Origin: Bacteroidales bacterium UBA4360
Lineage (GTDB): Bacteria > Bacteroidota > Bacteroidia > Bacteroidales > UBA932
NCBI GenBank assembly: GCA_002393945.1
Contig: DGSO01000020.1
Location: 38,517 to 102,516, forward strand
Reading direction: 5' to 3'
DNA: 64,000 nucleotides
Shown: positions 1-64,000 of the stretch, piece by piece
How the letters are laid out: each line of letters starts with the position of its first letter
How positions within the stretch are numbered: position 1 is the first letter of the stretch
The notes under the pieces: generated by a model
The model's database searches: none
What the model was told of the DNA's origin: nothing
Seen by the model: only the letters and a program-made list of their open reading frames with translations
Position numbers and translations under genes: made by a program

Positions 1-503
1 TCCAGGTTCATCAGTATGTCTCCCTTGAGGACACCCGGTTTCAGGCAGTTGGCTCCGGTCATGCCGGTTTCCTCATCATAGGTTACAAGAACCTCTACCG
101 GACCGTGCTTTACGCTCTTGTCTTCAAGGACGGAAAGTCCCATCGCAACACCGATGCCGTTGTCTGCGCCAAGGGTTGTGCGGTCTGCGGTGACCCACTC
201 GCCGTCTACATAGGCATTGATAGGGTCCGTGAGGAAATTGTGGTCCGAGTCGGAAGTCTTCTGGGGAACCATATCCATGTGTCCCTGGAGAATAACACCC
301 TTGCGATTTTCGAAGCCGGGAGTTGCAGGAACGCGGATAATGATGTTACCGGTGTCGTCCTTGATTGTTTCAAAACCGTGGGATACACCCCAGTTGTAGA
401 GATATTCAATCACTTTTCCCTCATGCTTGGAGGGTCTGGGAATCTGGGTAAGTGCGTAGAAATTATTCCACACTACCTGGGGTTTAAGGTCTTTGATACT
501 CAT
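1..503 (-). CDS. pepD: Aminoacyl-histidine dipeptidase (M20 family); 3' part lies outside the window
   Basis: Absent from the ORF track. Manual translation from ATG at 503 gives MSIKDLKPQVVWNNFYALTQIPRPSKHE...LQGHMDMV...TLGADNGIG...DEETGMTGA, the PepD metal-binding motifs. Frame is open to the window edge. Confidence 0.93.
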   Translation of the reverse strand, partial: MSIKDLKPQVVWNNFYALTQIPRPSKHEGKVIEYLYNWGVSHGFETIKDDTGNIIIRVPATPGFENRKGVILQGHMDMVPQKTSDSDHNFLTDPINAYVDGEWVTADRTTLGADNGIGVAMGLSVLEDKSVKHGPVEVLVTYDEETGMTGANCLKPGVLKGDILMNL

Positions 504-518
504 AGTGTTATTGTTTGT

Positions 519-1535
519 TTATTGGTTTACGGGCATTTCGCTTTCCCTGCCCAGCTGATATACGGGGACACGGGTTTCCATGATTGGATTCCCGTCTTCC
601 AGTATCCTCAAGCGGCAGATAGCAGGAATGCGATAATGTATTGTATATGTCTTGTCACTTTTCTTTCTGGCATCCTGCTGGGAGGCATCGGACCTAACGT
701 CCGGAACGGATACCGGAGTGAATTCCAGTTCGTATGGCCTGGACTTTCCGCGGGCTTCCCTGGTTAGCGAACCGTCTTCTGAAAGGTAAAACGCCGTGTA
801 GCGGTTGGTGCGGGCAGTAGCCGACGGCATCACTTCAAAGTATGCCGTGAATTCCCTGGTGACGGAATAACCGGTGAACAGCTTCAGGTATTCCTCTTCC
901 ACCTTTGTGAGTTCTCCCAGTGCCGCCGCCATGGATTCCCCGCTGTATGAAGCATCCGTGTTGCCGATTGCGATATTGAACCGTTCCTCCCTTGCCTTGA
1001 GAATCATCTCTGCAGCCGCTGCAGCCTTGTCTTCAAGCGTTTTCGTGACAGTGACTACATTCTCTACCGGATAACGGACCTCGGCGGTGTCAGTCTTTAC
1101 CGTACGATAGGTGATATGCTTTTCCTGCTTCGTCGGCCCAGTAATGCCAGAGGCGGAGAAATCGGCCGATACCTCAGGCACGAAACGCCACTGCGCACTG
1201 CCGGACTTGTCGGAGAAGGAGATGAGTCCCTGGGCGGACATTTCCATCATGACGGGGCTCATTGCGGGGCAACTGTAACGGGGAGAGTAAGGATCGGCCT
1301 CTACCTTGGGGACGATCTTTATTTCCTTAACGTATGTGTCCTTGACGTCCATAGCAGGGACATTCAGATTGAGCATTTCCCTTGCGAACTGGGAATAAGG
1401 TCCGGCGAAATGGACAGTCTGTACGGCTGTCACCTCCAATGTAAATGAGGAATAAGGCAGTGAATATGTCACATCCTGGGCCTTGGACAAGGCGCAGGAC
1501 AATACAAGGGAGAAGAGAAGAACTGCTTTTCTCAT
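519..1535 (-). CDS. Secreted protein, DUF4831-like
   Basis: 338 aa, signal peptide ending SKA-Q, YSLP...GPYSQFA...L N-terminal pattern recalled for this Bacteroidota family. Confidence 0.6.
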   Translation of the reverse strand: MRKAVLLFSLVLSCALSKAQDVTYSLPYSSFTLEVTAVQTVHFAGPYSQFAREMLNLNVPAMDVKDTYVKEIKIVPKVEADPYSPRYSCPAMSPVMMEMSAQGLISFSDKSGSAQWRFVPEVSADFSASGITGPTKQEKHITYRTVKTDTAEVRYPVENVVTVTKTLEDKAAAAAEMILKAREERFNIAIGNTDASYSGESMAAALGELTKVEEEYLKLFTGYSVTREFTAYFEVMPSATARTNRYTAFYLSEDGSLTREARGKSRPYELEFTPVSVPDVRSDASQQDARKKSDKTYTIHYRIPAICRLRILEDGNPIMETRVPVYQLGRESEMPVNQ

Positions 1536-1536
1536 A

Positions 1537-2460
1537 TTATTTCCATCTTTTGTGTGTCCAGAGGTAGTTCCAGGGCTGTTCGCGCAGGTCTTCCTCGAGG
1601 AGTTTGTAGTACTGTGTCATGATATCGGAGACCGTAGACTCCGATGCATTTTCCGCAATGGGGACTGCCGTCATGGTGTAGCCGCCTTCCGGACGGGTGC
1701 GGTACCTCAGGTATACTGCCGACATGCCCATCTTCACTGCAAGCCCGGCGGCAGCGCTCATGGAATAAGTGTCCTGGTGCATGAAGTTGATTTTCATGTC
1801 TCCGGCTCCATGCTTATAGGGATACTGGTCCGTAATGAAAACATATACCATCTTTGCGGTCCTGTTTGAAAGAACGTGACGGAGTATATGGTTGAAGTCT
1901 ATATAGCCGTTGAAACCGGTATCCATGATGGGGGCTATACGGTTATTGGCGGTGAATGCATCCCAGAATGCATTTGCAAGCGGGGCATATGCAACGCTCA
2001 CTTCTGATGGGTCTATATCCAGAGGCTCCCCGTACGAATACTGCTTGACCCCGGCAATGAGTTCCCAGTTGCCTGCGTGGTTCTGCATCACCATCATCTG
2101 CGGATTGGCTCTGACAAGCCGGTTGAACTCTTCCGGATTGGTAAACTCCACGATATGGCTCTTCTCAAGACGCCTGCGGCCTCTGTCTCCGCGGCATGAG
2201 CCAAACCATATCATTTCCGACAGAACCGTAGCGAAATGAAGATAAAACCGCTTTTCAATGCGTTTTATCTCATCGTATGACTTTTCCGGAAAACTGCGGG
2301 CAAGATTCGTATACACCACGTCTACGCGGTAATGCAGCACTCCCCTGAGTATCCAGGCCAGGATGCGGGCCAGAAAGCGGTGATATTTAAGAGGAAGCAG
2401 GCCGTGAAGGCGTATAAGACCCTCCAGAATCCCGATTCCGGCATTTTTTTTCTTTTTCAT
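1537..2460 (-). CDS. Lipid A lauroyl/lysophospholipid acyltransferase (LpxL/HtrB family)
   Basis: H-AGNWE acyltransferase motif, DQ motif and C-terminal PWNYLWTHKRWK. Start moved to ATG 2460 because the longer ORF runs through the promoter region. Confidence 0.85.
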   Translation of the reverse strand: MKKKKNAGIGILEGLIRLHGLLPLKYHRFLARILAWILRGVLHYRVDVVYTNLARSFPEKSYDEIKRIEKRFYLHFATVLSEMIWFGSCRGDRGRRRLEKSHIVEFTNPEEFNRLVRANPQMMVMQNHAGNWELIAGVKQYSYGEPLDIDPSEVSVAYAPLANAFWDAFTANNRIAPIMDTGFNGYIDFNHILRHVLSNRTAKMVYVFITDQYPYKHGAGDMKINFMHQDTYSMSAAAGLAVKMGMSAVYLRYRTRPEGGYTMTAVPIAENASESTVSDIMTQYYKLLEEDLREQPWNYLWTHKRWK

Positions 2461-2464
2461 TTCA

Positions 2465-2499
2465 CTTACAAATATAAACAAAATTATTATCTTTGTAAG
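2465..2499. promoter_or_regulatory. Back-to-back Bacteroidota -7 promoter elements
   Basis: TATATTTGTAAG on - (2476-2465) and TATCTTTGTAAG on + (2488-2499) between divergent genes; match to TAnnTTTG. Confidence 0.7.
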
Positions 2500-2526
2500 A
2501 CTTGAATTTACTAAAATCTTAATAAT

Positions 2527-4050
2527 ATGTTTAAAGGACAACCTAAAGGACTGTTTGCTCTCGCACTGGCCAACACGGGCGAGCGCTTCGGTTACTACAC
2601 CATGATTGCGGTTTTCGCCCTCTTCCTGAGAGCCAATTTCGGCCTCTCCGCAGGAACAGCCGGAACCATCTACAGTTCATTCCTCATGCTGGTATACTTC
2701 TTCCCCCTCATCGGCGGTATCCTTGCCGATAAATTCGGTTTCGGGAAGATGGTCACCACGGGTATCATAGTCATGTTCCTGGGATATCTGCTCCTGTCGA
2801 TTCCCCTTGGCAGCGGCACCGTAGCACTTGTGGGAATGCTGGCGGCCCTGGTCCTGATAGGCTTTGGAACGGGACTGTTCAAAGGCAATCTCCAGGTAAT
2901 GGTGGGAGACCTCTACAACGATCCTCAGTACGCATCCAAGCGTGACTCCGGCTTCTCCCTCTTCTACATGGCAATCAATATCGGCGCACTGTTTGCCCCT
3001 ACTGCCGCCATCAAGATTCGCGAATGGGCTATGACCCTCGGATTCGACGGCAACTCCGCATACCATTTCTCCTTTGCCGTAGCATGCGCATCCCTTATCG
3101 TATCAATCGCCATCTACTACGCATTCAGAGGATGGTTCAAGCACGTTGAAGGCGGTACCAAAAAGGGTGAGAAAGCCGCTGTCGTGGACACCCTCACCCC
3201 CGAACAGACCAAAAAGCGCATGGTTGCACTGTTCCTGGTTTTCGCCGTGGTCATCTTCTTCTGGATGTCCTTCCACCAGAACGGCCTCACCCTCACCTAT
3301 TTTGCCGATGAGTTCACAGAGCGCAGCGCAGAAGGCATCGCCTCCATGCCGTTCAATGTATGGAACCTCGTCGCTGTAATCGCCATAGTATATGCCCTCT
3401 TCTCCATCTTCGAGAAGGATGCATCCAAGAAAGGAAAATGGATCGGCGTGGGCGTTGTCGTTCTCGCAGTCGCCTTCCTTATCTGGCAGTACACCCGCCT
3501 GAGCGGTTCCATCGAGATCAGCGCACCTATTTTCCAGCACTTCAACCCGTTCTACGTGGTAGCCCTCACCCCTGTTTCGATGGCCATTTTCGGCGCACTT
3601 GCAAACAAGGGCAAAGAGCCTTCAGCACCCCGCAAGATTGCATACGGCATGCTTGTGGCTGCAGTGGCTTTCGGCCTCATGGCTTTCGCATCCATCGGCC
3701 TCAATACTCCTGATGCACAGGCCGCCGCACGCGAAGCCGGACTTCCCGAGACCCTGGTTTCTCCCTACTGGCTCATCACCGTTTATCTGATTCTCACATT
3801 CGGCGAGCTTCTCCTCAGCCCTATGGGTATCTCATTCGTTTCCAAGGTAGCTCCTCCCAAGTACAAGGGTATGATGATGGGTATGTGGTTCGTGGCCACC
3901 GCCCTCGGCAACTTCCTCGTACAGGTTGGCGGACACCTCTGGGGCGGTCTTCCCCTCTGGGTTGTATGGGCAGTGTTCCTCGGCGTCTGCGTCATCTCTG
4001 CTATCTTCATGTTCTCCATGATGAAGAAACTTGAAGCGGCAACCGAATAA
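2527..4050 (+). CDS. Proton-dependent oligopeptide (POT/PTR) MFS transporter
   Basis: ExxERFGYY-type motif (NTGERFGYYTM), GTGLFKGN, FSLFYMAINIGAL, about 14 hydrophobic segments. Confidence 0.93.
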   Translation: MFKGQPKGLFALALANTGERFGYYTMIAVFALFLRANFGLSAGTAGTIYSSFLMLVYFFPLIGGILADKFGFGKMVTTGIIVMFLGYLLLSIPLGSGTVALVGMLAALVLIGFGTGLFKGNLQVMVGDLYNDPQYASKRDSGFSLFYMAINIGALFAPTAAIKIREWAMTLGFDGNSAYHFSFAVACASLIVSIAIYYAFRGWFKHVEGGTKKGEKAAVVDTLTPEQTKKRMVALFLVFAVVIFFWMSFHQNGLTLTYFADEFTERSAEGIASMPFNVWNLVAVIAIVYALFSIFEKDASKKGKWIGVGVVVLAVAFLIWQYTRLSGSIEISAPIFQHFNPFYVVALTPVSMAIFGALANKGKEPSAPRKIAYGMLVAAVAFGLMAFASIGLNTPDAQAAAREAGLPETLVSPYWLITVYLILTFGELLLSPMGISFVSKVAPPKYKGMMMGMWFVATALGNFLVQVGGHLWGGLPLWVVWAVFLGVCVISAIFMFSMMKKLEAATE

Positions 4051-4734
4051 GTGCCCAGACTCTACATCATATCAGGCTGCAACGGCTCCGGGAAAACTAC
4101 AGCATCATATGCTCTTCTCCCGGAGCTGCTTGATTGCAGCGAGTTCGTGAACTCCGACGAGTTTGCAAAACACCTTTCACCCTTTGCCCCTGAAGGCGCA
4201 GCCATCACCGCAAGCCGCCTCATGCTCAAAAAGGTGAAGTATCTATTCGAAAGGAGAGAAGATTTCTGCATAGAGACAACGCTGGCAACGCGCTCCCTCC
4301 TCAAAATGGTGCGGACAGCCCAGCAGCAGGGTTATCACGTGACAGTGCTGTATTTCTGGCTCAACAGTCCGGAACTTGCAATCGAAAGGGTTGCCGACAG
4401 GGTCCGTGCCGGCGGGCACGACATACCGGAAGAAACCATACGCAGAAGATATATCGTGGGACTGGGATACCTTTTCCACGACTACATGAAGGAGTGTGAC
4501 AAGTGGATACTTGCCGACAATTCCAATCCCCCGTTTGAAATAATAGCGGAGGGAACAAAGAAAGGCCTCATGATAACGGATATGGAAAGGTACAACAGAA
4601 TCCGTTCCCTTGTAGGCGATACTGACGGGCCCCAGCGCTCCGTCCAGAATGTTACGGAAGAAATAGTGAAGGAACTCAGCAAGGCTCCACTTGCGCACGA
4701 CGGAGTTCCGTTTTCAGGAAATGATATACAGTAA
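4051..4734 (+). CDS. Zeta-toxin-like P-loop NTPase/kinase
   Basis: GCNGSGKT Walker A, NSDEFA, ETTLA, RVRAGGHDIP; GTG start directly after the transporter stop. Confidence 0.8.
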   Translation: MPRLYIISGCNGSGKTTASYALLPELLDCSEFVNSDEFAKHLSPFAPEGAAITASRLMLKKVKYLFERREDFCIETTLATRSLLKMVRTAQQQGYHVTVLYFWLNSPELAIERVADRVRAGGHDIPEETIRRRYIVGLGYLFHDYMKECDKWILADNSNPPFEIIAEGTKKGLMITDMERYNRIRSLVGDTDGPQRSVQNVTEEIVKELSKAPLAHDGVPFSGNDIQ

Positions 4735-6160
4735 ACAGTATTATCTTGACATTTTCAAAGTGGACACCGCCACTCTGGACCGCCTTGTCCAGGAGGGACT
4801 TTCCCGCGGCGGAAACTACTGCGACATATTTTTCGAGAATACCTCTTACGGCAGCCTCCTTCTTAGGGACGGCGCCGTCACATCCGGTGGAAACCATATA
4901 GATTACGGCGTGGGAATCCGCGTCCTTGCCGGAGAAAAAACCGGCTACGCATATTCAGAGAGCACATCCCCTGCCGATATGCTCTCCTGCGCCAAAGCCG
5001 CCGCGAGAATCGCAGACGCCCCTTCCGAAGTAAGTCCATACGGAACCGGCAGCCCCTCCCGCGGTGAACCCAACCCCAATGCCGACCGATACCCCATGGC
5101 AACCCCGTGGGGAGACCTTCGCATGGACAGTTTCCTGCCGTTTCTGAGCAGTCTCGAGGCCAGGATCCGTGAAAAGGACAGACGGATCGTCAAAATAACG
5201 GTTTCTCTCGCCTTCCAGGTGAGCGACATCCTCATGTACAACTCCTTCCGCGAACTAAAATGGGACACCCGCCCCATGGGCAGCGTCTCTGCAACCGCCG
5301 TATTCTCCCAGAACGGCAAGACAGAGAACAAGTCCACCTCCAGGAGTTTCCGCACCGGCGCCGAAATGCTTTCCGATTCCCTTGCCGATGAAATAGCCTC
5401 AGAGGTTGTGAAAGGCATCGACAGCCGCTTCGAGGCAATCCGTCCCAAAGGCGGCAAAATGCCCGTGGTAATGGGTGCAGGCGCATCCGGCATACTCCTT
5501 CACGAAGCCATGGGCCACGCCTTCGAGGCCGATTTCAACCGCAAGGGCACATCCATCTTCTCAGACAAGATGGGCCAGCGCGTCTGCTCCTCCGGAATCA
5601 ACATCATCGACGATGCAACCATCCCCGGCGCACGCGGTTCCCTCAATTATGACGATGAGGGCGTCCCCGGCCAGAAGACCTACATGGTAGAAGACGGAAT
5701 CCTTACCTCCTACCTCCACGACAGGATCAGCGCCGCCCATTACGGCGTAAAATCCACAGGCAACGGCCGCCGTGAAAGCTTCCGCTATGCACCCCTTCCC
5801 CGCATGCGCACCACCTACATGGAAAGCGGCACCGCCCGTGCAGAAGACCTCGTCTCTTCCGTGAAGAAAGGCATCTATGTCGATGAATTCTCCAACGGCC
5901 AGGTTAAAATCGGCGAGGGAGATTTCACCTTCTTCGTAAAATCCGGCTTCCTCATCGAAAACGGCCGCCTGACCGCTCCAGTGAAGGATATCAACATAAT
6001 CGGCAACGGTCCCCGCGCCCTTGCCGACATTGAAGGCGTTGCCGATGACCTCGCAATAGACCCAGGCGCCTGGACCTGCGGCAAGGAGCAGAGCGCACCC
6101 GTGTCCTGCGGAATTCCAACGGTACTCATACGTGAACTAACAGTCGGAGGTGTAAAATGA
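4721..6160 (+). CDS. tldD: TldD metalloprotease subunit
   Basis: LLHEAMGH zinc motif, DDEG, STGNGRR, PRMRTTY, C-terminal CGK. ATG 4721 preferred over the upstream TTG. Confidence 0.92.
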   Translation: MIYSKQYYLDIFKVDTATLDRLVQEGLSRGGNYCDIFFENTSYGSLLLRDGAVTSGGNHIDYGVGIRVLAGEKTGYAYSESTSPADMLSCAKAAARIADAPSEVSPYGTGSPSRGEPNPNADRYPMATPWGDLRMDSFLPFLSSLEARIREKDRRIVKITVSLAFQVSDILMYNSFRELKWDTRPMGSVSATAVFSQNGKTENKSTSRSFRTGAEMLSDSLADEIASEVVKGIDSRFEAIRPKGGKMPVVMGAGASGILLHEAMGHAFEADFNRKGTSIFSDKMGQRVCSSGINIIDDATIPGARGSLNYDDEGVPGQKTYMVEDGILTSYLHDRISAAHYGVKSTGNGRRESFRYAPLPRMRTTYMESGTARAEDLVSSVKKGIYVDEFSNGQVKIGEGDFTFFVKSGFLIENGRLTAPVKDINIIGNGPRALADIEGVADDLAIDPGAWTCGKEQSAPVSCGIPTVLIRELTVGGVK

Positions 6161-7500
6161 AACTAACTGCCAACGAAATATCAATCGCCGAGTATTGCCG
6201 GGATTTCTGCCTCCGGAGCGGTGCGGACAAAGTGAGGGTTACGCTCACCAAAAGCCTGATGGACCTCACCGGTATCCTTAACGGAGAAATAGACAAGACC
6301 GCACGCGCCCTTGACAGGAGCATACAGCTTGCCATCTTTGCCGACGGCCGCTTCGGCACATTCTCGTCCAACAGACTCGACAAGGAAGGCCTCGAAGAGT
6401 TTATCCTGAAGGCGATATCCACGGTAAAAATGCTCGAGGCCGACCCCTTCCGCAACCTGCCAGCTCCGGAGCGTCTTGCAAAAGACGCCGCATCAGGAAA
6501 CGAACTGGAACTCTACGACCCGCACTATGAGAGCCTGGAGTCCAACTGGAGAAGGGATTTCTCGCTGGGAACATCAATCTGGGCAAGGAAGGAAAGCATC
6601 GAAAACGGGTTTAGGATAATAGCCGAGGAAGGAGAATACTCCGACAGCGTATTCGATTCCCTGACCATAGATTCCCAGGGGCTTTATGCCCGCCACATGG
6701 AAACCTCATTTGAGATAGGGTACGAAGTCACCGTCGAAGACAAGGATGGCAACCGGTATTCATCCTACTGGTGGGACGCAAGCCCTCTTCTCAAGGACCT
6801 GAAAGCCGTAGACTGCGCAGAGAAGGCAGCACTTAGGGCAGCGGCGCAAATCGGCCCGGAAGGCATCGGAAGCGGGAAATACGCCGTCGTAGTGGATGCA
6901 GAATGCGCTTCCAAGCTGCTCACGCCGGTTTTGAATGCGCTCGGAGGATATGCCCTTCAGCAGAAGAATTCCTTCCTGGAAGGAGCCCTGGAAAAGAAGA
7001 TATTCCCGGAAGTGCTGGATATCTGGGACTGCCCCAGGGAAAAGGGACAGACAGGCTCCCGTCTCTTTGACAGCGAAGGAGTCGGGACCAGGACCGCGCC
7101 CATAATAGAAAAAGGCGTCGTGAAGCAGTACTTCCTCAATACTTATGTCGCAGCCAAGATGGGCATGGAACCTACTGTAGAAGATGCCACACGCGTGGTT
7201 GTAAAGCCTATAGGCGAGTGCAAGACAGCCGATGACCTTCTTGCCAAGGTCCGGGACTGCATATATGTAACAGGCTTCAATGGCGGCAACTCGAACACGT
7301 CCACCGGCAATTTCTCCTACGGCATAGAGGGCTTCCTCGTGAAAGACGGAAAGATAGTATGCCCGCTCAGGGAGATGCTCATGACGGGCGATTTCATCAC
7401 CCTTTGGAACAGTATTTTTGCAACTGCCGATGACGCACGCCCTTGCATGTCCAAATTAATTCCTACCTTAGCCTTTGCAAACGTAGACATCAGCGCATGA
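6157..7500 (+). CDS. tldE: TldE/PmbA subunit
   Basis: Follows tldD with ATGA overlap; FDSEG, TGNFSYG, no HEXXH. Confidence 0.88.
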   Translation: MKLTANEISIAEYCRDFCLRSGADKVRVTLTKSLMDLTGILNGEIDKTARALDRSIQLAIFADGRFGTFSSNRLDKEGLEEFILKAISTVKMLEADPFRNLPAPERLAKDAASGNELELYDPHYESLESNWRRDFSLGTSIWARKESIENGFRIIAEEGEYSDSVFDSLTIDSQGLYARHMETSFEIGYEVTVEDKDGNRYSSYWWDASPLLKDLKAVDCAEKAALRAAAQIGPEGIGSGKYAVVVDAECASKLLTPVLNALGGYALQQKNSFLEGALEKKIFPEVLDIWDCPREKGQTGSRLFDSEGVGTRTAPIIEKGVVKQYFLNTYVAAKMGMEPTVEDATRVVVKPIGECKTADDLLAKVRDCIYVTGFNGGNSNTSTGNFSYGIEGFLVKDGKIVCPLREMLMTGDFITLWNSIFATADDARPCMSKLIPTLAFANVDISA

Positions 7501-8495
7501 AAACTGCGGTCGTCATACTGAATTACAATACAAGGGACTACCTCAGGCAGTTCCTCCCTCCCCTTTTGGATTCAGTAAAGGACATGGATGCGCAGGTCAT
7601 CGTTGCAGACAACGCCTCTAAGGACGGATCGGCAGACATGATGAAAGCCGAGTTCCCTTCCGTAAGGCTCATCGAACTGGACACCAACTACGGTTTTACC
7701 GGCGGCTACAACCGCGCCCTCAAAGGCCTGGGGGCCGATTATTACGTCCTCATCAATTCCGACATCGAAGTCCCCGCAAACTGGCTGTCTCCGCTTGTGG
7801 AATGGATGGATTCCCACCCTCACTGCGGTGCCTGCGGGCCAAAACTCATATCGTGGAATGACCGCAGTTCGTTCGAGTATGCAGGTGCCGCGGGCGGTTA
7901 CATCGACCGTTATGGCTATCCCTTCTGCCGGGGGCGCATCATGCAGAAACTGGAGAAGGACAACGGGCAGTATGACACTCCGGAGAATGTAATGTGGTGC
8001 AGCGGCGCCTGCCTCCTTGTAAGGAGTTCCGTATGGAATGAACTTGGCGGGCTGGATGAACGTTTCTTTGCGCACATGGAAGAGATAGACCTCTGCTGGA
8101 GAATGCAGTTAAGGGGCTGGAAAGTGACGAACGTACCGTCGTCGGAAGTGTATCACATCGGCGGCGGAACCCTTCCCAACGAATCCCCGTTCAAGCTAAG
8201 GCTAAATTTCAGGAACAACCTGCTCCTTCTTGAGAACAATCTCCCCGCCACTTTCAAAGCAGCCGGGTCAAAGTGTCCTCGCCTTCGCGCCAGAATGCGC
8301 ATTATTGCGAGAATGCTGTTGGACGGAGCTTCTGCCCTTGTATATCTGTTCAAAGGCAAAACAGCATTCTTCAAGGCAGTCTTGGAAGCTCATAGGGAAT
8401 ACAGGAAACTACGCCTGAAGGGCGAGATAAAAGAAAGCCCCTCCACACCGGAAGGGCTCTATAAAGGTTGGATTATTCCTAAAGGCCTGTTTTAA
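7497..8495 (+). CDS. Glycosyltransferase family 2
   Basis: VVILNYN, DNAS-DGS, NYGFTGGYN, INSD, EEIDLCWR; ATG overlaps the tldE stop. Confidence 0.9.
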   Translation: MKTAVVILNYNTRDYLRQFLPPLLDSVKDMDAQVIVADNASKDGSADMMKAEFPSVRLIELDTNYGFTGGYNRALKGLGADYYVLINSDIEVPANWLSPLVEWMDSHPHCGACGPKLISWNDRSSFEYAGAAGGYIDRYGYPFCRGRIMQKLEKDNGQYDTPENVMWCSGACLLVRSSVWNELGGLDERFFAHMEEIDLCWRMQLRGWKVTNVPSSEVYHIGGGTLPNESPFKLRLNFRNNLLLLENNLPATFKAAGSKCPRLRARMRIIARMLLDGASALVYLFKGKTAFFKAVLEAHREYRKLRLKGEIKESPSTPEGLYKGWIIPKGLF

Positions 8496-9262
8496 GGGCG
8501 CTTGAATCCGTCACGCTCGCAAAGAGCGGAAATGGTCTTGATACGGGTTGCCGTGTCGGGATGGGTAGAGAACAGGCTGCTTACAGGACCTGCTACAGAA
8601 GCGCCGCCGGAAACCTGCTGGAGCTTTTCGAAAGCCTCTACCATAACCCAGGGATTGCGTTTGGAAGCCACCAGGAACTCGTAGCTGAATTCATCGGCCT
8701 GGGATTCCTGCTTCTTGGAAAAATGATTGTTTATCATGGTCTGGCCGATGGCGCCGAGCTGTGAATCGGTGAGAACCGCCACCTTGTCAGAAGTTGCGGC
8801 AAGGCCTTCGAAAGCGGCGCTGGTAAGCATGCTGTTGCGCATCTGGTTGTACGTATGCTTGAGGGCCACATGGCCGATTTCATGTGCTATGACGGAAAGA
8901 AGCTGCTCGTCGTTCATGACGTCCATGATGCCGGTGTAAACGCGGACAGAGCCGTCTGCACAGGCGAATGCATTCACTTCCTTGTCCTGATAAACTTTGT
9001 AGTTTAGTTGTATGTCACCAACCTGTGTAAGCTTGGACGTAAGATTCCTCAGACGCTTTGTATATGCATTGGATTCGGGCAGAACAGTGCTTTTGGCATC
9101 GAGCGACGTGATATACTGCTGCACGTATGCAATGACATCTGTTTCAGGAAGCATGAGGGCCTGAGTGGCATATGCTGCACCCTGCATGAGGCGGGCGGTA
9201 TTGAGCGTTCCACAGGACACAAGCAGCAGAGAAGCTGCGGCAAGGCATAAAAAGCGTTTCAT
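8492..9262 (-). CDS. M48 family zinc metallopeptidase lipoprotein (LoiP-like)
   Basis: Lipobox LLVSC, NAFA, HEIGH, ESQAD, FSTHP. Confidence 0.9.
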   Translation of the reverse strand: MKRFLCLAAASLLLVSCGTLNTARLMQGAAYATQALMLPETDVIAYVQQYITSLDAKSTVLPESNAYTKRLRNLTSKLTQVGDIQLNYKVYQDKEVNAFACADGSVRVYTGIMDVMNDEQLLSVIAHEIGHVALKHTYNQMRNSMLTSAAFEGLAATSDKVAVLTDSQLGAIGQTMINNHFSKKQESQADEFSYEFLVASKRNPWVMVEAFEKLQQVSGGASVAGPVSSLFSTHPDTATRIKTISALCERDGFKRP

Positions 9263-9284
9263 GGTTACATATTGTTTTGGTCTT

Positions 9285-9316
9285 CAAAGTTACACAAAAA
9301 TTCTTATATTTGTAAG
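9285..9316. promoter_or_regulatory. Divergent -7 promoter elements
   Basis: TAACTTTG on - (9292-9285) and TATATTTGTAAG on + (9305-9316). Confidence 0.65.
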
Positions 9317-9337
9317 TTTTTAGGAAAAGCATTAGCA

Positions 9338-10705
9338 ATGAGAATCATTATTGAAGGCGCCGGTCAGGTGGGATCCCACCTCGCAAAGATGCTCTCGGCC
9401 GAAGGCAGCGAGGTCACCGTCATCGACCATGACCCCGGAAGAATCCGCTCCCTGAGCTCTTCCGCCGATGTTTCCACTATCGTAGGCGGTCCCTCCTCCA
9501 TTGCAAGCCTCAAGGATGCGGGCTGCTCCGATGCCGACCTTTTCATCGGCGTCAATCCCGGCGGTTCCCAGAGTTCGAACATCGTCAGTGCCCTTCTTGC
9601 CAAGAAACTGGGCACCAAGCGCGTAGTCGCCAGAGTGGACGACGAACATTTCCTCTCCCCTGAAAACAAGGTCCTCTTCAAGGACATGGGACTGGACATG
9701 CTCTTCTTCCCGGAGAAGATAGCGAGCGACGAGATTGTGGACATGCTGCGTCACAATGCCTCCACCGAATCCATGGATTTCGCCCGCGGAAAGCTTCAGA
9801 TGGCCGTTTTCAAACTGGATGACGACTCCCCTCTCCTGGACATGAACGTTGCCGAGTTCCACCATAAGGTAACCCAGGCAAACCAGACATCGGCATTCAG
9901 GATTGTCGCCCTTTCCCGTGAAGGCAAGACCATAATCCCCAAATTCGACACCTCTTTCAAATACGGCGACTACCTCTACATCATCGCCCTCCGGGATGGC
10001 ATGCCGGATCTTCTGAAGTATCTCGGGAAGGACCAGGTGAATATCAAGCGCGTGATGATAATGGGCGGTTCCGAGATTGCGCAGATGGTCGCTGAACGCC
10101 TTTCCGCTGCAGGAATGGACGAGGTGAAAATCATCGAATCGGATCCCGTACACAGCCGCGAACTTTCAGAACAGCTCCCGGAATCCATAAACGTCGCTAC
10201 CGGAGATGTCAGGAACACGGATTTCCTCATAGAAGAAGACCTGCTGGGATACCAGGCCGTCCTGGCAGTTACAGGCAATGACGAACTTAACATCCTCGCC
10301 TGCGTTGCAGCAAAGAAACTCGGGGTTCCCCGCGTCATAGCGCAGGTGGAAAACCTGGAGTACATACACCTCGCAGAAGAGATGGGAGTGGATTCGGTCG
10401 TAAACAAGAAACTCATTACAGCAAGCCGCATTTTCAAATTCACTCTCTCAGATAAGGTAAGAAGCGTCCGCTACATGAGCGGAACAAATGCCGAAGTTCT
10501 CGAATACACGGCAGCGCCGGGTTCCCGCATTACGAAAGGCACCTTGAAGGATATCACTTTCCCGGACAATGCCATCATTGGCGGCGTAATACGCGGAGGA
10601 GAGAGCTTCATAGCCGTGGGACACACCCGCATAGAACCTTACGACAGGGTGGCAGTTTTCGCCCTGCCGGAATCAGTGAAAGAAATTGATAAATTTTTCA
10701 GATAA
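9338..10705 (+). CDS. trkA: Trk K+ uptake regulatory subunit
   Basis: GAGQVG Rossmann motif, two RCK_N/RCK_C repeats; start set at ATG 9338. Confidence 0.93.
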   Translation: MRIIIEGAGQVGSHLAKMLSAEGSEVTVIDHDPGRIRSLSSSADVSTIVGGPSSIASLKDAGCSDADLFIGVNPGGSQSSNIVSALLAKKLGTKRVVARVDDEHFLSPENKVLFKDMGLDMLFFPEKIASDEIVDMLRHNASTESMDFARGKLQMAVFKLDDDSPLLDMNVAEFHHKVTQANQTSAFRIVALSREGKTIIPKFDTSFKYGDYLYIIALRDGMPDLLKYLGKDQVNIKRVMIMGGSEIAQMVAERLSAAGMDEVKIIESDPVHSRELSEQLPESINVATGDVRNTDFLIEEDLLGYQAVLAVTGNDELNILACVAAKKLGVPRVIAQVENLEYIHLAEEMGVDSVVNKKLITASRIFKFTLSDKVRSVRYMSGTNAEVLEYTAAPGSRITKGTLKDITFPDNAIIGGVIRGGESFIAVGHTRIEPYDRVAVFALPESVKEIDKFFR

Positions 10706-10708
10706 AAT

Positions 10709-12265
10709 ATGAGCATTCAATCCGAGAATATCAAAAAACTGGTAGAAAGAAGGGAGAAGGCCCGCCTTGGCGGCGGCCCAAAAAGAATTGAAGCCCAGCA
10801 TGCAAAAGGAAAGAAAACGGCCAGGGAGCGTCTTGAACTCCTCCTTGACCCGGGATCCTTCGAGGAAACGGACATGTTCCTCCAGCACCGCTGCACCAAC
10901 TTCGGCATGGACGCGAGTCATCCTGACGGGGACGGAGTCGTAACCGGTTTCGGCACAATCGACGGCCGCCTTGTATATGTTTACGCACAGGATTTTACCG
11001 TAAGCGGCGGCTCCCTGTCCAAGACCATGAGCGAAAAGATTTGCAAGATTCAGGATATGGCTCTCCGTGCAGGCGCTCCCTGCATCGCCCTTAACGATTC
11101 CGGCGGCGCCCGAATCCAGGAAGGCATCGACGCCCTTGCAGGTTACGGCGAGATTTTCGAGCGCAATATTCTCTCTTCCGGAGTCATTCCGCAGATAAGC
11201 GGTATTTTCGGCCCCTGCGCCGGCGGTGCCGTCTATTCTCCGGCACTTACGGACTTCACCCTCATGGTAAAGAATTCCTCCTATATGTTCCTAACCGGTC
11301 CCGCAGTCGTAAAGAGCGTGACAGGTGAGGTGGTAGACCAGGAAGAACTTGGAGGAGCGTCTGTCCACGCATCTAAGAGCGGTGTAGCCCACTTTGCAGC
11401 GGACAGCGAGGAAGACGGTATCCAGACCATAAAGAAACTCCTGAGCTTCCTCCCCCAGAACAATATGGAAACCGCCCCCGAAAAGCCCACGGAGGACTCC
11501 CCTTTCCGCCTGGACGATGAGCTGAATTCCATAATACCCGACAATCCCAACAAGTCCTACGACATGTACAAGGTCATAGGCAGCATTGTCGATGACGGCG
11601 AATTCTTCGAGATTCACAAGGACTATGCTAAGAACATCATCGTTGGCTTCGCTCACATGAACGGCCGCAGCGTAGGCATCGTCGCAAACCAGCCTGCAGT
11701 CCTGGCCGGTGTCCTTGACATCAACGCATCCCGCAAGGCTTCACGTTTCGTGCGTTTCTGCGACGCCTTCAACATCCCGCTCGTCACCCTCGTCGATGTT
11801 CCCGGCTTCCTCCCAGGCACCCAGCAGGAGTATGGCGCCATCATCACCAACGGCGCAAAGCTGCTGTACGCATACGGAGAAGCCACCGTCCCCAAGGTCA
11901 CGGTGACGCTCAGGAAGGGCTACGGCGGCGCCCACATCGTCATGAGCTGCAAACAGCTGCGCGGAGACATAAATTACGCATGGCCCTCTGCCCAGATAGC
12001 AGTCATGGGTGCCGACGGCGCAGTGAACGTCCTCTACGCCAAGGAACTCAAGGCCGATCCCGAACACGCCTCCGAAATCTTCGAGGAAAAGAAGAAGGAA
12101 TACGAAGATCTCTTCTCCAACCCCTATCAGGCAGCCCAGAAGGGATATATCGACGATATAATTGAGCCGCGCAACACCCGTTTCCGCGTAATCCGCGCCC
12201 TTGAGAGCCTTGCCGGCAAACGTCAGGAAATACCAGCCAAGAAACATGACAACCTCCCTCTATAG
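10709..12265 (+). CDS. mmdA: Acyl-CoA carboxyltransferase (methylmalonyl-CoA decarboxylase alpha subunit)
   Basis: GDGVVTG, DSGGARIQEG, GPCAGGAVYSPA, DVPGFLPG, KKHDNLPL; sits in an operon with Na+-pump subunits. Confidence 0.88.
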   Translation: MSIQSENIKKLVERREKARLGGGPKRIEAQHAKGKKTARERLELLLDPGSFEETDMFLQHRCTNFGMDASHPDGDGVVTGFGTIDGRLVYVYAQDFTVSGGSLSKTMSEKICKIQDMALRAGAPCIALNDSGGARIQEGIDALAGYGEIFERNILSSGVIPQISGIFGPCAGGAVYSPALTDFTLMVKNSSYMFLTGPAVVKSVTGEVVDQEELGGASVHASKSGVAHFAADSEEDGIQTIKKLLSFLPQNNMETAPEKPTEDSPFRLDDELNSIIPDNPNKSYDMYKVIGSIVDDGEFFEIHKDYAKNIIVGFAHMNGRSVGIVANQPAVLAGVLDINASRKASRFVRFCDAFNIPLVTLVDVPGFLPGTQQEYGAIITNGAKLLYAYGEATVPKVTVTLRKGYGGAHIVMSCKQLRGDINYAWPSAQIAVMGADGAVNVLYAKELKADPEHASEIFEEKKKEYEDLFSNPYQAAQKGYIDDIIEPRNTRFRVIRALESLAGKRQEIPAKKHDNLPL

Positions 12266-12653
12266 CGCACTTCTCACGGCCGGCTCAGACCGCATGGCCC
12301 AGACAGACCCGCACGGATGGACGCTTACCCTCATAAGCGTTGTCGTGGTTTTCACTGCGCTCATCATCCTGTATTTCGTTTACAGTTTCTCGGGTAAGGT
12401 CTTCTCCGGGGCTTTCAAGACAAAACGCCGCTCCGGGAAGAAAGCAGCCGCTCCGGACGGGGAAGTCGCAGCGGCCATTGCGGCAGCCATCGACATGGAA
12501 AACGGAGGCGAGACCTATGCCGCCATCGCAGCTGCGGTCCACATGTACCTCAGCGATGCCGTCCACGACCATGAGCCGCTGGTGCTCACTATCCGCCACA
12601 AGGACACTCCATGGGAAACAAAATCCCTTAATTTCAGAAAATTACCTAGATAA
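12246..12653 (+). CDS. OadG/MmdD family decarboxylase membrane subunit
   Basis: Single TM helix (ISVVVVFTALIILYFVY), AAIAAA repeats, C-terminal HD-E motif, operon position. Confidence 0.8.
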   Translation: MTTSLYSALLTAGSDRMAQTDPHGWTLTLISVVVVFTALIILYFVYSFSGKVFSGAFKTKRRSGKKAAAPDGEVAAAIAAAIDMENGGETYAAIAAAVHMYLSDAVHDHEPLVLTIRHKDTPWETKSLNFRKLPR

Positions 12654-12656
12654 GAT

Positions 12657-13079
12657 ATGAAAGAGTATAAATTTACCATCAACGGAAAGGAATATAACGT
12701 ATGCGTTGGTGAAGCAGAAGGAAAAATACTGCCAGTAAAGGTCAACGGGGCCGATTATGAGGTTCAGCTCGAAAACGCTCCTGCAGCAGCGCCTGCACCG
12801 GTTGTAAAAGCAGCAGCCGCTCCCGTACAGGAAGCAGCAAAGCCCGCTGCAGCGGCACCTGCCGGCGGCAAGACTGTCCAGAGCCCTCTTCCCGGCATCA
12901 TCATCAGCGTAGACGTAAAGGAAGGCCAGGCTGTAAAGCGCGGCCAGAAGGTTGCCGTAATCGAGGCAATGAAGATGGAAAACGACATCCTTGCCGAAGT
13001 TGACGGCACCATCACTGCCATCCACGTCGGAAAGGGCGATTCGGTACTCGAAGGGGCAGACATCGTAACCATTGGCTGA
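12657..13079 (+). CDS. mmdC: Biotin carboxyl carrier subunit
   Basis: Ala/Pro-rich linker, SPLPG, EAMKM biotinylation motif. Confidence 0.93.
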   Translation: MKEYKFTINGKEYNVCVGEAEGKILPVKVNGADYEVQLENAPAAAPAPVVKAAAAPVQEAAKPAAAAPAGGKTVQSPLPGIIISVDVKEGQAVKRGQKVAVIEAMKMENDILAEVDGTITAIHVGKGDSVLEGADIVTIG

Positions 13080-14239
13080 TGGATACTATAATTGACAGTC
13101 TGAGGCAGTTCTGGCAGTTCACTGGTTTTGCCAACTGCACATGGCAGCACCTTGCCATGATTGCAATCGGCCTCATCTTCATTACCCTTGGCATAGTCAA
13201 AAAGTGGGAACCGCTGCTTCTGGTGCCTATCGGCTTCGGCATGATCATAGGCAATATACCCCTTTTCTTTGACCCGGCCACGGGAGTCGGCCTGAAGATA
13301 GGCATATACGAGGAAGGGTCTGTCCTCAATATCCTGTACCACGGAGTGAGAAACGGCTGGTATCCGCCGCTGATCTTCCTTGGCATCGGCGCCATGACGG
13401 ACTTTTCGGCACTTATTTCGCAGCCGAGGCTGATACTTATCGGCGCGGCTGCACAGCTTGGCATTTTCGGGGCATATCTTCTCGCCCTGGCCCTTGGATT
13501 CGCGCCCAACGAGGCCGGAGCCATCGGCATTATTGGCGGTGCAGACGGTCCTACGGCCATTTTCCTGAGCTCCAAGCTGGCACCTGAACTGATGGGCGCC
13601 ATCGCGGTATCGGCATACTCATACATGGCTCTTGTCCCCGTTATCCAGAAGCCTATCATGCTGCTTCTTACAACGAAGAAAGAGCGTTTGATAAGGATGA
13701 ACAAGCCCCGTACGGTGAGCCAGAAGGAGAAGATCATCTTCCCTATCGTAGGCTTCATCTGCACGGCCTTCATAGTTCCGAGCGGCCTTCCCCTTCTGGG
13801 CATGCTCTTCTTCGGAAATCTTCTCAAGGAAAGCGGAGTCACGAAGCGCCTGGCAGCAACCGCCGGCGGCCCGCTTATCGACATCGTGACAACCCTCATC
13901 GGCCTCACGGTAGGCGCATCCACCCAGGCCGATGTGTTCCTGACCGGGAAATCAGTCCTCATCTTCGGACTCGGTCTCGTTTCCTTCGTGATCGCGACAT
14001 TCTTCGGCGTGAGTTTCGTCAAGTTCATGAACCTGTTCCTGCCGGAAGGCAAGAAGGTCAATCCGCTCATCGGCAATGCCGGCGTTTCGGCAGTTCCGGA
14101 TGCGGCGCGCGTATCCGAGACAGTCGGACTCGAGGCCGATCCTTCCAACCATCTTCTCACCCATGCAATGGCCCCCAACGTGGCCGGTGTGATCGGTTCC
14201 GCAGTTGCGGCAGGTATCCTTCTGGGATTCCTCGGTTAG
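13079..14239 (+). CDS. mmdB: Na+-translocating decarboxylase beta subunit
   Basis: IGIIGGADGPTAIF, GVSAVP, MAPNVAGVIGSA. Confidence 0.93.
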   Translation: MDTIIDSLRQFWQFTGFANCTWQHLAMIAIGLIFITLGIVKKWEPLLLVPIGFGMIIGNIPLFFDPATGVGLKIGIYEEGSVLNILYHGVRNGWYPPLIFLGIGAMTDFSALISQPRLILIGAAAQLGIFGAYLLALALGFAPNEAGAIGIIGGADGPTAIFLSSKLAPELMGAIAVSAYSYMALVPVIQKPIMLLLTTKKERLIRMNKPRTVSQKEKIIFPIVGFICTAFIVPSGLPLLGMLFFGNLLKESGVTKRLAATAGGPLIDIVTTLIGLTVGASTQADVFLTGKSVLIFGLGLVSFVIATFFGVSFVKFMNLFLPEGKKVNPLIGNAGVSAVPDAARVSETVGLEADPSNHLLTHAMAPNVAGVIGSAVAAGILLGFLG

Positions 14240-14261
14240 GTTTTTACAAAATACAGTCTTC

Positions 14262-14294
14262 AAACCGGCGTGATTTATTCATACCGGTTTTTTT
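14262..14294 (+). terminator. Intrinsic terminator after the decarboxylase operon
   Basis: AAACCGG...CCGGTTT stem followed by a T run. Confidence 0.7.
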
Positions 14295-14313
14295 ATAAAA
14301 ACGTTAATTAATT

Positions 14314-14347
14314 TTTGATTTTTGCTTAAAATTTTTAACTTTGTAAG
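14314..14347 (+). promoter_or_regulatory. iorA promoter
   Basis: TTTG at 14314 and TAACTTTG at 14336-14343 (18-nt spacer). Confidence 0.6.
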
Positions 14348-14392
14348 CAAATGGGCAATTAAAACAATAACCACAAGCCCTGATATAACACT

Positions 14393-15985
14393 ATGGCTGA
14401 AAAAAACCTATTGCTTGGAGACGAGGCACTTGCTCTGGGTGCCATCCATGCCGGCCTTTCCGGCGTTTACGCCTACCCCGGCACGCCTTCTACAGAGATT
14501 ACGGAGTATATCCAGGGACACCCCCTAACTCGTGAAAGAAACATCCACTGCGACTGGTCTTCAAACGAGAAGACTGCAATGGAAGGAGCCCTTGGAATGT
14601 CTTATGCAGGCAAGCGTGCACTCGTGTGCATGAAACACGTTGGCATGAACGTGTGCGCCGATCCTCTCATGGGTTCTGCAATGACAGGAGCGAACGGCGG
14701 TCTCATCATAGCCGCCTGCGACGATCCTTCCATGCACAGTTCACAGAACGAGCAGGATTCCCGCTTCTGGGGCACCTTCGGCATGCTGCCCGTATTCGAA
14801 CCTTCCAACCAGCAGGAGACCTATAATATGACCCGCGCGGCGCTGGATTATTCGGAAAAACGCGGCATCCCTGTCATCATGAGGCTGACTACCCGCATGG
14901 CCCACAGCCGCGCCGTGGTAGAAAGCGCCCCTATGCGCGAACAGAATCAGCTCCACTACCCGGAAAAAGCCCGCCAGTGGGTTACGCTTCCTGTCAATGC
15001 AAGGGTAAGGAACCGCGAACTCATCAAGGATTATGCGCTCTTCGAAGAGGATGCAGCCGCCTCCGAGTTCAACTGGCTCAAGGACGGCCCGGACAGGAGT
15101 CTCGGCATAATTGCCTGCGGTATAGGATACAACTACCTCATGGAGAACTATCCCGACGGCTGCCCGTTCCCGGTTCTCAAGGTGAGCCAGTATCCTTTCC
15201 CCAGGAAACTTGCGCTTGAACTAGCCTCGAAGGTGAAGGCCGTACTCGTCATAGAAGAAGGCCAGCCGCTGGTAGAGGAACGCATGAAGGGATACTTCCC
15301 CACTCCCGTACCTGTAAAGGGACGTCTTGACGGGACTCTTCCCAGGGATGGAGAACTCTCACCGGATGCCGTCCGCGCTGCAGTGGGCCTCCCTGCACTT
15401 CCGCAGTACAACACATCGGAAGTGGTGGTTCCGCGTCCGCCGGCACTTTGCCAGGGCTGCGGGCACAGGGACTTCTATACGGCTCTCAACAATGCCCTGA
15501 AGGATTATCCCGGAGCGAGGGTATTCGGCGATATCGGCTGCTACACCCTTGGCTGGATGCCTCCGTTCAACAGCCTTCATACCTGCGTGGAAATGGGCGC
15601 TTCATGCACCATGGCCCAGGGCGCCGCATTCAGCGGAACCTGGCCTGCAGTTGCCGTCATCGGCGATTCCACCTTCACCCACAGCGGCATGACAGGCCTT
15701 CTTGACGCAGTGAACAGCAAGGCCGATATAACCCTCTGCATATCCGACAACCTCACCACCGGCATGACCGGCGGCCAGGATTCTGCCGGCACAGGCCGCA
15801 TCGAAGCCATCTGCCAGGGACTCGGCGTCGAACCTGAGCATATCCGCACTATCGTCCCTCTCCCCAAGAACTATCCGGACATGGAGAAAGTCATCAAGGA
15901 GGAACTCGACTACCACGGCGTTTCCGTCATCGTATGCCGCCGCGAATGTATCCAGACACTTAGAAGACACGCTGCCAAAAAGTAA
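14393..15985 (+). CDS. iorA: Indolepyruvate ferredoxin oxidoreductase alpha subunit
   Basis: YPGTPSTEI, NEKTA, HSSQNEQDSR, LCQGCGHR, GDIGCY, IGDSTFTHSG (TPP binding), TGMTGGQ. Confidence 0.93.
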   Translation: MAEKNLLLGDEALALGAIHAGLSGVYAYPGTPSTEITEYIQGHPLTRERNIHCDWSSNEKTAMEGALGMSYAGKRALVCMKHVGMNVCADPLMGSAMTGANGGLIIAACDDPSMHSSQNEQDSRFWGTFGMLPVFEPSNQQETYNMTRAALDYSEKRGIPVIMRLTTRMAHSRAVVESAPMREQNQLHYPEKARQWVTLPVNARVRNRELIKDYALFEEDAAASEFNWLKDGPDRSLGIIACGIGYNYLMENYPDGCPFPVLKVSQYPFPRKLALELASKVKAVLVIEEGQPLVEERMKGYFPTPVPVKGRLDGTLPRDGELSPDAVRAAVGLPALPQYNTSEVVVPRPPALCQGCGHRDFYTALNNALKDYPGARVFGDIGCYTLGWMPPFNSLHTCVEMGASCTMAQGAAFSGTWPAVAVIGDSTFTHSGMTGLLDAVNSKADITLCISDNLTTGMTGGQDSAGTGRIEAICQGLGVEPEHIRTIVPLPKNYPDMEKVIKEELDYHGVSVIVCRRECIQTLRRHAAKK

Positions 15986-15991
15986 ACAGCC

Positions 15992-16576
15992 ATGAAAAAG
16001 GACATTATTCTTGCAGGCGTGGGAGGACAGGGTATCCTCTCCATCGCAACAGTTATCGGTTCTGCCGCTCTTGAGCAGGGCCTTTACCTCAAGCAGGCAG
16101 AAGTACACGGCATGAGCCAGAGGGGCGGCGACGTCCAGAGCCACCTCCGCCTGAGTTCAGAGCCCATATACAGCGACCTTATTCCCAAGGGCGGCGCAGA
16201 CCTCATCGTCTCCCTTGAGCCGATGGAGGCTCTCCGTTATGTCCCCTGCCTCGACCGGAACGGATGGATCATAACCAACACCGCTCCCTTAGTAAATATT
16301 CCCAATTACCCGGACATTGAGAAAGTAAAGGACGAACTGTCCTGCTATACCAATGTAATAGCGTTCGACGTCGACGCCCTGGCAAAGGACCTCGGCACGC
16401 CCCGCGGCGCAAACATGGTTCTTCTGGGCGCAACGGCTGCCGCTCTGGGCATTCTGGATGCAGACAAGCTCCGTGACGGTATACGCCGCGTATTTGCACG
16501 TAAAGGCGAGGCCGTGGTGGAATCCAACCTCAAGGCATTCAACGCAGGACTTGAGTATTCACTAAAGCAGAAGTAG
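15992..16576 (+). CDS. iorB: Indolepyruvate ferredoxin oxidoreductase beta subunit
   Basis: GVGGQG, EVHGMSQRGG, NMVLLGA. Confidence 0.93.
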   Translation: MKKDIILAGVGGQGILSIATVIGSAALEQGLYLKQAEVHGMSQRGGDVQSHLRLSSEPIYSDLIPKGGADLIVSLEPMEALRYVPCLDRNGWIITNTAPLVNIPNYPDIEKVKDELSCYTNVIAFDVDALAKDLGTPRGANMVLLGATAAALGILDADKLRDGIRRVFARKGEAVVESNLKAFNAGLEYSLKQK

Positions 16577-16577
16577 C

Positions 16578-17888
16578 ATGGAAAAACCCTTGGAAAAGAA
16601 AGTGCTGGACGAAGCCCTTGCAGAAATGGGCATTGAGGATGTTTCCCGCACTACCATACGCCAGTGCTCCATGCTTGGAAGCATGCTGGAGGAACGGGCC
16701 GGAGAGAAGTTCTCCCACCTGGAGTTCGGCGTCCCCGGTATTCCTGCCTGCCCTATCGGCATAGAAGCGCAGAAAAAGGCTCTTGACAACGGTATCCCTT
16801 CGATTTACCCGTCGGTCCAGGGCCTGCCTGAGCTGAAAAAGAACGCCGCCCGGTTCGTGAAGGCTTTCATTGACGTGGACATAGATCCAAAGGGCATAGT
16901 GCCCACCGTGGGCTCCATGCAGGGCAGCATGACAAGCATCCTGGAATGCTCTCAGCTCGATCCACGGAAAGACACAATCCTGTACATCTGCCCGGGTTTT
17001 TCCGCCCACGGCCGCCAGCCCGACATCCTCGGAATCAAGAACCTGACCTTCGACATATATGAATACAGGGCCGAAAAACTCCGCGAGAAACTGGAGTCCT
17101 ATTTCAAGGAAGGCAATATCGCCGCCATCCTGTATTCCAACCCCAACAACCCGGCCTGGATCTGCCTCACGGAAGAGGAACTCAAGATAATCGGAGACCT
17201 TGCAAACAAGTATGACGTAATAGTCCTCGAGGACATGGCATACCTATGCATGGACTTCAGAAAGGACATGTCAGTCCCCTTCCAGCCGCCGTTCCAAAGC
17301 ACTGTCGCCCGCTACACGGACAACTATGTCCTCCTCATTTCCGGCAGCAAGATATTCAGCTACGCCGGAGAGAGAATCGCCATCGTATGCATTTCAGACA
17401 AGCTCTATCACAGGGAGTATCCTGCGCTCAAGAAGAAATGGGGCATGGGAAAGTTCGGAGACAACTTCATTCTCAACTATCTCTATGTGAATACGTCAGG
17501 CGCTTCACATTCGGCGCAGTATGCCCTTTCGGCCATGTTCGAAGCTGCCGTAGACGGGAGATACAATTTCGTGAAGGAACTCAGGGACTACGGATTCAGG
17601 GCCCATCGCTCACGCGAAATCTTCGACCGCAACGGTTTCCATCTCGTGTATGACAAGGACATGGAACAGACCATTTCCGACGGCTTCTTCTATACGGTGG
17701 AATATAAGGATCTGAGCAACAAGGCTCTTCTTGAAGCCCTTCTCAGATGCGGCATCATTGCCATTCCGCTCAACACCACCGGAAGCGGCCAGTGCGGCAT
17801 CCGCGTCTGCGTTTCGCGCCTTCTCAGCGACGAAGACTTCGACCTTCTGGACAAGCATCTCAAGCTCTTTGTAAAACTCGTAAACTAA
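16578..17888 (+). CDS. PLP-dependent aminotransferase class I/II
   Basis: NPNNP, D-AY, SGSKIFSYAGERI (PLP lysine), IRV. Confidence 0.88.
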   Translation: MEKPLEKKVLDEALAEMGIEDVSRTTIRQCSMLGSMLEERAGEKFSHLEFGVPGIPACPIGIEAQKKALDNGIPSIYPSVQGLPELKKNAARFVKAFIDVDIDPKGIVPTVGSMQGSMTSILECSQLDPRKDTILYICPGFSAHGRQPDILGIKNLTFDIYEYRAEKLREKLESYFKEGNIAAILYSNPNNPAWICLTEEELKIIGDLANKYDVIVLEDMAYLCMDFRKDMSVPFQPPFQSTVARYTDNYVLLISGSKIFSYAGERIAIVCISDKLYHREYPALKKKWGMGKFGDNFILNYLYVNTSGASHSAQYALSAMFEAAVDGRYNFVKELRDYGFRAHRSREIFDRNGFHLVYDKDMEQTISDGFFYTVEYKDLSNKALLEALLRCGIIAIPLNTTGSGQCGIRVCVSRLLSDEDFDLLDKHLKLFVKLVN

Positions 17889-17894
17889 GCCCGA

Positions 17895-19187
17895 ATGAAA
17901 TATGTATCTGCCGACGAGGCCGTAAAACTCGTCCGAAGCGGCGACACCGTCGTCTGTCAGGGAGGAACCTCGGTTCCAGTCATCCTTCAGGAAGCACTTG
18001 CAAGAAGGCATGATGAACTCAGGGACGTCCAGATTGTCTGCGGCTTCAACATTACCGCCGGCGAAGCACCTTTCTGCAAGCCTGAATACAAGGACTCGTT
18101 CCTGGTGAACAGCATTTTCATCAGCGGCGACCAGCGCAAGCACATTGCCGCCGGTTACGGAACCATGACGCCGGCTTTCCTGGGAGAGGTTCCGGGGCTC
18201 TTCCGCCGCGGTGAAATCCCGGTGGACGTAGCCTTCATCAACTGCTCCCTTCCGGACGAGAACGGCTACTGCAGCTATGGTATTTCAGCCGATATCGCCG
18301 TATCGGCAGTGGAATGCGCGCGGGTAGTCATCGCCCAGGTGAGCCCCAACATTCCCTACCTGTACGGAAAGTGCCTCATACATGAGTCCAAGATAAGCGC
18401 GGCTGTATACTGCGAGGAGCCGCCCCTCGGCATGGTCTTCGGGGAGCCGACGCCCATCGAGGCGGCCATTGGCGCCAATGTCGCTTCCCAGATTCCGGAC
18501 GGCGCCTGCCTGCAGATAGGCGTCGGAGGCATCCCGAACGCCGTTTTGAACGGGATAAAGCACCATCAGCACCTGGGCCTTCACACTGAGGCCATGACCG
18601 ACGGCGTCATCCGCCTCATCAAGGAGGGCGTAATCGACAATTCGCTGAAGAAAGTGCATCCGGGAGTTAGCGTCGCGGCCCTTGCCATAGGCTCGGCGCC
18701 CATGTACAAGTACATAGACCACAACAAAACCATGGAGTTCTTCGACGTGGCCTATACCAACAATCCCTTCCTCATCGCCCAGAACCCCAGGGCCTGCGCC
18801 ATCAATTCGGCGATAGAGGTGGATCTTACAGGACAGGTCTGTGCCGATTCCATCGGCGAAATGATCTTCTCAAGCGTCGGCGGCCAGCATGATTTCATGT
18901 ATGGCTGCGCACTGGCCGAGGGCGGACGCACCTTCATCGCACTCCCCTCCCGCACATCCAAGGGAAAGGCCAAGATCGTCCCCACCCTGACACCCGGGGC
19001 CGGAGTGGTTACGACAAGGTTCCAGACACAATATGTTGCTACTGAATACGGTATAGTTTACCTGAGGAACCTTTCACTGGCCCAGCGGGCTAAAGCACTG
19101 ATTTCGATAGCTCACCCGGACGACCGGGATGAACTGGAAAAAGCCGCATGCAAGCGCTTCGGATACAGTTTTTTGAGACTCAAATAG
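17895..19187 (+). CDS. Acetyl-CoA hydrolase / acyl-CoA transferase family protein
   Basis: LQIGVGGIP, LHTE catalytic Glu, DLTGQVCADS, GGQHDF, ISIAHPDDR. Confidence 0.9.
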   Translation: MKYVSADEAVKLVRSGDTVVCQGGTSVPVILQEALARRHDELRDVQIVCGFNITAGEAPFCKPEYKDSFLVNSIFISGDQRKHIAAGYGTMTPAFLGEVPGLFRRGEIPVDVAFINCSLPDENGYCSYGISADIAVSAVECARVVIAQVSPNIPYLYGKCLIHESKISAAVYCEEPPLGMVFGEPTPIEAAIGANVASQIPDGACLQIGVGGIPNAVLNGIKHHQHLGLHTEAMTDGVIRLIKEGVIDNSLKKVHPGVSVAALAIGSAPMYKYIDHNKTMEFFDVAYTNNPFLIAQNPRACAINSAIEVDLTGQVCADSIGEMIFSSVGGQHDFMYGCALAEGGRTFIALPSRTSKGKAKIVPTLTPGAGVVTTRFQTQYVATEYGIVYLRNLSLAQRAKALISIAHPDDRDELEKAACKRFGYSFLRLK

Positions 19188-19196
19188 ATTCGAAAC

Positions 19197-19230
19197 AATC
19201 GGGCAGGTCCTCTTGCCCGATTATTTTTTT
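19197..19230 (+). terminator. Intrinsic terminator
   Basis: AATCGGGCA / TGCCCGATT stem followed by A and T7. Confidence 0.85.
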
Positions 19231-19235
19231 ATTGC

Positions 19236-19243
19236 TATATTTG
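19236..19243 (+). promoter_or_regulatory. -7 element of the V-ATPase operon promoter
   Basis: TATATTTG about 22 nt before the ATG at 19266. Confidence 0.55.
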
Positions 19244-19265
19244 TAAATTAACTAAATGCATTCAT

Positions 19266-19871
19266 ATGGACAAACTCCAGGAACTTACAGAGAAACTCTA
19301 TAACGAGGGACTTGCAAAGGGTAAAGAAGAGGGAGAGGCTCTCCTTCAGAAGGCTCGCGAAGAAGCCGCCCAGATAGTGAAAAAGGCCCAGGAAGAAGCA
19401 GAGGCCATTATTGCAGGGGCAAAGAAAGACGCCGAAAACTACCGCATCAAGGTGGAAGGAGATGTACGCATGGCATCTCAGAGCGCACTTCTCACCACCC
19501 GTAACGCCATCGAGAACCTTCTGGTTGCAGAAGCCACCGAAAAGGGTGTTGCCGGAGCCCTCTCTGAGGAAGAATACCTCAAGGGAATCATCTCTGCAGT
19601 GGCAAAGAATTTCTCTGCCCAGGAACCTGCAGACCTCGCCCTCGTTCTTCCGGAAAACCTAAAGGCCGGCCTCGAGCCCTATGTCAAGAACGAGCTTGCA
19701 AAGGCCGTAGGCAAGGGCGTGGAAGCCACTTTCTCCAAGAAAATCGGCGCTGGATTCAAGATCGGCCCCAAGGACGGCAGTTACTTCATCAGCCTTACCG
19801 ATGAGAGTTTCAAGACGCTCATCGGCGAATATCTCAGGCCTGCCACAAGGAAAATCCTCTTCGGTGAATGA
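19266..19871 (+). CDS. ntpE: V-type ATPase subunit E
   Basis: Coiled-coil N-terminus, AGFKIG motif, first gene of the operon. Confidence 0.85.
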   Translation: MDKLQELTEKLYNEGLAKGKEEGEALLQKAREEAAQIVKKAQEEAEAIIAGAKKDAENYRIKVEGDVRMASQSALLTTRNAIENLLVAEATEKGVAGALSEEEYLKGIISAVAKNFSAQEPADLALVLPENLKAGLEPYVKNELAKAVGKGVEATFSKKIGAGFKIGPKDGSYFISLTDESFKTLIGEYLRPATRKILFGE

Positions 19872-20512
19872 GTAATTTCGAGTATATAGTCTCCGGCCTT
19901 CCGGTCCTGACGTCGGATTACAAGTACGCCGCCGGTGAAAGCTTCAAAGAGACAGTGGAAGAAATCCGCAGCCTTCTTTCCGACAAGGATGCGGCCACGC
20001 TTGATTTCCTCCTGAAGGGGTTCGATGCCGACAGCCTCAATGAAGATTTCTACGCATCCGCACTTTCCCATCCGGATGCCTTCATTCGGGATTACTTCCG
20101 CTTCGACCTCAATCTCCGCAATGCCAAGGTACGTTACCTTAACCGCCAGATTGGCCGCCCGGAGAACTTGGACGTCATCACCGGAATGGGTTCGGAGGAT
20201 GACCTCAGCGTGGATATCGACGGATACCGCTTCAACCCCGGAGAATTCGCGGAAGCGGACAAAGTGGAATCAGTCCTGTCGCTTACAGACCTCCTTGCAC
20301 GTGAAAAGGGTCTGGATGACGTCTGCTGGGAAAAACTGGATGCACTGCAGGTATTCCACTATTTCGACCTCACGTCCGTCCTCTGTTTTGTGGCCAAGCT
20401 CCACATAGTGGACAGATGGCTCTCCCTTGACCACGAAAAGGGCAAGCAGCTGTTCCGCCGCCTTACAGACGAGGTGCGCGGAACCTTCAAAGGTGTAAAT
20501 TATACAGAGTAA
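19868..20512 (+). CDS. DUF2764 family protein (probable V-ATPase subunit C equivalent)
   Basis: Y..SGLP N-terminus, position between E and A. Confidence 0.75.
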   Translation: MSNFEYIVSGLPVLTSDYKYAAGESFKETVEEIRSLLSDKDAATLDFLLKGFDADSLNEDFYASALSHPDAFIRDYFRFDLNLRNAKVRYLNRQIGRPENLDVITGMGSEDDLSVDIDGYRFNPGEFAEADKVESVLSLTDLLAREKGLDDVCWEKLDALQVFHYFDLTSVLCFVAKLHIVDRWLSLDHEKGKQLFRRLTDEVRGTFKGVNYTE

Positions 20513-20516
20513 ATAT

Positions 20517-22259
20517 ATGAAAACTAAAGGAACAGTAACCGGTATCGTTTCCAACCTTGTCACCGTAGAGGTTGACGGTCCTGTGGCAGAAAACGAAATC
20601 TGCTACATCGACCTTCAAGGCGTGAAAATGATGGCCGAAGTTATCAAGGTAAACGGCAAGTACGCCTCCGTGCAGGTGTTCGAAAGCACCCGAGGCCTCC
20701 GCTGCGGAGATGCCGTGGAATTCGAGGGCAGGATGCTCGAGGCCACTCTTGGCCCGGGCCTTCTCTCCAGCGTCTATGACGGCCTTCAGAACAACCTTGC
20801 AACCATGGAGGAAGTGTTCCTCCAGAGAGGTGAATATACAGACCCCCTGGACCATGAGAAGCTTTGGGACTTCACTCCCATCGCAAAAGCCGGAGACAAG
20901 GTAATTGCCGCCGACTGGCTTGCCGAGGTAAAGGAAGGCTGGCTGCCCCACAAAATCATGGTGCCCTTCTCCTTCAAGGGAGAATTCACCGTAAAGAGTG
21001 TCAAGGAAGCCGGACAGTACAATATCGACACGGTAATCGCAGTCCTCGTCAATGATGAAGGCGAAGAAGTCCCGGTGACGATGACGCAGAAGTGGCCGGT
21101 GAAGGTTGCGGTTAAGAATTACCGCGAAAAACCCCGCCCGGAGCGCATCATGGAGACCGGCGTCCGCGTAATCGACACTCTGAACCCTATCGCTGAGGGC
21201 GGCACAGGCTTTATCCCCGGGCCTTTCGGCTGCGGAAAGACCGTTCTCCAGCATGCAATCGCAAAGCAGGGAGATGCCGACGTCATCGTCATGGCCGCCT
21301 GCGGTGAGCGTGCAAACGAGGTTGTGGAAATCTTCACGGAATTCCCCGAACTCATCGACCCTCATACCGGCCGTCACCTGATGGAGCGTACCACCATCAT
21401 CTGCAACACCTCGAACATGCCTGTAGCAGCGCGTGAGGCATCGGTTTACACCGCCATGACCATCTGCGAATACTACCGCGCAATGGGCCTCAAGTGCCTC
21501 CTCCTTGCCGACTCTACTTCCCGCTGGGCACAGGCCCTCCGCGAAATGAGCAACCGAATGGAAGAGCTCCCCGGTGCAGATGCTTTCCCTGTAGACCTTT
21601 CCGCCATCATCTCCAACTTCTACGCCCGTGCTGGCATGGTAGTTCTCAACAACGGAGAGAGAGGCGCCATCACATTCATAGGCACGGTATCCCCTGCCGG
21701 CGGTAACCTCAAGGAGCCGGTGACCGAATCCACAAAGAAGGCAGCCCGCTGCTTCTACGCCCTGGAACAGAGCCGTGCAGACCAGAAGCGCTACCCCGCC
21801 GTGGGCCCTCTGGAGTCCTATTCGAAGTATCTCGAGTATCCGGAAATCATCGAATACCTGGACGATACCATTGAAAAGGGCTGGGTAGAAAAGGTTATGA
21901 AGGCAAAGAACATAATCCGCCGTGGAAAGGAATCTGCCGAACAGATCAACATCCTCGGAGACGACGGTGTTCCAATGAGCTACCATATCAGTTTCTGGAA
22001 GTCGGAGCTTCTGGACTTCGTAATCCTCCAGCAGGATGCATTCGACTCAATCGACGCCCTCTGCCCTCTTGAGAGGCAGAAGTTCATGCTCGACCTGGTT
22101 CTTGGAATCTGCGACAAAGACTTCGAATTCGAAGACTTCGAGGCCTGCCGCAATTTCTTCAAGAACCTCATCAACGAACTCCGCCAGATGAACTACTCTC
22201 CTTACGAGAGTGAGCAGTTCTATGCCTACAACGAATCCGTCAACAAAATGATCGCATAG
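20517..22259 (+). CDS. ntpA: V-type ATPase subunit A
   Basis: GPFGCGKT Walker A, CGERANE, DSTSRWAQALRE; 580 aa, no intein. Confidence 0.96.
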   Translation: MKTKGTVTGIVSNLVTVEVDGPVAENEICYIDLQGVKMMAEVIKVNGKYASVQVFESTRGLRCGDAVEFEGRMLEATLGPGLLSSVYDGLQNNLATMEEVFLQRGEYTDPLDHEKLWDFTPIAKAGDKVIAADWLAEVKEGWLPHKIMVPFSFKGEFTVKSVKEAGQYNIDTVIAVLVNDEGEEVPVTMTQKWPVKVAVKNYREKPRPERIMETGVRVIDTLNPIAEGGTGFIPGPFGCGKTVLQHAIAKQGDADVIVMAACGERANEVVEIFTEFPELIDPHTGRHLMERTTIICNTSNMPVAAREASVYTAMTICEYYRAMGLKCLLLADSTSRWAQALREMSNRMEELPGADAFPVDLSAIISNFYARAGMVVLNNGERGAITFIGTVSPAGGNLKEPVTESTKKAARCFYALEQSRADQKRYPAVGPLESYSKYLEYPEIIEYLDDTIEKGWVEKVMKAKNIIRRGKESAEQINILGDDGVPMSYHISFWKSELLDFVILQQDAFDSIDALCPLERQKFMLDLVLGICDKDFEFEDFEACRNFFKNLINELRQMNYSPYESEQFYAYNESVNKMIA

Positions 22260-22263
22260 CACT

Positions 22264-23583
22264 ATGGCAAACAAAGCATACCAAAAGATATATACAAAAC
22301 TGGACGGAATCACCAAAGCGACGGTTTCCCTTCGCGCAAAGGGTGTATCCAACGATGAACTTGCCGTAGTAGGCGGAAAGCTCGCACAGGTGGTGCGCAC
22401 AAAAGGAGATGTTGTAACCCTGCAGGTATTCTCCGGCACCGAAGGCATCCCCACTAATGCAGAAGTTGCCTTCCTCGGAGAGCCCCCCACCCTGAAAGTG
22501 AGCGAGCAGCTCGCAGGCCGTTTCTTCGACGCCTACGGCCACCCTATCGACGGCGGCCCCGAAATCGAAGGAGAAGAGCGCCAGATCGGCGGTCCTTCAG
22601 TGAACCCTTACAAGAGGCGCCAGCCTTCAGAGCTCATCCCTACCGGCATCGCAGGCATCGACCTTAACAACACCCTGGTCTCCGGCCAGAAGATTCCCTT
22701 CTTCGCAGACCCCGACCAGCCCTACAACCAGGTCATGGCCGATGTAGCCCTCCGCGCCGACGTTGACAAGATCATCCTCGGCGGCATGGGCCTCACGAAC
22801 GACGACTACCTGATGTTCCGCCACAGCTTCGAAAGCGCCGGCGCCCTTCAGAAGATCATCTCCTTCGTGAATACCACGGAGAATCCCCCGGTAGAGCGCC
22901 TTCTCGTCCCTGACATGGCCCTCACCGCCGCGGAATACTTTGCAGTGGACAGGAATGAAAAGGTGCTCGTGCTCCTCACGGACATGACCCTCTATGCCGA
23001 TGCCCTCTCCATCGTCTCCAACCGTATGGACCAGATCCCTTCCAAGGACTCCATGCCCGGCTCCCTGTATTCCGACCTCGCAAAAATCTACGAAAAGGCC
23101 GTACAGCTGCCCACAGGCGGTTCCATCACCATCATAGCCGTTACAACCCTGAACGACGGTGACATCACCCACGCAATTCCGGACAACACCGGCTACATTA
23201 CCGAAGGCCAGCTCTTCCTTCGTGCCGATTCCGATACCGGCAAGGTGATCATCGACCCGTTCCGCAGCCTCTCCCGTCTGAAACAGCTGGTCCAGGGCAA
23301 GAAGACCCGCGAAGACCACTCCCAGGTCATGAATGCATCCGTGCGTCTTTATGCCGATGCCCAGAATGCAAAGACCAAGCTGGAGAACGGCTTCGACCTG
23401 TCAGACTACGACCACCGCTGCCTCGATTATGCAAAGGACTATGCACGCGACCTTCTGGCTATTGACGTAAACATCACCATTACGGAGATGCTCGACAGGG
23501 CCTGGAAGCTCTTCGGCAAGTATTTTACTCCTGCCGAAACCGGCATCAAGCAGGCACTTATTGACAAGTATTGGGTAAAATAG
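22264..23583 (+). CDS. ntpB: V-type ATPase subunit B
   Basis: SGQKIPFF, PDNTGYITEGQ, PFRSLSRL. Confidence 0.96.
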   Translation: MANKAYQKIYTKLDGITKATVSLRAKGVSNDELAVVGGKLAQVVRTKGDVVTLQVFSGTEGIPTNAEVAFLGEPPTLKVSEQLAGRFFDAYGHPIDGGPEIEGEERQIGGPSVNPYKRRQPSELIPTGIAGIDLNNTLVSGQKIPFFADPDQPYNQVMADVALRADVDKIILGGMGLTNDDYLMFRHSFESAGALQKIISFVNTTENPPVERLLVPDMALTAAEYFAVDRNEKVLVLLTDMTLYADALSIVSNRMDQIPSKDSMPGSLYSDLAKIYEKAVQLPTGGSITIIAVTTLNDGDITHAIPDNTGYITEGQLFLRADSDTGKVIIDPFRSLSRLKQLVQGKKTREDHSQVMNASVRLYADAQNAKTKLENGFDLSDYDHRCLDYAKDYARDLLAIDVNITITEMLDRAWKLFGKYFTPAETGIKQALIDKYWVK

Positions 23584-23585
23584 TG

Positions 23586-23637
23586 TTTGTCATTTCGAGC
23601 AATCCCTTTGTCATTTCGAGCAAAGTCGAGAAATCTC
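23586..23637. repeat. Tandem 17-bp direct repeat with an imperfect hairpin (REP-like)
   Basis: TTTGTCATTTCGAGCAA at 23586-23602 and 23607-23623; the second copy continues AGTCGAGAAATCTC, forming an imperfect stem. Confidence 0.75.
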
Positions 23638-23645
23638 AACATTGA

Positions 23646-24254
23646 ATGGCTATAAAATTTCAATATAACAAAACATCCCTGACGGAGCTTGGCAAGCAGC
23701 TGAAAGTCCGGCAGAGGGCTCTCCCTACCCTTCAGAACAAGGAAAGCGCCCTCCGCCTGGAAGTCCGTAAAGCCAAGGCGGACAGTGAACGTCTGCTGAC
23801 CGAACTGGAAGCCGCCCTTGCAAGTTACGACTACCTTGCAGCCCTCTGGAATGAATTCGAACCCGGTCTTATAGCAATCACGGACGTTGATCTGTACACC
23901 AAGAAAGTTGCGGGGGTCAAAACTCCTGCACTCGGCGAGATCCATTACGAGATACGTCCTTTCAATGCCTTCACCAAGCCCGCCTGGTATGCCGACGGAA
24001 TCGCCATCCTCAAGGAGTTGTCGCGCCTTGGAATAGAGTCCGAAGTATATAAGGAAAAGGCACGGATACTTGACTGGCAGCGAAAGAAGACCACCCAGAA
24101 GGTAAACCTGTATGAAAAGGTTCAGATTCCGGGCTACCAGGAGGCTATCCGCAAAATCAAACGATATATGGAAGACGAGGAGAACCTGTCCAAAGCTTCT
24201 TCCAAGATAGTCAAGAACCGTCACCAAGAGGAGGAGGAGGCCTCAGAGCTATGA
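23646..24254 (+). CDS. ntpD: V-type ATPase subunit D
   Basis: LPTLQNKE, TTQKVNLYEKVQIP. Confidence 0.93.
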   Translation: MAIKFQYNKTSLTELGKQLKVRQRALPTLQNKESALRLEVRKAKADSERLLTELEAALASYDYLAALWNEFEPGLIAITDVDLYTKKVAGVKTPALGEIHYEIRPFNAFTKPAWYADGIAILKELSRLGIESEVYKEKARILDWQRKKTTQKVNLYEKVQIPGYQEAIRKIKRYMEDEENLSKASSKIVKNRHQEEEEASEL

Positions 24255-26050
24255 TAACCCCGATGACCAAATACTCCTTCATCCTTCTGAACGGACAGCA
24301 GGAAGAACTCCTTGAGAAGCTTCAGGACCTTGGTTTGATGGATATTACCCGCGGGACAAAACCCGTGGACGACACCTCACGCCAGATTGTTTCAGACATT
24401 GAGCTCGTCAGCGGACTCATCGAAGCCCTTAAAAAGGCTGAAATCCCTGAAGGCACCGTCCCCGAAAGGATAGACGGAGATATCATACGCCTTGCCGGCG
24501 GCATGATAATGCGCTACAGCGAGGACACCGACGCCATCAAGGCACTGGAGAAGGAAATCAACTCCACCAAAGTATGGGGCAAATTCGATCCTGACATCGT
24601 CGCAAAACTAAAGGATGCAGGTATCCCCCTTCACTTCCATGTAATCGGCAAAAAGCTTTTCAAGCAGGAATGGGCCGACGAATATGCACTTTCCGTCGTA
24701 GATGAGGACAAGAACAGCGTCTGGTTTGCCGTCGCCGGGGAGGACAATCTCCCTGGAGAAATTGCAGCCCCTGCCGCAGATGTCACATCAAAGGAAAAGG
24801 AGCTTGAGGAGAAGAAGAAGCATTTCGAAAAGGTGCTTGCACGCATGGCAGGTGCAAAAGAGCGCATCGGCGAGCTTGAAGCCTACAAGGCAGAAAAGCT
24901 GTCTGAACTTGACCTGCACCTCGCAACCGTTGCTGCTGCTCCCGCCGCAGAAGGCACCATCGTCACGCTTGAGGGTTACGCTCCCACGGAGAATGACGGC
25001 AAAATCACCGAAACCGTCGACTCCCTTGGCGTATTCTACCTGAAGGAAGAAGCAAAGACCGCAGACAACCCGCCTGTGAAACTCAAGAACAACTGGTTCG
25101 CCCGTCAGTTCGAGGTGCTCACAGACATGTACGGCCGTCCCGTCTACGATGAATTCGACCCTACGCCAATCCTGGGCCCCTTCTTCCTGCTGTTCTTCGC
25201 CATGTGTATGGGAGATGCCGGATACGGCATACTTCTCGTTCTCATAGGCTGGTTCCTCAAGAAGAAAGTTCCCTCCATGGCCGACATGGCACCTCTGGTG
25301 ATGATCCTGGGCGTTGGAACATTCATTGTGGGCATCGTCCTGCACACCTTCTTCGGAATTAACCTGTATGAGGCGGCATGGGTACCGTCATGGCTCAAGA
25401 AAGTCATGATAAGCGGCACTGTGGCCGGTTACGATGCACAAATGGTCCTTGCCGTAGGCGTGGGTATTTTCCACATCTGCCTGGCAATGGTCGTCAAGTG
25501 CATTTGCTACACGAAGCGTTTCGGCTTCGCAAAGACCATCAGCAGCTGGGGCTGGACCCTGCTTATTGTAGGAGCCGTAATTACAGGAGGCCTTGCGCTT
25601 CTTGGAATCATCGACATGCCCGCCGTCAAGATAATACTTATCGTCCTTGGCATAGTGTCAGGACTTGGGATATTCATTCTCAACGACCTGCACCGCAATC
25701 CCCTTCTCAACATCGGCTCCGGCCTATGGGACACCTACAATACGGCAACAGGCCTCATGGGCGACGTCCTCAGCTACCTGAGACTCTACGCCTTGGGACT
25801 TGCCGGAGGCATGCTGGGAAGCACATTCAACATGCTCGCAGGCATGACGCTTGGCATAAACATCCCAGTCGTCAACTGGCTTCTGTTTGCCTTCATCATT
25901 CTCATAGGGCATATCCTTAACCTCGCACTTTCCTGCCTTGGCGCGTTCGTGCATCCTCTGCGTCTTACTTTCGTAGAGTATTTCAAGAACAGCGGCTTCG
26001 AGGGCACGGGAAGATTCTACAGACCTTTGAATAAACAACAAACAAAATAA
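24251..26050 (+). CDS. ntpI: V-type ATPase subunit I
   Basis: PPVKLKNN, DPTP, FFAMCMGDAGYG, DVLSYLRLYALGLA, HPLRLTFVEYF. Confidence 0.95.
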   Translation: MITPMTKYSFILLNGQQEELLEKLQDLGLMDITRGTKPVDDTSRQIVSDIELVSGLIEALKKAEIPEGTVPERIDGDIIRLAGGMIMRYSEDTDAIKALEKEINSTKVWGKFDPDIVAKLKDAGIPLHFHVIGKKLFKQEWADEYALSVVDEDKNSVWFAVAGEDNLPGEIAAPAADVTSKEKELEEKKKHFEKVLARMAGAKERIGELEAYKAEKLSELDLHLATVAAAPAAEGTIVTLEGYAPTENDGKITETVDSLGVFYLKEEAKTADNPPVKLKNNWFARQFEVLTDMYGRPVYDEFDPTPILGPFFLLFFAMCMGDAGYGILLVLIGWFLKKKVPSMADMAPLVMILGVGTFIVGIVLHTFFGINLYEAAWVPSWLKKVMISGTVAGYDAQMVLAVGVGIFHICLAMVVKCICYTKRFGFAKTISSWGWTLLIVGAVITGGLALLGIIDMPAVKIILIVLGIVSGLGIFILNDLHRNPLLNIGSGLWDTYNTATGLMGDVLSYLRLYALGLAGGMLGSTFNMLAGMTLGINIPVVNWLLFAFIILIGHILNLALSCLGAFVHPLRLTFVEYFKNSGFEGTGRFYRPLNKQQTK

Positions 26051-26485
<435 letters not shown>

Positions 26486-26524
26486 CGGCGTGAAATGCAA
26501 ACGGCTGTTTATCAGCCATTTAAA

Positions 26525-26560
26525 CAAAAGGCTTTCCTCGTTTTCGGGGAAAGCCTTTTG
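26525..26560. terminator. Bidirectional intrinsic terminator (V-ATPase operon / yggS)
   Basis: CAAAAGGCTTTCCTCG-TTTT-CGGGGAAAGCCTTTTG; a second weaker hairpin lies at about 26499-26521. Confidence 0.85.
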
Positions 26561-26584
26561 CTTAATCACGTATATATCAATAAA

Positions 26585-27388
26585 TTACATTTCACGCGGT
26601 CCAAAGATATCCGTGCCGATGCGCACCATCGTGGCACTGTGCCTTACCGCCACCTGCCAGTCTGACGACATTCCTATGGACAGTTCACGTATATGCGGAT
26701 TCACAGCCTGAATCCTCTTGAACAGCCTCTCAATCCTTGCAAAATCCCTCTCCACCACATCCATGTCATCAGTATTGGTAGCCATGCCCATGATACCAAT
26801 GATATTGACGTTCGGCAAAGAGGAAGACTGTGCTTCTGAAAACCTCGGACCTTCGGTCCTCGTCCCTCCCATTGCCGTCAGGGCCTGTGTGAAAGCAAGC
26901 TTTCCCCCATTCCCTGCCGCCAACGGGCCCCTCCCACTCATGTGCCGTGGGCGGCAACAGTTTTCTGAAGCACAGTCTTCCTCTTTGCCGATCAACGAAA
27001 CAATCTCCTCTTCCGTGAATCCTTGTTTGGTTTCTTCTGCACCAAGGTGAAGTTCAAGAAGGACGTTGATGACCTTGCCATTCTGAGCACCCCAGTTATT
27101 GATCGCTTCCAGGAGATGGAAGGAATCTACGGACTGGACAAGGGAGACATAAGGGAGAACAAGTTTGAGCTTATTGGTCTGGAGATGGCCGATGAAGTGC
27201 CATTCTATGTCTGCGGGAAGCTGCGGAACCTTGGCTGCAAGCTCCTGGGGGCGGCTTTCGGCAAAAATGCGCTGGCCGGCATCATAAGCCTCCTGCAGCC
27301 TTTCTGCAGGATGGAACTTGGATACTGCAACGAGGGCCACCCCCTGGGGGATGGCCGCTCTGAGATTATTCAAGGCTTCAGCTATCAT
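26585..27388 (-). CDS. yggS: YggS/PLPBP PLP-homeostasis protein carrying an in-frame insertion
   Basis: VAVSK (PLP Lys), WHFIGHLQTNK, LSIGMSSD, VRIGTDIFG; residues 134-192 derive from a palindromic element. Confidence 0.93.
   Translation of the reverse strand: MIAEALNNLRAAIPQGVALVAVSKFHPAERLQEAYDAGQRIFAESRPQELAAKVPQLPADIEWHFIGHLQTNKLKLVLPYVSLVQSVDSFHLLEAINNWGAQNGKVINVLLELHLGAEETKQGFTEEEIVSLIGKEEDCASENCCRPRHMSGRGPLAAGNGGKLAFTQALTAMGGTRTEGPRFSEAQSSSLPNVNIIGIMGMATNTDDMDVVERDFARIERLFKRIQAVNPHIRELSIGMSSDWQVAVRHSATMVRIGTDIFGPREM
26813..26990. mobile_element. MITE-like palindromic element, 178 bp, 31-bp terminal inverted repeats, in frame within yggS
   Basis: 26813-26843 CGGCAAAGAGGAAGACTGTGCTTCTGAAAAC matches the reverse complement of 26960-26990 with 1 mismatch; internal hairpins GGACC-TTC-GGTCC and GAAAGC-AA-GCTTTC. 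Mobility is inferred. Confidence 0.8.
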
Positions 27389-29250
27389 TACTTACGTCCT
27401 TTCTGCTGCTGTTTCTGCATTTCACGCTGCATCTTCTGGGCTTCTTCAAGCCTCTGCTGCCACTTGCTCTTAGGTGCAGGCTTGTTCTCTGCAGCCTTGA
27501 GCTTGGCGATAACCTTTTCGGGCTTTACGATCCACTTGCGGATTACCCATGTCTCTACCATCGTAATGAGGTTGGACAGCAGGTAGTAGTAGCTGAGACC
27601 GGAAGAAAGGTTGTTACAGACGAAGAACATCATGACAGGCATCATGTAGAGGCTCATCGCACGCATCATCTTGGCGTTGGGATCATCTCCTGTATTCTGG
27701 CCCTGCATGGTAATCTTGCTGTAGAAGAACATGGATGCAGCCATGAGAAGGGCGAAGAGAGAGATATGGTCCATGCCCAGGATGCTGGTTCCCCAGTGAA
27801 TCACATCGTCATACGCAGAAAGGTCTTCTGCCCAGAGGAAGGGTTCCTGACGGAGCTCGATGGATGCCGGGAAGAAACGGAACATGGCCCAGAGGATAGG
27901 CAGCTGGAGGAGCATCGGGAGACAGCCTCCCATCATGTTCACTCCGGCCTTCCTGTACAGTTCCATGGTCTCCTGCTGCTTCTTCATGGCATCTTCCTGC
28001 TTGGGATACTTGGCGTTGATCTTGTCGATGTACGGCTTCAGCGCCTGCATCTGTGCCGATGAAGAATAACTCTTGTATGCGAACGGAAGCACGACAATCT
28101 TGATGAAGATCGTCATTATGAGGATGATGATGCCGAAGTTCGAAATAAAGCGGCTGAGCCAGTCGAACAGGGGTATGATCACGTATTTCGTGAATACGCC
28201 GATAATCTTACCGCCCAGAGGAATCACCTTCTCATACGCATGATCATAAGCCTTCAGGCCCTTGTAGTTGTTGGGGCCGAAGTAGAATTCGAAGTTGGCG
28301 GTACCGTCGCCTCCTGTCAGTTTAAGGTCTGCCTGCATCTGAGCGCTGCAGTTCATAAGGTCATGGCTGGGGCTGTCCTTGGGAACGAAATCGATGGCGA
28401 ACTCGCCGTAGGAGAAGTTTTCTGGAGCACGCATGATGGCGCTGAAGAACTGCTGCTGGAAAGCGAACCACTCGATATTGTTGTTGAAACGCTTGGAACC
28501 CTTGCGGCCGTTGCCGATGTTCTCGGGCTTCTTGTCGTCCGGGAAGTAATAGTTAAGGCGGGAGTACTGAGTCTCGTTCTTGTAGCCCTTTTCAAGGCGG
28601 GCGATTGTAGCTTCGAAATCCACGGAAATGCTCCTGGAGCGGCTGGGATCAAGGTTCATGCCCACGAATGAAAGAGCCTCATTCATGGAGTAGGAGTCCT
28701 TGAGGAGCGTATATTTCTGCTCGATGTAACCGCCGCCTACAGGAAGGCGCATGACCACTGTCGAATCCGAAGAGGCCTCAGGAATATACTGGAAGGTGAA
28801 CTTCCTGGTGTCGATAGCCGTAGGGGCATAAACCGTAAAACCAAGGCTGGTCTTCTCCGGCTGAAGGAGAACAAGGTCTTCCTTGCTGTAGGTTGTATAG
28901 TCCTTGACCTTTACTGAATACGGCTGTGCGCCGCGGGTAGTAAAGGTAACCTGAAGCTTTTCATTTTCCAGAGTTACCAGCTGAGACTCGGCTGCTGCAG
29001 CCTTGTTCAGAAGGGAATCGGAATAGACAGGAGCAGCTTGCGCGGACGGAACTGCAGCTTCGGCAAGTTCGGGATGTTCGGCCCTGTAGGCGCTGTCAAT
29101 AAGCCATTGTGCATGTTCTTCTGCCCGTTTTGCCGAGTCAAGCTGAGCCTGGATTGCCTGCTGTTTCTGGACCTGGCGGCTCTGGTAGCCCATGAAGCCG
29201 AACAGGATGAGTGCTATAAGTACAAATCCGATAATTGAATTCTTATCCAT
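27388..29250 (-). CDS. yidC: Membrane protein insertase
   Basis: N-terminal TM, large periplasmic domain, NFGIII, GGCLPMLLQLP, LRQEPFLWA-DLS, SGLSYYY. Confidence 0.96.
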   Translation of the reverse strand: MDKNSIIGFVLIALILFGFMGYQSRQVQKQQAIQAQLDSAKRAEEHAQWLIDSAYRAEHPELAEAAVPSAQAAPVYSDSLLNKAAAAESQLVTLENEKLQVTFTTRGAQPYSVKVKDYTTYSKEDLVLLQPEKTSLGFTVYAPTAIDTRKFTFQYIPEASSDSTVVMRLPVGGGYIEQKYTLLKDSYSMNEALSFVGMNLDPSRSRSISVDFEATIARLEKGYKNETQYSRLNYYFPDDKKPENIGNGRKGSKRFNNNIEWFAFQQQFFSAIMRAPENFSYGEFAIDFVPKDSPSHDLMNCSAQMQADLKLTGGDGTANFEFYFGPNNYKGLKAYDHAYEKVIPLGGKIIGVFTKYVIIPLFDWLSRFISNFGIIILIMTIFIKIVVLPFAYKSYSSSAQMQALKPYIDKINAKYPKQEDAMKKQQETMELYRKAGVNMMGGCLPMLLQLPILWAMFRFFPASIELRQEPFLWAEDLSAYDDVIHWGTSILGMDHISLFALLMAASMFFYSKITMQGQNTGDDPNAKMMRAMSLYMMPVMMFFVCNNLSSGLSYYYLLSNLITMVETWVIRKWIVKPEKVIAKLKAAENKPAPKSKWQQRLEEAQKMQREMQKQQQKGRK

Positions 29251-29256
29251 CTTCTC

Positions 29257-31032
29257 TTATTCCTCCTTGGTTTCAAGATCGCGGATTTTCACCTTAAGGG
29301 CATCAAGGCGCTCCTTGGCCGCGTCAATCTTTTCCTGCATCTGCGCTTTGAGCTTTTCCGCACCCTTGGAGAGCGAGAAGAAGCCGATATTGTTCTCGTA
29401 AGTCTGGATTTCCTGCTGGAGGGCGTTGAACTGCTCCTTGAGCTTGTCCTTCTCCGTCATTGGCTTGCCGGAAGGTCTCTGGGAACCACCCTGACGGCGC
29501 TGTCCCCTGCCGCCGAAGCCGGGGAACTTTTCTGCCATGGCCTCACGGTATGCGGCGTTGACAGCGTCTTTCTCCTTGAAAGGAACAAAGCCTATTTCGT
29601 TCCACTTCTTGGCAAATTCAGCGGCTGCGCTCTCATCTCCTTCAAATGCCTTGATTTCCTCAATGAGCGCCTGCTTTGCGGCAAGGTTTGCCGAAAGGTT
29701 GCCCTGGCCGGCCGGACGGTTGTCCCTGGCTGTAAAGAATTCATCGCAGGCGGCACGGAAGCGTTTCCATATCTGCTCGGACTTCTTGCGGGGAACAGCT
29801 CCGATCTCCTTCCACTGCTTCTGCAGTTCGATGAGACGGTCTGTGGTGGCCTTCCAGTCCGTGCTGGTCTTGAGGGATTCGGCCTCTTCGATGATGGCCA
29901 TCTTCTTCTCAAGGTTTGCATTCATGCTGTCCTTGAATTCGGTCAGGGATGCCCTCTTTCTTTCAAAGAACTTGTCGCATGCCGCGCGGAAGCGGTCGTA
30001 TATTTTCTGATTGTCCTTGCGGGTGGCAAAGCCGATAGTCTTCCACTTTGCCTGGATATCTTCTATTTCCTTGCTCAGCGTGTTCCACTGGGTCGAAGAA
30101 GTGATTCCCTTTTCGGCAATGGCTTCGACCTGCTCGCAAAGGGCGGTCTTGGCTTCGAGGTTCTTCACCTGCTGCTCCTTGAGGCCTTCAAAATGGGCCT
30201 GGTAGCGCTTGTTGATAACCGAAGTCGCGGCACGGAAGCGCTCCCAGATTTCGTCGCGGTACTCCTTGGCAACGGGGCCGAGATCCTTCCACTGCTCATG
30301 GAGTTTCTGAAGTTCCTTGAAGGCTTCCACAACGTTCTCGTTCTCTGCGAGGGCTTCGGCCTGTTCGCAGAAAGCGGTCTTGGCCTCGAGGTTCTTCTTG
30401 AAGTCAAGGTCGCGGAGTTCGCGGTTGATGTCTACGAGGTCGTAGAACTTGGTGATATGGAGCTGGTAGGTATCGTTGATGTCGCGGAAATTCTGCTGCG
30501 GAACGGGGCCCACCTCCCTCCAGCGGTTCTGGATGTCCCTGAACTTGGGGAAGGCATCCTTCATGTCGCCGGGGTCCTCGACAAGGGCCTTCAGCTCTTC
30601 GATTATGGCCTGCTTGGTTGCAAGATTCTCCTCGCGGAGGGCGTCCTGCTGCTTATTGTATTCGGCACGTTCTTTCTTATACTCGACATAGAGGGACTTG
30701 AAGCCGGCCTCGATGGCGGCAAAGGGGCTCAGGGAACGGCTCTGCAGGGGGACGGTGCTCTCTACCTCCAAGGTATTCTCATCGGGCTCCTCCACGGTAT
30801 CCTCCTCGCCGGCGTCGGCCTTTTCCTTGGAGAGACGCTTGTAGAAGGCCGATTTGATAGCCTCCGCCTCTTTTGACCTTTTCATGCGGTCCTCGCTGTC
30901 CTTGAGGGACTGGAAAAGCTCTGTGAGCTCTGCAAGATTCTTGTCTGCATAGTTCACGGCCGTCTCTTTTACCTCCTGTACTACATCTGCGGTTTCTGCA
31001 GGGATAACCTCAGGCTTGATTTCTTCACTCAT
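29257..31032 (-). CDS. DUF349 repeat protein
   Basis: Repeated K-xx-I...LQxxWKxxGxVP...IWxRFRAA helical units. Confidence 0.88.
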   Translation of the reverse strand: MSEEIKPEVIPAETADVVQEVKETAVNYADKNLAELTELFQSLKDSEDRMKRSKEAEAIKSAFYKRLSKEKADAGEEDTVEEPDENTLEVESTVPLQSRSLSPFAAIEAGFKSLYVEYKKERAEYNKQQDALREENLATKQAIIEELKALVEDPGDMKDAFPKFRDIQNRWREVGPVPQQNFRDINDTYQLHITKFYDLVDINRELRDLDFKKNLEAKTAFCEQAEALAENENVVEAFKELQKLHEQWKDLGPVAKEYRDEIWERFRAATSVINKRYQAHFEGLKEQQVKNLEAKTALCEQVEAIAEKGITSSTQWNTLSKEIEDIQAKWKTIGFATRKDNQKIYDRFRAACDKFFERKRASLTEFKDSMNANLEKKMAIIEEAESLKTSTDWKATTDRLIELQKQWKEIGAVPRKKSEQIWKRFRAACDEFFTARDNRPAGQGNLSANLAAKQALIEEIKAFEGDESAAAEFAKKWNEIGFVPFKEKDAVNAAYREAMAEKFPGFGGRGQRRQGGSQRPSGKPMTEKDKLKEQFNALQQEIQTYENNIGFFSLSKGAEKLKAQMQEKIDAAKERLDALKVKIRDLETKEE

Positions 31033-31069
31033 AACTTATAGTTTATAAAGGTTTGTCAATTCTATATAG

Positions 31070-31100
31070 CTTACAAATATAAGAATTATTACTATTTTTG
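31070..31100. promoter_or_regulatory. Divergent -7 elements (DUF349 / trmD)
   Basis: TATATTTGTAAG on - (31081-31070), TATTTTTG on + (31093-31100). Confidence 0.65.
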
Positions 31101-31122
31101 CAAAACAAAACAAGACCCAAGC

Positions 31123-31797
31123 ATGCGCATAGATATTCTCTCCGTAGTACCCGAACTTCTTGACTCTCCCCTCAGCCATTCAATACCCGGCCGCGCCGTA
31201 AAGAAAGGGCTTGTGGAAATACATGTCCACAACCTCAGGAAATACGGCCTTGGGCCGCGCCAGACAGTAGATGACTACTCCTACGGCGGTGACGCCGGAA
31301 TGGTAATGATGGTGGAACCCGTTTTCAGGTACATAGAGGAGCTCACGGCAGAACGCCATTACGATGAAATCATCTATATGGCTCCTGACGGTGAAATCCT
31401 TAATCAGGGAATCGCCAACGAACTTTCCCTGAAGGAGAACATCATAATCCTCTGCGGCCATTACAAAGGAATTGACGAGCGCATCCGCGAACATCTTATA
31501 ACCCGCGAAATCTCCGTCGGAGACTTCGTGGTCTCCGGAGGCGAAATTCCCGCCGCCCTTCTTGCCGACAGCATCATCCGCCTCATCCCGGGAGTCCTCA
31601 CCGATGAGACATCTGCCCTGTCCGACTCATTCCAGGACGGGCTTGTCTCCCCTCCGGTCTATACGCGTCCGGCATCTTTCAACGGATGGGACGTACCTGA
31701 AGTCCTGCTGAGCGGGAACCCGAAACTGATACGAGCCTGGCAGGACGAAAAGGCCGTAGAACGCACCCGTGAACGCCGTCCGGAGCTTCTGAAATAG
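31123..31797 (+). CDS. trmD: tRNA (guanine37-N1) methyltransferase
   Basis: DDYSYGGDAGMVM, LCGHYKGIDER, EISVGDFVVSGGE, VPEVLLSGN. Confidence 0.97.
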   Translation: MRIDILSVVPELLDSPLSHSIPGRAVKKGLVEIHVHNLRKYGLGPRQTVDDYSYGGDAGMVMMVEPVFRYIEELTAERHYDEIIYMAPDGEILNQGIANELSLKENIIILCGHYKGIDERIREHLITREISVGDFVVSGGEIPAALLADSIIRLIPGVLTDETSALSDSFQDGLVSPPVYTRPASFNGWDVPEVLLSGNPKLIRAWQDEKAVERTRERRPELLK

Positions 31798-31813
31798 TTT
31801 TTATAATTTACAC

Positions 31814-31849
31814 AGAAAAACAGCCCGCAATCGCTGCGGGCTGTTTTCT
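31814..31849. terminator. Bidirectional intrinsic terminator
   Basis: AAAACAGCCCGCA-ATCGC-TGCGGGCTGTTTT, a 13-bp perfect stem including the A/T tracts. Confidence 0.9.
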
Positions 31850-31920
31850 GGTTAGTTAGTAGTGTATTCTTAACTTAAGAAGGTTAATTTGTTGGTTAGA
31901 AGAAGCGTTTCATTTTCTGA
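31816..31920 (-). ncRNA. Candidate small RNA (about 105 nt) containing the 5-codon ORF MKRFF
   Basis: Consensus promoter at 31953-31923 points into about 100 nt with no gene and ends at the 31814-31849 terminator; A/C-rich body. Confidence 0.6.
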
Positions 31921-31922
31921 TG

Positions 31923-31953
31923 CAAATATATGAATACTTTTTCGAAACGCAAA
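31923..31953 (-). promoter_or_regulatory. Consensus Bacteroidota promoter, orphan
   Basis: TTTG (31953-31950), 19 nt, TATATTTG (31930-31923). Confidence 0.8.
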
Positions 31954-31987
31954 ATTTTTCTAACTTTTCCTTCATTAATAAAAATTT

Positions 31988-34189
31988 TTAAAAATTGAGC
32001 GCCAACTTCACCGTCCAGTTGCGTGGAGCCTGAGGATAAACGCCGATTCCGGAAGAGACCGTATCCGTAGCCGGATCGTAGCTCTCCCATCTCCACCCGG
32101 AGGCATAGTAAAGGTTATTGAGGAGATTGTTCACATACGCAGAAACTACAAGGGACGAGCGGCCGATGAAAGATACGGTGCGCTGCACCATCAGGTTCAT
32201 CACCCCATAGGCCGGAACGGTCATTTCCTCACGCATGGAATTGTCGAGGTACTGTTTTCCCACATATTTGTAATCGGCCGTGACTAGCCATTTCCTGGAA
32301 GGTGATGCTGAAAGACGTACCATTCCCACCGTGGAAGGAGACATAAGCATGGTGGTCTTCCCGTAATGGACAGCGTGAGTCGCTGAGTAATCCTCATACG
32401 GGACATAGGAGGTATAATCGGCAATCTCGTTGACTGATAGCGTAAGGTTGCCGTCGGCACGGAGCCAGCGGCTCATCTGCCAGGCGCCGGCAAGTTCAAC
32501 TCCCCTTCTCCAGGCGCGGGGGACGTTCTCCTTGATGGCATATCCCGAAGACGAGAGCTTTCCCGTTTCAAGCAGCATGTCCGTATACTCCATCAGGTAT
32601 ACGTTTGCCGATGCAGAGAGCCTCCTGCCCCCGAACTGCCAGCCCAGTTCGATGTCGGTCATCTTTTCGGGGACTATATCGGCCCCGTCACCTTTGACGT
32701 TCTCCTTGATGTCTCCCCTGCCGGGCTCGCGGTTGCCGAGGGCGACGGACGCAAAGAAACTGTGCCGGCCGAAGAGCGCCTTGACGCCTGCCCTGGGGTT
32801 GAAGAAATCCCACTTCCTGTGATAATCGAGCATATCGGCAGGGTTTGAGCCGTATTCGATGAAATCGTCGTCCCGGCCGTCAAGATCGTAGCCGATGGTT
32901 CTGTATTGGAGGTCGGCATAGGCGGTGAGCCATGCGAAGGGATGGTATTCCGCCCTTGCAAAAACGTTGGCTTCCTTTTTCCAACCAGTGTTTCCGTACC
33001 AGTCCACATCCCCGTAATTGTAGGACGAGCCAAGCTGTTTTGTCCAAAGGAGTTCTCCCCAGTGGCCTCCCCTGTATTTGGAGAAGTTCACGCCCGCAGT
33101 GAGATCTAGCCCGCGCGTGCTGTAGCGGAGATTCGAATTCAGGACCCACAGGTCGTTGTCCATCATCTTGCGGTAAGTCATGTCGGAACGGGCGGGCGTT
33201 CCTTCCGGGAGGTCCGTAAAGCCGTAATTCTTCAGTTTCTTATTGCTTTTATAATACTCGTCGTAGCCTTCTCCATTGGTATAATTGAGAGTGGTGCTCC
33301 AAGCGAGGTTCGGCCTCAGGGCACGCGTGTAATTGCCCTGGAAATGGTTCTGGACGTAATTGTCTGTCTGGTTGGGATAATAATACACATTCCCCAAATC
33401 ATCGTAATACTCTCCGGCACCGTTATATGTCCTGTCCTTCTTGTACTGCTCTATGTCTATGCCGTCCCAGGTGATTCCGCTACGCTGTTTTCCCCTCAGA
33501 TAAGTAAAACGGAGGGACTGCCCGCGTCCAAGCCAGCCCAGCATGAAAAATGCCGAATTCGACTGCACGAATGCATTCCGGATATAACCGTCAGTGGTTC
33601 CCTTTGCATACGCCGCGCTTGCATACAGCCCGTGCCTGCTAATTCCGGTCGAACCCGAATGCGTGACCATCTGCGTATCGTATGAGCCCCAGCTGTGTTC
33701 CGTCCTGCCCCAGCCATTAGGCGTTGCAAATGCGGTGTTCATATTGATGCTGGCGCCGAAGGCACCCGCGCCGTTTGCGCTTGTGCCAAGGCCTCTCTGG
33801 ACCTGTACGCCGGAAATCAGCGCCGTCAGCGCCGGAATATTAACCCAGAAGACTTCCTGGGACTCGGCGTCATTCAGGGTGATTCCGTTGAGAGTGACGT
33901 TAATCTGGGAGCCTTTGCTGCCGCGGATAGTCATTGCAGAATTGCCGAGACCGGTACCGCCTTCATTGTAAGTAACCACGGAAGGCAGCAGGTTAAGCGT
34001 CATCGGAATTGAATTGGATGGATTCTGGGACTCGAGCTGAGCCTTGCCCATTTCGGAAAAAGTGACAGGAGTGTTCTTTCCTGCACGGGATGCAGATACA
34101 ACAACGGAGTCCAGGCGTTCAACCTTCTCCTGTGCCGATGCAACGGCACACACGGCAGCCAGAACTGCCACAAAGCATAGTTTTTTCAT
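31988..34189 (-). CDS. TonB-dependent receptor, probably for thiamine
   Basis: Signal peptide ASA-Q, DSVVVSA TonB box, RGSKGSQINVTLNGI plug, C-terminal Phe; TPP riboswitch directly upstream. Confidence 0.9.
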   Translation of the reverse strand: MKKLCFVAVLAAVCAVASAQEKVERLDSVVVSASRAGKNTPVTFSEMGKAQLESQNPSNSIPMTLNLLPSVVTYNEGGTGLGNSAMTIRGSKGSQINVTLNGITLNDAESQEVFWVNIPALTALISGVQVQRGLGTSANGAGAFGASINMNTAFATPNGWGRTEHSWGSYDTQMVTHSGSTGISRHGLYASAAYAKGTTDGYIRNAFVQSNSAFFMLGWLGRGQSLRFTYLRGKQRSGITWDGIDIEQYKKDRTYNGAGEYYDDLGNVYYYPNQTDNYVQNHFQGNYTRALRPNLAWSTTLNYTNGEGYDEYYKSNKKLKNYGFTDLPEGTPARSDMTYRKMMDNDLWVLNSNLRYSTRGLDLTAGVNFSKYRGGHWGELLWTKQLGSSYNYGDVDWYGNTGWKKEANVFARAEYHPFAWLTAYADLQYRTIGYDLDGRDDDFIEYGSNPADMLDYHRKWDFFNPRAGVKALFGRHSFFASVALGNREPGRGDIKENVKGDGADIVPEKMTDIELGWQFGGRRLSASANVYLMEYTDMLLETGKLSSSGYAIKENVPRAWRRGVELAGAWQMSRWLRADGNLTLSVNEIADYTSYVPYEDYSATHAVHYGKTTMLMSPSTVGMVRLSASPSRKWLVTADYKYVGKQYLDNSMREEMTVPAYGVMNLMVQRTVSFIGRSSLVVSAYVNNLLNNLYYASGWRWESYDPATDTVSSGIGVYPQAPRNWTVKLALNF

Positions 34190-34191
34190 AA

Positions 34192-34264
34192 ATCCTTACG
34201 GCGGTATCAACCGCATCAAGTTCAAAGGGTGTAATCTCAATCGGGAGTTTCCCGATACCCCTAT
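34192..34264 (-). ncRNA. TPP riboswitch
   Basis: Minus strand reads AGGGGTATCGGGAAACTCCCGA-TTGAGA-TTACACCCTTTGAACTTGATGCGGTTGATACCGCCGTAAGGA, with TPP consensus blocks (UGAGA, ACCC, GAAC-UGAU, P5 GCGG/CCGC, GUA-GGA). Confidence 0.9.
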
Positions 34265-34269
34265 ATAAT

Positions 34270-35022
34270 TTATTTTTTCAATTCAATCCTATACATCCGC
34301 GGCCAGTTCTTGCCCGTCAGGTAGACATGGCCCTCCGAATCCACGGCTATGCCGTTAAGCACATCTGTATCCTTGGTCCTGAGACTCGCGGGCAGAAGTC
34401 CCCTGCAGTCTACCGTTGCCTCCACCTTGCCGTTTGAGGGATTGATGATGGCAATCATGTCTGACGTATAGACATTGGCCCAGATCTTCCCGTCTATCCA
34501 TTCCAGTTCGTTAAGGTACTGAAGGCTTCTGTCACGGAGTGTCACGCGAAGACGCTTCTGAACCTTGAGGTTGCTGTCAAGGAAATAGAGCGTAGAGGTG
34601 CCGTCGCTTGCGATGAGCTGTTTTCCGTCGGTGGTGAGTCCCCATCCTTCACGCGGATATGCCAGCGTAGCCTTGTAGGTGAGCGTTTTCGCATCGTACC
34701 TGAAGGCCAGCTTGTTTGTCCAGGTGAGGACATAAAGGTCATCGCCAAGGATCACGGAGCCCTCACCGAAATACTTCGATGACAGCTTCTTGATTGCCGT
34801 CACTTCCCCGGTCTCAAGGTCCACGGTACGGATTGAACTCTCTCCCCACTGCCCGGTGGTCTCGTACAGCACCCCGTCATGGAAGAACAGCCCCTGCGTG
34901 TAAGCATGGACATCGTGAGGGTACTCTGCCGTCACCTTTACCTTATACTCCTTCACCTGCGCACTTGAACAGGCGGAAATCAGGAGCCCGGCAACCAGGC
35001 CTATTATGCTGTTGATTCTCAT
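34270..35022 (-). CDS. Glutaminyl-peptide cyclotransferase, type I (beta-propeller), lipoprotein
   Basis: Lipobox LISAC; YTQGL, ETTG, FGEG, LTW, EGWGLT, LNELE, VLNGIA. Confidence 0.9.
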   Translation of the reverse strand: MRINSIIGLVAGLLISACSSAQVKEYKVKVTAEYPHDVHAYTQGLFFHDGVLYETTGQWGESSIRTVDLETGEVTAIKKLSSKYFGEGSVILGDDLYVLTWTNKLAFRYDAKTLTYKATLAYPREGWGLTTDGKQLIASDGTSTLYFLDSNLKVQKRLRVTLRDRSLQYLNELEWIDGKIWANVYTSDMIAIINPSNGKVEATVDCRGLLPASLRTKDTDVLNGIAVDSEGHVYLTGKNWPRMYRIELKK

Positions 35023-35031
35023 AAGCGGTCA

Positions 35032-35087
35032 CAAATTTAGCAAACTTTGGGACTATTTGCAAAATCGGTGCGGTTTAAGTAACTTTG
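35032..35087. promoter_or_regulatory. Divergent promoters sharing a TTTGCAAA palindrome as -33 element
   Basis: TAAATTTG on - (35039-35032) and TAACTTTG on + (35080-35087), each 20 nt from TTTGCAAA at 35056-35063. Confidence 0.7.
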
Positions 35088-35100
35088 CCACGCTAAAAAA

Positions 35101-35406
35101 GGCAGGACGATCTGTCGCGGCGCTTCGGCGCTGAGGAAAGTCCGCACAGGAAAGGGCGCCCGTCTGCGGAAAGCGCAGCAGGGAGTAATCTTTGGCACGC
35201 GATAACAGAAAACAACCGCCGCAAGGCAAGGGTGAAAACGCGGGGTAAGAGCCCACGACTATGCATGGCGACATGCAAAGGGTATCGCACACGGGCCTGC
35301 AAGACCAAATATACCGGCAGATTAAGGGCTGCCCGCTCTTTGCCGGGGGGTAGGTTGCGAAGATAAATGACAGATTCAAAAACAGAAAGCGGCTTACGGC
35401 CCTGCC
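35101..35406 (+). ncRNA. rnpB: RNase P RNA, bacterial type A
   Basis: GAGGAAAGTCC, AAGGGTGAAA, CAAGACCAAATA, AGATAAATGAC, ACAGAAAGCGGCTTAC; P1 GGCAGG/CCTGCC; compensatory P4 CCGC/GCGG. Confidence 0.95.
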
Positions 35407-35438
35407 TTTTTTGTAAAGAAACAGTTAACTTATACAAT

Positions 35439-36776
35439 ATGGTAACAATTGATGTAAAAGGCTGCGCATCCTTTGCCGATGCCGCCTCCCTGAAAGCCTA
35501 CACCGCCAAGGCCCTCGAAGCCTTTGACGTTCTCGAATCAGAAAAAGGCGCAGGCAACGACTTCCTTGGCTGGAAGCACCTCCCCTCTGAAATCCCCGCT
35601 GAGATGCTCAATGACATTGACACCATCTGCAAAAACTGGAAAGCAAAAGGCGTAGACCTCGTGATTGCCATCGGCATCGGAGGAAGCTACCTTGGAGCAA
35701 AGTGCGTCATCGAGGCCCTTAGCCACAATTTCGCAAAGCAGCTCAAAAAGAAGGACGCCCCCGAGGTCGTCTTCGCCGGAAACAACCTCTCCGAGGAATA
35801 TCTCGCCGAACTCATGGACCTTGCTGCAGAACGCAACGTTGCAGCCATTGTCATATCCAAGAGCGGTACCACAACCGAACCCGCCGTCGCCTTCCGTATC
35901 GTCAAGCAGTATATCGAAGAGCGTTACGGCAAGGCAGATGCAGCATCCCGCATCGTAGCCATTACCGATGCAAAGAAGGGTGCTCTCAAAACCCTTTCCA
36001 CCCAGGAGGGATACAAGACTTTTGTCGTTCCTGACAATGTGGGCGGCCGTTTCTCGGTTCTCACCCCGGTGGGACTCCTTCCCATCGCAGCCGCCGGCCT
36101 CGACGTCAAGGGACTCATCGAAGGCGCCCTCGAAGCAGAGAAAGCCCTCGCCGTCAAATCTGAAGAGAACCCCGCAGTCGTATATGCCGCTGTGCGCAAT
36201 ATGCTTCATTCCCAGTGCGGCAAGTCAATTGAAATCCTCGTGAACTACAACCCCAAGCTCACTTATGTGGCAGAATGGTGGAAGCAGCTCTACGGCGAAT
36301 CAGAAGGCAAGGACGGCAAGGGCATCTTCCCCGCCAGCGTCAACAACACCGCAGACCTTCACTCCATGGGTCAGTTCATCCAGGAAGGCTCCAGAGTCAT
36401 GTTTGAAACCGTCCTCCACGTAGAAAAGGCCCAGAGGAACGTCGTTATCGGCACGGATGAGCAGAATCTCGACCAGCTCAACTTCCTTGCAGGAAAGCAC
36501 GTCGAGCACTGCAACCACATGGCAGAACTGGGCACCAGGCTCGCCCACATCGACGGTGGAGTTCCCCAGATAAGCATATGCATGGAAAAGGTGGACGCAA
36601 AGAACCTCGGTTCACTCCTCTATTTCTTCGAGTTCGCATGCGGCATCAGCGCATACACCCTTGGCGTGAATCCTTTCAACCAGCCCGGTGTAGAGGCCTA
36701 CAAGAAGAACATGTTCGCGCTTCTGGAAAAGCCCGGCTACGAAGAAGCCACAAAGGCAATCAAGGAGAGAATCTAA
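35439..36776 (+). CDS. pgi: Glucose-6-phosphate isomerase
   Basis: GIGGSYLG, SKSGTTTE, VGGRFSVLT, QLYGESEGK, PFNQPGVEAYK; the true start ATG 35439 lies downstream of rnpB. Confidence 0.96.
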   Translation: MVTIDVKGCASFADAASLKAYTAKALEAFDVLESEKGAGNDFLGWKHLPSEIPAEMLNDIDTICKNWKAKGVDLVIAIGIGGSYLGAKCVIEALSHNFAKQLKKKDAPEVVFAGNNLSEEYLAELMDLAAERNVAAIVISKSGTTTEPAVAFRIVKQYIEERYGKADAASRIVAITDAKKGALKTLSTQEGYKTFVVPDNVGGRFSVLTPVGLLPIAAAGLDVKGLIEGALEAEKALAVKSEENPAVVYAAVRNMLHSQCGKSIEILVNYNPKLTYVAEWWKQLYGESEGKDGKGIFPASVNNTADLHSMGQFIQEGSRVMFETVLHVEKAQRNVVIGTDEQNLDQLNFLAGKHVEHCNHMAELGTRLAHIDGGVPQISICMEKVDAKNLGSLLYFFEFACGISAYTLGVNPFNQPGVEAYKKNMFALLEKPGYEEATKAIKERI

Positions 36777-37234
36777 TCCTCCCCCTTCATAACGGAATCT
36801 ACGGCGGCGGCAACGTCGCCGTATTCGTATCCCCTCGAGAGTGCAAACTTCAGGAGCTTGAGCCTGCACTGAGGATCTCCCTTGAGGGAACGATACTTTG
36901 CAGCAACCACGCTTTCAAGCTTTCGCGCCGCCTTGGGCTCCTCGATCTCTGACATTCCTGAAGCGATGTCGGCATCGGAAATGCCCTTTGAGCGAAGCTG
37001 GAAGCGGATTTTCACCGGTCCCCAGCCCTGGATGGACGCCTTTTCACGGGCGAAGGCAGAGGCATAGCGCGCATCGTCTACGTATTTATCGGCAACGAGG
37101 GAGTCTACCACGCGCTTTGCCGCCGACGTGTCCCCTTCCAGGTCCCTGAGGGCCTTGGTATACATCTGGCTCCTGCAGTATTCAGCCTTGGAGCAAAGCC
37201 GCTGCAAACGGGAAAGACACTTTTCGTAATCCAT
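36773..37234 (-). CDS. recX: RecX regulatory protein
   Basis: YVDDARYA, GWGPVKIRFQLRSKGI, KLLKFALSRGY. Confidence 0.9.
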   Translation of the reverse strand: MDYEKCLSRLQRLCSKAEYCRSQMYTKALRDLEGDTSAAKRVVDSLVADKYVDDARYASAFAREKASIQGWGPVKIRFQLRSKGISDADIASGMSEIEEPKAARKLESVVAAKYRSLKGDPQCRLKLLKFALSRGYEYGDVAAAVDSVMKGED

Positions 37235-37239
37235 GCGTA

Positions 37240-39612
37240 TCAGAAATTGAATCCAAGGGCGAAGTACGCACCTATCTTCTCAGAAAGCGAATTGTAGTGG
37301 AGAGTGAGCCTGACAGGGCCGATAATGGTATTGTATGCATACGAGATGCCGGCACCCCAGAGGAGTTCACCCTCCGAAATAGCTTTAAATGCATCGAAAT
37401 CGTAGCATACGTTGCCTGTCGCAGTCAGATAATGATTACTGCCAAGCCTGAGCCTAGTATCCATCCTGCCCACAGCCATGTTGTTTCTTCTGAAAGCGGC
37501 GTTGTTTATGCCGATGAAAGGAACCTGCTGGTCTATATACCTGCCGCGGAATTCGCTTCCTATGACATTTGCGTACGGTAGGGGTATGTTTTCTCCGATA
37601 ATGGACCTGCCATATACCTGAGGGATGAAAGCCAGTCTGCCAAGGGTCAGGGGCAGCTTCGCATCAAAGGACACGACGCCGAAATAGTTCTTCTCCGAGG
37701 AGAAAAGATCCGTAAGGACCTCTGCACCTATTCCTGCCGACATTCCCCTCTCAGGGAAATACCCGTTGTCCAGACTTTCTTTCCTTACCGATGCGAAGAG
37801 GCTCTGCCAGTCCCCTTCCATCGCCGCGGCGTCATATTGTCCGACTACGGTGTCCGCCACCAGCTTTGTAGTATTATGGTAGGAATTCCTGATACCCAGG
37901 CTGTATTCGTTGCGTCCCTCGAACTTGTTGGAGATATACAGTTCCTGGAACGTGTTCAGGAACGTAGTATTGAAATAATTGGTACCGAGTATGACCGATG
38001 TCCTGTCCGTCCAGCGCAACTGTCCCCTCAGATGCACTGACGGGAAATTGGGCGTCACATAGGATGCATGCACATCCAGATAAGGATTGGTGCCGATTTT
38101 TGCAGTGACGTCCAACGAAGGGCCGCCCAGCGCATTCGTATTCAGGCCGAAGTTCAACAAGGCCGACACTATCTCCTCCGTATCTATCCTCATGCCGATT
38201 CCGAAACGGTGCACAGGGCCCTTCTGGCAGTGAATCCTAAGCCGATAAGGTTCCTCCGTGCCAAGGAGTTCGTAATTGATAAAATCAAATACGCCGCTGC
38301 CGAAAACAGCCGCCACGTCATCGTCCAGAATCCTGGTATTCACCAGCGAGCTGTCCTTGATATAAAGCTGCCTCCGGATATAGTTTGCGTCCTTCTCCCT
38401 GAGTCCCGTTATCTCTACCCTGTCGATGAGAACCGGCTTCCGGGAGATGTCCCTTGCAGGTTTTCCATGAAGTTTCAAGCCCTCGCCGCCGATAATGCGC
38501 CTGAGCGAATCCAGCTGCGGAGCGCAGGCTTCCGCGGCATTGTAGCCCCTCAGGAGCATGAACTCCACGGCCGTATCGTCGAAGCTCATCATGTTGAACT
38601 CCTTAAGATCCGGCTTTATCGTCAGGTCCACCGATGCCATGCTCCTTTCGAAGGAATCCACAGAGTACATCCTTATGGCACCCTGGACGATGCTCATTAT
38701 GCTTTTTGCATTGCCACGGCTGGCTGCAGGTACATCCCGGAGCTCGATGCCGATAACGATATCGGCCCCAAGGTCCTTTGCAATGTCGGCAGGGAAATTG
38801 TTCCTCATGCCGCCGTCAACCAGCACCATGCCGCCGGTCTGAACCGGAGCGAAGAGGCCAGGGATGGACATCGTAGCCCTCAGGGCCATGTTGATGTTTC
38901 CGCTGTGCCAGACCTTGGCCTTTCCGGAGATAAGGTCTGTGGAGACGCATGCAAACGGAATGGGGAACTTGAAGAAATCCGTCGAGTCGGAATAGCCCAC
39001 TGTCCTCGAGGAAATGATATGATTGACATTCTCTCCATAAGCGACTCCGGTAGGGAGACTGGAGATAAGGTTGTCCAGAACCATGCTGGTGGCATCTTCA
39101 ATTGCAGTTGCGCTCGTGAACATGCCGTCCGTTATGTCTGAAATACTCTGTGAAAGGTCCTCGTGACGGTAATAGAAAGGGAAAGACAGGGCATACTTTT
39201 CCTTGTAGGCCTTGCGGTGATATGGAACGAACTGCGGGTCTACTTTGTCAGAAAGGGCCATCGACCAGTCTATCTCACGTATCAGTTCTTCCAGTTCCCC
39301 GGGGGTATAGCCGAGTGCGTAGAAACCGCCCAGAAGGCCTCCCACGCTGGTTCCAAGGACCATATCTATAGGGAAATTGTACTGCTCCATATACTTCAGT
39401 GCGCCCACGGTTGCCGCTCCCTTGGCGCCGCCTCCGGACAGGACCAGGGCAACGACGGGACGGTGCCGGCGGATGCTGTCTGAGCGGGCGCGCATGTATG
39501 CAACGGCTGCATCATCGGAGGGATCCAGGCCAAAGCCTGCCGATGAGAGTTCCTGGGCCACGGCGGCTGCGGCCGTAAATGACAGGAATATGGATAGCAG
39601 TATCTTTTTCAT
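37240..39612 (-). CDS. Patatin-like phospholipase with POTRA-like and beta-barrel domains (PlpD-like)
   Basis: GGGAKG, GTSVG, DGG; C-terminal ...YFALGFNF; signal peptide AVA-Q. Confidence 0.85.
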   Translation of the reverse strand: MKKILLSIFLSFTAAAAVAQELSSAGFGLDPSDDAAVAYMRARSDSIRRHRPVVALVLSGGGAKGAATVGALKYMEQYNFPIDMVLGTSVGGLLGGFYALGYTPGELEELIREIDWSMALSDKVDPQFVPYHRKAYKEKYALSFPFYYRHEDLSQSISDITDGMFTSATAIEDATSMVLDNLISSLPTGVAYGENVNHIISSRTVGYSDSTDFFKFPIPFACVSTDLISGKAKVWHSGNINMALRATMSIPGLFAPVQTGGMVLVDGGMRNNFPADIAKDLGADIVIGIELRDVPAASRGNAKSIMSIVQGAIRMYSVDSFERSMASVDLTIKPDLKEFNMMSFDDTAVEFMLLRGYNAAEACAPQLDSLRRIIGGEGLKLHGKPARDISRKPVLIDRVEITGLREKDANYIRRQLYIKDSSLVNTRILDDDVAAVFGSGVFDFINYELLGTEEPYRLRIHCQKGPVHRFGIGMRIDTEEIVSALLNFGLNTNALGGPSLDVTAKIGTNPYLDVHASYVTPNFPSVHLRGQLRWTDRTSVILGTNYFNTTFLNTFQELYISNKFEGRNEYSLGIRNSYHNTTKLVADTVVGQYDAAAMEGDWQSLFASVRKESLDNGYFPERGMSAGIGAEVLTDLFSSEKNYFGVVSFDAKLPLTLGRLAFIPQVYGRSIIGENIPLPYANVIGSEFRGRYIDQQVPFIGINNAAFRRNNMAVGRMDTRLRLGSNHYLTATGNVCYDFDAFKAISEGELLWGAGISYAYNTIIGPVRLTLHYNSLSEKIGAYFALGFNF

Positions 39613-40634
39613 TTCTCTTTGTGTTTTCCGGCAAGAAGGCCGCAGGCCGCATAGATATCCTCTCCCCTTGAGGCTCTTATCGTTGCCATTACCCCAAGAG
39701 CGTTGAGACGGTCACGGAAGGCGGTCATTTCGGCCTCGGAAGCCGGTGAATAAGGGAAATCGGGAATCTTATGGAAACGGATCAGATTCACCCTGCACTC
39801 AAGGCCGCGGAGCAGTTTCGACAGCTCCTTGGCATGGGCGGGAGTATCATTCCATCCCTTGAATACAGTATATTCGAAACTCACACGGCGCTGGCCGGTG
39901 AAATCATACTTGCGAATGAGGTCGAGTATCTCCCTCGTAGGGAAAGCTTTCTCCACAGGCATCATTTCCACCCTCTCTACCGGATAGGGATTGTGAAGGC
40001 TCACTGCCAGATGGCACTTGGACTGGTCCAGGAACTCCTTCAGGCGCGGAAGTACGCCGATGGTGCTCAGCGTGATGCGCTTCGGACTCCATGCAAAGCC
40101 CCATGGTGCCGTTAGTATTTCCAGCGTCTTCTTCACGTTCTCCCAGTTGTCAAGAGGCTCTCCCATGCCCATGAAAACGGTTCCGGTGAGCTCTTCGGCC
40201 TCATCTACGGCAAGAAACTGGGAGATGATATCGGCAACGGAAAGACTGCCGTGAAAGCCCTGGCGGCCTGTCATGCAGAATTTGCAGCCCATTTTGCAGC
40301 CGGCCTGGGAACTGACGCAAAGGGTTTTGCGGTCCCCGTCGGGAATCATCACGGCCTCCACCGCATTGGAAGGGTCGCCGTCTACCGGGAACAGGTATTT
40401 GCGGGTGCCGTCGGATGAAGTGCGCACATCGACAGGCATGGCGATTCCCACCTCATATTTCTCGGAGAGTTTCTCCCTTGCAGCCTTGGAAAGATTGGTC
40501 ATGGCATCCAGGGATGAAGCCCTTTTATGGTATATCCACTCCCCTATCTGCCTCCCGGCAAAAGCCGGCAGGCCTTCCGAAACGGCAATACTTACAAGCT
40601 CATCGGGAGTTTTCCCGCAAAGTCGAATTTTCAT
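39609..40634 (-). CDS. rlmN: 23S rRNA (A2503-C2) methyltransferase, radical SAM
   Basis: CxxxCxxC (GCKMGCKFC), MGMGEP, AACG. Confidence 0.96.
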   Translation of the reverse strand: MKIRLCGKTPDELVSIAVSEGLPAFAGRQIGEWIYHKRASSLDAMTNLSKAAREKLSEKYEVGIAMPVDVRTSSDGTRKYLFPVDGDPSNAVEAVMIPDGDRKTLCVSSQAGCKMGCKFCMTGRQGFHGSLSVADIISQFLAVDEAEELTGTVFMGMGEPLDNWENVKKTLEILTAPWGFAWSPKRITLSTIGVLPRLKEFLDQSKCHLAVSLHNPYPVERVEMMPVEKAFPTREILDLIRKYDFTGQRRVSFEYTVFKGWNDTPAHAKELSKLLRGLECRVNLIRFHKIPDFPYSPASEAEMTAFRDRLNALGVMATIRASRGEDIYAACGLLAGKHKEK

Positions 40635-40638
40635 GTTG

Positions 40639-40679
40639 CAAATTTACGATAATTCGGGAGATTTTCATATCTTTGTAAG
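40639..40679. promoter_or_regulatory. Divergent -7 elements (rlmN / recA)
   Basis: TAAATTTG on - (40646-40639), TATCTTTGTAAG on + (40668-40679). Confidence 0.65.
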
Positions 40680-40728
40680 TGCGGTTTTACAGGATGCCCG
40701 CAAATGAAGAACTATTAAAAGAACCAGT

Positions 40729-41748
40729 ATGGCAAAAGCACCAGAAGAAATCAATGCAGCCAAGCTCAAAGCACTGCAGGCTACCATTGACAAGATTGAG
40801 AAAGATTACGGGAAAGGCACCATCATGAAGCTGGGAGACCAGCCTGAATGGGATTCCTCACAGGTCATCCCCAGCGGTTCCATTTCACTGGACCACGCAC
40901 TCGGAATCGGCGGATATCCCAAAGGCCGCATCATCGAAATCTACGGACCGGAATCCTCCGGTAAGACCACCCTCGCAATCCATGCAATTGCAGAGGCCCA
41001 GAAGATGGGTGGCATCGCAGCTATCATCGACGCAGAACACGCCTTTGACCGCAGCTATGCAAAGGCCCTCGGAGTAGACCTCGACACCCTCCTCATCTCC
41101 CAGCCGGACAACGGCGAACAGGCCCTCGAAATTGCCGACAACCTCATCCGCAGCGGCGCCGTGGATATCATTGTCATCGACTCCGTGGCAGCCCTTACCC
41201 CCAAGGCCGAGATTGAAGGCGAAATGGGCGACAACAAGGTAGGCCTCCAGGCCCGCCTCATGAGCCAGGCCCTCCGCAAGCTCACGGCAAACATCTCGAA
41301 AACAAACACTTGCTGCATATTCATCAACCAGCTCAGGGAGAAAATCGGCATCATGTTCGGAAATCCCGAGACCACAACCGGCGGCAACGCCCTCAAGTTC
41401 TATGCTTCGGTGCGTCTGGACATCCGCCGCACCACCCAGATCAAGGACGGCGAGGACGCCCTCGGCAACCACGTAAAGGTGAAAGTTGTAAAGAACAAGA
41501 TGGCTCCGCCTTTCAAGAAGGCCGAATTCGACATCGTCTTCGGTGAAGGCATTTCCAGGAGCGGAGAAATCGTTGACCTCGGAGTTGAACTGGACATCAT
41601 CAAGAAGTCCGGCTCATGGTTCTCCTACAACGACACCAAACTGGCCCAAGGCCGCGAGGCTGTGAAGAAGCTCATGATCGACAATCCTGAGCTCGCCGAA
41701 GAAATCGAAGCCCGCATCCGCGAGGCCATGACTAAGGTTCAGGACTGA
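40729..41748 (+). CDS. recA: Recombinase A
   Basis: [34 protein letters not shown]. Confidence 0.98.
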
Positions 41749-43646
41749 TGGTGAAAAGACACCTTTCCACATTTGCATCACTCGCATGGAACATCCTGCT
41801 GGTGATGCTTCTTTTTACCCTGTGCCGTCTCACATTCTTTGCCCTGAACAAGGGATTGTATCCTGAAGTGGGGGCGCCCGAGCTGCTCAGAATGTGCCTC
41901 GGAGGGCTGCGGTTTGATATATCGGCAATACTCTACACCAACTCCGTCCTGGTGCTTCTCTGGCTCCTTCCGCTTCCTGTCCGTGAGAAGGAGTGGTACA
42001 GGAAAACCCTGAAGATACTGTTCGTCGCGGCAAATTTCATCTGCCTGGCTGCAAATCTCGGGGATTCCGTCTATTTCCCTTATGTGAGTCACAGGACAAC
42101 TATGGGAGTGTTTCAGGAGTTCCAGGGAGACGGACAGGTATTCAAGATTCTCCTGAATGAAACTGTCAGCCACTGGTATCTTCTTCTCGAAGGGCTCCTC
42201 ATGCTGGCCGCGCTCATATGGCTTTATGCCGAGCCCGGAAAAGACAAAGCAAGATGGGTGGCAGCCGACTACATTCTCTCACTCGCCATCATCGCCGCCG
42301 TTCTCTATCCCTTTGTCGGAGGCCTCAGGGGCGGATTTGGTATCACGACGCGCCCCATTGCGCCTAATGACGCCAATCTCTATACCGACAAACCTCTCCA
42401 GACCGGTATAGTACTCAATACTCCGTTCTGCATGTACAGGACAATCGGAGAACAGCCTTATCCGGAGTTCAATTTCCTTGAAGACCCATCGGCAATATTT
42501 CCCACAAGGAAACACTATGCTTCCGAAGGCATGCGTAAAAAGAATGTAGTCATTCTCATTCTCGAGAGCTTTTCTGCCTCTTACAGCGAATATCTCACCG
42601 GTTTGCAGGGGCATCCGCAGCCGGGTTATATGCCGTTTCTGGATTCGCTCATGAAGGAATCCCTCATATTCCGCCACTCCTACGCCAACGGCCGCATCAG
42701 CATAGATGCCCTGCCGTCGGTCATGTGCTGCATACCTGCGATAACAGAACCGTTTTTCCTGAGCCTGTACAGCCAGAACATGATAAGTGGCATGGCGGCC
42801 GAACTGGGCAGGGAAGGCTATTCCAGCGCATTCTACCACGGTGCAAACCGTTCTTCACTTGCACTTGCAGGCTTTGCTCACCGCTGCGGTTTCCAAAGGG
42901 AATACTCCCGGGAAGACTATGCCGATGAGACCGACTTTGACGGCACGTGGGGAATCTGGGATGCCCCTTTCCTGCAGTACTTCAGGGAAGGTATCAGTAA
43001 TCTCCCGGAGCCTTTCCTTGCAACAGTCTTTACACTCAGTTCCCACAATCCGTTCGCTCTTCCGGAAGGCGTATCATACCCGGAGGGCTCTCTTCCCATA
43101 CACCGTGTAATCCGGTATTCCGACGATGCCCTCAAGGCGTTTTTCAGAGAAGCCCAGAAAGAGCCCTGGTTCAATAACACGCTGTTTGTAATCACGGGTG
43201 ACCATACAGGAGTGACAGACGTGGACGAATATAAGACCGACAACGGACGCTACCTTATTCCCATTCTCTTTTACACTCCGGACGGATCCCTGAAAGGACT
43301 GAGGGAAGGAACCGCCCAGCAGCTGGACATAAAGCCCACGGTATATGGCTACCTCGGTTATGACAAGCCGTTCATGAGCATGGGTGTCAATCTTCTTGAA
43401 ACGCCGGATGAAGAGACTTGTGCATTCTACTACAACGGGCTGTACGAGTTTGTCTCAAACGGATATCTCCTGACATTCAATGGAACCGGTTTCAGCGGCC
43501 TGTACCATTACACCACTGATCCTTTTCTGAATGAGAATCTGATATCTGTGGAAACGGAAGTGGCAGAAGATATGGAAATCCGTTTCAAGGCTCGCCTTCA
43601 GCAGCTTAACAGCCGCATGATCAACAATCAATTGACAGAAGACTGA
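41748..43646 (+). CDS. LTA synthase / sulfatase family membrane protein
   Basis: Five N-terminal TM helices; ILESF, TLSSHNPF, TGDH. Confidence 0.88.
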   Translation: MVKRHLSTFASLAWNILLVMLLFTLCRLTFFALNKGLYPEVGAPELLRMCLGGLRFDISAILYTNSVLVLLWLLPLPVREKEWYRKTLKILFVAANFICLAANLGDSVYFPYVSHRTTMGVFQEFQGDGQVFKILLNETVSHWYLLLEGLLMLAALIWLYAEPGKDKARWVAADYILSLAIIAAVLYPFVGGLRGGFGITTRPIAPNDANLYTDKPLQTGIVLNTPFCMYRTIGEQPYPEFNFLEDPSAIFPTRKHYASEGMRKKNVVILILESFSASYSEYLTGLQGHPQPGYMPFLDSLMKESLIFRHSYANGRISIDALPSVMCCIPAITEPFFLSLYSQNMISGMAAELGREGYSSAFYHGANRSSLALAGFAHRCGFQREYSREDYADETDFDGTWGIWDAPFLQYFREGISNLPEPFLATVFTLSSHNPFALPEGVSYPEGSLPIHRVIRYSDDALKAFFREAQKEPWFNNTLFVITGDHTGVTDVDEYKTDNGRYLIPILFYTPDGSLKGLREGTAQQLDIKPTVYGYLGYDKPFMSMGVNLLETPDEETCAFYYNGLYEFVSNGYLLTFNGTGFSGLYHYTTDPFLNENLISVETEVAEDMEIRFKARLQQLNSRMINNQLTED

Positions 43647-44542
43647 ATCCTGCATCCAGACAGTTTGCCGGCGTGTTCCTCAGAGAGTACGCCGGCTTTT
43701 CTGAGCCCTTCAACGGTACACTCCCCTGCCGGATGATGCTTCCTGTAGAGCACAATTCCGTGAGCTTCGCTTTTTGAGATATATGGATGCTTGGAGAGTT
43801 CCTCCTCCGGAAGGGACCACAGAGGATAAGGTTCCGGCCTGGAACAGATTATCAGGTCTTTGAGCCCGTCGTACTTCTCCCTGTCGAAATTCCGTATCTC
43901 CATCAGCTGTTCAGGCCTGGAAAAGCCTCCGAGGGCTTCCCTGTAAGAGACAATCCTGGAAGCGAACCACGGGCCGATTCCGGGAAGCTCGACAAGGGCG
44001 GCGCTGTCGGCCTTGTTGATATCTGTCCTCGGGATGTCGATGAACGGTTCGAGGCGGCTGAAGACTGAATCGGCAACGACGAAGGACCTGGCAAAATCTT
44101 CCGGTTTTCTGAAACGTCCGCCCTTTTTTCTGTAATTGTCGATGGCCTTCGCCTGCTTTTCAGAAAAGCCAAGGCGCTGAAGGTCAGTCACTGAAACGGT
44201 GTTTGGATCGAATCGGAAGGATTCCGCCTTACGGGGGACAATCCTGTCCCTTGCACTTGCCACGGATGCCTCCCTTGCAGATTCCCTGCGGATAACTACC
44301 GGGGAATCGTCCTTTACTTCCTCTGCTTCAGATTCCTCAAGGATACGCCTTGCGAGTGCGGCATCAACCACGTAGACCGTATCGGGACGGTCCCGGTCTG
44401 CCGCAAGTTTCAGTGAGGCAGCCCTGTGAATGAACAGGGCAACCTGATAGCCGATGATAAGGAAAACGAGCGCTATGGCTCCGACCGTGAAACTTCCTGA
44501 GAGCCCGCTATGAGTTTTCCCCTTCTTCCTCTCCTTCTCCAT
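43628..44542 (-). CDS. Helix-hairpin-helix DNA-binding protein (ComEA-like)
   Basis: N-terminal TM; FDPNT...LGFS, DINKAD...LPGIG HhH motifs. Confidence 0.82.
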   Translation of the reverse strand: MEKERKKGKTHSGLSGSFTVGAIALVFLIIGYQVALFIHRAASLKLAADRDRPDTVYVVDAALARRILEESEAEEVKDDSPVVIRRESAREASVASARDRIVPRKAESFRFDPNTVSVTDLQRLGFSEKQAKAIDNYRKKGGRFRKPEDFARSFVVADSVFSRLEPFIDIPRTDINKADSAALVELPGIGPWFASRIVSYREALGGFSRPEQLMEIRNFDREKYDGLKDLIICSRPEPYPLWSLPEEELSKHPYISKSEAHGIVLYRKHHPAGECTVEGLRKAGVLSEEHAGKLSGCRIQSSVN

Positions 44543-45242
44543 ATCTCTGCTTCTTTCGGGGTTTTGAAGGCTCTGCGCCTTCCACTACTATTACAATCTC
44601 GCCCTTGGGGGCATGTTCATCATACCATGCGGCCACCTCTTCCAAGGTACCGCGGCGGTGTTCTTCATGGACTTTCGAAATCTCCCTGGCTACGGAACAG
44701 CGCCTCGACGGGCCGAAGAACTCTGCCATCTGCTGCAGGGTCTTGACAAGGCGGAACGGCGATTCATAGAAAACCATGGTCCGTGTTTCGTGGGAAAGCT
44801 GCTCCAGAAGGGTCTGGCGACCCTTTTTCTGAGGGAGGAAGCCCTCAAACACAAAACGGTCGCAGGGAAGGCCGGAGGAAACGATGGCCGGGATACAGGC
44901 CGTGGGCCCGGGAAGCGTCTGGACCTCGATTCCTTCATCGGCACAGGCACGGGCAAGGAGGAAACCGGGGTCCGAGATGCCGGGGGTTCCGGCGTCTGAG
45001 ACGAGCGCTACCTTGAGCCCGGATGCTATCCTTTCCTTGACGGCCTGGACCTTTTCGTGTTCGTTATACTTGTGGTGGCTTTCCAGCCTGCCGTGAATGT
45101 CATAATGCTTGAGAAGCACCGACGTAGTACGGGTGTCCTCTGCAAGGATGAGATCCGCCTCCCTGAGGATGCGGATCGCCCTCAGGGTCATATCTTCAAG
45201 GTTTCCTACCGGAGTGGGAACTATGTACAGGATTCCTGGCAT
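44508..45242 (-). CDS. rsmI: 16S rRNA (C1402-2'-O) methyltransferase
   Basis: VPTPVGNLEDMT, AEDTR, SDAGTPGISDPG, YESP, REISK. Confidence 0.97.
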   Translation of the reverse strand: MPGILYIVPTPVGNLEDMTLRAIRILREADLILAEDTRTTSVLLKHYDIHGRLESHHKYNEHEKVQAVKERIASGLKVALVSDAGTPGISDPGFLLARACADEGIEVQTLPGPTACIPAIVSSGLPCDRFVFEGFLPQKKGRQTLLEQLSHETRTMVFYESPFRLVKTLQQMAEFFGPSRRCSVAREISKVHEEHRRGTLEEVAAWYDEHAPKGEIVIVVEGAEPSKPRKKQRYGEGEEEGENS

Positions 45243-45244
45243 GG

Positions 45245-45454
45245 TCAGTCAAAGAGAGAACCGGTAAAATTATCCTCGGGTTCCTGGGGTTCGGCAGTTA
45301 TGTCGAGACCGGTGAAATCCACTTCCTCATCCTCCTGCGCCTGAAGTTCGGCGGAATACTCCTTGAGTTTCTTCTCAAGGGCATAAATCTGTTTCTTCAA
45401 TCCGAAGAGTTCTTTTTCGAAATCTTTCAGTTTTTCTGCGTGCGTTTTGTCCAT
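45245..45454 (-). CDS. Small coiled-coil protein with an acidic tail
   Basis: 69 aa; abuts the rsmI start; heptad pattern followed by a D/E-rich tail. Confidence 0.65.
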   Translation of the reverse strand: MDKTHAEKLKDFEKELFGLKKQIYALEKKLKEYSAELQAQEDEEVDFTGLDITAEPQEPEDNFTGSLFD

Positions 45455-45495
45455 AAATGACTATCTTTGTCAAGTCAACATAACAAATTAAGGAA

Positions 45496-46071
45496 ATGTT
45501 TTTGGAAAATGCAAAAAAAGCAGGCTGCATTGAAGTAATTTGCGGCTCAATGTTCTCAGGAAAGACCGAAGAACTCATCAGAAGGCTCAAAAGGGCACAG
45601 TTTGCAAAGCAGAAGATAGCCACCTTCAAGCCCACCATCGACAAGAGATACTCAGACCTCGACGTAGTCTCGCACGATTCCCACAGCATTTCCTGTACTC
45701 CTATAAAGTCTCCCTCCCGCATGCTCCAGATTGAGCCTGACGTTCAGGTCGTGGGAATTGACGAGGCCCAGTTCTTCGACGACAGCATCGTCGACGTGTG
45801 CCAGGAACTCGCAAAGAGAGGCGTACGCGTTATCATCGCCGGCCTTGACACGGACTTTATGGGCAAGCCCTTCGGCCCCATGCCGGGTCTCATGGCAATC
45901 GCCGAGGACGTACAGAAGGTACACGCCATCTGCGTCCGCTGCGGTTCCCTTGCAAACCATTCACACCGCCTGTCAGACAGCAAGAAACTGGTAGTCCTCG
46001 GAGAGAAGGAGTCCTATGAGCCCCTATGCCGGGAGTGCTATTACAAGGCGATAGAAGAGGACAAGGCATGA
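45496..46071 (+). CDS. tdk: Thymidine kinase
   Basis: [20 protein letters not shown], CxxC...CxxC. Confidence 0.96.
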
Positions 46072-47273
46072 GTTTCAAGGAGTATATAAACGAACACATC
46101 AAACCCTATATCTACATCTATGGTGATGTGGATACCGTGAGTGCGGCAGAAAGGATCAAGTCCGGAATCTGGTTCAAAGGGCCTAACGCCTGGATTCTGG
46201 CCTTTGCCATCATTCTGGCCTCGGTGGGCCTGAATGTAAATTCCACGGCAGTTATCATCGGCGCCATGCTCGTTTCCCCGCTCATGGGGCCTATCATCGG
46301 CATGGGACTCGCCCTGGGGACGAACGACCTGGACCTTCTCAAATCGGCGGCGAAGAACCTCCTGGTGATGGTTGTGATTTCGCTGCTGGCATCGGCACTG
46401 TTCTTCCTTATCTCTCCCCTGTCACTTGTAAATCCCACGGAACTTGAAGCGAGGACGAGCCCTACCATATATGATGTGCTCATCGCCCTGTTCGGCGGCC
46501 TTGCAGGGATACTGGAGAACAGCCGCAAGGAAAGGGGCACCGTGCTTTCGGGTGTAGCCATTGCGACGGCCCTCATGCCGCCGCTGTGTACAGCAGGCTA
46601 CGGCCTTGCCAATCTGAATGCGCATTTCTTCTTCGGCGCCCTGTACCTTTTCATAATCAACAGCGTATTTATAGCCCTGGCCACTTATCTCATGGTGAAA
46701 TACCTGAGATTCAGGACGGTTACGGGCATAGACGAAAATACAGCCAAGAAACGCCGCAATTTCATAACGGCAGCCCTTGTAATAGTGCTTGTGCCAAGTA
46801 TCTGGTCGGCATTCAATCTCATAAGGGAGAACAATTTCGAAAGGAACCTGCGAAGCTTTGTAGAGGATAACCGCCTGGTGGGTCCCCGCAGCTACATATA
46901 CGAATACAATGTACGCGGCCGCCACGCGAACCTCTCGATCGCAGGAGAAAACCTTACCGACAGCCTCAGGCAGGAGTTTTTCAAATCGGCGGCGAAGTAT
47001 AAGATAAAGCAGTCGCAGATTACTCTGGCAGAGCATTCCATCGGCCTGTCCCAAAATGAGATGGACGCCATCATTGCCGAAATTTACGACAAGACGGACG
47101 CCGAACTCACGGAAAACCAGTCTATGATTGAGGCCATGCAGGCACGCATAGACGAGCTGTCATCCATGGTGGAAGAGCTCAGACAAAAAACTGACTCCCT
47201 CAGCGAGGAAGTCAGTCTGAATGAATATTTGGAGAGTCCTATTTCAGAACCCCAAGCTCCTTTCCAACCTTAA
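46068..47273 (+). CDS. DUF389 (TIGR00341-like) membrane protein
   Basis: [26 protein letters not shown]; ATG overlaps the tdk stop. Confidence 0.88.
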
Positions 47274-48429
47274 TAAAGGCTGCGATGGCCTTGTCAAGGT
47301 GAGACCTCTCGTGTGCGGCGGAAAGCTGCACGCGGATACGGGCCTGCCCCTGAGGAACTACGGGATAGTAGAAGCCGGTCACGAAAATACCTTCTTCAGC
47401 CATTCTGGCCGCGAATTTCTGGGAAAGAGGAGCATCATAGAGCATAACTGCACAGATGGCACTCTGGGTGGGCTTGATGTCAAAGCCCGCGGCCATCATC
47501 TTCTCACGGAAGTAAACCACGTTCTCCATTAGTTTGGTGTGGAGTTCGTCGGACTCTTCGAGGATGTTGAAGGTCTCGATTCCGGCGGCGGCGATCATCG
47601 GAGGAATGGAGTTGGAAAACAGATAAGGACGGGAGCGCTGACGGAGCATGTCGATAATCTCCTTGCGGCCGGTCGTGAAACCGCCCACGGCGCCTCCGAA
47701 GGCCTTTCCAAGGGTTCCTGTGAAGATGTCGATGCGGCCGTAGCAGTCAAACTTTTCTGCAACGCCATGACCGTGCTCGCCTACCACGCCGGCGCTGTGG
47801 CTTTCATCAACCATCACCAGGGCGTCGTATTTTTCGGCAAGGTCACAGATTTTGTCCATAGGGGCGACGTTGCCGTCCATTGAGAATACACCGTCGGTCA
47901 CGATGATGCGGAAACGGCATTTCTGCGCTTCCTGAAGCTTGGCTTCGAGGTCGGCCATGTCGGCATTGGCATAGCGGAAGCGCTGGGCCTTGCAAAGGCG
48001 GACGCCGTCAATGATGGATGCATGGTTCAGGGAATCCGAGATGATGGCGTCGTCTGCGGTGAAGAGGGGTTCGAATACGCCGCCGTTTGCATCGAAGCAG
48101 GCAGCGTAGAGGATGGTGTCCTCTGTATGGAAGAACTTGGATATCCTGGCCTCAAGTTCCTTGTGAAGGTCCTGGGTGCCGCAGATGAAGCGGACGGACG
48201 ACATGCCGTAGCCGCGGTCTTCCATAGCTTTCTTTGCCGCTACTGCAAGTCTGGGATTGTCGCTCAGTCCAAGATAGTTGTTGGCGCAGAAGTTAAGTGC
48301 CCTGGAGCCGTCCTGGAGGGTTATTTCGGCACTTTGGGGCGATGTAATTATACGTTCTTTCTTGTAAAGTCCTGCATTTTCAATACTATTAAGTTCCTGC
48401 TGCAGGTGCTGCTGAAATTTTCCGTACAT
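47239..48429 (-). CDS. kbl: Glycine C-acetyltransferase (2-amino-3-ketobutyrate CoA ligase)
   Basis: NFCANNYLGL, SVRFICGT, NHASIIDG, TDGVFSMDG, GTLGKA. Confidence 0.96.
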   Translation of the reverse strand: MYGKFQQHLQQELNSIENAGLYKKERIITSPQSAEITLQDGSRALNFCANNYLGLSDNPRLAVAAKKAMEDRGYGMSSVRFICGTQDLHKELEARISKFFHTEDTILYAACFDANGGVFEPLFTADDAIISDSLNHASIIDGVRLCKAQRFRYANADMADLEAKLQEAQKCRFRIIVTDGVFSMDGNVAPMDKICDLAEKYDALVMVDESHSAGVVGEHGHGVAEKFDCYGRIDIFTGTLGKAFGGAVGGFTTGRKEIIDMLRQRSRPYLFSNSIPPMIAAAGIETFNILEESDELHTKLMENVVYFREKMMAAGFDIKPTQSAICAVMLYDAPLSQKFAARMAEEGIFVTGFYYPVVPQGQARIRVQLSAAHERSHLDKAIAAFIKVGKELGVLK

Positions 48430-48530
48430 GGTATATAGTTTTTTGTGTTTTCAAATTTAGTAAATTAATATTGATTTTATACAAAAAAGCCGCTAAATTT
48501 GCAAAACATTAAGTAACAAACCGCATTATA

Positions 48531-49484
48531 ATGACAAACGTACTAGTTATAGGTTCCACCGGACAGATTGGCTCCGAACTCACGATGAAGTTACGCAGGG
48601 AAATTCCCGGCAGCACGGTTGTAGCCGGTTACATCCCCGGCGCAGAACCCAAAGGCGAACTTCTTGAAAGCGGCCCGGCAGAGATAGCCGACGTAAGGGA
48701 TGCAAAGGCCCTTGCCGATATCGTTTCAAAGTATAAGATAGATACCATATATAATCTTGCGGCGCTGCTGTCTGCAGTTGCAGAGCGCAAGCCTCTCCTC
48801 GCCTGGGACATCCAGATGAACGGACTCCTCAATATCCTTGAGGTTGCACGCGAGAAAGGCGTAGCCGTTTTCACGCCCTCGTCAATCGGCTCCTTCGGCC
48901 CGGAAACCCCTCATCAGGGAACTCCGCAGGACACCATCCAGCGCCCCCGCTCAATGTACGGCGTTACCAAGGTTGCCACAGAACTTCTCAGCGACTATTA
49001 TTTCCACAAATACGGCGTTGACACCCGTTCCGTACGTTTCCCGGGCCTTATCTCCTACACTACCCTTCCCGGCGGCGGCACCACGGATTACGCCGTTGAA
49101 GTTTACTATTCCGCAGTCAAAGGAGAAGAATTCGTATGCCCCATCGCCCCCGGCACATTCATGGACATGATGTACATGCCTGATGCCCTCAAGGCCGCCG
49201 TAGACCTCATGCAGGCCGATCCCTCCCGCCTCAAGCACCGCAATTCCTTCAATATCGCATCCATGAGTTTCGAGCCCGAACAGCTCTTCGCAAAGATCCG
49301 CGAATACGTACCCGGACTCCGCGTCCGCTACGAGGTGGATCCCGTGCGCCAGGCAATCGCAACCTCATGGCCGGACAGCATGGATGACAGCTGCGCCCGT
49401 GAGGAATGGGGTTGGAAACCGTCATATACACTTGACCAGATGACACAGGATATGCTGCTTCATCTGAGAGAAAAATTATTGTAA
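48531..49484 (+). CDS. tdh: L-threonine 3-dehydrogenase, SDR/epimerase type
   Basis: GSTGQIG, LSAVAE, PSSIG-FG, YGVTK, PGGGTTDY; divergent from kbl. Confidence 0.88.
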   Translation: MTNVLVIGSTGQIGSELTMKLRREIPGSTVVAGYIPGAEPKGELLESGPAEIADVRDAKALADIVSKYKIDTIYNLAALLSAVAERKPLLAWDIQMNGLLNILEVAREKGVAVFTPSSIGSFGPETPHQGTPQDTIQRPRSMYGVTKVATELLSDYYFHKYGVDTRSVRFPGLISYTTLPGGGTTDYAVEVYYSAVKGEEFVCPIAPGTFMDMMYMPDALKAAVDLMQADPSRLKHRNSFNIASMSFEPEQLFAKIREYVPGLRVRYEVDPVRQAIATSWPDSMDDSCAREEWGWKPSYTLDQMTQDMLLHLREKLL

Positions 49485-49528
49485 TCGTTTGTATTTTTAG
49501 AATCGAAACATATTATAACACATTTAAA

Positions 49529-49543
49529 TATTGATAATCAATA
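49529..49543. promoter_or_regulatory. 7-1-7 palindrome, possible operator
   Basis: TATTGAT-A-ATCAATA, about 48 nt upstream of the orphan promoter. Confidence 0.4.
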
Positions 49544-49590
49544 GATTAGCATATTTTTTAAAAAATATTCAAAAAAATCTTTATAAAAAA

Positions 49591-49621
49591 TTTGCAAATC
49601 AAAGAAATTGTCGTACCTTTG
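49591..49621 (+). promoter_or_regulatory. Consensus Bacteroidota promoter, orphan
   Basis: TTTG (49591-49594), 19 nt, TACCTTTG (49614-49621). Confidence 0.8.
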
Positions 49622-49624
49622 TAT

Positions 49625-49743
49625 CCGGATTGAGGAAGTAAGGGTTCTCCTCACGGAATCAATCTATTGGTTATTAGTTTTAGTGTTATTAATTATGTGG
49701 TTAGTAGGAGCGTCCGCCTGTGAAGGTCGACGCTTTCTGTTTT
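49625..49743 (+). ncRNA. Candidate trans-acting sRNA (about 120 nt)
   Basis: Own promoter; 5' hairpin (CCG/CGG plus TGAGGA/TCCTCA); G/U-rich unstructured core 49665-49707; terminator GAGCGTC-C-GCCT-GTGA-AGGT-C-GACGCTT followed by TCTGTTTT. Confidence 0.7.
49707..49743 (+). terminator. Intrinsic terminator with a GNRA (GUGA) loop
   Basis: Stem 49707-49735 plus a U-rich tail. Confidence 0.75.
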
Positions 49744-49771
49744 ATATAATATCTGCAGCACGAATGGGAAC

Positions 49772-49797
49772 AAAAAAAGGCGCCTTGGAAGGCGCCT
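49772..49797 (-). terminator. tRNA-Cys terminator
   Basis: AGGCGCCT-TGGA-AGGCGCCT stem; continues as a T run on the minus strand. Confidence 0.8.
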
Positions 49798-49801
49798 GAA
49801 G

Positions 49802-49872
49802 AGGTGCGAAGCGGAATCGAACCGCTGTAGCAGGTTTTGCAGACCTGTGCCTGACCACTCGGCCATCGCACC
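49802..49872 (-). tRNA. trnC: tRNA-Cys (GCA), CCA not encoded
   Basis: GGTGCGA/TCGCACC acceptor stem, anticodon arm CAGGT-CTGCAAA-ACCTG, GGTTCGATTCC, U73 discriminator. Confidence 0.97.
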
Positions 49873-49883
49873 GTAAGGGAATG

Positions 49884-49914
49884 CAAAGTTAAGCCCTTTT
49901 TTGAAATATACAAA
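49884..49914 (-). promoter_or_regulatory. tRNA-Cys promoter
   Basis: TTTG, 19 nt, TAACTTTG on the minus strand. Confidence 0.8.
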
Positions 49915-49915
49915 A

Positions 49916-50383
49916 TTATTTTTCCGGCTTCTTCTTGTTGAAGATTACAAACTCCGACATGTAGAAATTGAAGAGGCCGGAGAAGCACAGACCTATCATG
50001 TTACATATCACCGGTTCGATGGAGTAGTCCTGCAGCCAGTCAATGCTAACGAAGAGGAAGTGGACACCCTGCATCACGATGAACTTTATGATGAACGCCC
50101 CTACCCCGGCTGCGTTATAACCGGCAAAATGGCGCCAGAAGGACCTGGCTCCGCGATAGGACACCCTCTCTTTCCAAACGAAGAAATACGCTATGATGAA
50201 ATTCGTCATGGCGGCGACTTCGAAGGAGATGACCGGAGCTATCCAGTAACTTCCCCAGTAATTGCCGCTGAAAACATAATGGGAGAGAATCCAGTGAAGT
50301 CCAAGGTCTACGATTGTCCCCGCCAACGACGTCAGCGAAAACAATACCAGTTTTTGGAGGATTTCCTTGAAACTTCTGCTCAT
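49916..50383 (-). CDS. GtrA family membrane protein
   Basis: Four TM helices, GTIVD, TNF..AYFFVW; real start MSRSFKE at 50383, just downstream of TACCTTTG (50399-50392). Confidence 0.85.
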   Translation of the reverse strand: MSRSFKEILQKLVLFSLTSLAGTIVDLGLHWILSHYVFSGNYWGSYWIAPVISFEVAAMTNFIIAYFFVWKERVSYRGARSFWRHFAGYNAAGVGAFIIKFIVMQGVHFLFVSIDWLQDYSIEPVICNMIGLCFSGLFNFYMSEFVIFNKKKPEK

Positions 50384-50461
50384 AGCAAAGACAAAGGTAC
50401 AATTATTTTTGGGATTGTCAGCATTTTCATCTAAATTAGCACCACTAAAACCCAAACCCAA

Positions 50462-51268
50462 ATGCCCGACTATACTATTAGTGTAGAGAAAATGTTCAAG
50501 GCGAAGTTCGGCCCCAAAACGCCGAAGCTTCTTATCAGCCTTGGCCGCAAACTCCTTCATGAGGATTGGCTGAACGAATTCTTCCGCCGCGGTTATACCG
50601 GTGTGGAATTTGCCGAAGAGACCCTCAAGTATCTGAACGTCACAATCAACGTCGAAGGCCTCGAGAATCTGAAGAAGGACGGCACTCTCTACACAATCGC
50701 CGGGAACCATGCCCTAGGCGGAATCGACGCCATAACTATGATTGCGGTTTTCGGCCGGCATTTCGACAGCAATCTCAAGTGCATGGTGAACGATTTCCTC
50801 ATGAACCTCCACCAACTGGACGGTTTCATGATTGCCGTAAACAAGGTATCACACGTACAGGCCCGTGAACTTGCCAGGGAGACAGATGAAATCTACTCCT
50901 CCGACAACCAGATTTTCATGTTCCCGGCCGGAAAAGTCTCCAGAAAGATCAAGGGTAAAATCCAGGACGACGTCTGGACCAAGACTTTCCTCACCAAGAG
51001 CATAAAATACCACCGGGACATAGTTCCAATGCACTTTTACGGCAGGAACACGTGGCGCTTCTACTTCGTTGACTGGATTGGAAAAGTGACCGGCATCAAC
51101 AAGAAATTCCCACTAGCGATGGCACTTCTTGTCGATGAGCTCTACCGTGCCCAGGGCAACACTTACAGGCTGGTTATAGGCAAGCCGATTCCCTGGAGTC
51201 ATTTTGACAGTTCAAAACGCCCCATCGAATGGGCACAATGGGTAAGGGAGAAAGTGTACGAGTTATGA
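50462..51268 (+). CDS. PlsC-superfamily acyltransferase (GlsA/OlsA-like)
   Basis: NHALGGID, FPAGKVSR, IVPMHFYGRN. Confidence 0.85.
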   Translation: MPDYTISVEKMFKAKFGPKTPKLLISLGRKLLHEDWLNEFFRRGYTGVEFAEETLKYLNVTINVEGLENLKKDGTLYTIAGNHALGGIDAITMIAVFGRHFDSNLKCMVNDFLMNLHQLDGFMIAVNKVSHVQARELARETDEIYSSDNQIFMFPAGKVSRKIKGKIQDDVWTKTFLTKSIKYHRDIVPMHFYGRNTWRFYFVDWIGKVTGINKKFPLAMALLVDELYRAQGNTYRLVIGKPIPWSHFDSSKRPIEWAQWVREKVYEL

Positions 51269-52251
51269 AAACTATAATTTCCCCTGTAGACAAGGCCCTT
51301 CTGAAGGCCGAACTTAATGAAAAGACATTCCTACGTGAAACAAACCGCGCAGGCAACCACCTCTATGTAGTGGGGCCCGAATCGGTCAATGTAATACGCG
51401 AAATCGGCAGGCTGCGCGAGATCGCCTTCAGGGACGGAGGCGGCGGAACCGGAGAAGAACTCGACATCGACCAGTTCGACACCGACCCCGCATACGGATA
51501 CAGGCAGCTTGTCCTCTGGGATCCGGAGGCCGAGGAAATCATCGGCGGCTACCGCTTCTGCCTGTGCGACAGGGCGGTCTACACAAGGGAAGGCCAGCCG
51601 ATTCTCACATCGTCCCACATGTTCGAGTTTTCGAGGAAGTTCCTCAATGATATACTGCCTTATACCCTTGAACTCGGCAGGTCGTTCATCTCCCTGGATT
51701 ACCAGAGCTCGAAGGCGGGTTCAAAGATGCTCTATGCCCTTGACAACCTGTTTGACGGCATTGCGGCCCTGGGTGTACTCTACCAGAACCGCATCAAGTT
51801 CCTGTTCGGCAAGATGACCATATACAGGGAGTATCCTCAGGAAGCGCGTGAGATGATTATGGTCTTCCTGAAAAAGTACTTCGGCAAAGGCCGCCGCCTC
51901 ATCCATATCAGGAAGGAAGTGAAGGTGGAGAATCCCAGGAAGTATTTAAAGCTGTTCAAGTCCGGGAACTTCAAGGATGATTATAAGATACTCAAGACCG
52001 AGGTAATGAAATTCGGAGTTTCAATCCCTCCTCTTGTGAATACCTACATGAACCTGTCCCCTACCATGATTTATTTCGGGACCGGCATCAACGATGAGTT
52101 CGGAGATATCTACGATTCAGGTATCCTCCTTGCCTTCGACGAGTTGTATCCCGAGAAAATTGACAGGCACTCGAAGTCCTTTGCCCGCCAGGGTCTGAGG
52201 AAAATCAAGGCCATCCTCAAGAATTTCCAGAAAATCCACAAGGTAAAGTAG
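51265..52251 (+). CDS. GNAT N-acyltransferase (GlsB/OlsB-like)
   Basis: EIGRLREIAFR-GGGG, DIDQFD, LELGRSF, YMNLSP; ATG overlaps the previous stop. Confidence 0.85.
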   Translation: MKTIISPVDKALLKAELNEKTFLRETNRAGNHLYVVGPESVNVIREIGRLREIAFRDGGGGTGEELDIDQFDTDPAYGYRQLVLWDPEAEEIIGGYRFCLCDRAVYTREGQPILTSSHMFEFSRKFLNDILPYTLELGRSFISLDYQSSKAGSKMLYALDNLFDGIAALGVLYQNRIKFLFGKMTIYREYPQEAREMIMVFLKKYFGKGRRLIHIRKEVKVENPRKYLKLFKSGNFKDDYKILKTEVMKFGVSIPPLVNTYMNLSPTMIYFGTGINDEFGDIYDSGILLAFDELYPEKIDRHSKSFARQGLRKIKAILKNFQKIHKVK

Positions 52252-52252
52252 C

Positions 52253-52954
52253 CTACTCCCTCACCGTGATGTGGAAGCAGGTCTGTTTCCTCTCGTATTT
52301 GACATAACAGGCTTTCCGGTCGTGAAGATCCTTCAGGACCTGTGAAAGCACGGCCCTCAGGTATTCCGGAGGGACGTCTTCATACGGACGGCCGCGAAGG
52401 TCCGGCACTTTGACATAATGCCAGTAAGATATGTCGAATGTGGTCCCGTAACGGTGGGTGGAATTCTCAGACGCATTGGTATTGCCCCTGCGCAGTTTCT
52501 TGACATCCTCTTCCGTCCTGAGTACGGACGTGATTACCAGTTTGTTGGGATTAAGGCCCTTGGAGGCCAGTGAGTCCAGGAAATTGGCGCCTATCCTGTC
52601 CAGAAGGGCCTTGGCGTTTGGAATCAGATAAGGGATGGAATGGGTAAGCGAGTCCACCACGTAAGAGTCGGTGTCTTCAAGAAGGACAAGTTTCTTCTTT
52701 GCATGCTCTGCAGCGGCCCTGTCTGCCACCGGAGGCACTCCGATTGCCTGGGCCATGCGAAGCTGCACATCGTTCAAATCTGCGAACTCGCGCGCAAACT
52801 TTACATCGTAAACCCTCTTTGGATGATTTTCTATCGGCCCGAGCGCAAGCCACCTTTTTTCCTGGATGCAACTCCTTGCGGAGAAGAAAGCCCAGGCCAG
52901 CAGGATAATAGCGGCCACAAGTAAAGAAACGCGGAAATAAGCAGTCTTTTTCAT
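52253..52954 (-). CDS. DUF5715-like protein, probable M15-type zinc peptidase fold
   Basis: N-terminal TM; ITSVLRT, STHRYGTTFDIS (H-x6-D), CFHITV. Confidence 0.7.
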   Translation of the reverse strand: MKKTAYFRVSLLVAAIILLAWAFFSARSCIQEKRWLALGPIENHPKRVYDVKFAREFADLNDVQLRMAQAIGVPPVADRAAAEHAKKKLVLLEDTDSYVVDSLTHSIPYLIPNAKALLDRIGANFLDSLASKGLNPNKLVITSVLRTEEDVKKLRRGNTNASENSTHRYGTTFDISYWHYVKVPDLRGRPYEDVPPEYLRAVLSQVLKDLHDRKACYVKYERKQTCFHITVRE

Positions 52955-53042
52955 ACACTACAAATGTAGCAATTAATTGTCTTTTCTTAAAATCTTTACT
53001 AACTTTGTAAGTTACGGGATAAAATGTCCTATGAATGATAAT

Positions 53043-53759
53043 ATGAGTGAAGAGAAAACACAAGCAAAAAGAATCCAAACTTCAATCCTTAACGGAGTTG
53101 AAAGAAAAATCCTGATCGCAATAGCGAACAAACTCCCCCACTGGGTTACATCGGACATGCTCACTTTCGTGGGTTTTTTGGGCGCCCTCATTATAGCAAC
53201 TGGTTTTGCGCTGTCCAACCTCAATCTCAACTGGCTATGGCTCACATGCTTCGGCCTTTTTGTCAACTGGTTCGGCGACTCCCTTGACGGAAGCCTCGCC
53301 AGGGTGCGCGGCACTCAGAGAAAAACTTACGGGTTCTATATTGACCACAATGTAGATGTCATCAACGAAACCATCATGTTCGTCGGTGCAGGTACAAGCC
53401 CCCTGGTAAACATGTCGTTTGCCATGCTGGCTCTAACCGCGTACTTCATGCTCAGCATTTATGTCTACATCAACTGCCACCTCAAGGGAGAGCACAAGCT
53501 TACCTATGCAGGGCTGGGACCCACTGAATTCCGTATCATCGTAGCCATAGTGTGCATTCTGTTCATGTACATTCCCTGGTTCAGTGAATGGAAAAAGGAC
53601 ATCGTCCTCTTCCACAACCAGTTCAGCGTGGGCCTCTTTGACTATATTACCGTAGCCATCGCACTTCTGATTTTCGGTTTCTATCTCATCAGTTTCCTCA
53701 AGGATGCCGCATATTTCAAGAAGATAGACCCCATCAAAAAACCTGAAGACAATAAGTAA
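53043..53759 (+). CDS. CDP-alcohol phosphatidyltransferase family protein
   Basis: DSLDGSLAR...GFYIDHNVD signature; promoter TAACTTTG at 53000; start may be 53031 or 53043. Confidence 0.9.
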   Translation: MSEEKTQAKRIQTSILNGVERKILIAIANKLPHWVTSDMLTFVGFLGALIIATGFALSNLNLNWLWLTCFGLFVNWFGDSLDGSLARVRGTQRKTYGFYIDHNVDVINETIMFVGAGTSPLVNMSFAMLALTAYFMLSIYVYINCHLKGEHKLTYAGLGPTEFRIIVAIVCILFMYIPWFSEWKKDIVLFHNQFSVGLFDYITVAIALLIFGFYLISFLKDAAYFKKIDPIKKPEDNK

Positions 53760-53762
53760 AGA

Positions 53763-54623
53763 ATGGTAATAACCCCGGAACAGGCTCCGCAGCTTCATCC
53801 AGTATTTGGAAAGAAAGGAGGCAAAACCCTTTTCAAACTGGCTTTGAAACTCACGGGGATAGACAAGGTAAACGCCCTGCACGACCGTGTAGAGAAACTT
53901 GGCGTATCACCGGGGCCTGATTTTGCGAAAGCCATTCTGGACGAAGTCGGAGTCGATTTCAATATCGGCAATGCCGATCGCCTGGACAATCTGCCGGACG
54001 GGCCGTTCATCTTCATAGCCAATCACATCTATGGCCATCTGGACGGCATCTGCCTGGTGGATTTGTTCGGACACAAGCGCCCTGCATCGAAGGTCATGGT
54101 GAACGAGTTTCTGATGTGGATTCACGGTCTCGCACCGAATTTCATCTCTGTCAATCCCTCTACAGACACTTCCAAGGGCACTACAGCGACCAGCATCAAC
54201 GGAGTAAAAGCGGCCTTGCTTCAGATTCGCGGCGGAGAACCCCTTGGAATCTTCCCTGCCGGAGCCGTTGCAGACCTCAAGCCAAAGGAAGGATGGACCG
54301 TAAGTGAAAGGGACTGGCAGGACGCGGCAATCCACCTGATACGAAAAGCAGGCGTTCCCATAGTTCCTGTCCGATTTTTTGACGGCAACTCAAAGTTCTA
54401 CTACCTTCTTGGCCTCATCCACTACAAGGTGCGTTTCCTGCGGCTGTTCCACGAACTGTTCAACAAGAAAGGGACCTCACCCCGGGTAGGAATCGGAGAG
54501 ACTATAACAGTAGAGCAGCAGAAAGCTGTTCCGGACGATGAATTCAAACAATTCCTCAGAAGCAGCGTCTACGACATGCCGCTTCCGAAGGAGTTCACAA
54601 AAAGATCTGAACTATGGAAGTAA
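53763..54623 (+). CDS. Second PlsC-superfamily acyltransferase
   Basis: NHIYGHLDG, FPAGAVA, IVPVRFFDGN. Confidence 0.85.
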   Translation: MVITPEQAPQLHPVFGKKGGKTLFKLALKLTGIDKVNALHDRVEKLGVSPGPDFAKAILDEVGVDFNIGNADRLDNLPDGPFIFIANHIYGHLDGICLVDLFGHKRPASKVMVNEFLMWIHGLAPNFISVNPSTDTSKGTTATSINGVKAALLQIRGGEPLGIFPAGAVADLKPKEGWTVSERDWQDAAIHLIRKAGVPIVPVRFFDGNSKFYYLLGLIHYKVRFLRLFHELFNKKGTSPRVGIGETITVEQQKAVPDDEFKQFLRSSVYDMPLPKEFTKRSELWK

Positions 54624-55420
54624 AGACAGTGCTTCTAACAGGAGGAAGCAGCGGAATTGGCGCTGCAACGGCAATCTTGCTCGCTAAAAACGGGATCAAG
54701 GTCTATGCCGGGTCCCGCCGCGGCACCGTAGCCGATTCCCACCCCAACATAGTTCCCGTCAAACTGGACGTGAATGATGCCGAAACCACAAAACTGGTGG
54801 TTGAGCGCATCGTCCAGGAAGAGGGCCGTCTCGATGCCGTAATCTGCAATGCCGGCGCCGGAATATACGGTCCGCTCGAAGGCACGACGGAGGAAGAAGC
54901 CCGTGAACAGTTCGAAACCACCTACTTCGGTTCATTCAAGACCATCGAAGCCTGCCTGCCGGTTTTCAGGAAACAGAATTTCGGCCGCATCATAACCGTC
55001 ACCTCCGTGATGGCCGTCCTGCAGCTTCCGTTCCAGGGCTTGTACTCCAGCGCAAAGGCCGCCCTCCTCTCCCTCTCGCAGTCCCTGTCACTGGAGCTGA
55101 AGGGAACCGGCATCGAATGCTGCAGCATACTTCCCGGAGACGTATCCACCGGTTTCACATCGGCAAGAAAGAAGACAGAGGCAGCACGGAGGGAAGATTC
55201 GCCCTACAGGGAGAGAATGGAGAAAAACCTGGCCAAAATCGAAAAGGATGAACTGGGCGGCATGGCCCCGTCCGTGATCGCAAACGCCATCTTCAGGCAG
55301 CTCGGGCGCCGTCACATGGCAGTCAGGGTCATCCCCCGCATAGACTACAAGGCAGTAGGATTCCTTGTAAGGGTCCTGCCTGCAAAGTGGGTTCTCTCGA
55401 TACTTAATCTCATCTATTGA
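54614..55420 (+). CDS. Short-chain dehydrogenase/reductase
   Basis: TGGSSGIG, NAG, YSSAK. Confidence 0.9.
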   Translation: MEVKTVLLTGGSSGIGAATAILLAKNGIKVYAGSRRGTVADSHPNIVPVKLDVNDAETTKLVVERIVQEEGRLDAVICNAGAGIYGPLEGTTEEEAREQFETTYFGSFKTIEACLPVFRKQNFGRIITVTSVMAVLQLPFQGLYSSAKAALLSLSQSLSLELKGTGIECCSILPGDVSTGFTSARKKTEAARREDSPYRERMEKNLAKIEKDELGGMAPSVIANAIFRQLGRRHMAVRVIPRIDYKAVGFLVRVLPAKWVLSILNLIY

Positions 55421-57888
55421 AAAGGTTTGCCCTCATATTGGCTCTTGTTCTCGCCGGCATCAACGCAGTGGCGCAGAGCACCCGTGTGAGAGGTAATGTC
55501 TTTGACGCAGAAACAGGCGAACCCATCCCCTTTGCAAGCGTATACTTTGACGGCACCACAATAGGAGTTTCAACAGACCTCGAAGGCCACTTCAGCCTTG
55601 AGACACGTTCCCCGGAGGCAAAGGTCCTGTCGGCCTCACTCATTGGGTATTTCTCCGAATCCCATAAAGTTACGCCAGGCTCATTCTCGGAGCACAGTTT
55701 TTATCTGAAGCCCGACATAAGCCAGCTGAATGCCGCCCTCGTAAAGCCAGACAACCGCTACATCAAGTCCATACTGAAAAAGATCGACGCCGCGCGCCAG
55801 ATCCACAATCCGGACAATCTGGAGGACTGGACGTCCGGACTGTATTCCAAAATAGAACTTGACGCCACCAACCTGGACGAGATAATGAGGGTTCCGGTCC
55901 TGAAAAAGAATCTCGGCTTCATCATGGAGTTTGCCGACACTTCCGTCGTCACCGGCAAGGCAACCTTCCCTTTCATGATATCCGAAAGCAGGTCCGAACT
56001 CTACCATTCCAAAGAAAGGGGAATAAACAAGGAGAAGATCATTGCAAACCGCATTTCCGGCTTCCAGGAGGACAATACAATCAGCCAGTTCACCGGTGCA
56101 TTCCTTCTGAAAACCAACTTCTACGACTCCTCCATCGACATCTTCAAGGTGAGGATTCCGAATCCCATTGCCGAAAGTTCCCATATCCTGTACAACTACT
56201 ATCTTGTAGACAGCCTGGAGGTAGAAGGCCGGAAGACCTATGTCCTCCGATTCCACCCCAAAAAGCTCGTCACGTCTCCGACCTTCGACGGCCAGATGAT
56301 GATAGATGCACAAGACTTCGGAATCAGGAACGTGCAGGCTACGCTCTCCACGGAATCGTCAGTGAACTGGATACGGCATATCTACCTGGATATCCGCAAT
56401 ACGCGCCTCCCGGACGGGCATTGGTTCCCCAAGGAGGAAGAGCTGTTCATGAACCTGTCCCTGTCCCTGAACGAAGAATCCAGGATCATCTCTGCCGTAG
56501 CCAACAGAAACCTCGTATACGACACGCCACGGTTCGGAAGGGTATCGGACTCCCCTATCATGGATGAGAAACCTTCCGTCATCGTGCCGAAGAACATAGC
56601 CCGCAGCGAGGAAATGTGGGATGCGCTCCGTCCGTATGCTCTCACGCAAAGGGAGAAGGACATCTACACCATGGTGGAGACCGTCCAGGATACACGCACA
56701 TACAAAGTGCTGTATGCCATTGCCCGCATGCTTGCCGTAGAGTATCTCGAAATCAAGCCTCTCAAATTCGAATTCGGCATGTGGGACCACACCATTGCCA
56801 TGAATGACGTAGAAGGCGTCAGGCTGCAGTTGGGAGGACGCACCACCCATGACCTTACGGAAAGATTCCGGCTGGGAGGCTATCTCGCCTATGGTACAAG
56901 GGATAACGGATTCAAATGGTACGGACAGTTTGAATGGATGCTCAACCGTCAGACATGGAGGAAACTCGACATCTGGGCCAAGAGGGATTTCGAACAGCTC
57001 AGCGGCGGAAACAATATTTTCAATTCGCAGAATTTTTTCTCTTCATTCCTCACCCAAAATGGCCCTTCCATGCAGAGCATGGTCAGGTCGGCCGGCATCA
57101 GGTACGAACATGAGTTCTCTCCGGACTTTACTGCATCCCTCCAGTACAGCAACCAGAGAATCTGGAGCAACGAAAGCGTCCAGCTGACGCGGAAAGACGG
57201 CTCCCTGGCAGAGAGCATCGGCAGCGACGAAATCAACCTTGGAATGCGGTTCTCCCATGATGAGAAAGCCACACGCAACTATTTCAAAAAGACATACCTT
57301 TACACGCCATATCCCATCGTTTCCCTTAACATGCGCTATGCTTTCAAGGGCTTTGAACAGGATGCATCCCCGTACCTGAGACTTGACGGAAACGTAACAT
57401 GGAATACTCCCACCTTCCTCCTTGGAACAGGCAAGATGCTCTTTGGCGGCGGTTATATATACGGCAGTGTGCCATACCTCGTACTCAAACTGCACGAAGG
57501 CAATGCAAGTTATTTCGGAACCAGGCTTGCCTTCTCCTGCATGGATTACTACGAGTTCATTTCAGACAGCTGGCTGAACTTCTTCTATGAACACAACTTC
57601 AACAGCTTCTTCCTTGGGAAGATTCCGCTGGTAAAGGAACTTGACCTCAGGGAGGTCGTCACCTTCAGAGGGGCCTGGGGAACGCTCTCGGAGGCAAATA
57701 AAGAAAACGCTCCGTTCGTATTGCCATATAGTGCCGGAACTCTCGAAACGCCATACATCGAGGCAGGCGTAGGCATAGCCAACATATTCCATTTCCTGCG
57801 TATAGACGCCATCTGGCGCCTCACTCACCGCAGTGAAGAAAGAGGAAGGAACTTTACTTTAAACTTCGGAATAAACGTGGATTTCTAG
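55417..57888 (+). CDS. Outer-membrane protein with N-terminal carboxypeptidase-regulatory-like domain (DUF5686-like)
   Basis: TTG start, signal peptide AVA-Q, GNVFDAETGEPIPFASV, C-terminal FGINVDF. Confidence 0.82.
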   Translation: MKRFALILALVLAGINAVAQSTRVRGNVFDAETGEPIPFASVYFDGTTIGVSTDLEGHFSLETRSPEAKVLSASLIGYFSESHKVTPGSFSEHSFYLKPDISQLNAALVKPDNRYIKSILKKIDAARQIHNPDNLEDWTSGLYSKIELDATNLDEIMRVPVLKKNLGFIMEFADTSVVTGKATFPFMISESRSELYHSKERGINKEKIIANRISGFQEDNTISQFTGAFLLKTNFYDSSIDIFKVRIPNPIAESSHILYNYYLVDSLEVEGRKTYVLRFHPKKLVTSPTFDGQMMIDAQDFGIRNVQATLSTESSVNWIRHIYLDIRNTRLPDGHWFPKEEELFMNLSLSLNEESRIISAVANRNLVYDTPRFGRVSDSPIMDEKPSVIVPKNIARSEEMWDALRPYALTQREKDIYTMVETVQDTRTYKVLYAIARMLAVEYLEIKPLKFEFGMWDHTIAMNDVEGVRLQLGGRTTHDLTERFRLGGYLAYGTRDNGFKWYGQFEWMLNRQTWRKLDIWAKRDFEQLSGGNNIFNSQNFFSSFLTQNGPSMQSMVRSAGIRYEHEFSPDFTASLQYSNQRIWSNESVQLTRKDGSLAESIGSDEINLGMRFSHDEKATRNYFKKTYLYTPYPIVSLNMRYAFKGFEQDASPYLRLDGNVTWNTPTFLLGTGKMLFGGGYIYGSVPYLVLKLHEGNASYFGTRLAFSCMDYYEFISDSWLNFFYEHNFNSFFLGKIPLVKELDLREVVTFRGAWGTLSEANKENAPFVLPYSAGTLETPYIEAGVGIANIFHFLRIDAIWRLTHRSEERGRNFTLNFGINVDF

Positions 57889-58544
57889 TCCCCGTAGGAG
57901 ACAACCTCAAGAATATTGCCCGAGACCTTGAACCTAAGGTCTTTTCCGTCATATTTCATGGCATAAATCCTTGAAGGATCATCCTGATATGCAGGACGGG
58001 GATCAAGGGCAAGGACCTTTGCAAGTGCCGCTTTCTGCTTCTCAGAAAGGCCGATATTATCCGGGATAATGACATTCAGCACAGCCCGGGGCGACTCCCG
58101 GGCAAATCCGCATGCGGCATCGGGAACGGAATCGGCATAGGCGATATACGGTTTGATGTCGTAGATGGGGGTGCCGTCGGCAAGGTCTGCACCGGAAACC
58201 ACAAGTTCCATGTCCTCTATCCTTTGAAGGCGTACACAGGAAAGGCCCAGAGAATTGGGATGGTATGGGGAACGGGTAGCAAAAACGCCAAGGGCGGTGT
58301 TCCCGCCAAGACGGGGCGGCCTCACCGTAGGCTGCCAGCTGCCTTTTGCAGGCTTGTTTGCACTGAAACCCCAAATGAGCCAGATATGGCTGAAATCTTC
58401 AAGTCCCCTCAGCGCTTCCCTGACCCTGAATCCATCTTCGAAGACAATACGCCCTTCCAGTTCCTCAACCAGCAAGCTCTGGCGCGGAATACAGAACTTT
58501 GAGCCAAAAGAGCCGCGGTAATGAGCAATGGGCGTAATTTCCAT
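57885..58544 (-). CDS. tsaA: tRNA m6t6A37 methyltransferase TrmO/TsaA
   Basis: KFCIPRQS, TVRPPRLGGN, GVFATRSP, DGTPIYDIKPY, DPRPAYQ. Confidence 0.93.
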   Translation of the reverse strand: MEITPIAHYRGSFGSKFCIPRQSLLVEELEGRIVFEDGFRVREALRGLEDFSHIWLIWGFSANKPAKGSWQPTVRPPRLGGNTALGVFATRSPYHPNSLGLSCVRLQRIEDMELVVSGADLADGTPIYDIKPYIAYADSVPDAACGFARESPRAVLNVIIPDNIGLSEKQKAALAKVLALDPRPAYQDDPSRIYAMKYDGKDLRFKVSGNILEVVSYGD

Positions 58545-59770
58545 CAGGAAAGGTATTTTCCGTGACAGCGGCAGTATCGAAGACCGCTGCCGCAGGGACA
58601 GGGATCATCGGCAGCCACATGAGGGATAGAAAAGCCGATGGGAAAGTCCGAATCAATGGCCCAATAGCCGCTTGAGACAGTGGGCTCGGGCATTTTCCAG
58701 GCTGGATATTCGTCTGAATGGGCCTCCTGGTGCTCATTAGGGCCTTCATCCGGCATTTTCCAGGAGTTGCGGTCGCACAGGCACTCCCCTGTTTCATTGG
58801 CACTGCGGCCGCGAAGACACCACTTGGGGATGCTGTCGGCATAGTCGCACACAATCTTGCAGTATTCTTCCCAGGCCGATTGAGGGACTTCGGCAGCACG
58901 CGGAGCATAGAAGATAGAATCAAACAGTACCGGATTGGGAGCATCCATGTACTGCGCCTCTATCCAGGTGTCATGTTCTGCCTTCACGAGCGAGAATCCG
59001 CTGTATCCCAAGCGTTTATAAAGCTCTTCCAAGGCCTTCCCCTCAGGTGTGGACATCCCCACCAGGAAGTAAGGGGCGCCGGTTCCGGCTTCAAGTACGC
59101 TGGAAAGCGGGAAATGCTTCAGGCCCCTTTTTACCTTGTGTCCTTCACGCATCTCAAAGAGAAGGGGCACGTCATCGATGCTCGGCGACACAAGGTTGTC
59201 TCCCCATTCATTTTCGTAGCGGCAGAGCTTGATCAGAGGGCTTCTGGTTATCATTTCCTCAAGGGAGCGAAAGTCCTTGTTGCTGTGTTTTTCGTACCAT
59301 GAGAACACGACGTCAAGGAAGGACTCGGTAGAGAGGATGCCATACAGGTTCAGATACCCGAGGCTTATTTTTTCAAATTCGTACTGCCCGCATCTTTCCA
59401 TCCTGCCAAAGACGGAATCGATTTCAGGAGAGACTATCTCATAAATTTCGCGGCTAATCCACACTTTGTGGAAGTTCTCGTCGGAATCATCATATTCCAC
59501 GATTCCGGACACCTCCACGATAGAGGGATAATCCGCATAGTCCATATAGCGCACCCTTTCCGGACCGGCATGAACGAGGTCCTTCAGAAGGCAGATGTCC
59601 CTTTCCATAAGATGTGACATCCACCTTCCGGGTTCCTCTTTGATGTAGCCGCACAGTTTGTCAAGCATCTGGGACTTCCTGAGGCGCGACGGAAGGTCGC
59701 TCCCCAGGATATCCCCTATATCCTGAAGCTGGGCTTTTTCAAACCGGTCCAGTATGGTGCGAAGAGCCAT
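58544..59770 (-). CDS. SEC-C motif protein, function unknown
   Basis: C-terminal DDPCPCGSGLRYCRCHG. Confidence 0.8.
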   Translation of the reverse strand: MALRTILDRFEKAQLQDIGDILGSDLPSRLRKSQMLDKLCGYIKEEPGRWMSHLMERDICLLKDLVHAGPERVRYMDYADYPSIVEVSGIVEYDDSDENFHKVWISREIYEIVSPEIDSVFGRMERCGQYEFEKISLGYLNLYGILSTESFLDVVFSWYEKHSNKDFRSLEEMITRSPLIKLCRYENEWGDNLVSPSIDDVPLLFEMREGHKVKRGLKHFPLSSVLEAGTGAPYFLVGMSTPEGKALEELYKRLGYSGFSLVKAEHDTWIEAQYMDAPNPVLFDSIFYAPRAAEVPQSAWEEYCKIVCDYADSIPKWCLRGRSANETGECLCDRNSWKMPDEGPNEHQEAHSDEYPAWKMPEPTVSSGYWAIDSDFPIGFSIPHVAADDPCPCGSGLRYCRCHGKYLS

Positions 59771-59772
59771 TG

Positions 59773-61179
59773 TTAAAGCGTATCCTGATACTTTAGAATA
59801 GGGTTACGTGCCGCTGCAGTCTCGTCGGGACGGGAAATCGGCGCATTGTGAGGTGCACCCTGCAGGATGGCGGGATCCTGGGCTGCTTCTGCCGCAATCT
59901 TCCTCATCACCTCGATAAAGGCGTCCAGAGTCTCCTTGGACTCGGTTTCCGTCGGCTCTATCATGAGGGCCTGGTGGAAAAGGAGCGGGAAATAGATTGT
60001 GGGGGCATGGAAGCCGTAATCGAGAAGACGCTTAGCAATATCCAGGGTTGTAGCTCCGTGAACGTCGTCATGACCGCCGTCGTTGATGAGGCCGTCATAT
60101 ACGAATTCATGCTTGCAAACTCCGTCAATGGGAAGTTTGTACAGATCCTTGAGGCTTTCCTTGATGTAATTGGCATTGAGGACTGAGTACTCGCCCACCT
60201 TCCTGAGATTCTGCCTGCCCAGTGAAAGGATGTATGCATAGGCCTTCAGGATAACGCCGAAGTTTCCGTGGAAACCTGAGACGGTGATATCGGGAAGACA
60301 GTCTTCGAGCCTCTGTGCAACTCCTACGGGACCGCTTCCGGGACCTCCGCCGCCGTGAGGGGTAGAGAAGGTCTTGTGCAGGTTCAGGTGCATGATGTCG
60401 AATCCCATGTCTCCCGGACGCACGACGCCCATGAGAGGATTCATGTTGGCACCGTCGTAGTAGAGAAGACCGCCGGCATCATGAACGAGCTTTGCTATGG
60501 TCTCAATCTCAGTCTCAAACAGGCCAAGGGTGTTCGGATTGGTCATCATGATACCTGCAATGCTGTCGTCCAGAAGGGCTTTGAGGGCCTCTACGTCAAT
60601 CCTGCCGTTGGGAAGGGATTTGACTTCCACAACCTGCAGGCCGCATACAGCAGCCGAAGCCGGATTGGTTCCGTGGGCGCTGTCCGGGACGATGACCTTG
60701 GTACGGCCATAATCTCCGCGGTTCATGTGGTACTGGCGCATTATCATGAGGCCGGTGAGCTCTCCGTGAGCACCTGCGCAGGGATCGAAAGTGAAGGCGT
60801 ACATGCCGGTAATGGCAGCAAGCGCCTTGTTCATCTCCTGATAAACCTTGAGTGCGCCCTTAGCGAGACCTGCGTGCACCAGAGGGTGCAAGCCGGAGAA
60901 TCCGGGCAGCGAAGCCACTTCCTCGTTGATCTTGGGATTGTACTTCATAGTACATGAACCAAGAGGATAGAATCCGGTATCTACGCCGAAGTTCATCTGG
61001 GAGAGATTCGTGTAATGACGTACAACATCCGGTTCGCTTGCCTCCGGAAGAAGGAGCTTGCTCTCCCTCCTGAGTGAAGCCGGAATCTCTTCATGTGCCG
61101 GGTAGCGGTTCTCGGGAAGGGAGTAACCGGTACGTCCTTCCCTGGATACTTCGAATATGAGTTTGTCGTAGTATTTCAT
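59773..61179 (-). CDS. gcvPB: Glycine dehydrogenase subunit 2
   Basis: YPLGSCTMKYN, AGAHGE, HLNLHKTFSTPHGGGGPG. Confidence 0.96.
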   Translation of the reverse strand: MKYYDKLIFEVSREGRTGYSLPENRYPAHEEIPASLRRESKLLLPEASEPDVVRHYTNLSQMNFGVDTGFYPLGSCTMKYNPKINEEVASLPGFSGLHPLVHAGLAKGALKVYQEMNKALAAITGMYAFTFDPCAGAHGELTGLMIMRQYHMNRGDYGRTKVIVPDSAHGTNPASAAVCGLQVVEVKSLPNGRIDVEALKALLDDSIAGIMMTNPNTLGLFETEIETIAKLVHDAGGLLYYDGANMNPLMGVVRPGDMGFDIMHLNLHKTFSTPHGGGGPGSGPVGVAQRLEDCLPDITVSGFHGNFGVILKAYAYILSLGRQNLRKVGEYSVLNANYIKESLKDLYKLPIDGVCKHEFVYDGLINDGGHDDVHGATTLDIAKRLLDYGFHAPTIYFPLLFHQALMIEPTETESKETLDAFIEVMRKIAAEAAQDPAILQGAPHNAPISRPDETAAARNPILKYQDTL

Positions 61180-61181
61180 GG

Positions 61182-62510
61182 CTAGCCCTCCTTGATTACC
61201 TTAACAAGTTCATCGATTTCTTCCTTGCTGCGCTTTTCGGTGACGCAGAAGCTCACATAACCTTCCTCGGTATCAAGCGCTGCAAAGAATCCGGCTTCTT
61301 CAAGCCTCTTCTGCATGTGTCCCGGGAAGGACTTGGGCTTGAGGACGAACTCCTTGAGGAAAGGCTTGGAGGGGAATACTTCCTCGAACTTTCCGGTCTT
61401 CATGAGTTCGGAATAAAGGTAATGCGCACCGTCAGAGCTCAGACGGTTCACTTCCTTCATGCCCTGAGGGCCCATGAGTGAAAGGTAAACCGTAACCCAG
61501 AGCGCCATTAGCGACTCATTTGAGCAGATATTGGAGCTTGCCTTCTCCCTCTTGATATGCTGTTCCCTGGCCTGGAGAGTGAGGACGAAGGCGCGGCGGC
61601 CTTCCTTGTCGGCAGTCTGGCCTACAATGCGGCCGGGCATCTTTCTCACATGCTCCTTCTTTACGGCCATGAAGCCGACATAAGGACCGCCGTAGCTAAG
61701 AGGTAGTCCAAGGGACTGTCCGTCACCAACGGCAATATCGGCACCCCATTCGCCCGGAGTCTTTACAACTGCAAGGGCGGAAGGGTCGCAGTACTGCACG
61801 AAAACGGCGCCTGCGGCATGGATCGCATCGGCAAAACCTTCCAGATTCTCTATGATGCCGTAGCGGTTGATTGAAGGGAGAATCACACCGGCGACATCCC
61901 CGACGGCGAGCTCCGCCTTGAGGGAATCGATGGAGGATTCGCCATCCTGCTGCTCTACATAGCCGATTTCCACACCGTGGAAGCGTGCATAGTTGGCAAC
62001 CACCTTGAGCACATGAGGAAGGAGGGTCCTGGACAGGAGCACTCTTGTCTTTTTCCTTGCGATTGCAGGGCACATCATCATTGCCTCTGCGGCAGCTGTG
62101 GGGCCGTCATACATGGAGGCGTTAGATACATCCAACCCGGTGAGGGCGCAGATCATGCTCTGGTATTCGAAAATATAACGGAGCGTTCCCTGCGAAATCT
62201 CACATTGATATGGTGTATATGCCGTAAGGAATTCGGAGCGGGAGGTGATATACGGAATCACCGAGGGGGTGAAATGGTCGTACGCACCGGCGCCCACAAA
62301 CACCTTGAGGCGGCTGTTCATCGCATCAAGGGCATTGAAATAATCCCTGATTTCCTGCTCCGACATGGCATCGGGAAGGGCATAGGCGCCCTTTTTCCGG
62401 CAGGAAGCGGGAACGTCGGAATAAAGATCGGCGAGCTCTTTTACGCCGATCTTATCCAACATTGCCTTTATATCCGCATCAGTATGCGGAATGTAAGGAT
62501 TCCGGGCCAT
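61182..62510 (-). CDS. gcvPA: Glycine dehydrogenase subunit 1
   Basis: EFLTAYTPYQCEISQG, NASMYDG, REQHIKREKASSNIC; start set at ATG 62510. Confidence 0.96.
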   Translation of the reverse strand: MARNPYIPHTDADIKAMLDKIGVKELADLYSDVPASCRKKGAYALPDAMSEQEIRDYFNALDAMNSRLKVFVGAGAYDHFTPSVIPYITSRSEFLTAYTPYQCEISQGTLRYIFEYQSMICALTGLDVSNASMYDGPTAAAEAMMMCPAIARKKTRVLLSRTLLPHVLKVVANYARFHGVEIGYVEQQDGESSIDSLKAELAVGDVAGVILPSINRYGIIENLEGFADAIHAAGAVFVQYCDPSALAVVKTPGEWGADIAVGDGQSLGLPLSYGGPYVGFMAVKKEHVRKMPGRIVGQTADKEGRRAFVLTLQAREQHIKREKASSNICSNESLMALWVTVYLSLMGPQGMKEVNRLSSDGAHYLYSELMKTGKFEEVFPSKPFLKEFVLKPKSFPGHMQKRLEEAGFFAALDTEEGYVSFCVTEKRSKEEIDELVKVIKEG

Positions 62511-62511
62511 A

Positions 62512-62892
62512 CTATTCGCCGATAAATGCCTTGTATGCAGCTGCATCCATGAGAGCGTCAAGCTCTGATGCGTCGCTCATTTCAACCTTGATGATCCAGC
62601 TGGCGAATGCATCCTCATTGACCTTTTCAGGAGCGTCTTCAAGCTCTCCGTTAACTTCTACCACGGTGCCGGAAACGGGGCTGATGAGGTCTGAGGAGGC
62701 CTTTACGCTCTCGAGGGCGCCGAATTCTTCACCTGCCTTTACAGCGTCGTCAACTTCGGGCATGTCCACATAGGTGATGTCGCCCATTTCTTTCTGTGCG
62801 AAATCGGAAACTCCGATAACTGCGATATTTCCTTCAACTTTTACCCATTCGTGGGACTCGGAATACTTGAGTCCTTCAGCAATTTTAGACAT
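62512..62892 (-). CDS. gcvH: Glycine cleavage H protein
   Basis: SHEW, ESVKASSD lipoyl-Lys. Confidence 0.96.
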   Translation of the reverse strand: MSKIAEGLKYSESHEWVKVEGNIAVIGVSDFAQKEMGDITYVDMPEVDDAVKAGEEFGALESVKASSDLISPVSGTVVEVNGELEDAPEKVNEDAFASWIIKVEMSDASELDALMDAAAYKAFIGE

Positions 62893-62900
62893 AGTACGTG

Positions 62901-63998
62901 TTATTTTTTATAGTTAGTTTGATAAAATCTTTTCTTGACGACCTTTCCGGGGAAAGTCTTCTTGCGGATTCTGATCTGGAGGGGTGTATCCAGTGCAGAA
63001 TATGCCTTGTCTACAAGCGCGAAGCAGACGCTCTTGTCAAGGGATATGGAATGATAGCCTGTGGTTACAACGCCGACGGGCTGCTCATCCAGAGTCTCCA
63101 CGGGATAACCCGCACGCGGAATGGCCTTGTCTTCAATCTCAATGCCGACGAGTTTCCTGTCGATTGCGCCGGCCTTCTGTGCGAGAAGCGCCTCCTTGCC
63201 GATAAAATCCTTGTCGTATTTGCAGAACATACCAAGGCCAGCCATCACAGGGCTGATTTCGGGGCTGAGTTCGTCTCCATACAGAGGAAGTCCTGCCTCG
63301 AAACGGAGAGTGTCGCGGCAGCCAAGCCCGCAGGGTGCGACTCCGGCGGCGAGGAAAGTCTTCCAGAGCTCCACTATGATTTCAGGAGCGGTATAGATTT
63401 CAAACCCGTCCTCTCCGGTATAGCCTGTGCGGCTGAGTATAAGGCGCTTACCCTTGTATTCGAGGTCGCAGAAGGTGTAGAACTCAAGTTTCTCGGCCTC
63501 TTTCATTCCAAGCACCTTGATGAGGGTGTTCTCTGCATCGGGGCCCTGGAGTGCGATCTGGCCCCATGCCGGGGACTCATTGCGCACCGTGCAGTCAAAG
63601 CCCTTTGCATGCTCCTGGATCCATGCGAAATCCTTGTCTATGTTCGCAGCATTCACGACGAGAAGGAACGATTCCGGCTTGAATTCCCTGTAGACCAGAA
63701 GGTCGTCCACTACGCCGCCTTTAGGGTAGCACATCATTCCGTAAAGGACCTTTCCGGGCTGGAAACTGCGGATCTCGTTCGTAAAAATATAGTTCACGAA
63801 ATCCTCCGCTCCGGGGCCTTCCACAAAGATTTCTCCCATGTGCGACACGTCAAACATACCCACTTTCTGCCTTACGGCAAGGTGCTCCTCTGTAATTGAG
63901 GAATACTGGATGGGCATCATGAATCCGGCAAAGGGACTCATCTTGGCTCCAAGGGCGATGTGCTCTCCATAGAGGCACGTCCTCTGAAGATCATCGAT
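62901..63998 (-). CDS. gcvT: Glycine cleavage T protein (aminomethyltransferase); start outside the window
   Basis: FDVSHMG, SRTGYTGEDGFE, GLGCRDTLRFEAG; frame stays open upstream of the track's ATG (IDDLQRTCLYGEHIALGAKM) to the window edge. Confidence 0.96.
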   Translation of the reverse strand: MDDLQRTCLYGEHIALGAKMSPFAGFMMPIQYSSITEEHLAVRQKVGMFDVSHMGEIFVEGPGAEDFVNYIFTNEIRSFQPGKVLYGMMCYPKGGVVDDLLVYREFKPESFLLVVNAANIDKDFAWIQEHAKGFDCTVRNESPAWGQIALQGPDAENTLIKVLGMKEAEKLEFYTFCDLEYKGKRLILSRTGYTGEDGFEIYTAPEIIVELWKTFLAAGVAPCGLGCRDTLRFEAGLPLYGDELSPEISPVMAGLGMFCKYDKDFIGKEALLAQKAGAIDRKLVGIEIEDKAIPRAGYPVETLDEQPVGVVTTGYHSISLDKSVCFALVDKAYSALDTPLQIRIRKKTFPGKVVKKRFYQTNYKK

Positions 63999-64000
63999 AA

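Follow-up and report, generated by a model that had tools for sequence, protein, structure and literature searches.

To our knowledge, Bacteroidota have neither Hfq nor ProQ nor an initiation of translation led by Shine-Dalgarno sequences, their post-transcriptional control is poorly understood, and nearly all work on their small RNAs (sRNAs) has been done in one species. GcvB is an sRNA encoded divergently from gcvA, controlled by GcvA/GcvR and dependent on Hfq, with a regulon of amino-acid and peptide genes.

Bacteroides is described as lacking Hfq in a passage of PMC13370968. The sRNAs which most resemble the one reported here are FopS and GibS of B. thetaiotaomicron, which have 65-70 nt, sigma-ABfr promoters and variable terminators (Ruttiger et al. 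2025, PMC11697453). FopS is multicopy, with 12-15 copies per genome, and the 41-nt motif obtained from CLIP peaks of the protein RbpB coincides with the invariant, single-stranded 5' region of FopS (PMC11697453). RbpB binds single-stranded stretches, and its affinity for FopS is only micromolar (PMC11697453). Experiments showed that both sRNAs act at the start codon of susC-like mRNAs and prevent their translation, and that RbpB works against this repression (PMC11697453).

Here we analysed a 64-kb stretch of Bacteroidales DNA (the window), in which an initial annotation had proposed an orphan sRNA acting as a functional analogue of GcvB.

Anatomy, conservation and expression of the sRNA gene

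The sRNA gene is located in a gap of 316 nt between a gene encoding a tdh-like SDR (48531-49484, + strand) and tRNA-Cys (49801-49872, - strand). It gives an independently transcribed RNA of about 115-120 nt on the + strand, which starts near 49626 and ends at about 49745. The predicted promoter, TTTG-N19-TACCTTTG, is of the Bacteroidota sigma-ABfr -33/-7 pattern. The promoter, the 5' hairpin and the terminator with a GNRA-type (GUGA) loop described in the initial annotation are all present, at the following positions:

49591-49594, + strand: -33 promoter element TTTG, read off the sequence and kept in 32 of 32 aligned relatives
49614-49621, + strand: -7 box TACCTTTG (TAnnTTTG), after a 19-nt spacer from the -33 element; conserved in relatives; a metatranscriptome contig begins at 49622
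49627-49665, + strand: 5' stem-loop, from RNAalifold and pair counts
49627-49633 with 49659-49665, + strand: helix P1, 100% paired, with compensatory AU/UA and AU/GC swaps
49638-49654, + strand: hairpin P2 with a conserved GGUUCU loop; double changes in four of five pairs
49664-49704, + strand: invariant core CUAUUGGUUAUUAGUUUUAGUGUUAUUAAUUAUGUGGUUAG, proposed seed and/or protein-binding region
49708-49743, + strand: intrinsic terminator, with its stem at 49708-49735, GUGA loop at 49720-49723 and U-tract to 49743

The outer helix of the 5' stem-loop is formed by GGAUUGA and UCAAUCU and encloses the inner hairpin, and UUUCUGUUUU lies directly 3' of the terminator hairpin. Between both structures, the stretch of about 45 nt (49664-49708) that had been annotated as unstructured and G/U-rich is indeed G/U-rich and, from 49666 on, C-free (the 41 nt from 49666 contain 22 U, 10 A, 9 G and no C), while the term unstructured is only approximate, as the predicted unpaired probability across the core is 0.3-0.6. 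The core is unpaired in the centroid structure and contains internal repeats of GUUAUUA, UUAGU and GGUUA motifs. The single-sequence fold of the window copy is unremarkable (z = -1.6), therefore the case rests on comparison with relatives.

Relatives were obtained from 80 loci fetched via the neighboring tdh protein, all of them from uncultured Bacteroidales MAGs of cattle, sheep, goat, deer, buffalo, reindeer and horse. Blastn found the element in 33 of these 80 loci, all with a tdh identity of about 80% or more; beside the tdh genes of loci L035-L080, no distant homologue was found with the exception of L039. The element is usually located directly after tdh, although in L004-L008 and L011 it lies 1.2 kb further off and in L016 it is found on the upstream side of tdh and on the opposite strand.

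The alignment of 31 relatives by tdh synteny with the window copy shows 41 nt, CTATTGGTTATTAGTTTTAGTGTTATTAATTATGTGGTTAG, identical in all 32 sequences, though the tdh proteins diverge to about 80% identity. Conservation extends to the promoter boxes, and the hairpins on either side of the core vary. Three helices are supported by RNAalifold and explicit pair counting: 96.8% of the alignment cells are paired and 11 of the 22 pairs show changes on both sides, values that none of 500 shuffles matched, and slid controls were 34-49% paired. In the terminator stem, 98.7% of cells are paired and five pairs show double changes. Homologue alignment with covariation analysis, one of the checks proposed in the initial annotation, thus came out in favor of a conserved RNA, and the presence of G-U pairs, whose counterparts on the opposite strand are A-C, indicates that the RNA strand is the + strand.

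Expression was studied in Logan contigs from four gut metatranscriptomes. One contig spans 49622-49706 with a depth of 39 and another ends at 49745, and these ends match the predicted start and terminator. Word depth was 55-469 in the core, which is comparable to the neighboring tRNA and is the deepest transcript coverage of the locus, versus 0-13 in tdh and 3-7 in the GtrA-family gene. Furthermore, one contig (49381-49696) runs from tdh into the core, so some read-through from tdh is possible. As evidence for a high abundance of the RNA in gut metatranscriptomes, these contigs are good without being final, given that they carry no strand information and perhaps derive partly from DNA. Altogether, the feature is conserved, covarying and transcribed far beyond chance.

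Distribution and variants of the family

A metagenome scan which used a 23-nt piece of the core as search pattern found at least 120 further metagenome contigs carrying the core, from sources that include rumen, sheep, goat, pig and human gut, and their copies were aligned with a covariance model built from the first (tdh-locus) alignment. The 5' parts and terminators of these copies are often unrecognisably different, and 36 nt (49669-49704) are invariant family-wide. Of 79 distinct metagenome copies, 76 keep without change the 13 core nucleotides not forced by the search pattern (GGTTATTAGTTTT). The family is widespread in uncultured Bacteroidales of ruminant and other guts: contigs that carry it number at least 150 and come from ruminants, horses, pigs and humans. 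It is among the most strictly conserved non-coding sequences outside rRNA and tRNA, and offers a ready probe and knock-out target for uncultured or newly cultured rumen Bacteroidales.

The 5' stem-loop is wholly absent from some relatives. In L087, L113, L133, L139, L160, L161 and L116, the -7 box is found immediately before GGUUAUUAG, and these hairpin-less copies specify an RNA of about 75 nt that begins with the core. Among hairpin-bearing copies, nearly all keep the (G)GUUCU loop of the 5' hairpin, even with wholly different stems; this loop could be a second seed or a protein contact. The core itself is modular: L199 and L114 carry GGUUAUUAGUUUU-GUGGUUAG without the middle, the first core module is replaced in L112, L114 and L185, and L185 also has a diverged second copy. 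Two family members within a few kb were observed in L087 (3411-3514 and 4169-4282, in tandem), in L114 (8211-8310 and 10213-10320) and in L185 (2408-2473 on the - strand and 4706-4826); L199 also carries two copies, one of them located at 5254-5369 (- strand). The short form among paired copies is devoid of the middle 15 nt (GGUUAUUAGUUUUGUGGUUAG), and others show the replaced first module. These paired and variant copies point to paralogue diversification.

The window contains one copy, the assembly of its organism shows one matching contig, and another assembly breaks at the core. The 260 genes flanking the family members fall into 125 neighbor clusters, of which the commonest are tdh upstream (34), a ComF-like gene (12), Maf (9) and glutaminase (8); since the neighbors are many and unrelated, they give no fixed protein partner. 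No match was found in 50,697 phage genomes. The sole copy in the viral-contig collection (L081:5532-5642) lies between an NAD-dependent DNA ligase gene (ligA) and an integrase gene on a 110-kb contig, and is probably chromosomal or proviral rather than carried by a free phage.

Comparison with known RNAs

The search against Rfam 15, which the initial annotation had proposed, gave no family for the RNA: only tRNA-Cys passes at the gathering score, and GcvB (RF00022) gives no match in 49400-49950, either at the gathering score or at E ≤ 10. A literal search for the core letters, which covered 8.3 million papers, also returned nothing, and the sRNA family is thus absent from Rfam and without a description found in the literature. 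The best sRNA match in Rfam, to RteR (RF04181), the CTnDOT sRNA of Bacteroides, spans GUGGUU(A)GUAG and the terminator; with 21 bits against a gathering score of 72 and an E-value of about 1 it is at chance level, and the window locus differs from RteR in having no conjugative-transposon context. The matches to L20_leader and weev_FSE are also at chance level, and SrcF of Segatella copri, with 272 nt, is unrelated.

In common with GcvB, the new family shows a conserved G/U-rich single-stranded region proposed to pair with C/A-rich leaders, and a connection with amino-acid metabolism may be a further common trait. The likeness to the G/U-rich seed (R1) of GcvB is one of analogy only, to a core that is C-free (U22 G9 A10), and the neighbors of the window sRNA are the tdh-like gene and tRNA-Cys instead of gcvA, with gcvH at a distance of 13 kb. 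The family is not GcvB.

The closest known analogue is FopS/GibS, and the comparison, for which 51 distinct FopS copies were recovered from viral or proviral contigs, is suggestive of an RNA that works like FopS, while homology is not demonstrable. Both have a Bacteroidales host and a sigma-ABfr -33/-7 promoter, whose layout was confirmed in the FopS copies; both show an invariant, C-poor and U/A/G-rich single-stranded region of about 40 nt, with a variable terminator directly after it that often has a GNRA-like loop; and in both, some contigs carry two copies or diverged paralogues. The hairpin-less copies of the new family, with about 75 nt and the core at the 5' end, resemble FopS in size and layout. 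Furthermore, the motif UAUUA-N7-GGUUA is common to the new family and FopS, and for both the predicted sites of action are 5'UTR and start-codon regions poor in G. However, the FopS R1/R1' seed (GUAUUAGAUUUAAGGUUAAC and its flanks) is not found in the new core, where identity is 14-17 over 21-31 aligned positions. Local alignment of the new core with FopS was not significant against dinucleotide shuffles (p = 0.15-0.5), and the covariance model gives FopS genes 17-28 bits, the same range as a few unrelated matches. The window copy also differs in its extra covarying 5' stem-loop of about 40 nt, which takes the RNA to about 120 nt in total; the new family is single-copy in the assembly of the window's organism versus the 12-15 copies of FopS, and its candidate targets are kbl and tdh instead of susC-like genes.

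A different sRNA-like element was observed on a Bacteroides proviral contig (L221:6001-6124, + strand); it combines a hairpin at its 5' end with a single-stranded, U-rich stretch and a terminator. The covariance model gives this element 30 bits, and it bears no relation to the FopS copy which that contig also carries.

Candidate targets and rival explanations

The initial annotation had listed by eye complements of the core at gene starts of the window. These complements exist, with 10 nt at pepD (503-512, - strand), 9 nt at iorA (14385-14393) and 9 nt at the adjacent acyltransferase gene, glsA (50443-50451), and those at gcvH (8 nt) and kbl (7 nt) are also real. The gene identities were checked for glycine C-acetyltransferase Kbl (692 bits), IorA, GcvH, PepD and GlsA. 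However, as evidence the list does not beat composition: when the 56 start regions of the window were compared using RNAduplex with 200 dinucleotide shuffles of the core, the best energy gave p = 0.23 and the top five p = 0.34, and the mean duplex energy was worse than for the shuffled cores. RNAduplex energies of the kbl and tdh leaders of about 90 loci were not significant either (z = -0.6 to +0.4), and these negative energy tests are to be set beside the promiscuous pairing of G/U-rich sequence with A/C-rich leaders.

The sequence (A)AUAACACUAUG starts several unrelated genes: pepD (503-514, - strand), iorA (14383-14395, + strand) and the kbl of L050 and L074; ntpB and ntpK share CACUAUG. 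The (A)AUAACACUAUG context, which is complementary to the core segment UAGUGUUAUU, may be a lineage-typical start context. In FopS, the invariant 5' region (UGUUUUUCAU) is a perfect complement of AUGAAAAAC(A), the very common MKN start, and matches 39 of 78 tdh start regions with at least 9 nt. This example shows by what means many start codons can come within reach of FopS, and it calls for caution with target tests based on k-mers.

Perfect Watson-Crick runs were counted, against core shuffles, in 1038 unique start regions from all loci. Runs of at least 9 nt numbered 38 versus 20.1 ± 5.7 expected, and runs of at least 10 nt 23 versus 6.3. The larger part of this excess falls in kbl, where 15 of 66 leaders show runs of at least 9 nt versus 3.5 ± 2.4 expected, a count that none of 1000 core shuffles reached, and nine show runs of at least 10 nt versus 1.1 expected. 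With start-region shuffles as null, the expectation was 2.8 ± 1.6 and none of 500 reached the observed count; as control cores, the reversed core gave six and the FopS core none. The kbl matches represent 13 different site and position combinations, all of them between the kbl -7 box and the AUG. The tdh runs are marginal across all loci (p about 0.05). When only sRNA-carrying loci were considered, p was 0.015 for kbl, 0.023 for tdh and 0.001 for both together (13 versus 2.85). In the other 894 start regions, counts at 8-9 nt do not exceed the expectation and those at 10 nt do so weakly (11 versus 4.6, p = 0.02); the matches outside kbl and tdh are not in amino-acid genes in particular, and some are in genes of envelope proteins, near the expected base rate. 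The kbl signal rests on exact-run counts in orthologous leaders, which are not independent, and the test was picked once the data had been seen; for about half of the kbl matches, the genome is not established as an sRNA carrier, and the ortholog groups other than kbl and tdh are too small to act as negative controls.

Among the genes considered, the only candidate targets with statistical support are the divergent kbl and tdh located just upstream of the sRNA gene, tdh being marginal. The pathway of kbl and tdh leads from threonine to glycine and acetyl-CoA, and a link of the sRNA to threonine/glycine metabolism is plausible but unproven. The candidate sites in the window are:

48428-48455, - strand: candidate site in the kbl 5'UTR and start codon, predicted duplex of -15.9 kcal/mol
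48515-48537, + strand: candidate site in the 5'UTR and start codon of the tdh-like SDR gene, predicted duplex of -17.4 kcal/mol

The longest perfect run with kbl in the window is only 7 nt. The predicted tdh duplex, AACCGCAU with AUGUGGUU, is the third best of the 56 window start regions and includes 8 bp, one of them G-U. Across the loci, the kbl matches cluster on three core segments: AUUAGUUUUAG, complementary to the leader sequence CUAAAACUAAU; UGGUUAU, complementary to AUAACC and the A of the AUG; and UAUGUGGUUA, complementary to the leader sequence UAACCACAUA, a motif also found just 5' of the tdh AUG in several relatives. Complements of three parts of the core, namely CUAAAACUAAU, AUAACC(AUG) and (U)AACCACAUA, recur in the kbl and tdh leaders, and in L010 the entire kbl leader is predicted to pair with the two outer core modules with the middle looped out. 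No complementarity of at least 9 nt was found between the core and RNase P RNA or other RNAs in the window.

The best explanation, which we favor with modest confidence, is a trans-acting sRNA which pairs with leaders, kbl and tdh being its best-supported candidate targets. The invariant C-free segment would pair with G-poor, A/C-rich 5'UTRs and start-codon regions and would thereby block the initiation of translation, by analogy with what is experimentally known for FopS/GibS of B. thetaiotaomicron (PMC11697453); an RRM-type RNA-binding protein may modulate the pairing, and kbl and tdh would be repressed through the complements in their leaders. A seed alone would not require as many as 36 invariant nucleotides; this is a hint that something else, for instance a protein partner, constrains the sequence, and an RRM-type partner is a plausible reason for this invariance. 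The RNA might even be mainly a protein-binding sponge or platform, whose C-free segment titrates a global protein that binds single-stranded RNA, for instance an RRM-1 protein similar to RbpB, a role compatible with pairing. Invariance over 36-41 nt in excess of pairing needs, the internal repeats of the core, the great abundance of the RNA, the UAUUA-N7-GGUUA motif common to FopS and the identity of the RbpB CLIP motif with the invariant FopS region (PMC11697453) fit such a role; nevertheless, we consider it unlikely, because a crude motif scan of the window and 1.3 Mb of loci found no RRM gene, the affinity of RbpB for FopS is only micromolar (PMC11697453) and the excess of complements in kbl leaders argues for pairing. 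As for the proposal of the initial annotation, a GcvB analogue in function whose G/U-rich seed would serve to repress amino-acid and peptide genes globally (pepD, iorA, gcvH and kbl), what has stood is an independent sRNA gene with a conserved, G/U-rich and largely single-stranded region and an excess of complements in kbl (15 versus 3.5). The complements of 9-10 nt at pepD, iorA and glsA and of 7-8 nt at kbl and gcvH, the kbl/tdh enrichment and the presence of tdh (34 copies) and glutaminase (8 copies) among the commonest neighbors also agree with it. Its global scope has not been borne out: there is no Rfam match to GcvB and no gcvA context, targets across the window do not outdo shuffles, in the 894 other start regions the excess is limited to the weak one at 10 nt, their matches do not favor amino-acid genes, and a single pathway has statistical support. 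A GcvB-like global role in amino-acid metabolism is thus not supported, and we give this reading little credence.

Two further readings dispense with a trans-acting RNA. A cis-acting 3' element of tdh, be it a shared terminator or a 3'UTR-derived RNA with no function in trans, would agree with tdh being the commonest upstream neighbor, with the contig that joins tdh to the core and with the lack of a terminator between the tdh stop (49484) and the sRNA. It is very improbable, however, because the sRNA is preceded by a conserved promoter of its own, tdh is not the neighbor of about three quarters of the copies, some copies have the promoter directly before the core, and a role as terminator leaves the invariant core unexplained. 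A small protein encoded in the region is barely credible: a 63-codon ORF with a TTG start (49608-49799) and an AUG at 49691 are present, but an indel (GUAG, GU-AG or GUAAG) shifts the frame of the sole AUG between close relatives, so that the locus does not code for a protein, the relatives have unrelated sequences 3' of the terminator, and the compensatory changes preserve RNA helices. Gene callers placed no gene at the sRNA locus in public assemblies, and the statement of the initial annotation that there is no credible ORF holds.

If the link of the pairing sRNA to kbl and tdh is true, amino-acid catabolism in Bacteroidota would for the first time be connected with an sRNA, and if the relationship to FopS is true, the regulatory principle would extend well beyond Bacteroidaceae. 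In a wider and more speculative reading, which we think doubtful, the invariant 36-mer would be an RRM-1 docking platform together with a general "anti-5'UTR" sequence, and the new family would belong, together with FopS and GibS, to one ancient superfamily of sRNA-protein hubs in Bacteroidales, with each branch retargeted, to threonine/glycine catabolism here and to glycan uptake in Bacteroides. This reading comes from the shared UAUUA-N7-GGUUA motif, promoter type and layout.

Other features of the window were also observed. A TPP riboswitch (34175-34272, - strand; 68 bits) is found upstream of a 733-aa ORF, and near it lies a class A RNase P RNA (35099-35412, + strand; 180 bits). Beyond tRNA-Cys, the GtrA-family gene (49916-50383, - strand) encodes 155 aa and is not the 264-aa ORF; a TACCTTTG -7 box (50393-50400, - strand) is located 9 nt before its ATG, so its mRNA would be leaderless or nearly so. 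At 50462-52251 (+ strand), the adjacent acyltransferase gene encodes GlsA, a lyso-glycine lipid O-acyltransferase (268 bits, above the cut-off), and is followed by a GNAT-type gene which is likely GlsB. With GlsA and the likely GlsB, glycine-lipid synthesis adjoins the glycine-producing kbl/tdh pair.
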